Source: Nitrospirota bacterium (lineage in GTDB: Bacteria; Nitrospirota; UBA9217). Taken from it: DNA of 24,000 nt. The notes beneath the pieces were generated by a model. That model made no database searches. It had not been told where the DNA came from and saw nothing but the letters and a program-made list of their open reading frames with translations. Position 1 is the first letter of the stretch, and each line of letters begins with the position of its first letter. Both the position numbers and the translations under genes were made by a program. Shown here one piece after another: positions 1 through 24,000 of this stretch. Where the stretch lies: the NCBI GenBank assembly GCA_963818475.1, contig CAWFSF010000005.1, positions 555,873 through 579,872 on the forward strand, given 5' to 3'.

Positions 1-1469
1 GCAGCCGGTTCCCGCAAGCGCGACGATGCAGGCAAGACCATAGTAAAGATACTCCCTCGTCCAACTTCGCTTTCCACCCATACCCTGCCTCCGTGATCCT
101 GTACGATATGTTTGACGATCGCCAGCCCGAGGCCGGTCCCCTGCAGCTTGTGCGCGCCGGCGACAACAGCCTGACGGTACTTGTCGAAAATGACCGCGGC
201 ATGCTCCGGCGGGATGCCGGGCCCCGTGTCCGTTACCGATATGGCCACGCCGTTCCCGTCCGGGCGGGAGGCAATGGTCACGGTCCCGCCCCGGGGCGTG
301 AATTTCAATGCATTGCCGATCAGGTTCCGCAGCGCCTGCAGGAAGCGCTCGGCATCGAGCGGCACCAACGGCAGGGCGTGCAGGTCCTTTTCGACCGTGA
401 TGCGCTTCGCCTCCGCCAGGGGAGTGACCTCCTTAATGGCCCGCAGCACCAGCGGATTAAGGTCGGTTGTCGAAAAATTGTACGCCACCATGCCCGCTTC
501 GAGCTTTGCAATATCGAGCAGGGAGTTGACGAGGTCGATGAGCCGGTTGCTCTCCTCGGCGATGATCGACAGGATCTTCTTCTGCTTTTCCGTTACCTCG
601 CCGACCTGCCCCTCAAGGAACAGGTTCGTGCCCTCCTTGATCGACGTCAGGGGCGTGCGCAGTTCGTGCGACATGAGGGCGTAGAAATCGGATTTCATTT
701 TGTCCACGGTCTTCAGCTTCTCGCACATCAGGTTGAAGGACTCGCCCAGGGCGGCGATCTCGGGCGGGGAGGTCAGGGCGAGGTCGCCTTCGTAGATCCC
801 GCTGCTGATCTCCGCGGTCTTCCGCTTCATCACGGCAAGCGGCGTGGTGATGCTCGCCGTGATGATGAGGGAAAGCACCACGCCGAAAATGAGGGCCGCC
901 GAGGTCGTCACCATGGCAGCATTGATCGCCCGGACGCCGGCCTTGTTCAATTGGTGCACCTTGCTGAAGATGCTCTTCTGGCTCAGGACCCTGACCTGCA
1001 GCAGCTCGCTCATCAGGGAGTCCACGGCTTTTTCCTTCGCTTCATTGAACCGGGCCGCGTCGTACTTCTTCCCGGACTGGATATAGCCGGCCTCCTCGTT
1101 GAACAGCGCCTGATAGAACCGGTGGAAATTCAGGACCCGCAGAATGACGGCCCGCATTTCGGCGGTATCCGCTATCCGTGCCGCCTCGTCGAGATACTGC
1201 TCGAACTCCGTCCGGGAGGCGAGGAAATTATCGTACAGGGCCTGGTCGCGCAATATCGTGTACTTTTTGTCGTACCGCGTCTCCGACAGCAGGGCGTCGG
1301 ACAATTTGTTGTGGAGGTCCAGAAAGGGGTTGTCCACGAGGATGATGGAATGGGTGACGTCGCGCATCTGCCCGAGTTGGATGATGGCGTACACACTGAC
1401 GCCGGTGGCCAGGACCAGGACGACCACGTACCCGACCATTAATCTGAAAAAAATACTCCGCTTCTTCAT
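1..1469 (-). CDS. Sensor histidine kinase (TM-HAMP-HisKA-HATPase_c); the C-terminus runs off the window start
   Basis: This ORF is absent from the ORF track because it has no stop in the window. Manual minus-strand translation from the ATG (complement of 1467-1469) gives MKKRSIFFRLMVGYVVVLVLATG... It has the H-box SHELRTPLTSI, the N-box NLIGNALKFT, and the G-boxes DTGPGIP and GTGLGLAIVK. The frame stays open to base 1. The plus-strand ORF 93..1442 is its antisense shadow. Confidence 0.9.
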   Translation of the reverse strand, partial: MKKRSIFFRLMVGYVVVLVLATGVSVYAIIQLGQMRDVTHSIILVDNPFLDLHNKLSDALLSETRYDKKYTILRDQALYDNFLASRTEFEQYLDEAARIADTAEMRAVILRVLNFHRFYQALFNEEAGYIQSGKKYDAARFNEAKEKAVDSLMSELLQVRVLSQKSIFSKVHQLNKAGVRAINAAMVTTSAALIFGVVLSLIITASITTPLAVMKRKTAEISSGIYEGDLALTSPPEIAALGESFNLMCEKLKTVDKMKSDFYALMSHELRTPLTSIKEGTNLFLEGQVGEVTEKQKKILSIIAEESNRLIDLVNSLLDIAKLEAGMVAYNFSTTDLNPLVLRAIKEVTPLAEAKRITVEKDLHALPLVPLDAERFLQALRNLIGNALKFTPRGGTVTIASRPDGNGVAISVTDTGPGIPPEHAAVIFDKYRQAVVAGAHKLQGTGLGLAIVKHIVQDHGGRVWVESEVGRGSIFTMVLPASSRLREPA

Positions 1470-1593
1470 ACAACCTCATCCGTTCTGCACGGTTATAACG
1501 TAAGTATACAACTTGAAAAGGCAGTTGACAGGGATCACTGCGGATAAGATTCGGATACGGAAAACCTGAACAGCCCTGTTGAACCGAAAAAAG

Positions 1594-1688
1594 CATTTGA
1601 CACGTAAGGACGGTTAAGCATACGGATACACACGACCAATTGTCAACCTGATCAAATTAAACTGTTTCCGTTTTACGCGGTGTAAGTG
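1594..1688. repeat. Degenerate copy of the intergenic palindromic element family (E1)
   Basis: The left end AAAAAAGCATTTGACAC is almost identical to the left end of the 8101 copy (AAAAAAGCATTTGGACAC). The right end GCGGTGTAAGTG is a decayed inverse of it. The interior carries ACGGATA / CGGTTAAG motifs. Confidence 0.4.
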
Positions 1689-1750
1689 GGATATGGCAGT
1701 GAATTCGGTTCGGTGATAGGGCGCATGGCCGGACAGGCGGAGGCGCCTGA

Positions 1751-2461
1751 TCAGAACAAACGGGAAAGCAGGGCGGGCACAGCGGTCTCGACGTTCAGGA
1801 TCCGCTGTCCGAGGCTTACCAGCGTACATCCAGCAGCCCTCAGTTTTTCGATCTCATAGGGGATAAAACCTCCCTCAGGCCCGATGATAAGGGTCGCGGC
1901 CCCGCTGAGGCCGCGGGGACAGGGCGCGTCTGCCGCCGGGTGCGCCACCAGGGGGGCGGTATTCCGGATCAGGACGGGAAGCTCGTCCTCCACAAAAGGC
2001 TTGAACTGACGCCGGAGCATGACGGCGGGAAGGACCGTATCGCGTGCCTGCTCCAGGCCGAGCGCCAGCTGTTCGTTGATCGCCTCCTGCTCAAGGAAGG
2101 GGCTCTGCCAGAAGCTCTTTTCCACGCGGAAGCAGTTGAGCAGCATGATCCGCTTCACCCCGAGCGTTGCTGCGGACCGGAGCACGCGCCGCAGCACCTT
2201 GGGCCGCGGCAGCGCCAGGATGAGCGTTGCAGGAAGCGGCACCGGCGGCGCCTGATCCAATCGCACGTCCATTTCAAGGACCGCATCATCGAGCGCCGTC
2301 ACTCTGCCAATGCCGATGTTCCCGTTCAAAAGCCCGACGCAGAGCTCGTCGTTGACGGACACGCGCAGAACCTCCCGCACGTGCCTGAGGCGGCGGCCGG
2401 TGAGCCGCACGCGGCCGGTGGTATCAATAAAGTCTTCTTTAAAAAGGAGGATGAGATTCAT
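1751..2461 (-). CDS. rsmE: 16S rRNA (uracil1498-N3)-methyltransferase RsmE
   Basis: The 236-aa ORF has the RsmE pattern. The N-terminal PUA-like part is MNLILLFKEDF...GRVRLTGRRLRHVREVLRV. The C-terminal SPOUT part is LIIGPEGGF..YEIEKL...G...VSLGQRILNVETA. Confidence 0.9.
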   Translation of the reverse strand: MNLILLFKEDFIDTTGRVRLTGRRLRHVREVLRVSVNDELCVGLLNGNIGIGRVTALDDAVLEMDVRLDQAPPVPLPATLILALPRPKVLRRVLRSAATLGVKRIMLLNCFRVEKSFWQSPFLEQEAINEQLALGLEQARDTVLPAVMLRRQFKPFVEDELPVLIRNTAPLVAHPAADAPCPRGLSGAATLIIGPEGGFIPYEIEKLRAAGCTLVSLGQRILNVETAVPALLSRLF

Positions 2462-2465
2462 GGTT

Positions 2466-2559
2466 CAAGATGCAAGATTCATGATGCATGATGGCAACTC
2501 AGAACCGAGCTGTTGGATTTCTTTTACCGATGTAAGTCCTGCATCCTGCATCCTCTTCC
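2466..2559. repeat. Possible variant of the palindromic intergenic element (E2), built from GATGCA / TGCATC units
   Basis: The left arm contains GATGCAAGATTCATGATGCATGATGG. The right arm contains CCTGCATCCTGCATCC, the inverse complement of tandem GGATGCA units. It fills the rsmE-arfB gap. Confidence 0.3.
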
Positions 2560-2569
2560 CTGCCCCCTA

Positions 2570-2989
2570 TCACTCAGAATATGCCGCGCTCCGCATCTTC
2601 TTGACACTGCCCCGCTGCTTCTTAGCCTCGATGCGTTTTTCCTTCGACGCTTTTGACGGCTTGGTCTTTTTTCGCGGCTTCGGCCGCTCCGTTGCTTTCC
2701 GGATCAGCTCCACGAGCCGTGCGATGGCGTCTTCGCGGTTCCGCTCCTGGGTGCGGTGCTGCCGCGCCTCGATGATGAGGATGCCTTCCTGCGTGATGCG
2801 CCTGCCTGCCAGACGGATCAGGCGCGTCCGCACATCCCCGGGAAGGGAGGGCGAATTGCCCACATCGAACCGGAGCTGCACTGCCGTTGAGACCTTGTTC
2901 ACGTTCTGGCCGCCCGGGCCCGAGGCCCGGATGAACTGCAGCTCGATCTCGCGCTCTTCAAGCGCTATGTTCCGCGTCACCTGGATCAT
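2570..2989 (-). CDS. arfB: Alternative ribosome-rescue factor ArfB (YaeJ-type peptidyl-tRNA hydrolase)
   Basis: The GGQ motif is present in RASGPGGQNVNKVSTAVQLRFD, followed by a Lys/Arg-rich C-terminal tail. I chose the start at internal Met48 of the 186-aa ORF (MIQVTRNIALE...), which is preceded by a GGAGGA Shine-Dalgarno. The upstream part of the ORF runs through repeat E3. Confidence 0.9.
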   Translation of the reverse strand: MIQVTRNIALEEREIELQFIRASGPGGQNVNKVSTAVQLRFDVGNSPSLPGDVRTRLIRLAGRRITQEGILIIEARQHRTQERNREDAIARLVELIRKATERPKPRKKTKPSKASKEKRIEAKKQRGSVKKMRSAAYSE

Positions 2990-3034
2990 GTTCCTCCTGC
3001 GATATCTCTGTTCGAATAAGATTGAAAAGAGCAG

Positions 3035-3176
3035 TTGGACGCAGATAAAATCTGATGAACGCAGATAAAGACAGACAAAAAAAATTACTACTAAATGAAG
3101 ACTCAACCTTTGTGGTGAAAGTTCTTTCACCTGAATGCCTGGTTTTATCTGCGAAAATCTGTGATAATCTGCGTCC
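3035..3176. repeat. Palindromic intergenic element (E3), GCAGATAA-motif variant
   Basis: The termini TTGGACGCAGAT (3035-3046) and ATCTGCGTCC (3167-3176) are inverted repeats. The arms carry repeated CGCAGATAAA / TTTATCTGCG units. A central 8-bp hairpin GGTGAAAG-ttc-CTTTCACC lies at 3113-3131. Confidence 0.6.
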
Positions 3177-3250
3177 TACTGTCGTTTTAGAATGATGCCA
3201 GTATACCCGGTTACTACCGGCATGGCAAGACTGGCAGCTGCCGCTCGAAC

Positions 3251-3283
3251 TGAAAAGAAAGGCAGCCTCCGTGGGCTGCCTTT
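3251..3283 (-). terminator. Rho-independent terminator downstream of the acyl-CoA synthetase gene
   Basis: The stem AAAGGCAGCC / GGCTGCCTTT (3258-3267 / 3274-3283) has the loop TCCGTG. On the minus strand it is followed by TTTCTTTTC. Confidence 0.55.
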
Positions 3284-3334
3284 GTCTAACAAATGATCCC
3301 GAATTTTTTTATCAGGTGAAACCGAAGCTAAGAC

Positions 3335-3441
3335 CTTTGACACTGATAACGGCGGATTTATTTATGATTAAGGCGGACACGAGAAGGACGTTGACGTATC
3401 TGTGAAAATCCGATTTTTATCAGATTTGATCCGTGTCAAAG
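3335..3441. repeat. Palindromic intergenic element (E4), CGGAT-motif type
   Basis: The terminal inverted repeats are CTTTGACAC (3335-3343) and GTGTCAAAG (3433-3441). The arms are CTGATAACGGCGGATTT and AAAATCCGATTTTTATCAG. It lies in the 3' UTR between the acyl-CoA synthetase stop codon and its terminator. Confidence 0.65.
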
Positions 3442-3474
3442 ACTTCTTTCGGTTTCGGTCCTCCGAAGATCCGT

Positions 3475-5009
3475 TCAGCCGTGATGCTTCATTTCCGTGG
3501 CGAGATACAGTTTCCGGATCTCTTTCTTCAGGATCTTGCCTGTTGCGGTCCGCGGCAGCTCGTCGATCATCAGGAAGCGGCGCGGGATCTTATAGTGGGC
3601 CACATGCTCGGAAAGGAACTCGCGGAATTCTCTGGGCGTCGCCTGGCTGCCCGTCCTTCTGTACGACGTACATGATCGGGATCTCTTTGTCCTCGCCGTG
3701 CAGTACGCCGATCATGGCGCAGTCCTTGACCGCGCTGTGGCGGTACAGCACTTCTTCGACCTCGAAGGGGTAGACATTCAGGCCGTCGACGATGATCATG
3801 TCCTTTTTCCGGTCGATGATCTTGATATACCCGTCCTCATCGAGCGCTGCGATGTCGCCCGTAGAGAGCCAGTTGTCGCGGATGGCCTTGGCGGTGTCTT
3901 CCGGCCGGTTCAGGTACCCGGTCATCACGTTCGGGCCTTTCACCAGCAGCTCGCCCGGCACGCCCGCGGCAAGGGGCTTGCCCTCATCGTCCACGACCCG
4001 CACCTCGATGCCGGGCAGCGGCAGGCCGACCGTGCCGGGCCTCCGCCTGCCATGGTCGTCGGGATTGATCGACACGACCGGCGACGCCTCGGTCAGGCCA
4101 TAACCTTCGAGCAGCGGGACCTTGAAGGCGGCTTCGAAGTCCCTGATCACCTTCACCGGCAGCGGTGCAGCGCCGGAAACGCAGAGCCGCAGGTTCAGCA
4201 GCATCTTGACCAGGAAGGGCATGTTCTTCTCCGCCAGGATCTTGTAGACCGTGGGGATCGCGACGAACAGCGTGATCCGGTCCAGGATGAGGCGCTTCAC
4301 GACGCGCGAGAAGGGCCGGACCGCCGGCAGGAGCGAGATGAGCGACCCCGTGACGAGCGGTATAACGACGCAGACGGTAAAGGTGAACGAGTGGAACAGC
4401 GGCAGAAAAACGACGAACCGGTCCTTGTGGGAAATATGGATCGCCGCGGCGCAGGCGAGCGCGTTCGCCATGATGTTCCGGTGCGTCAGGAGCGCGCCCT
4501 TGGGGCTGCCGGTGGTGCCGGACGTATAGAGAATGGTCGAGAGGTCGTCGACGCCGTGCACGGGTGCAGGCACGATCGGCATGGCCCCGCCAGCGGCGCT
4601 CGCAACGTCGCCCAGCAGGACATAGGAGCGGGAGCTTTTCCCCCTGAGCTTCTCGACGGTGCCGCTGCATTCGCGGTCGAAAAAGCAGGTCTCTGCGCCT
4701 GCATCGTTCAGGATAAAGTCGATCTCTTCATGCGTCAGGAGGTTGTTCAGCGGCAGGACAATGCCGCCTGCCCGGATGATACCAAAGTAGGCCGCCACGT
4801 AATGCGGATTGTTCTGGGAGAGGAGCGCCACCCGGTCGCCCGCGCCTCGAACCTTGTCCAAGGAGGTAGGCCGCGTAAACTCCCGCGAGCCGGTCCATCT
4901 CCTGAAAGGAGAAAGCGGCGCCTTCGAACTTGATGAAGGTCTTGCGGCCGGAGAGCCGGGCCCGTTGCTGCAGCAACTGGTCAAGGGGAAGCAGTTCCTT
5001 AATCATCAT
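3475..5009 (-). pseudogene. Long-chain acyl-CoA synthetase / AMP-dependent ligase (FadD-like), reading frame broken twice
   Basis: The AMP-binding motif is YTSGTTGSPKGALLTH and a later motif is GELLVKGPNVMTGYLNRPEDT. The true N-terminus MMIKELLPLDQLLQQRARLSGRKTFIKFEGAAFSFQEMDRLAGVYAAYLL lies in the frame of ORF 4728..5108, so there is a shift near 4860. The true C-terminus ATPREFREFLSEHVAHYKIPRRFLMIDELPRTATGKILKKEIRKLYLATEMKHHG* lies in a third frame and ends at 3475, so there is a second shift near 3640. Confidence 0.85.
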
Positions 5010-5098
5010 GGCGCGAAGTATAGCATAGTCCCCCTGTAAGGTGAAACAAAAAAGCGCAGAAACGCATTCGCCGCCCGTGCCGCAAGGCACGTAGCCCC

Positions 5099-5127
5099 TT
5101 GACATCATACAAGACTTGTTCTATCCT
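5099..5127 (+). promoter_or_regulatory. Putative sigma70 promoter of tpx
   Basis: TTGACA (5099-5104), a 17-nt spacer, then TATCCT (5122-5127), about 55 nt upstream of the tpx start. Confidence 0.5.
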
Positions 5128-5181
5128 AATTATAGGACATGCCGAACGCTCAATGGCTATGTGCTTTCAGGAGGTGGCAGT

Positions 5182-5712
5182 ATGGAGAGAAAAGGGATCA
5201 TAACCATGAGGGGAAAAGCGTTGACCCTGATCGGGCCGGACCTGACGATCGGCGCCAAAGCGCCCGATTTCAGTGCGCTGGACAAGGACCTGCAGGAAGT
5301 AAAATTGAGCGATTATGCAGGCAAGATCAAGGTGATCAGCGTGACACCATCGCTGGATACTCCGGTCTGCGACCTGCAGGCGCGGCGGTTCAACCACGAA
5401 GCGTCCCTGCTGCCGTCGGATATCGTGGTGCTGAACATCAGCATGGACCTGCCCTTCGCCATCGCGCGGTTCTGCACCATCGCCGGGATCGAAAAGATCA
5501 TAGCGCTGTCGGACCACCGGGACGGTTCTTTCGGCGAAGCCTACGGCGTCCTGATCAAGGAGCTCCGCCTGCTCGCCCGCTCGGTCTTTATCCTGGACAA
5601 GGATGACATCGTGCGCTACCGGGAGATCGTACCGGAGCAAACCAACCATCCGGATTATGAAATGGCGCTCAAAGCGCTGGCTGCCCTGACGGGGGTGGCA
5701 AAGGCGGCGTGA
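5182..5712 (+). CDS. tpx: Thiol peroxidase (atypical 2-Cys peroxiredoxin Tpx)
   Basis: Tpx-like sequence: [48 protein letters not shown]...FCTIAGIE. I chose the start at MERKGIIT (ATG 5182), which follows a GGAGGTGG Shine-Dalgarno. Confidence 0.9.
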
Positions 5713-5987
5713 GTGCGGGCGTGCGGAAATAAAAAAAGGCAGGTTCCGCTGGTACGGAGCCTGCCTGAAGTGTGTAGCTGTGGTCCTAGAGCTTTTACGA
5801 CATTTGCCGCTTTGGGGCCTTTGGGGCTGTCAACGACATCAAAGGTCACACTCTGACCTTCGGCCAGCGACTTAAAGCCGCTGTCCTGGATGTCGGAGAA
5901 ATGGACGAACACATCTCCGCCGTCTTCCTTGGTAATGAATCCAAAGCCCTTGGCGTCATTGAACCATTTCACGGTTCCATTTGCCAT
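5655..5987 (-). CDS. CspA-family cold-shock protein; the ORF as sequenced reads through its own terminator, so a 3'-terminal frameshift is likely
   Basis: The sequence [63 protein letters not shown] carries the RNP1 motif KGFGFI and the RNP2 motif VFVHF. An AAGGAGG Shine-Dalgarno precedes ATG 5987. A normal Csp of about 66 aa would stop near 5786, where a TAG sits one base out of frame. The open frame instead continues across the terminator hairpin to 5655. Confidence 0.85.
5731..5766 (-). terminator. Rho-independent terminator of the cold-shock gene; its hairpin is shared with the convergent tpx
   Basis: A 12-bp stem AGGCAGGTTCCG / CGGAGCCTGCCT with one mismatch and the loop CTGGTA. On the minus strand it is followed by TTTTTTT (5731-5737). 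Confidence 0.75.
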
Positions 5988-6045
5988 TCCAGTCTGAACC
6001 TCCTTCTGTGAAATTTGAAGATAACGGAACTGTGGCACAAATAAA

Positions 6046-6069
6046 GCCGCAAAGAGGTGTCTTTGCGGC
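6046..6069 (-). promoter_or_regulatory. Stable hairpin in the cold-shock gene 5' leader
   Basis: On the minus strand the stem is GCCGCAAAGA-cacc-TCTTTGCGGC (10 bp), followed by TTTATTTGTG. It lies about 60 nt upstream of the csp start codon. Confidence 0.4.
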
Positions 6070-6219
6070 CTGCTGTGTAACAAAGACTTCCGAACTTCGA
6101 GACATATTTTTTCATACCGGAAAATAAAAGTCAAGAATTTTTATCTCCCGGACGGTTTGGACGAACGCCGGGCCTCTGGTGTATACTGTAAGGAAATCAC
6201 CGCATCAGGAAGGAGGATC

Positions 6220-8063
6220 ATGGCCGGAAAACGGACAGCAACCTTCGCAAGATCGGACAGACCACGTGGGACCTCACAGCCGCTGTTCAAAAACGACAGC
6301 GACCCGCTCATGGAGAAGAAGCGGAAGCGCGTTGAGAAGCAAAGCTACGCAGTTCATCAACGCCTGGAAGGACCGGACCGACTACCTGGAGGACCCGGTG
6401 GTGCTGCGCCAGGCCCTCGACCAGTACGAAGCATGGAAAGGCCGCTGCGGCACTGACGGCGACGAGGGATACTATTTCTGGCTCAGGACCCAGCAGGACC
6501 AGAACGATCCGAAGCTCAAGGCGCAGTTCAACAAGGTCGAGGCCTTCAGCAAGAAGATCGAGAACGACAGCCAGTTCTTTTATCTGCGCATCGCCCGGAT
6601 CAAGCCGGAACAGCAGCAGAAGTTCCTGCAGCACGAGTCGCTCCGGAAGTACCGCCACTTCCTGGAACGGGTCTTTGCGGAATCGCGGTTCCATCTGAGC
6701 GAACCCGAGGAAAAGATCCTGAACCTCAAGGCTTCGACGTCCTACGCCAACTGGACAAAGATGACCTCGGGCTTCCTGTCAAAAGAGGAGCGCGTCATTG
6801 TTGCCGAGGACGGGACCCGCAAACCGCGTCTCCTTTTCCGAGATCGTGGGGCTCATGAACAGCAGGACGCAAACCGGTCCGGGATGCGGCAGCCGCGGCC
6901 TTCAACGACATCCTGCACAAGCACGTGGAGGTTGCCGAGGCGGAGCTCAACTCGGTGCTCCAGAACAAGAAGATCGATGACGAGCTCCGGGGCACGTCGC
7001 GGCCCGACCAGCTGCGCCATCTGAGCGACGACATCGAGAGCGAGGTCGTGGACACGCTGATCGATTCCGTCTCGAGCCGGTTTACGATATCCTCCCGGTA
7101 CTACGCGCTCAAGGCAAAACTGCTGAAGATCAAAAAGCTCAAGTACCACGAACGGAACGTCGAGTACGGCGAAGTGGCAAAGAAGTACCCCTATCGCACG
7201 GCCGCTGAACCTCGTCCACTCCGTCATGAACAAGCTCGACCCGCAGTTCGGCAGGATCTTCGCCGGGTTCATCGAACACGGCCAGATCGACGCGCTCCCC
7301 AAAAAAGGCAAGGACAGCGGCGCGTTCTGCATCCACCATCTCATGACCCAGCCCACCTACATCCTGCTGAACCACACCGGCACGCTGCACGATGTGCTGA
7401 CCATCGCGCACGAACTGGGTCACGGCATCAACAACGAACTGATCCGTGAAAAGCAGCATGCCCTCGATTTCGGCACCCCGACCTCGACCGCCGAGGTGGC
7501 CAGCACCTTCATGGAGGACTTCGTGCTGGACGAGATCCTGCACACGGCCGACGACGAGCTGCGGCTTGCCATCATGATGCAGAAACTGAACGACGACGTC
7601 TCGTCCATCTTCAGGCAGGTGGCCTGCTATCGCTTCGAGCAGGAGCTGCACCGGGAATACCGCAAGCGGGGATATCTGTCCAAGGAGGAGATCGGGGCGC
7701 TCTTCAGCAAGCACATGGAAGCCTACATGGGACCTGCGGTGGAGCAGTCGGCCGGCGCCGAGAACTGGTGGGTCTACTGGAGCCACATCCGCTACTTCTT
7801 CTACGTCTATTCCTATGCAAGCGGACTTTTGATCTCCAAGTCGCTCCAGGCCGGGGTGAAGAAGGACCCGGCATACATCACGAAGGTAAAGGGTTTTCTT
7901 TCAGCAGGGCTGTCGGACTCCCCGAAGAACATCTTTCTGAAGCTCGGCGTTGACATCGCGGACAGACGAGTTCTGGGACCGGGGGCTGGATCAGGTGGAA
8001 AAGCTGTTGAATGAGACAGAGGCGCTGGCGAAGAAGATGGGGAAGATAAAGGCAGGCCGCTAG
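6220..8063 (+). pseudogene. pepF: M3B-family oligoendopeptidase F (PepF), fragmented by about 7 frameshifts
   Basis: The zinc motif HELGH is present in TIAHELGHGINNEL. PepF-like segments occur in all three plus frames. In order they are: MAGK.., then NLRKIGQTTWDLT, then PLFKNDSDPLMEKKRK, then FINAWKDRTDYLEDPVVLRQALDQYE...EPEEKILNLKASTSYANW, then VSFSEIVGLMNS, then RDAAAAAFNDILHKHVEVAEAEL...YHERNVEYGEVAKKYPY, then MNKLDPQFGRIFAGFIEHGQIDALPKKGKDSGAFC...SPKNIFLKLGVDIAD, then FWDRGLDQVEKLLNETEALAKKMGKIKAGR*. The total span of about 614 codons fits PepF. Confidence 0.9.
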
Positions 8064-8100
8064 GGCGGGCGTATCGGCAAACGCATGACCTTTAAAAAAG

Positions 8101-8242
8101 CATTTGGACACTGATAAAATCGGATAAGAGGCGGATAACGGCGGATTTTTCTTTGACGCGAGGTTCACCCATTAGGTGAGTGCTTTTGCTTTAGAATTTA
8201 TCCGTGTAAATCAGATATTAATCCGCCTCTTCCGTGTCCAGG
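8101..8242. repeat. Palindromic MITE/REP-like intergenic element (E5)
   Basis: By eye it is about 80% identical over its full length to the copy at 12120-12257. The termini are CATTTGGACAC and CCGTGTCCA. The arms hold tandem (C)GGATAA / TTATCCG units. A central hairpin TCACC-catta-GGTGA is present. Confidence 0.75.
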
Positions 8243-8305
8243 TTTTTAGATTGACTGACCCGGACAAGCCGGAACAACCTGGAAGAGCCTACATCAGAGC
8301 AAAAC

Positions 8306-8743
8306 TTAAAACTCGATTAGCGTTGCATCCTTCTCGCGCATATTGTCGGCGATCGTCCAGAACCGTGCCATGCCGTGAGGCAGCCGCAAAAGAATGAACT
8401 CCGGGCTGTCAGCGGTAAAATCCTTGAGGTAGCTCTTTTCCTCGATCAGCTTCTGCTTCTTTTCGCGGTCATCCACGAATTCGATCGTACCGGCGATGCG
8501 CAGCATGATGCCGAAACCCGACGTGAGATAGCAGAGCTCGACCTTCGGATTCCTGACCAGTTGTTTATACACATCCTTGGGCGCGCCGGTCGTGAAGTAT
8601 ATCCTGTCGTCATCAAAGAAGACCGTGAAGAATCCGCGCACGCGCGGCTGGTCAGCCTCAATAGTCGCCAGCATGCAAACGGGGTTCTTTTTGATAAACT
8701 CGACAACATCACGGTATGAAGACATCTGATTCCGTTTCCGCAT
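8306..8743 (-). CDS. Pyridoxamine 5'-phosphate oxidase-family (FMN-binding split-barrel) protein
   Basis: The 145-aa ORF contains NPVCMLATIEADQPRVRGF...DDDRIYFTTGAPKDVYKQLVRNPKVELCY, typical of small PNPOx-like proteins. A GGGAG Shine-Dalgarno lies 5 nt before ATG 8743. Confidence 0.8.
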   Translation of the reverse strand: MRKRNQMSSYRDVVEFIKKNPVCMLATIEADQPRVRGFFTVFFDDDRIYFTTGAPKDVYKQLVRNPKVELCYLTSGFGIMLRIAGTIEFVDDREKKQKLIEEKSYLKDFTADSPEFILLRLPHGMARFWTIADNMREKDATLIEF

Positions 8744-8784
8744 AGAAGCTCCCGACCACGAGACACAGAGAACAGCAAAGACCC

Positions 8785-8860
8785 TTTAACACTGAAAAGC
8801 CATGATGTCTTATGATTACCACGGATACATCATAAAAAATCAGTGAAAATCAGTGTCAAA
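8785..8860. repeat. Palindromic intergenic element (E6), CAGTGAAAA-motif variant
   Basis: The termini TTTAACACTGA (8785-8795) and TCAGTGTCAAA (8850-8860) are inverted with one mismatch. There is an internal 7-bp stem ATGATGT / ACATCAT. Confidence 0.55.
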
Positions 8861-8904
8861 AATGAGATTCGTGTCTTGATGACCGTGGCCCCTTTTTATT
8901 CCAC

Positions 8905-10164
8905 CTACAACTCCCAGGGATAACCAATAAATATGCTCGGCGACACGCCTTCCCTGCCTGTCGCCACGTCGGCCCGAAACACGACGCCCGAGGCCGTGAC
9001 CATGCGCAGGCCTATGCCGGTTGTCGAGCGCCAGATGTCGCCCACCTCGCTCCGCAGGTCAGCAGTGCTCCCGAGCTCGTAGTAGAACGCAATCTGCCAG
9101 GCAGTTCTGATGTCTTTCATGATGAAAATATCGTAGGGCGTTGACTCGTCGGTCAGGTTCCACCGGATCTCCGTGCCGTAGAAGCGCGTGTGAGCGCCGG
9201 AGTAGCGGCCATTGGAATAGGACCTGAGACGGCTGAACCCACCGAGCGAACTGGCCGTGCCGTAGGTGTTGTTTGCGACCGTGTTTTTGACGACGTCATG
9301 GCAGCGCTGCCGCTCCGTAAGGTCGGCAATGGTATCGCAGGCAAGCCCCAGATCCGTTTCTACGTCAACAGGATTGATCTCCCCCTGTCGCCTGACATGG
9401 GCATCGGAGTGAAAATAGTTTAACGCCCAGGTACTGCGCCTGCCGAGTGGAACATAGCCGGTGAAGCTCATATCCTGAACATAAAAATCAGGCCCGGAGT
9501 CCCTGGGTGGGGTCAGTGACCGGCTGATGTCGAGCCGCACACCGCGCCGAGGGTCCGCGTAATCGTCGGTGAGGTCGACACGGGTGCCCAGAATCGTAAC
9601 ATGCCCCCGGTCCACCTGCGAGCTCTGGGTCTCAATAATAATGTTGCCGTCCCTGTTACGGATACTTTTTACCTGCGACCTTCCCTGGTAATAGGCGCCG
9701 TAGAGCTCAAACCTGCGTTCGAGAAACGTTGCAGTCATGCGCGAACCATAGTAGGTCATGTCGCCCAGTTCGATATTCGAATAATCGTTTTTGTCCGTGT
9801 TCATTCCCCGCTGGCTGTAGCTCTGGATCGTCGCCGAACTGATGCTGCTGAAACCGGTGTCGAGGAGCAGGGTATCCGGAATGACATGCACCTCTGCAAC
9901 GCCCAGGGCCAGACCAACGATATCTCCGCCAAAGGCCATGCCATAGGCATCGGCGTGCGTGCCTGCAAAGTTTCTGGCGCCCCCGACAAGGCCCAGCCCT
10001 GTCCCGATGCCGGGCAAGCTGTAGGGATAGGGAAAGAGCGCGTAGCCGAAATCGGTTGCGAATTGATCTTTACGGCGATCAGGGAAGATGGATGCTTCGG
10101 CCATACTGCCGAGGACGAGCGCAAGGACCACAAAAAACAAAAATCTCCGTACCTTTTTTTCCAT
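8905..10164 (-). CDS. Omp85/BamA-family outer-membrane beta-barrel (surface antigen D15 type) without recognisable POTRA domains
   Basis: The signal peptide is MEKKVRRFLFFVVLALVLGSMAEA. Omp85-like C-terminal motifs are SLGGFSRLRSYSNGRYSGAHTRFYGTEIRW and GIGLRMVTASGVVFRADVA. I chose the start at ATG 10164. The longer ORF start at 10227 lies inside repeat E7. Confidence 0.75.
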   Translation of the reverse strand: MEKKVRRFLFFVVLALVLGSMAEASIFPDRRKDQFATDFGYALFPYPYSLPGIGTGLGLVGGARNFAGTHADAYGMAFGGDIVGLALGVAEVHVIPDTLLLDTGFSSISSATIQSYSQRGMNTDKNDYSNIELGDMTYYGSRMTATFLERRFELYGAYYQGRSQVKSIRNRDGNIIIETQSSQVDRGHVTILGTRVDLTDDYADPRRGVRLDISRSLTPPRDSGPDFYVQDMSFTGYVPLGRRSTWALNYFHSDAHVRRQGEINPVDVETDLGLACDTIADLTERQRCHDVVKNTVANNTYGTASSLGGFSRLRSYSNGRYSGAHTRFYGTEIRWNLTDESTPYDIFIMKDIRTAWQIAFYYELGSTADLRSEVGDIWRSTTGIGLRMVTASGVVFRADVATGREGVSPSIFIGYPWEL

Positions 10165-10205
10165 CCCCCCACCTTCTTCGGATATACCGGGCTTTATTCT
10201 ATCAA

Positions 10206-10321
10206 CCACAAAATGCACAAAAATCACATAAAAAACAAGCGTACGCTTTTTTGAAATACCGCACCGGCGTGATGAAAGCTAAAATCGCGATTTATCTGTG
10301 TGACTTTTGTGCTTTCTGTGG
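10206..10321. repeat. Palindromic intergenic element (E7), CACAAAA-motif variant
   Basis: The arm CCACAAAATGCACAAAAATCACATAAA and the arm TTTATCTGTGTGACTTTTGTGCTTTCTGTGG are imperfect inverted repeats of about 27 bp. A central perfect palindrome AAGCGTACGCTT (10237-10248) is flanked by A and T runs. It may double as the terminator of hgcB. Confidence 0.6.
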
Positions 10322-10336
10322 CTAACCGCTGTAGGT

Positions 10337-10630
10337 TTATCCGCAGCAGCTGTTCCCCGTCCCGCTGCAATCACAGGACGGCGCGCCGCCGTAGATAAGG
10401 CTGTTGATGATGGCAGCGGCGCACCCCACGCCCGTACTCACCGTGATTGCGCCGAATTCGCAGTTTTTTGCGCAGGCGCCGCACTCCATGCAGCGGTCGC
10501 GGTCGGTGATGCTGGCGCGCTTGTCCTGCATGGCGAACACTGCGTGCGGACAGACCTCGACGCACCTGCCGCAGCCCGTGCATTTGTCGGAGAAAAACTG
10601 CAATGTCGATACGTTCGCGAGATATTTCAT
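10337..10630 (-). CDS. hgcB: Mercury-methylation ferredoxin HgcB (2x[4Fe-4S])
   Basis: There are two CX2CX2CX3C motifs, CTGCGRCVEVCP and CMECGACAKNCE. The conserved extra Cys is in GVGCAAAI, and the C-terminal vicinal pair is in ..NSCCG. The gene lies directly downstream of hgcA (12-nt gap, GGGAGG Shine-Dalgarno). I chose the start at MKYLANV (ATG 10630). Confidence 0.9.
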   Translation of the reverse strand: MKYLANVSTLQFFSDKCTGCGRCVEVCPHAVFAMQDKRASITDRDRCMECGACAKNCEFGAITVSTGVGCAAAIINSLIYGGAPSCDCSGTGNSCCG

Positions 10631-10642
10631 AGGACCTCCCAC

Positions 10643-11708
10643 TCACGGAGTTTGAACAAGCACCACCAGCAGCAGCGAAACCACCGTGATTATTATATAC
10701 AGCGGAATGCCGATCTTCAACTCTTTATTCACGCCGGACATGCCGGTGTAGGTGGTCGAGCCGGTGAACTGGAGCGCAATGTATGAGCTCAGGGCCGGAA
10801 AAAACAGGTAGATTGCTGCGAGCAGAAAGCGCGCTTTGTCCGGGAACGCCGGCCATTGCCTGCATGGTCAGAAACGTTATGAGCATGCCCATGATCCAGC
10901 CCTTGATCGCAAAGGAGCGGAAGGGAACGAAGGGCAGCAGGACCGGCGTCACGAAGGCGCCGGCAAACACCGCTGAAAGACCGAGCGCGAGGAACGGCAT
11001 GCCTCCCTGCCAGGCCTGCTTGAACAGAATTCCCGTTGGCGCAAGCCCGAAGAGCAGAAGCACGACTCCGGCGAACCAGGGATATTTCTTCATGATCGGA
11101 TTGATCTCCATGGGCGTAAGCACCAGCCGGTCGAGCAAAGAAAACCTGATCTCGCTCATTTCCTTCGTCTTTTTGTACCCTGCTGCAACATATGCCGGGA
11201 TGTCCCGCGCTTCCACCGGGCCGAAGGAGACCCGGAACCCTGTTTCCTTCTGGACTTTGGCTGCAGAGACGCCCACGGCCCCGAGCTGCGGCAGAATGAT
11301 GCGGCGGTGGCCGACCACGTCGCTGAGGCGGACAAGGCTGATCTGCCTGACCAGCTCGTCGGTCCCGAAGGTGCCCTTCCCTGCCGCGCACCAGACATTG
11401 ATGCTCTTCGTGTCGAGCACCAGGACCCAGGCATGCATTCCCTTGAGCGATTTCCGGACGATGTCGAAGCTCAGCTTGTAGTTCGCGGTCACAAAGACGT
11501 CGGAATCCTTTGTAGCTTCGCCCACGGCATAGAGCCCGGGCGGTACCGTGTAATGCATGCGATAGGCGCCGATACGGCTTTTGATCATGCCGAGCACATC
11601 GGCCTGCGACCAGTCGGACGAGACCCGCGAGACCGCACCTCCAGGAGTTTTAACACTGCCCGACACCCAGTGCGGGATCTCTTTTTTTATGAATGGAATG
11701 ATCTCCAT
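10643..11708 (-). CDS. hgcA: Mercury-methylation corrinoid protein HgcA; one frameshift in the C-terminal transmembrane domain
   Basis: The diagnostic cap-helix motif NVWCAAGK is at 11376-11399 (Cys107), followed by hydrophobic TM helices. The intact ORF is 10725..11708. After a shift near 10835-10845 a second frame continues with RFLLAAIYLFFPALSSYIALQFTGSTTYTGMSGVNKELKIGIPLYIIITVVSLLLVVLVQTP* and ends at 10643, just before the hgcB Shine-Dalgarno. Confidence 0.9.
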
Positions 11709-11722
11709 AAGGTCCTCCGATG

Positions 11723-12001
11723 CTACAGGATGTCCTTCATTACGGGCCCCAGCACCCCTTTGACCATCACTTCAAGGTTCTCCGCCTTGATCAGGGCGAT
11801 GCAGCAGATCTCGCCGTCCTTTTCCCAGCTCGTAACAGCGAACTTGTCGCCCGCCTTGATGCCCGCCCGGGCACGCAACTCCTTCGGCAGCACCATCTGC
11901 CCCCGTTCGTCGACCGTAATGATCGCCTCGACAGCGCAGCACCCGGCGCGCTTGTTCAGCGCGGTCTTTCCTGATCCTTTATCCTTCGCCGCCAGCACCA
12001 T
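11723..12001 (-). CDS. Small AbrB/MazE/SpoVT-type DNA-binding-domain protein with two vicinal Cys-Cys pairs, first gene of the hgc operon
   Basis: The SpoVT-AbrB signature is ITVDERGQMVLPKELRARAGIKAGDKFAV. The CC pairs are in RAGCCAVEA and GEICCIAL. I chose the start at MVLAAKDK (ATG 12001) because AAGGAGG lies 5 nt upstream. An alternative in-frame ATG is at 12025. The stop is 14 nt before the hgcA start, with a GGAGGA Shine-Dalgarno in between. Confidence 0.8.
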   Translation of the reverse strand: MVLAAKDKGSGKTALNKRAGCCAVEAIITVDERGQMVLPKELRARAGIKAGDKFAVTSWEKDGEICCIALIKAENLEVMVKGVLGPVMKDIL

Positions 12002-12048
12002 ACCCGCCTCCTTCTGCACGTCCATATCAGCACAATCTGATAAGTAAG

Positions 12049-12077
12049 AATATACTGATTTGTCCGTATTTTGTCAA
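12049..12077 (-). promoter_or_regulatory. Near-consensus sigma70 promoter of the AbrB-like-hgcA-hgcB operon
   Basis: The minus strand reads TTGACA (12072-12077), a 17-nt spacer, then TATATT (12049-12054). The short leader contains the inverted repeat ATCAG-attgtg-CTGAT (about 12026-12041), a possible operator. Confidence 0.6.
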
Positions 12078-12119
12078 GGGCAAATTCTTGATTCGCCGGG
12101 AGATGCTTTATCCTTAAAA

Positions 12120-12257
12120 CATTTGGACACGGATTAACACGGATAAGAGCCGGATAACGGCGGATTATTTCTTTTATAAGATGTTCACCCAATAGGTGAA
12201 TGCTTTAGAATTTATCCGCGTTAATCAGATGTTTCCGATTCTTCCGTGTCCAAATGC
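12120..12257. repeat. Palindromic MITE/REP-like intergenic element (E8)
   Basis: The terminal inverted repeats are a perfect 13 bp: CATTTGGACACGG (12120-12132) and CCGTGTCCAAATG (12245-12257). The arms hold tandem CGGATAA / TTATCCG units. The central hairpin is TTCACC-caata-GGTGAA. It is a close paralogue of the 8101-8242 copy. Confidence 0.8.
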
Positions 12258-12556
12258 CGTTTTTAGGTTTATCCGGCAGCGGTCGTCGCAAGCTCTCTGG
12301 GGCCAGAAGAAGGAAAGCCGATTCGGTTTTCTCTTTTATAATGCCCGACTCGTAGCGCAACTTCAGAATGAGTATAGTTTTGTGAAGGCAGCGGAAAACG
12401 AAAATCAAGGTATGGGACAGACGGGAGAGCGGCATCCGCCGGGATGTGGCGACCAAAAATCCGACGAAGCGGCGGCAAGAGTGTTTTCAGGGAGCCAATC
12501 GTGCCGGTAATGAGGGTGGATTGTCAACCCCGAACATTGTTAAAACAGCAGTGTCC

Positions 12557-13765
12557 TTACCGGTCCCTATGGATAGCATCATAGGGCTCTCGTTGGATGC
12601 TCTTTACCGCCGGATAGAGGACTGCCGCAGCGCCCGAGAGCAGCATGAGCAGAAAGCAGGCGAGGCCGATCGTCCCGATCATCGCGTACGATGGCCACAG
12701 GAACTGGATATTGCCCAGATAGACGATGATCTGCTGCTTGAACTTGACAATGAAGATCCATGCCAGGCCGATGCCCGCGGCCCCGCCGGTTCCCGTTAGC
12801 AGTACCGCCTCGGTAACGAGCAGCCGGAGCACGTGCATCCTGGTGGCGCCCATTGCCCGCAGAATGCCGAGTTCCCGTTCCCGCTCGTTCACGGTCATGG
12901 CGAACACCAGCCCCATCATGATCAGCAGCATAAACCAGAAGATCACGCCCACGGCAAAAACGCCCCAAAGCGCAGACGAGACGTCCTTGCGCACAGCAAT
13001 AATGAAGTCCTTGGTGACGATCGCTTTAAGATCAGGCAAGGCTGCCTCTATCGACCGGCCCACCGCATGGATGTCGTAAGCCGGAGCAACGCGCACCAGG
13101 ACCGACGATATCTGCCTACTGTTAACATTGAGAGGAACCCGCAATATCGTCTTCGAGTGCTCGATCATATCGCCGGCCGCGTCGATAGTCATGAAGACGG
13201 AACGATCCAGCAAGCCAAGGCCTGTGGGATGTAGTACCGCACCGATCCGGAATTGCTTGCCATAATACATCATTTCCTTGCTAGTTACATAGGCGAGGCT
13301 CGAGCCGATCGTCACGGGATCGTCGTTTTCATTTCCTTTGCGCGGACTAATGGCAGACCGAATCCAGGGCGATATGGTAAAATCCGTATCAGGGTCGTAT
13401 CCCACGAGGAGCGTCAGGGGAGTGCCGCAGCAAGCAAGCCTCGCTGAAGTCATAAAGAGTTGAGGTGACGCCTTGGCGACCCCTTGCACAGCAGCGACGG
13501 CAGCGAGATTCTTTCGGTCCATGTAAAAACTTGTCGGTTCCCCGGCAAGCAGGATTTTCCGGCTTGCAGCCACATGCGCGGCGGGTACGACCATAATGTC
13601 AGCGCCAAGCCGCTCCATGCCGAGCTCAACACTCCCCTCAACCGCTTTCAGGACCGTTGTGGCGCTGAAGAAGAATCCACTGGCGAGGGCGGCTGCAAAA
13701 ATGATGGCTATGCTTCTGACGCGCTTACGGAGAAGATTTTTCAAGGCTAATTTACATAGTGTCAT
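12557..13765 (-). CDS. FtsX/MacB-type ABC transporter permease (4 TM, large periplasmic domain); no ATPase gene adjacent
   Basis: The N-terminus LALKNLLRKRVRSIAIIFAAALASGFFF is typical of FtsX-like permeases. A periplasmic stretch of about 230 aa follows, and then a C-terminal three-TM FtsX module containing ERERELGILRAMGATRMHVLRLLVTEAVLL. I chose the start at MTLCKLAL (ATG 13765). Confidence 0.85.
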   Translation of the reverse strand: MTLCKLALKNLLRKRVRSIAIIFAAALASGFFFSATTVLKAVEGSVELGMERLGADIMVVPAAHVAASRKILLAGEPTSFYMDRKNLAAVAAVQGVAKASPQLFMTSARLACCGTPLTLLVGYDPDTDFTISPWIRSAISPRKGNENDDPVTIGSSLAYVTSKEMMYYGKQFRIGAVLHPTGLGLLDRSVFMTIDAAGDMIEHSKTILRVPLNVNSRQISSVLVRVAPAYDIHAVGRSIEAALPDLKAIVTKDFIIAVRKDVSSALWGVFAVGVIFWFMLLIMMGLVFAMTVNERERELGILRAMGATRMHVLRLLVTEAVLLTGTGGAAGIGLAWIFIVKFKQQIIVYLGNIQFLWPSYAMIGTIGLACFLLMLLSGAAAVLYPAVKSIQREPYDAIHRDR

Positions 13766-13891
13766 ATAAATACACGTCCATAAAAAAAGAATAAGTTCGT
13801 CTTCGCAAACCATTTAGAAAGACGTAACGTTTGCGGAGCGATCAGGTTGCTAGTATACCTGTTTTACCGGCTCTCGAGTCAAATTTTCACT

Positions 13892-13922
13892 AAAAAAAGG
13901 GGAGCGGCATGACCCGCTCCCC
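13892..13922 (-). terminator. Rho-independent terminator after the propeller lipoprotein gene
   Basis: The minus strand reads GGGGAGCGG-gtcatg-CCGCTCCCC (9-bp GC-rich stem) followed by TTTTTTT. It lies 27 nt downstream of the stop at 13949. Confidence 0.8.
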
Positions 13923-13948
13923 CGATGATATATTATTACACCCTGTTC

Positions 13949-21310: not shown

Positions 21311-22309
21311 GTGAACAAAAAAGCAGTGGCTCTCATCTCGGGCGGCCTGGACAGCATCTTGGCCGCAAAGGTCGTCATGGACCAGGGCTTTGATATCATC
21401 GGGCTCTACTGTACGTCGGCCTTTTCCAAAAGCTACGGGAACGAGCAGGAGACCCATGCGGTCAAGGTGTCACGGGCACTCGGGATCGACCTTCGCATCT
21501 TCGACATGGGGCAGGAGTACATCGAACTCGTGCGCCGGCCTGCGCACGGATACGGCAAGAACACCAATCCCTGCATCGACTGCAAGATCTTCATGCTGAA
21601 AAAAGCACGGAGCCTCATGGATGACGTGGGAGCCCCCTTCGTGGTCACCGGCGAGGTGCTGGGGCAGCGGCCCATGTCGCAGCGCCGCGACACCCTGCAG
21701 GTGATCGAGCGGGATGCCGACATGCGCGGCCTGATCCTGCGGCCCCTTTCCGCCACGCTCTTGCCGCCCACCAAAGCGGAGCTGGCCGGCCAGATCGACC
21801 GGGAAAAGCTGCTCAGCATCAGCGGCCGCTCCCGGAACGTGCAGCTGCGGCTTGCCGAGCGGTACGGCATCCGCGGCTACTCGGCGCCTGCGGGCGGCTG
21901 CCTGCTCACGGACAAGAACTTTTCCGACAAACTGCGGGACCTTTTTGAGGACAAGGCGGCCATTGACCCGAACGATATCCGGCTGCTCACCGTGGGCCGC
22001 CACTTCAGGATCGACACCGGCGTCAAGATCGTCGTGGGCCGCGACAATGCAGAGAACAACGTCCTGCTCTCGCTTGCACCGCACGGCTACCATCTGTTCA
22101 CACCGCATGATTTTTCAGGACCGGTGGCGCTTTTGAGCGGCACGCCTACGCCGGACCTCAAACAGGCCGTCGGCAGGCTCATGATCACCTACAGCAAGCA
22201 GGTGCCGGGCCAGACCAGGCGCATCCAGTTCGCCAATGAGGTCTTCGACCCGGGCGATCCGCTGCCGATATCAACGGTCGGCATGAGACGGGTCGGCGCG
22301 GACAGTTAA
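21311..22309 (+). CDS. PP-loop ATP pyrophosphatase, ThiI/MnmA-like tRNA sulfurtransferase family (no THUMP domain)
   Basis: The PP-loop SGGLDS is present in KAVALISGGLDSILAAKVV. Other motifs are NPCIDCK and VVTGEVLGQRPMSQRRDTL...LRPLSA. I chose the start at GTG 21311, after an AAGGGGGA Shine-Dalgarno. The ORF-track start at 21290 is a TTG. Confidence 0.8.
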   Translation: MNKKAVALISGGLDSILAAKVVMDQGFDIIGLYCTSAFSKSYGNEQETHAVKVSRALGIDLRIFDMGQEYIELVRRPAHGYGKNTNPCIDCKIFMLKKARSLMDDVGAPFVVTGEVLGQRPMSQRRDTLQVIERDADMRGLILRPLSATLLPPTKAELAGQIDREKLLSISGRSRNVQLRLAERYGIRGYSAPAGGCLLTDKNFSDKLRDLFEDKAAIDPNDIRLLTVGRHFRIDTGVKIVVGRDNAENNVLLSLAPHGYHLFTPHDFSGPVALLSGTPTPDLKQAVGRLMITYSKQVPGQTRRIQFANEVFDPGDPLPISTVGMRRVGADS

Positions 22310-22328
22310 GCTGCGCTGCCGTTTTTTT
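22294..22328 (+). terminator. Probable Rho-independent terminator after the PP-loop ATPase gene
   Basis: An imperfect GC-rich hairpin CGGCGCGGACAG-ttaag-CTGCGCTGCCG overlaps the stop codon and is followed by TTTTTTT (22322-22328). Confidence 0.5.
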
Positions 22329-22374
22329 CCTCTTTGCTTTCCTCCTCATAACGGAACTGCTCAGGTCAGTATCC

Positions 22375-22461
22375 TATCCGCAGATTTCGCTGATTTCACC
22401 GATTAAAACAGGCCAGACTTGTGTTTCTAAGATCTGCGGACATCTGAGAAATCTGCGGATA
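22375..22461. repeat. Palindromic intergenic element (E10)
   Basis: The left arm TATCCGCAGATTTCGCTGATTTCACCGATT pairs with the right arm AAGATCTGCGGACATCTGAGAAATCTGCGGATA. The outermost 14 bp are perfectly inverted. Confidence 0.65.
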
Positions 22462-22620
22462 AAAAGTTTTTTCTTCTGCTCTGTGCGGCTGAATCTTCTT
22501 TTTTTAGATTCCTGTGTTAACAATTCGCCTCCCCCGCCGTTGCAGCTCCTTCAAACGTGATAAAATAAGAATGAGAACGATCGTCCCTCAGGGATGATCG
22601 TGATCAGGATGGAGGAAACC

Positions 22621-23706
22621 ATGCCCCGGCTGACCATCATGGCTCTCACCGAATATCTTGCGGCCCTCTATGCCGCACCTGTGCGCGTCATCTCGATGAC
22701 AAGCCATGGCGCTCAGGAGGAGGGCGACGATCTTAAGGGCTTCGGATATGGAGCGCCTCTTTTTCTGGAGTATGAGCTCTCCGGCGAACGAAAAAGGGCG
22801 GTGCTCGAAACCATGGCCCCTTCCTCCTACGGCCATGACCACTTTTCCGACCGGGCCCAGGCCATTCTCTGGGAGCATGCCTCGTTCAACAACCTGCTCC
22901 GCCATGTGCGTTCTATTGACTGCGGTGCTTTTCTGCATTCCGGCAGGATCATTTCGACCGGGAAAGCCGAGGAGTTCTTCCTGCTCACGGAATTTGTGGA
23001 GGGAAAGGGGTACTTTAAGGACCTGGAGCGGATCAGGGACTCAGGTATTGCTGCGGACGGGGATCTCGACCGTACGCTGGCGCTCGCCGATTACCTTGCG
23101 GCTGTCCATGCGGAACGGCTCGACGCCCCCTCTCTTTATACACGGCGCATCCGCGAGCTCATGGGCCACGGTGAATGCATCATGGGGATGATCGACAACT
23201 ATCCTTCCCAGTTCGAATTTATCACGCAACCGCTGCTCAAAGAGATAGAGGTTGCGTGCAACGAATGGCGCTGGCGCATCAAGGGCCGCACCCATCGCCT
23301 CTGCAAAGTGCATGGCGATTTTCACCCCTGGAACATCCTGTTCCGTGCCGGCACGGACTTCACGGTCCTGGACCGGTCGCGGGGAGAATGGGGTGAAGCT
23401 GCCGATGACGTGGCGACCATGACGATCAACTATCTGTTCTTCTCGCTCCAGCGCTCCGGCAGGCTTGAAGGGGAGTTTGAGAAGCTTTTCAGCCTGTTCT
23501 GGGACCGCTACCTCGCGAAGACCAATGACCGGGAACTGCTCGAGGTCATTGCCCCGTTCTTTGCCTGGCGGGGCCTCGTGATCGCCAGCCCAGTATGGTA
23601 TCCGCACCTGCCCACGGACGTACGGAAAACGATCTTCAACTTCATCGGGAACGTGCTCAAGGCTGATCGATTCGATCCCGCCCACATGAAGAGGTATCTC
23701 GCATGA
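22621..23706 (+). CDS. Aminoglycoside-phosphotransferase (APH)/choline-kinase-fold small-molecule kinase
   Basis: The catalytic loop is VHGDFHPWNILF and the metal-binding motif is VLDRSRGEWGEAADDVA. I chose the start at MPRLTIM (ATG 22621), after a GGAGGA Shine-Dalgarno. Confidence 0.8.
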   Translation: MPRLTIMALTEYLAALYAAPVRVISMTSHGAQEEGDDLKGFGYGAPLFLEYELSGERKRAVLETMAPSSYGHDHFSDRAQAILWEHASFNNLLRHVRSIDCGAFLHSGRIISTGKAEEFFLLTEFVEGKGYFKDLERIRDSGIAADGDLDRTLALADYLAAVHAERLDAPSLYTRRIRELMGHGECIMGMIDNYPSQFEFITQPLLKEIEVACNEWRWRIKGRTHRLCKVHGDFHPWNILFRAGTDFTVLDRSRGEWGEAADDVATMTINYLFFSLQRSGRLEGEFEKLFSLFWDRYLAKTNDRELLEVIAPFFAWRGLVIASPVWYPHLPTDVRKTIFNFIGNVLKADRFDPAHMKRYLA

Positions 23707-24000
23707 GCGAACAGGAAGGCTTTGCCATATGGCTGACCGGCATTCCCGCGTCGGGCAAGAGTTCCATAACCAGGGAACTGGTGAAGCAGCTCCGTGCCAG
23801 CCGCGTGTCGGTGGTCGTGCTCGAGTCGGACGAGATGAGGAAGATCCTTACGCCCGCGCCGACCTACAGCGATGAGGAGCGCAGCCGGTTCTATCGCGCG
23901 CTGGCGCTGATCGGCGCCTTGCTCACCCGAAGCGGGATCAATGTGATCTTCGATGCAACGGCCAACAAACGTGCATACCGGGATCAGGCGCGGCAGGCCA
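23703..24000 (+). CDS. Adenylyl-sulfate (APS) kinase-like P-loop kinase, partial (runs off the window end)
   Basis: Manual translation gives MSEQEGFAIWLTGIPASGKSSITRELVKQL..VVVLESDEMRKIL...SDEERSRFYRALALIGALLTRSGINVIFDATANKR, which matches the CysC-family layout. The ATG overlaps the stop of the upstream kinase (ATGA). Confidence 0.75.
   Translation, partial: MSEQEGFAIWLTGIPASGKSSITRELVKQLRASRVSVVVLESDEMRKILTPAPTYSDEERSRFYRALALIGALLTRSGINVIFDATANKRAYRDQARQA

What the first reader, a model, noticed from the sequence alone, without database searches (positions are those of the whole stretch)
10337..12077. hgcAB mercury-methylation pair in a three-gene operon led by an uncharacterised AbrB-type gene
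- **Seen, hgcA:** it has the cap-helix signature NVWCAAGK and a C-terminal TM domain.
- **Seen, hgcB:** it has two CX2CX2CX3C clusters, the extra Cys in GVGCA, and a terminal CC.
- **Seen, operon layout:** the gaps are 14 nt (AbrB-like to hgcA) and 12 nt (hgcA to hgcB), each with a strong Shine-Dalgarno.
- **Seen, promoter:** a TTGACA-17-TATATT promoter sits just upstream of the first gene.
- **Established:** hgcA and hgcB are the genetically required pair for Hg(II) methylation in Pseudodesulfovibrio mercurii ND132 and Geobacter sulfurreducens. An ArsR-type regulator has been linked to hgcAB in some strains.
- **Inference:** here the promoter-proximal partner is an AbrB/SpoVT-fold protein instead, which suggests a different regulatory or accessory arrangement.
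Basis: partly seen in the sequence, partly recalled or inferred. Interest (0 to 1): 0.8.

Follow-up and report, generated by a model that had tools for sequence, protein, structure and literature searches.

The report
Known hgcCAB mercury-methylation operon, frameshifted
This is a mercury-methylation gene cluster (hgcA, hgcB) from a Nitrospirota bacterium, led by a small AbrB-type gene that databases already name HgcC; the cluster is of a known kind and its hgcA frame is broken here (probably an assembly error), but about 100 related loci suggest HgcC is a cysteine-bearing repressor that also sits in front of arsenic-methylation genes.

Summary
The gene identifications hold. Curated NCBIfam models score HgcA at 339 bits (cut-off 275), HgcB at 126 (99) and the AbrB-like gene at 118 (70). 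The motifs, the 14-nt and 12-nt gaps with Shine-Dalgarno sites, and the TTGACA-17-TATATT promoter are all present.

There are two corrections.
- **hgcA is not one ORF here.** An extra T (minus strand, 10828-10826) shifts the frame. The ORF stops at 10725 and loses the last two membrane helices. Removing one T restores a 354-aa HgcA (399 bits). At least five more frameshifts split three other genes in the window, so assembly error is the likeliest cause.
- **The AbrB gene is not unrecognised.** It belongs to NF040962, "HgcAB-associated protein HgcC", and was published in 2023 as a putative antitoxin upstream of hgcA.

What I could not find in the literature searched:
- HgcC-like genes carry a conserved array of 9-bp TCWGA repeats over their own -10 box.
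- They keep invariant cysteines (C22, C66, C67).
- In a metagenome sample they precede arsM (48 loci) more often than hgcA (21 loci).

The best reading is an autoregulating repressor that may sense thiophilic metal(loid)s. It is not an antitoxin. The locus is ordinary; the reinterpretation of HgcC is moderately interesting.

The parts
12072..12077 (-). -35 hexamer TTGACA of the hgcC promoter
   Evidence: 11/12 match with a 17-nt spacer. A TTGAC lies within 40 nt upstream of the repeat array in 72 of 87 homologous loci.
12049..12054 (-). -10 hexamer TATATT
   Evidence: It lies between repeat units 1 and 2 of the array.
12026..12059 (.). Putative HgcC operator. Four 9-bp-period units of the quasi-palindromic core TCWGA, centred at 12056 (TCAGT), 12047 (TCTTA, degenerate), 12038 (TCAGA) and 12029 (GCTGA, degenerate). 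The array overlaps the -10 box and the likely transcription start.
   Evidence: Sequence. The pattern matches on both strands at 12027-12058. Across 99 homologous loci, TCWG core spacings of 9, 18, 27 and 36 nt occur 102, 98, 29 and 21 times, against about 0.3 in shuffles for the spacings checked (9, 18, 27). Of 39 arrays of three or more exact units in 840 kb, 36 lie within 130 nt upstream of an hgcC-like gene.
11723..12001 (-). hgcC (92 aa from ATG 12001; the alternative upstream ATG 12025 gives 100 aa). An AbrB/SpoVT-type protein with cysteine pairs C21-C22 and C66-C67.
   Evidence: NF040962 118.3 bits (cut-off 70), TIGR01439 39.7 bits, PF04014 30.4 bits. Foldseek top hits are SpoVT and AbrB. 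Invariant residues.
11713..11718 (-). Shine-Dalgarno GGAGGA for hgcA, in the 14-nt hgcC-hgcA gap
   Evidence: Sequence.
10827..11708 (-). hgcA, 5' segment (codons 1-294). Holds the corrinoid-binding domain with the cap-helix NVWCAAGK and the first membrane helices.
   Evidence: NF040863 339.3 bits, profile 1-259. Motif at residue 104.
10826..10828 (-). Frameshift site. A run of three T (minus strand) where relatives have one base fewer: CTT-T-CTG against CTC-TTG in L001.
   Evidence: DNA alignment A1, three-frame translation, GC3 phase switch near 10780-10800.
10643..10825 (-). hgcA, 3' segment in the +1 frame (60 codons plus a TGA stop). Holds the last two membrane helices and the FTGSTTYTGMSGV motif.
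   Evidence: The tail alone hits NF040863 profile 268-322 at E 3.9e-15. The repaired 354-aa protein scores 399.4 bits over profile 1-322/325. Hydrophobic segments.
10725..10727 (-). Premature stop that ends the hgcA ORF as the sequence stands (327 aa)
   Evidence: The same 327-aa product is on record from the source assembly (P0012).
10635..10640 (-). Shine-Dalgarno GGGAGG for hgcB
   Evidence: Sequence.
10337..10630 (-). hgcB (97 aa), a 2x[4Fe-4S] ferredoxin with an extra Cys and a C-terminal CC
   Evidence: NF040864 126.4 bits (cut-off 99). Motifs.
10692..10720 (-). Promoter-like match TTGAAG-17-TATAAT inside the 3' end of hgcA. It is a possible internal promoter for hgcB, or chance.
   Evidence: 10/12. 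Consensus match only.

Best explanation
The locus is a Nitrospirota hgcC-hgcA-hgcB transcription unit driven by one sigma-70-type promoter (12077..12049).

- **hgcA and hgcB** encode the corrinoid protein and the ferredoxin of Hg(II) methylation. Family membership is shown; activity is inferred.
- **hgcC** encodes a small AbrB/SpoVT-fold DNA-binding protein. It most likely represses its own promoter by binding, as an oligomer, to an array of 9-bp-spaced TCWGA units that covers the -10 box and the transcription start (12059..12026). This is inferred from a cis-element conserved in about 90 loci.
- **The signal.** HgcC's invariant cysteines (C22, C66, C67, usually also C21) are proposed to bind a thiophilic metal(loid) such as As(III) or Hg(II) and release the repressor. 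This would parallel ArsR control of hgcAB in P. mercurii ND132. It is speculative, and rests on the cysteine pattern and on the family's equally tight linkage to arsM.
- **The frameshift.** The single-base frameshift in hgcA at 10826-10828 is most likely an assembly error rather than a real pseudogene.

My probabilities for each step: operon and gene identities about 0.9; HgcC as autoregulatory DNA binder about 0.65; metal(loid)-thiol sensing about 0.35; frameshift as artefact about 0.75.
For: **Identities**
- NF040863, NF040864 and NF040962 all score above their curated cut-offs.
- Repaired HgcA scores 399 bits at full profile length.

**Operon**
- The promoter matches 11 of 12 positions, and no terminator-like site lies on the minus strand within 10000-12600.
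- The gaps are 14 and 12 nt with Shine-Dalgarno sites.
- Called genes in relatives show the same order, with a 361-362-aa HgcA and a 97-aa HgcB.

**DNA-binding fold**
- TIGR01439 scores 39.7 bits.
- Foldseek top hits are SpoVT 2w1t, AbrB and Sso7c4-type proteins.
- A profile search of the PDB finds AbrB-family regulators, SpoVT and AbrB at E 4e-4 to 0.07.

**Operator**
- TCWG cores in the 100 nt upstream of hgcC-like genes are spaced at 9, 18, 27 and 36 nt 102, 98, 29 and 21 times. Shuffles give about 0.3 for the spacings checked (9, 18, 27).
- The unit consensus is WWW-TCWGA-W. Arrays of 2-7 units occur in 87 of 99 loci, equally for hgcA-linked and arsM-linked genes.
- 36 of the 39 arrays of three or more exact units found in 840 kb lie within 130 nt upstream of hgcC.
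- The -10 hexamer sits inside the array.

**Cysteines**
- C22, C66 and C67 are invariant in 119 close homologues and in both context groups.

**arsM link**
- Of 73 usable metagenome loci, 48 have arsM immediately downstream and 21 have hgcA. The arsM genes score NF008823 at 352-359 bits against a cut-off of 263.
- The median gap to arsM is about 15 nt.
- The two arsM-linked copies tested score 125-127 bits on NF040962.

**Artefact**
- The extra base lies in a T-run.
- Every relative listed above 79% identity is 359-362 aa apart from two that appear truncated; most of the list is 356-367 aa.
- Three other genes in the same 24 kb are split across frames: an M3 oligoendopeptidase in three ORFs (profile 19-184, 223-314, 321-567), an acyl-CoA ligase in three pieces, and a TIGR00375 protein in two or more.
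- The source contig is 797 kb.
Against: - No experiment bears on HgcC. The 2023 and 2026 papers read treat it as an antitoxin-like gene.
- In this window only 2 of the 4 repeat units are perfect.
- A 9-bp period is shorter than a helical turn, and I know of no precedent for it.
- The AF2 model is only moderate (pLDDT 69.8), and C21/C22 lie in the low-confidence part. Whether the cysteines converge could not be tested.
- In more divergent family representatives the cysteines are common but not universal: C22 in 110 of 150, C66 in 115 of 150, C67 in 129 of 150.
- In many relatives the hgcC-hgcA distance is 100-350 nt, which leaves room for a separate hgcA promoter.
- A promoter-like site lies inside hgcA upstream of hgcB.
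- The frameshift is present in the public assembly (P0012), and I could not inspect reads, so a real pseudogene is not excluded.
Confidence: 0.6

Rival explanations
1. HgcC is the antitoxin (PrlF/MazE type) of a type II toxin-antitoxin module that has captured hgcAB, as proposed by Zhang et al. 2023.
For: PF04014 MazE_antitoxin scores 30.4 bits against a cut-off of 24.7. Source databases label many homologues 'antitoxin PrlF'. The published interpretation is in PMC10349881.
Against: No toxin gene is present. hgcC is followed after 14 nt by hgcA and preceded by its promoter and a repeat element. In about 90 related loci the downstream gene is hgcA or arsM, never a MazF/YhaV-type toxin. PF04014 covers the whole swapped-hairpin superfamily, and the closest solved relatives are DNA-binding regulators.
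Confidence: 0.04
2. HgcC is not primarily a regulator. It is an accessory metal(loid)-handling protein (a thiol metallochaperone) that delivers Hg(II) or As(III) to the methylating enzymes, and is translated together with them.
For: The cysteines come as vicinal pairs, like the C-terminal CC of HgcB seen here and the vicinal cysteine pairs of the ArsD metallochaperone (own knowledge). The gene is tightly coupled to hgcA (14 nt here) and to arsM (median about 15 nt). It is linked to two chemically different methylation enzymes that share only the type of substrate.
Against: The AbrB DNA-binding core is conserved: D31, R33, G34, Q35, P39 and R43 are near-invariant even in divergent members. A family-specific repeat array lies exactly over its own promoter, and a pure chaperone would not need one. 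A dual role is not excluded.
Confidence: 0.15
3. The hgcA frameshift is real. This organism carries an hgcA pseudogene, or a truncated 327-aa protein lacking the last two membrane helices, and does not methylate mercury.
For: The frameshift is in the deposited assembly, where the 327-aa product P0012 matches the repaired protein at 100% identity over 83% of its length. No read data could be inspected.
Against: At least five further frameshifts split three unrelated genes within the same 24 kb. That fits systematic indel error better than parallel decay. hgcC, hgcB and the remainder of hgcA show no other lesions, and the out-of-frame tail is still 55 of 55 alignable to the HgcA profile.
Confidence: 0.2
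4. The frameshift is decoded by programmed +1 ribosomal frameshifting at CUU-U, as in prfB.
For: The site reads CUU UCU. A +1 slip of tRNA-Leu from CUU to UUU would restore the frame. This is the slippery codon of the RF2 frameshift site (own knowledge).
Against: There is no in-frame stop or obvious hungry codon after CUU, and no Shine-Dalgarno-like stimulator upstream. No listed relative of comparable identity has a 327-aa product ending at this point; near-full-length relatives are 356-367 aa. Other genes in the window are frameshifted at unrelated sequences.
Confidence: 0.01

Closest known systems
HgcA/HgcB of Pseudodesulfovibrio mercurii ND132 and Geobacter sulfurreducens (NCBIfam NF040863 and NF040864)
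   Same: The HMM scores exceed the equivalog cut-offs. The cap-helix NVWCAAGK, the C-terminal membrane domain, the two CX2CX2CX3C motifs, the extra Cys and the terminal CC are all present, and hgcB lies directly downstream.
   Different: hgcA is interrupted by a 1-nt insertion in this sequence. The host is a Nitrospirota bacterium: the best relative is 88% identical, from MAG GWC2_56_14. The upstream partner is HgcC rather than ArsR.
NCBIfam NF040962 'HgcAB-associated protein HgcC', which is the abrB/prlF/mazE-like 'TA gene' upstream of hgcA in Zhang et al. 2023 (PMC10349881)
   Same: It scores 118 bits against a cut-off of 70. It lies directly upstream of hgcA on the same strand and has an AbrB/SpoVT domain.
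   Different: That paper stressed archaea and a toxin-antitoxin reading. Here the host is bacterial and no toxin is present. The family also precedes arsM, carries invariant cysteines, and has a conserved repeat array at its promoter. I found none of these points in the literature searched.
ArsR-like regulator co-transcribed with hgcAB (Gionfriddo et al. 2023, as cited in PMC10349881 and PMC13362967)
   Same: A small promoter-proximal gene sits ahead of hgcAB, there is a link to arsenic genes, and cysteine-based metalloid sensing is the presumed logic. In my sample ArsR (16 of 77) and HgcC (20 of 77) occupy the same position in different genomes.
   Different: The fold is unrelated: a swapped-hairpin AbrB domain against a winged helix. 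The operator is different. Regulation by HgcC is untested.
AbrB, SpoVT, MraZ and Sso7c4 swapped-hairpin DNA-binding proteins
   Same: The fold matches. Binding of oligomers to several short repeats spread over a few helical turns is known for MraZ, which binds direct repeats at its own promoter (own knowledge).
   Different: HgcC has the cysteine pairs, a conserved C-terminal two-helix tail (residues 73-91) and a 9-bp repeat period.
ArsR and ArsD As(III) sites and the MerR Hg(II) site (three-cysteine coordination; own knowledge)
   Same: There are three invariant cysteines, two of them vicinal, and the gene is associated with As and Hg genes.
   Different: There is no sequence or fold relationship, and metal binding by HgcC is untested.

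Membership tests
HgcA (NF040863) | Profile HMM score above the curated cut-off (275 bits) | tested here: met
   339.3 bits for the ORF as it stands; 399.4 bits after removing one T.
HgcA (NF040863) | Cap-helix motif N(V/I)WCA(A/G)GK with the Co-ligating Cys | tested here: met
   NVWCAAGK at residues 104-111.
HgcA (NF040863) | A complete C-terminal membrane domain in one reading frame | tested here: not met
   As the sequence stands, the ORF covers profile 1-259/325 and stops at 10725. The last two hydrophobic segments are in the +1 frame. The feature is met only after a 1-nt correction.
HgcA (NF040863) | Hg(II) methylation activity | not testable with these tools
   Needs culture or heterologous assays.
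HgcB (NF040864) | Profile score above the cut-off (99 bits), two CX2CX2CX3C motifs, a conserved extra Cys and a C-terminal CC | tested here: met
   126.4 bits over profile 1-93/93. Motifs at residues 17 and 47, GVGCA at 67, ending NSCCG.
HgcC (NF040962) | Profile score above the cut-off (70 bits) | tested here: met
   118.3 bits over profile 1-70/70.
HgcC (NF040962) | Located directly upstream of hgcAB on the same strand | tested here: met
   14-nt gap. The same holds in 20 of 77 loci of the closest HgcA relatives. The family name is too narrow: 48 of 73 metagenome loci have arsM downstream instead.
AbrB/SpoVT swapped-hairpin DNA-binding domain | Domain HMM and fold | tested here: met
   TIGR01439 39.7 bits against 28.3. 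Foldseek top hits are SpoVT and AbrB with probability 0.96-1.0 but E only 0.02-0.09 for this small domain. A PDB profile search gives E 4e-4.
AbrB/SpoVT swapped-hairpin DNA-binding domain | Sequence-specific DNA binding | not testable with these tools
   Supported indirectly by the family-specific repeat array at its own promoter.
Type II toxin-antitoxin antitoxin (MazE/PrlF) | Adjacent cognate toxin gene | tested here: not met
   No toxin ORF adjoins hgcC here or in about 100 related loci. The neighbours are hgcA or arsM.
Type II toxin-antitoxin antitoxin (MazE/PrlF) | PF04014 domain | tested here: met
   30.4 bits against 24.7. The Pfam family spans the whole AbrB/MazE superfamily, so this does not discriminate.
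ArsR-led hgcAB operon | ArsR/SmtB (PF01022) gene upstream of hgcA | tested here: not met
   The upstream gene is HgcC. No ArsR-family hit was found among the window ORFs scanned.

The most novel reading that the evidence does not exclude
HgcC defines a previously undescribed class of thiol-based metal(loid)-responsive repressors built on the AbrB swapped-hairpin fold. It binds a 9-bp-period TCWGA repeat array over its own -10 box and is released by As(III), Hg(II) or a related thiophile through a C22/C66/C67 site. Closely related paralogues of one regulator family control both mercury methylation (hgcAB) and arsenic methylation (arsM). This would place hgcAB within a metal(loid)-response regulon rather than a toxin-antitoxin module.
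Probability: 0.35. Interest if true: 0.65.

Novelty: new member of a known kind. Interest (0 to 1): 0.42.

Why it matters
What controls hgcAB expression, and what the native role of mercury methylation is, remain open questions (see the introduction of PMC10349881). So far only ArsR has experimental support as a regulator.

This locus adds nothing new about hgcAB itself. The comparative data do give a concrete, testable model for the second common upstream partner:
- a defined operator sequence;
- three candidate ligand-binding cysteines;
- a shared link to arsM, which strengthens the arsenic-mercury connection already suggested by ArsR.

There is also a practical point for surveys. hgcA in error-prone assemblies can be called as a truncated 327-aa protein, and a gene annotated 'HgcAB-associated' is not a reliable marker of hgcAB.

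Tried and rejected
- **Exact-sequence look-ups.** Look-ups of HgcB (97 aa) and of P0012 found no contig on record, so the source record and its reads could not be inspected. The cluster look-up showed only that P0012 comes from a single NCBI/ENA contig of 797,034 bp.
- **Rfam.** A scan of the window at gathering thresholds found no riboswitch or other RNA near hgc. I had looked for a cobalamin riboswitch. The only hit was a cspA thermoregulator elsewhere.
- **Literature.** 'hgcC' with 'hgcA' returned only an unrelated medical paper. 'HgcAB-associated' and 'arsenite methyltransferase' with 'AbrB' returned nothing. The three papers that mention both 'arsM' and 'AbrB' did not, from their titles and abstracts, concern this link; I did not open the two I had not already read.
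- **Toxin-antitoxin reading.** Rejected because no toxin partner exists.
- **Programmed +1 frameshift.** Rejected for lack of stimulators and of conservation.
- **Cysteine geometry.** The AF2 monomer (pLDDT 69.8, residues 1-22 below 50) could not show whether the cysteines cluster. A dimer could not be submitted.
- **Other pattern matches in the window.** The three-unit TCWG pattern with one mismatch gave six matches against 0.66 expected. Two are the operator. Three of the other four lie in coding sequence and all four have GC-rich spacers, so I treat them as codon-periodicity noise, not sites. The match at 22381-22402 belongs to a different intergenic repeat.
- **Sampling limits.** The proportions of arsM-linked and hgcA-linked loci come from the best 80 of 403 confirmed pattern matches, and the HgcA sample is the 80 closest relatives of at least 594. 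They are not population estimates.
Full report
**1. What is in the sequence**

All three genes lie on the minus strand.

- **hgcB** runs 10630..10337 and encodes 97 aa. It has two CX2CX2CX3C motifs, the extra Cys in GVGCA and the ending NSCCG. The curated NCBIfam equivalog model NF040864 scores 126.4 bits against a cut-off of 99, over the whole profile.
- **hgcA** starts at 11708 and carries NVWCAAGK at residue 104. NF040863 scores 339.3 bits against a cut-off of 275. Pfam sees only the related CdhD corrinoid domain.
- **The AbrB-like ORF** (12025..11723) hits TIGR01439 (AbrB family, 39.7 bits) and PF04014. Its best hit is NF040962, 'HgcAB-associated protein HgcC', at 118.3 bits against a cut-off of 70.
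- **Promoter and gaps.** The scan finds TTGACA-17-TATATT at 12077..12049 (11/12), the best match in the region, and no terminator-like site on the coding strand. The 14-nt hgcC-hgcA gap holds GGAGGA, and the 12 nt before hgcB hold GGGAGG.

**2.

The span 11708..10643 is 1066 nt, which is not a multiple of three. The ORF from 11708 stops at 10727..10725 (327 aa) and covers only HgcA profile positions 1-259 of 325. The rest of the protein is in the +1 frame down to 10643. It reads LLAAIYLFFPALSSYIALQFTGSTTYTGMSGVNKELKIGIPLYIIITVVSLLLVVLVQTP.

- Aligning the DNA with the closest genome relative pins the lesion to one extra base in a T-run. That relative is L001, Nitrospirae MAG GWC2_56_14, 88% identical in protein. 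The window reads CTT-T-CTG at 10829..10823.
- Deleting one T gives a 354-aa protein that scores 399.4 bits over profile 1-322/325. The out-of-frame tail alone matches profile 268-322 at E 3.9e-15.
- As it stands, the product would lack the last two hydrophobic segments.
- Most listed relatives are 356-367 aa. The 327-aa product is on record once (P0012), from an NCBI/ENA contig of 797,034 bp.

**3. Artefact or pseudogene?**

Other genes in the same 24 kb are broken in the same way.

- An M3-family oligoendopeptidase (TIGR02290) is split into three overlapping ORFs in different frames. They cover profile 19-184, 223-314 and 321-567.
- A long-chain acyl-CoA ligase has its N-terminus (4728..5108), core (3590..4984, profile 57-482 of 531) and C-terminal YKIPRR...TGKI motif (3475..3603) in three frames.
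- A TIGR00375 protein is split between 20484..21095 and 19897..20646.
- A GC3 phase plot shows the corresponding phase switches.

That makes six or more frameshifts in 24 kb, on a very long contig. Indel error in a long-read assembly is the most economical explanation (about 0.75), but I could not look at reads. Programmed +1 frameshifting at CUU-U is formally possible. It has no stimulatory elements and is not conserved.

**4. The AbrB-type gene is already known as a neighbour of hgcAB**

Besides the NCBIfam model, Zhang et al. 2023 (PMC10349881) reported a gene annotated abrB (COG2002), prlF or mazE (PF04014) directly upstream of hgcA. They found it in 14 hgcAB-bearing contigs (about 39% by their count) and in 8 of 31 confirmed methylators, 6 of them archaeal. 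They suggested a toxin-antitoxin type of regulation as the archaeal counterpart of bacterial arsR. A 2026 paper repeats that reading (PMC13362967).

My own tabulation covers the 80 closest HgcA relatives in GTDB representative genomes, mostly Nitrospirota, Spirochaetota, Bacteroidales and Bacillota.

| Immediate 5' neighbour of hgcA | Loci (of 77 usable) |
|---|---|
| HgcC, same strand | 20 |
| ArsR (PF01022) | 16 |
| LMW-phosphatase/ArsC-like | 5 |
| MarR | 4-5 |
| DsbD_2 | 3 |
| ArsP | 1 |
| ACR3-like SBF | 1 |

Close relatives show the same called gene order, with a 361-362-aa HgcA and a 97-aa HgcB.

**5. What the comparative data add**

*(a) The family is compact and very conserved.* The word-indexed search gives 2166 hits, the best 120 of which are mostly 88-94 aa. 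The exhaustive search of 1.84 billion representatives gives 322 clusters at E<=1e-10.

- C22, C66 and C67 are invariant in 119 close homologues. So is the AbrB core: D31, R33, G34, Q35, P39 and R43.
- C21 is present in 47 of 48 arsM-linked and 24 of 42 hgcA-linked members. Half of the arsM-linked members have a third CC pair near the N-terminus.
- Among the 150 best 50%-identity representatives the cysteines are frequent but not universal.

*(b) The reciprocal test.* I fetched 80 metagenome loci with the HgcC alignment.

- 73 have at least 300 nt downstream. Of these, 48 have an arsenite methyltransferase gene immediately downstream, 21 have hgcA and 4 have something else.
- The arsM genes score NF008823 at 352-359 bits against a cut-off of 263, with a median distance of about 15 nt.
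- After clustering at 95% identity there are 46 arsM-only and 37 hgcA-only clusters.
- The nearest neighbour carries the same label in 89 of 90 cases. The two groups are therefore coherent sister subfamilies, 66% identical on average.
- Both arsM-linked proteins tested score above the window's protein on NF040962, at 125-127 bits. The curated name is therefore too narrow.

*(c) A conserved cis-element.* In the 100 nt upstream of hgcC-like genes, TCWG cores are spaced almost exclusively by 9, 18, 27 or 36 nt.

- Those spacings occur 102, 98, 29 and 21 times. Mononucleotide shuffles give about 0.3 for the spacings checked (9, 18, 27).
- The unit consensus is WWW-TCWGA-W. Arrays have 2-7 units, with 3 the most common, and occur in 87 of 99 loci, equally in both context groups.
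- In 840 kb of fetched loci there are only 39 arrays with three or more exact units. 36 of them lie within 130 nt upstream of an hgcC-like start, and a 37th (L153) is probably one as well. None lies in the ArsR-led hgcA loci.
- A TTGAC lies within 40 nt upstream of the array in 72 of 87 loci. The -10 hexamer sits between units 1 and 2.
- In the window the array spans 12059..12026, with units centred at 12056, 12047, 12038 and 12029. Two units are perfect and two have one mismatch. It covers ATG 12025. That, together with the AGGAGG before ATG 12001, argues for the 92-aa start.

**6. Mechanism**

- *Shown:* family memberships, gene order, the promoter consensus, the conserved repeat array, the conserved cysteines, and the dual linkage to hgcA and arsM.
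- *Inferred (about 0.65):* HgcC is a DNA-binding autoregulator. It occupies the TCWGA array and occludes the -10 box and start site of the promoter that also drives hgcAB. The fold evidence fits DNA-binding members of the superfamily (SpoVT, AbrB, Sso7c4-type).
- *Speculative (about 0.35):* the three or four cysteines form a thiophilic metal(loid) site. As(III) or Hg(II) would relieve repression, as in ArsR-controlled hgcAB.

The toxin-antitoxin reading fails its key test, because there is no toxin gene here or in about 100 related loci. A chaperone role (about 0.15) is not excluded and could coexist with regulation.

**7. Verdict**

The interpretation that the partner is novel and uncharacterised is overstated, because the association is both curated and published.

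The locus is a new member of a known kind, from a Nitrospirota MAG. The moderately interesting residue is the reinterpretation of HgcC. I did not find the operator, the cysteine triad or the arsM linkage in the open literature searched.

Noticed in passing
window 6179-8014 (+), 3475-5108 (-), 19897-21095 (-): Three other genes are split by frameshifts: an M3 oligoendopeptidase in three ORFs, a long-chain acyl-CoA ligase in three pieces, and a TIGR00375-family protein in two or three. This points to a high indel error rate in the source assembly, or less likely to widespread pseudogenisation.
   Followed up: partly
L088, L094-L100, L099:2950-4101, L142:2938-4111 and 40 further metagenome loci: Proteins that score above the cut-off on the 'HgcAB-associated protein HgcC' model sit about 15 nt upstream of arsenite methyltransferase genes (arsM, NF008823), with no hgcA within 3 kb. 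They carry the same TCWGA repeat array at their promoter.
   Followed up: yes
window 12116-12256; 8082-8219; partial copy 3336-3448: A dispersed intergenic repeat of about 140 bp, 87-91% identical between copies, with terminal inverted repeats CATTTGGACAC...GTGTCCAAATG (REP- or MITE-like). One copy abuts the hgcC promoter.
   Followed up: partly
window 19772-19806 and 22375-22472: A second short intergenic repeat (ATCTGCGGATAAAA...) forms a 23-nt inverted repeat at 22375-22397 / 22439-22461, upstream of the ORF at 22594. One of the chance-level TCWG pattern matches falls inside it.
   Followed up: no
window 5735-6145 (-): An Rfam cspA thermoregulator hit (RF01766, 79.1 bits against a gathering score of 78) overlaps a cold-shock-domain gene (CSD at residues 52-114 of ORF 5655-6134).
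   Followed up: no
window 13949-16204 (-): A 751-aa ORF with no Pfam hit contains an internal tandem duplication of about 980 nt (75-94% identity between halves). It is Gly-rich with a lipoprotein-like N-terminus.
   Followed up: no
window 8905-10227 (-): An ORF of about 420-440 aa directly downstream of hgcB is conserved in that position in L001. Relatives L161-L166 have an Omp85-like gene (weak PF01103) downstream of hgcB. This is a conserved neighbour of unknown relation to hgcAB.
   Followed up: partly
window 10692-10720 (-): A promoter-like TTGAAG-17-TATAAT (10/12) lies inside the 3' end of hgcA, 60 nt upstream of hgcB. It could give hgcB its own transcript, or it could be a by-product of the coding sequence ELKIGIPLYIII.
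   Followed up: no
L146:403-1567 (also L145, L148): A few HgcC-like genes precede neither hgcA nor arsM. Instead they precede a small Cys/His-rich ORF (138 aa) and a protein of about 196 aa that I did not scan against any family library.
   Followed up: no
window 10643-10660 compared with L001:4460-4500: The extreme C-terminus of HgcA differs by a second 1-nt indel between the window (…VVLVQTP*) and L001 (…VVLFKLREWEVL*, which overlaps the hgcB start). The tail is evidently free to vary.
   Followed up: partly

Follow-up and report, generated by a model that had tools for sequence, protein, structure and literature searches.

A cysteine-bearing AbrB-fold protein encoded ahead of hgcAB in a Nitrospirota bacterium is a candidate thiol-based autorepressor of a family shared with arsM operons

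In the 24,000-nucleotide stretch of a Nitrospirota genome analysed here (the window), the genes hgcA and hgcB are preceded on the minus strand by a small gene, hgcC, which extends from an ATG at 12001 to a stop codon at 11723-11725 and codes for a protein of 92 aa (MVLAAKDKGSGKTALNKRAGCCAVEAIITVDERGQMVLPKELRARAGIKAGDKFAVTSWEKDGEICCIALIKAENLEVMVKGVLGPVMKDIL). The gene order is hgcC-hgcA-hgcB, and hgcA, separated from the hgcC stop codon by 14 nt on the same strand, is probably co-transcribed with hgcC. On its other side hgcC is flanked by a gene for an FtsX-like permease, a linkage that is conserved in none of 80 genomic loci with hgcC homologues. The ATG at 12001 was taken as the start codon because it is preceded by the sequence AAGGAGG (12013-12007) and because the homologous proteins are 90-94 aa long and begin with MV or MT. 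A longer reading frame of 100 aa starting from an ATG at 12025 was rejected, as it has no Shine-Dalgarno sequence, abuts the edge of the putative operator array described below and does not agree with the N-termini of the homologues, which fit the start at 12001. Neither the 92-aa nor the 100-aa product had a record by exact-sequence look-up. The features of the locus are compiled in Table 1.

Table 1. Features at the hgcC locus, in coordinates of the window
Feature	Position	Strand	Basis or remark
hgcB, 2x[4Fe-4S] ferredoxin, C-terminal CC	10337..10642	-	NF040864, 126.1 bits (cutoff 99)
hgcA, corrinoid protein, NVWCAAGK cap-helix motif	10725..11708	-	NF040863, 339.3 bits (cutoff 275)
hgcC coding sequence	11723..12001	-	92 aa + stop; AbrB/MazE swapped-hairpin family; NF040962 member
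C-terminal helix, residues 73-92, NLExMVKGxLGPxMKDIL	11726..11785	-	AF2 model and column conservation
Cys66-Cys67 codons, strand-4 pair	11801..11806	-	sequence
Cys21-Cys22 codons, N-proximal pair, start of strand 1	11936..11941	-	sequence; AF2 strand 20-29
hgcC Shine-Dalgarno sequence AAGGAGG	12007..12013	-	5 nt ahead of ATG 12001; read from sequence
ATCAG-N6-CTGAT inverted repeat	12026..12041	.	array sites 3 and 4
Putative operator array, four pentamers, 9-nt phase	12027..12058	-	family consensus TCWGA
Sigma-70-type promoter TTGACA-17-TATATT	12049..12077	-	11/12 consensus matches

With respect to family membership, the product matches the NCBIfam model NF040962 ("HgcAB-associated protein HgcC") over model positions 1-70 of 70 (118.3 bits, cutoff 70, E = 9.2e-35), and the gene thus belongs to a family that already has a name. 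The swapped-hairpin AbrB motif which the original prediction had read from the protein was recovered by PF04014 (E = 3.8e-7; 30.4 bits, cutoff 24.7), by the AbrB domain model TIGR01439 (E = 2.9e-10; 39.7 bits, cutoff 28.3) and by a profile of the HgcC family, which matched AbrB-family regulators, SpoVT and AbrB among the solved structures at E values of about 5e-5. The residues D31, G34, Q35, P39 and R43 are invariant in the family, R33 and K40 are conserved to at least 90%, and the comparative evidence indirectly supports a function of HgcC as a DNA-binding autoregulator. In a search for kinship with the ArsR/SmtB regulators no match to HTH_5 (PF01022) was found; by its AbrB fold HgcC stands outside that family, though it may be ArsR-like in its way of working. 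An AF2 model of the monomer predicts a strand at residues 20-29 and a helix at residues 73-91 (pLDDT about 80-89). This conserved C-terminal helix has no counterpart in the N-domains of classical AbrB proteins and may be involved in oligomerisation. A Foldseek comparison of the monomer model with the PDB returned nothing below E = 1, which is the expected outcome for an obligate swapped dimer.

Whether the family had been catalogued as hgcAB-associated was a question that the original prediction had raised, and it is answered in the affirmative both by NF040962 and by Zhang et al. 2023 (ISME Commun, PMC10349881), who described a gene ahead of hgcA that resembles prlF, abrB or mazE and proposed that it may regulate hgcAB. 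They found it on 39% of the contigs carrying hgcAB and in eight of 31 confirmed methylators, and regarded it as an archaeal gene belonging to a toxin-antitoxin module. Neither the NF040962 entry nor that paper, in which the word "cysteine" does not occur, gives the association with arsM, the operator or the cysteines reported below. In literature searches the link of an AbrB-type gene with hgcA was found only in Zhang et al. 2023, and nothing was found for arsM together with AbrB, SpoVT or MazE; the matches to "MazE" refer to Methanosarcina mazei.

According to the toxin-antitoxin framing, which automatic annotation also suggests, HgcC would be a type II antitoxin of the MazE/PrlF kind and hgcAB would be co-regulated by the module. 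The Pfam match does carry the name MazE_antitoxin, and many homologues bear the JGI label "antitoxin PrlF". However, PF04014 spans the whole AbrB/SpoVT/MazE superfamily, so that a match does not imply an antitoxin, and HgcC remains far below the cutoffs of the specific antitoxin models (NF050106 MazE, 17.6 bits against 65; TIGR02609, 17.3 bits against 55.9). Moreover, clustering of the ORFs around 158 loci revealed arsM, hgcA and hgcB as the only conserved neighbours and no conserved toxin-like gene. In the absence of a conserved toxin partner this reading, which we consider hardly credible, was rejected; in contrast to the framing by Zhang et al. 2023, the copy in the window also comes from a member of the Nitrospirota.

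The leader of hgcC carries a promoter of the sigma-70 type and four phased pentamers, TCAGT (12058-12054), TCTTA (12049-12045), TCAGA (12040-12036) and GCTGA (12031-12027), with the -10 element overlapping sites 1 and 2. The repeat ATCAG-N6-CTGAT, which had been put forward as a candidate operator, occurs once in the window as compared to 0.01 occurrences expected from shuffles; it makes up sites 3 and 4 in this array, and the comparison of homologous loci supports its putative operator role. The array has the highest phased three-site score within the whole window, and a search of the window for a wider regulon yielded a single further near-match to the double site, at 12225-12238 within this intergenic region. 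The density of TCWGA over the 100 nt that precede the 80 genomic homologues is 2.16 per 100 nt, in contrast to 0.16 in the rest of the loci (13.5-fold), with gaps between the sites of 9 nt (59 cases) and 18 nt (30 cases). A second, independent set of 75 metagenomic loci gave the same picture (1.81 versus 0.159 per 100 nt, 11.4-fold; gaps of 9, 18 and 27 nt), and TCWGA-N4-TCWGA was found 60 times directly ahead of homologues as opposed to four times in about 500 kb elsewhere. The 11- to 13-fold enrichment over background holds for bacteria and archaea alike, the array is conserved ahead of homologues from many phyla, and the homologous loci share the arrangement from TTGACA to the array, which is placed between the promoter elements or on top of them. 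That the repeat might instead act in the mRNA, as a hairpin or riboswitch, was considered and discarded, as the homologous pentamers are often direct with strictly 9-nt phasing and Rfam has no match at this position. At one locus (L052), an arsM gene located 3.3 kb beyond hgcC-hgcAB has retained the homologous promoter and operator, and at the position of the regulator gene there is only a 10-codon remnant; this operator-only arsM supports, by comparison, an action of HgcC in trans.

As for the genomic contexts of the family, the next gene downstream could be resolved at 149 of 160 homologous loci, a sample made up of the 80 best matches to two query profiles and hence no random sampling of the family, and was arsM in 91 cases, hgcA in 55 and another gene in three. 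Either arsM or hgcA therefore follows directly in 146 of the 149 resolvable loci (98%). All 14 of the arsM candidates that were tested score above the NCBIfam cutoff for arsenite methyltransferases, and genes for ArsR, an ArsP permease and an ACR3-type transporter recur as additional neighbours. In the tree, proteins linked to hgcA and proteins linked to arsM are interspersed, and since arsM-linked proteins reach 120-131 bits on NF040962, more than the protein of the window, the name HgcC covers only part of the family.

The distribution just described bears on the proposal, made alongside the regulatory one in the original prediction, that HgcC hands Hg(II) over to HgcAB. Homologues lying mostly away from hgcAB had been named there as an outcome that would speak against it, and this is what was found: with arsM the more common neighbour and the two types intermixed in the tree, an HgcAB-specific partner was rejected, and HgcC is unlikely to be a chaperone dedicated to supplying HgcAB with Hg(II). 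A broader version, in which the thiols take up Hg(II) or As(III) before passing it to HgcAB or ArsM, DNA binding being secondary, could draw on the conserved cysteines and the variable extra ones in the N-terminal tail, on the fact that both partner systems accept thiolate-bound substrates, HgcB having a C-terminal CC of its own, and on the conserved C-terminal helix as a possible docking element. Specific docking is, however, hard to square with a single lineage that switches between the unrelated SAM-dependent ArsM and corrinoid HgcA; in addition, the invariant residues of the AbrB DNA-binding loop and helix, the conserved operator overlapping the promoter and the operator-only arsM at L052 indicate control of transcription, and we regard this version, too, as improbable.

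The two vicinal cysteine pairs noticed in the product at the outset, C21-C22 and C66-C67, are kept across homologues. Both are present in all of the 120 closest homologues, and among 150 cluster representatives at no more than 50% identity the four columns hold Cys in 88, 105, 118 and 134 cases, which indicates that the pairs are not due to chance. At least the second Cys of the N-proximal pair is found in 53 of 55 hgcA-linked and 86 of 88 arsM-linked homologues. The strand-4 pair, in turn, is complete in all 55 hgcA-linked and in 84 of 91 arsM-linked proteins (139 of 146 taken together) as opposed to none of the three members from other contexts, which entered the sample without bias. Of two further members, chosen for their poverty in cysteines, one adjoins the gene for an aldehyde:ferredoxin oxidoreductase (AOR) and the other an unknown gene. 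Nearly all arsM- or hgcA-linked members thus combine at least one N-proximal Cys with the strand-4 CC, that is, at least three conserved thiolates co-varying with a metal-related regulon, as would be expected for a thiol sensor. Additional cysteine clusters (CC, CxC, CC-x6-10-CC) are variable but persistent in the N-terminal tail, which is modelled with low confidence and probably flexible. The comparative data hence support, indirectly, that the cysteines are under functional constraint and that their presence follows the metal(loid)-methylation context.

A plain autoregulator would set the expression level of the operon by binding to its operator, with cysteines that are structural and sense no ligand. 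In line with this possibility, the second Cys of strand 4 occurs in 160 of 160 homologues, members outside the metal contexts included, as would a core residue, and this universality suggests that it may indeed be structural; furthermore, the CC residues lie inside beta strands in the model. Neighbouring residues of a beta strand face opposite sides, and therefore each pair may not chelate as a pair. What a structural role does not account for are the persistent cysteine clusters in the probably flexible tail, which are typical of ligand sites and not of a protein core, and the loss of the first strand-4 Cys precisely outside the arsM and hgcA contexts, so that cysteines of purely structural importance seem quite improbable.

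In another reading HgcC would still be an autorepressor acting at TCWGA sites, but its cysteines, possibly with an Fe-S cluster, would report the redox state or oxygen. The HgcC family is restricted to anaerobic lineages, and the AOR-linked member and those from other contexts keep the same operator next to genes for redox enzymes, namely C_GCAxxG_C_C proteins, an FAD/CCG oxidoreductase, and a ferredoxin together with the aldehyde:ferredoxin oxidoreductase; a general redox or thiol signal fits these members equally well, which counts against the metal reading. Under such a regime, methylation genes confined to anaerobes would be expressed only under reducing conditions. A precedent is provided by the glutathionylation of AbrB2 in Synechocystis (Sakr et al. 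2013, as cited in PMC4307280). On the other hand, a general signal does not account for the fact that in 98% of the sampled loci it is specifically a metal(loid) methyltransferase system that follows, and the members in redox contexts are those without the full strand-4 CC. A redox or thiol-disulfide sensor thus appears doubtful.

We put the probability at roughly 0.5 that HgcC is a thiol-based autorepressor which answers to soft metal(loid)s in place of ArsR. In this proposal, a dimer or higher oligomer of HgcC would bind to the TCWGA pentamers spaced 9 bp apart and, as the array overlies the -10 element and the transcribed leader, we infer that binding would repress the hgcC-hgcA-hgcB operon. 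The sensor would be a cluster of cysteine thiolates to which Cys21-Cys22, where strand 1 begins, and the strand-4 pair Cys66-Cys67 both contribute; a dimer would, as in the original prediction, present eight such thiols. Once a soft, thiophilic metal(loid) is bound, the affinity for DNA would fall and the operon would be de-repressed. Such a coupling of thiols to DNA binding would give HgcC the role that ArsR-type repressors have in other hgcAB and arsM operons. Regarding the trigger, As(III) or methyl-As(III) would be as likely as Hg(II), and thiol oxidation less likely. Of the autoregulator responsive to Hg(II) or redox state that was originally predicted, DNA-binding autoregulation and a constraint on the thiols are thus supported by sequence comparison, but mercury is no better supported than arsenic as the ligand because the family precedes arsM as well as hgcA and the proteins are intermixed.

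It is a long-standing question in mercury biogeochemistry how hgcAB is controlled and what purpose it serves, and the abundance of hgcAB is a poor predictor of methylmercury production. The earlier link between arsenic and hgcAB rested mainly on an ArsR-like regulator of one lineage of Desulfovibrionaceae. Here, a second and unrelated regulator family is added, which is almost exclusive to arsM and hgcAB operons and has a common operator and conserved thiols, providing independent comparative evidence that microbes may place the two systems of metal(loid) methylation under similar control. In a wider and more tentative generalisation, to which we would give somewhat less than an even chance, HgcC-like proteins might represent a so far unrecognised structural class of transcription factors that sense metal(loid)s and are built on the AbrB swapped hairpin instead of the ArsR, MerR, CsoR and other known folds, and a single interchangeable cassette of Cys-rich AbrB protein and TCWGA array in 9-bp phase might control arsM and hgcAB across anaerobic bacteria and archaea. 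If so, hgcAB would lie inside an arsenic or soft-metal response regulon, which would offer a handle on the environmental signal that switches on mercury methylation. The names "HgcAB-associated" and "antitoxin PrlF" are each misleading for part of the family.

Among known systems, the logic expected of HgcC resembles that of ArsR2 of Pseudodesulfovibrio mercurii ND132, an ArsR-like repressor co-transcribed with hgcAB that responds to arsenic (bioRxiv 10.1101/2022.10.17.512643). Like hgcC, its gene is the first of the operon, and by analogy with ArsR2 and the ArsR/SmtB regulators HgcC would carry a cysteine thiolate sensor which brings about de-repression on arsenic. However, the winged helix-turn-helix of ArsR/SmtB is unrelated to the AbrB swapped hairpin, and ArsR2 additionally answers to S-adenosylhomocysteine. 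Control of an AbrB-type regulator via cysteine has been described for cyAbrB2 of Synechocystis, which is regulated by glutathionylation (Sakr et al. 2013, according to its citation in PMC4307280); in contrast to HgcC it has a single Cys and a C-terminal AbrB domain, senses redox and not metal, and has a different regulon. AbrB, SpoVT and archaeal AbrB-family regulators (5itj, 2l66) share the N-terminal DNA-binding domain and its signature with HgcC (E about 5e-5). Yet classical AbrB members have neither cysteine pairs nor a link to metals, whereas HgcC has a Cys-bearing N-terminal tail and a C-terminal helix of its own, and the loosely defined sites of AbrB differ from the sharply phased pentamer array predicted for HgcC. 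The AbrB-superfamily repressor MraZ binds to short phased repeats overlapping its own promoter in the manner proposed here for HgcC; it differs in having two tandem AbrB-like repeats per chain that assemble into large rings and in recognising direct DNA repeats with a period of about 10 nt, and the single-domain HgcC fails the MraZ model NF001476 (17.7 bits, cutoff 162). Finally, although their folds are unrelated to that of HgcC and there is no sequence similarity, ArsD, in which a weak repressor was seen at first and a chaperone later on, and the Shewanella ArsR that is selective for MAs(III) are examples of an ars-operon regulator or chaperone in which vicinal Cys-Cys pairs serve as arsenic ligands.

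The 92-aa product of the gene ahead of hgcA-hgcB is recognised by the NCBIfam equivalog model NF040962 ("near_HgcAB / HgcAB-associated protein HgcC") with 118.3 bits (cutoff 70). Zhang et al. 2023 (PMC10349881) moreover reported a gene annotated as prlF, abrB or mazE immediately 5' of hgcA; 39% of hgcAB contigs carry it, as do 8 of 31 confirmed methylators. The question left by the original prediction, whether this family is already catalogued as hgcAB-associated, is thus answered in the affirmative, and hgcC of the window adds a new member to an already named family, the association of which with hgcAB is published. PMC10349881 put the gene forward as a putative regulator, mainly archaeal and linked to a toxin-antitoxin system; it makes no mention of the protein's cysteines, and its toxin-antitoxin framing is taken up again by a 2026 paper. 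In the literature searched, the name HgcC was found together with hgcA in no paper, nor was any paper found that links arsM to an AbrB-like gene. Three findings appear to be new with respect to searchable sources, namely that arsM is the predominant association, that the operator is shared and that the cysteines are linked to genomic context; together they render the regulator hypothesis directly testable.

The coordinates originally assigned to hgcC are right, because both the placement of the Shine-Dalgarno sequence and the homologues, which are 90-94 aa long and start at the equivalent position, agree with ATG 12001; on the same grounds, a 100-aa ORF from ATG 12025 was rejected as hgcC. The gene ends 14 nt before the start of hgcA (see the table).

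Features of the hgc operon and its surroundings in the window
Feature	Position (nt)	Strand	Basis or remark
Rfam cspA thermoregulator RF01766	5735-6145	minus	79.1 bits, just above gathering score of 78
Oligopeptidase F, Peptidase_M3_N	6179-7024	plus	first of two ORFs
Oligopeptidase F, catalytic Peptidase_M3	7226-8014	plus	second of two ORFs
Omp85-family outer-membrane protein	8905-10227	minus	flanks hgc operon downstream
hgcB	10337-10642	minus	NF040864, 126 bits
Promoter-like TTGAAG-17-TATAAT	10692-10720	minus	10/12 matches; inside 82-nt hgcA-hgcB gap
hgcA, cap-helix motif NVWCAAGK	10725-11708	minus	NF040863, 339 bits
hgcC CDS, 92 aa	ATG 12001 to stop 11723-11725	minus	ORF translation
Shine-Dalgarno AAGGAGG	5 nt ahead of hgcC start	minus	sequence
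Phased array (candidate operator)	TCAGT 12058-12054, TCTTA 12049-12045, TCAGA 12040-12036, GCTGA 12031-12027	minus	from -10 hexamer into leader
Near-consensus promoter TTGACA-17-TATATT	12077-12049	minus	upstream of hgcC
20-nt imperfect inverted repeat	12153-12172, 12207-12226		
13-nt direct repeat	12173-12185, 12221-12233		
One-mismatch double site TCAGATGTTTCCGA	12225-12238		
FtsX-like permease	12557-13813	minus	flanks hgc operon upstream
751-aa ORF	13949-16204	minus	lipoprotein-like N-terminus, glycine run

Among the neighbouring features, the promoter-like sequence between hgcA and hgcB might allow independent transcription of hgcB. The 751-aa ORF contains an internal tandem duplication of ~980 nt with halves 75-90% identical at the DNA level, and gave only faint PD40/beta-propeller matches. 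The RF01766 match suggests a cold-shock protein gene with a long 5' UTR, and the split of oligopeptidase F could reflect a frameshift, a pseudogene or an assembly error.

HgcC matches Pfam PF04014 (E=3.8e-7) and the AbrB domain model TIGR01439 (E=2.9e-10), and the family profile matches SpoVT, AbrB and solved AbrB-family regulators (E ~5e-5). As originally read, it carries two vicinal pairs, Cys21-Cys22 (RAGCCAVEA; N-proximal) and Cys66-Cys67 (GEICCIAL; strand 4). An AF2 monomer based on a 135-sequence alignment (pLDDT 77) comprises a disordered segment (residues 1-17), strands 20-29 (with Cys21-22), 53-61 and 64-72 (with Cys66-67), and helices 40-46 and 73-91. The absence of the second strand and the uninformative outcome of a Foldseek search with this monomer are to be expected, because the fold exists only as an interleaved dimer. 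As both pairs lie in strands, the side chains within each pair face opposite ways in the model, and any predicted chelation site would therefore need cysteines from different strands or subunits.

A homologue search returned 2137 sequences at E <=1e-3, forming 434 clusters at 50% identity (222 at E <=1e-10). Among the matches listed, the closest genomic one is a Nitrospirae MAG (91% identity), and the lineages represented, namely Nitrospirota, Thermodesulfobacteriota, Dehalococcoidia, Methanoperedens, Methanomicrobia, Methanocellales, Thermoplasmatota, Aminicenantia, Zixibacteria, Spirochaetota and others, are all anaerobes. Residues D31, G34, Q35, P39 and R43 are invariant and R33 and K40 nearly so; alignment to SpoVT/AbrB places these seven residues in the putative DNA-contacting loop and helix. 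The four cysteine columns are occupied by Cys in 88, 105, 118 and 134 of 150 diverse representatives, and where the N-proximal pair is missing, other N-terminal patterns (CxC, C-x3-C or an extra CC) usually occur instead.

When one genome of each species was scanned, at least 599 pattern matches resulted, and 598 of those listed are confirmed relatives; for a metagenome scan, a family member poor in cysteines was deliberately used as the seed. In the genomic sample, i.e., the best-scoring 80 loci of a longer match list and not a family census, the next gene downstream is arsM in 43 cases, hgcA in 35 and a contig end in 2, with no other gene. The 80 metagenomic loci, sampled likewise, gave 48, 20 and 9, respectively, and 3 other genes. 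Of the two features expected of homologues, both cysteine pairs and closeness to hgcA, the former is kept in all 120 closest homologues, but arsM follows 91 of the combined 160 loci and hgcA only 55 (contig end 11, other 3). The HgcC family is not hgcAB-specific. The arsM-class proteins are 265-290 aa long, and all 14 candidates tested score above the cutoff of 263 bits set for the NCBIfam arsenite methyltransferase model (333-365 bits); the "HgcC" model itself scores the arsM-linked regulators at 120-131 bits, above the window protein. In a neighbour-joining tree arsM- and hgcA-linked proteins are intermixed, e.g., locus L064 (arsM) is sister to L052 and L074 (hgcA), L012 (hgcA) clusters with L036 and L039 (arsM), and L063 (hgcA) pairs with L073 (arsM); for 65 of 79 proteins, the nearest neighbour in the tree shares their context. 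In the window, no ars genes were present among 16 ORFs scanned and no arsM was found by tblastn; the FtsX-like permease occurs in 0 of 80 genomic homologous loci.

Around 158 loci, ArsR (9 loci), ArsP permease (6) and an ACR3/SBF-type transporter (5) recur to a minor extent, and the only widely conserved ORFs (>=70 aa, clustered) are hgcC, arsM, hgcA and hgcB. The published toxin-antitoxin framing would make HgcC an antitoxin, but no toxin-like partner is conserved around these loci and HgcC falls far under the cutoffs of curated antitoxin models; this identity was rejected as extremely improbable.

Upstream regions aligned by eye contain ATCTGAT- or TTCAGAA-type repeats. In the genomic loci the pentamer TCWGA has a density of 2.16 per 100 nt within 100 nt upstream versus 0.16 in the remainder of these loci (13.5-fold), equally for hgcA-linked (2.11) and arsM-linked (2.19) copies, with consecutive sites almost exclusively 9 nt apart (59 cases) or 18 nt apart (30). 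The independent metagenomic set agrees (1.81 versus 0.159 per 100 nt; gaps of 9, 18 and 27 nt in 43, 15 and 6 cases), and the homologues' own upstream regions hold TCWGA-N4-TCWGA 60 times, versus 4 times in ~500 kb elsewhere. Because TCWGA is self-reverse-complementary, its sites appear as direct and inverted repeats alike. The hgcC upstream array has the highest phased score anywhere in the 24 kb, and the ATCAG-N6-CTGAT repeat first put forward as operator (12041-12026; unique in the window, 0.01 expected) coincides with its third and fourth sites. The double site at 12225-12238 shares a 555-nt intergenic region with the hgcC promoter, ~180 nt 5' of the latter, and overlaps both repeats listed in the table; it could be an auxiliary operator or due to chance.

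All functional statements on HgcC are comparative inferences. With a probability of about 0.85, the hgcC-hgcAB operon is autoregulated by binding of HgcC to DNA at the phased TCWGA array; since this candidate operator overlaps the -10 element and start site, bound HgcC would be expected to repress. In L052, a Syntrophales MAG locus (JALNVY010000023), arsM lies 3.3 kb past hgcC-hgcA-hgcB. This arsM is preceded by a TTGACA promoter and a TCTGA-N4-TCTGA operator of its own (L052:7370-7520), a region ~70% identical over 56 nt to the promoter-operator of the sister arsM-linked L064, and the regulator position holds a 10-codon ORF only (MVKEDQKKEE, then stop). A regulator copy seems to have been deleted here, leaving its operator behind; the case is single but suggestive and would fit a trans-acting regulator serving both operons.

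As for the thiols, the second strand-4 cysteine is present in 160/160 members. The strand-4 CC is found in 55/55 hgcA-linked and 84/91 arsM-linked copies (xC in the other 7), and the N-proximal CC in 28/55 (xC 25/55) and 76/88 (xC 10/88), respectively; a distal second cysteine cluster is commoner in arsM-linked copies. Strand-4 CC occurs in 0/3 copies from other contexts (YC, YC, HC), which precede C_GCAxxG_C_C redox proteins or an FAD/CCG oxidoreductase. Two further members were chosen for being cysteine-poor, one preceding ferredoxin and aldehyde:ferredoxin oxidoreductase, the other a protein of 675 aa that neither Pfam nor NCBIfam matches. That HgcC itself is a redox or Fe-S sensor is unlikely. 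Because members without the full cysteine set retain the TCWGA array (L082/L083, L129, L152, L081), DNA specificity is predicted to be family-wide, the full thiol set apparently going with metal(loid) methylation. An autoregulator acting independently of any ligand is very improbable. A metal(loid) chaperone, which the original prediction had entertained as Hg(II) hand-off to HgcAB, is quite improbable.

For the autoregulator, there is about an even chance that the thiols sense a soft metal(loid) and that HgcC functionally corresponds to the ArsR-type repressors at the head of other hgcAB and arsM operons. Since most family members control arsM, arsenic species would be at least as likely a ligand as Hg(II). 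Of the ArsR-type repressors, that of the ND132 hgcAB is arsenic-responsive (bioRxiv 10.1101/2022.10.17.512643).
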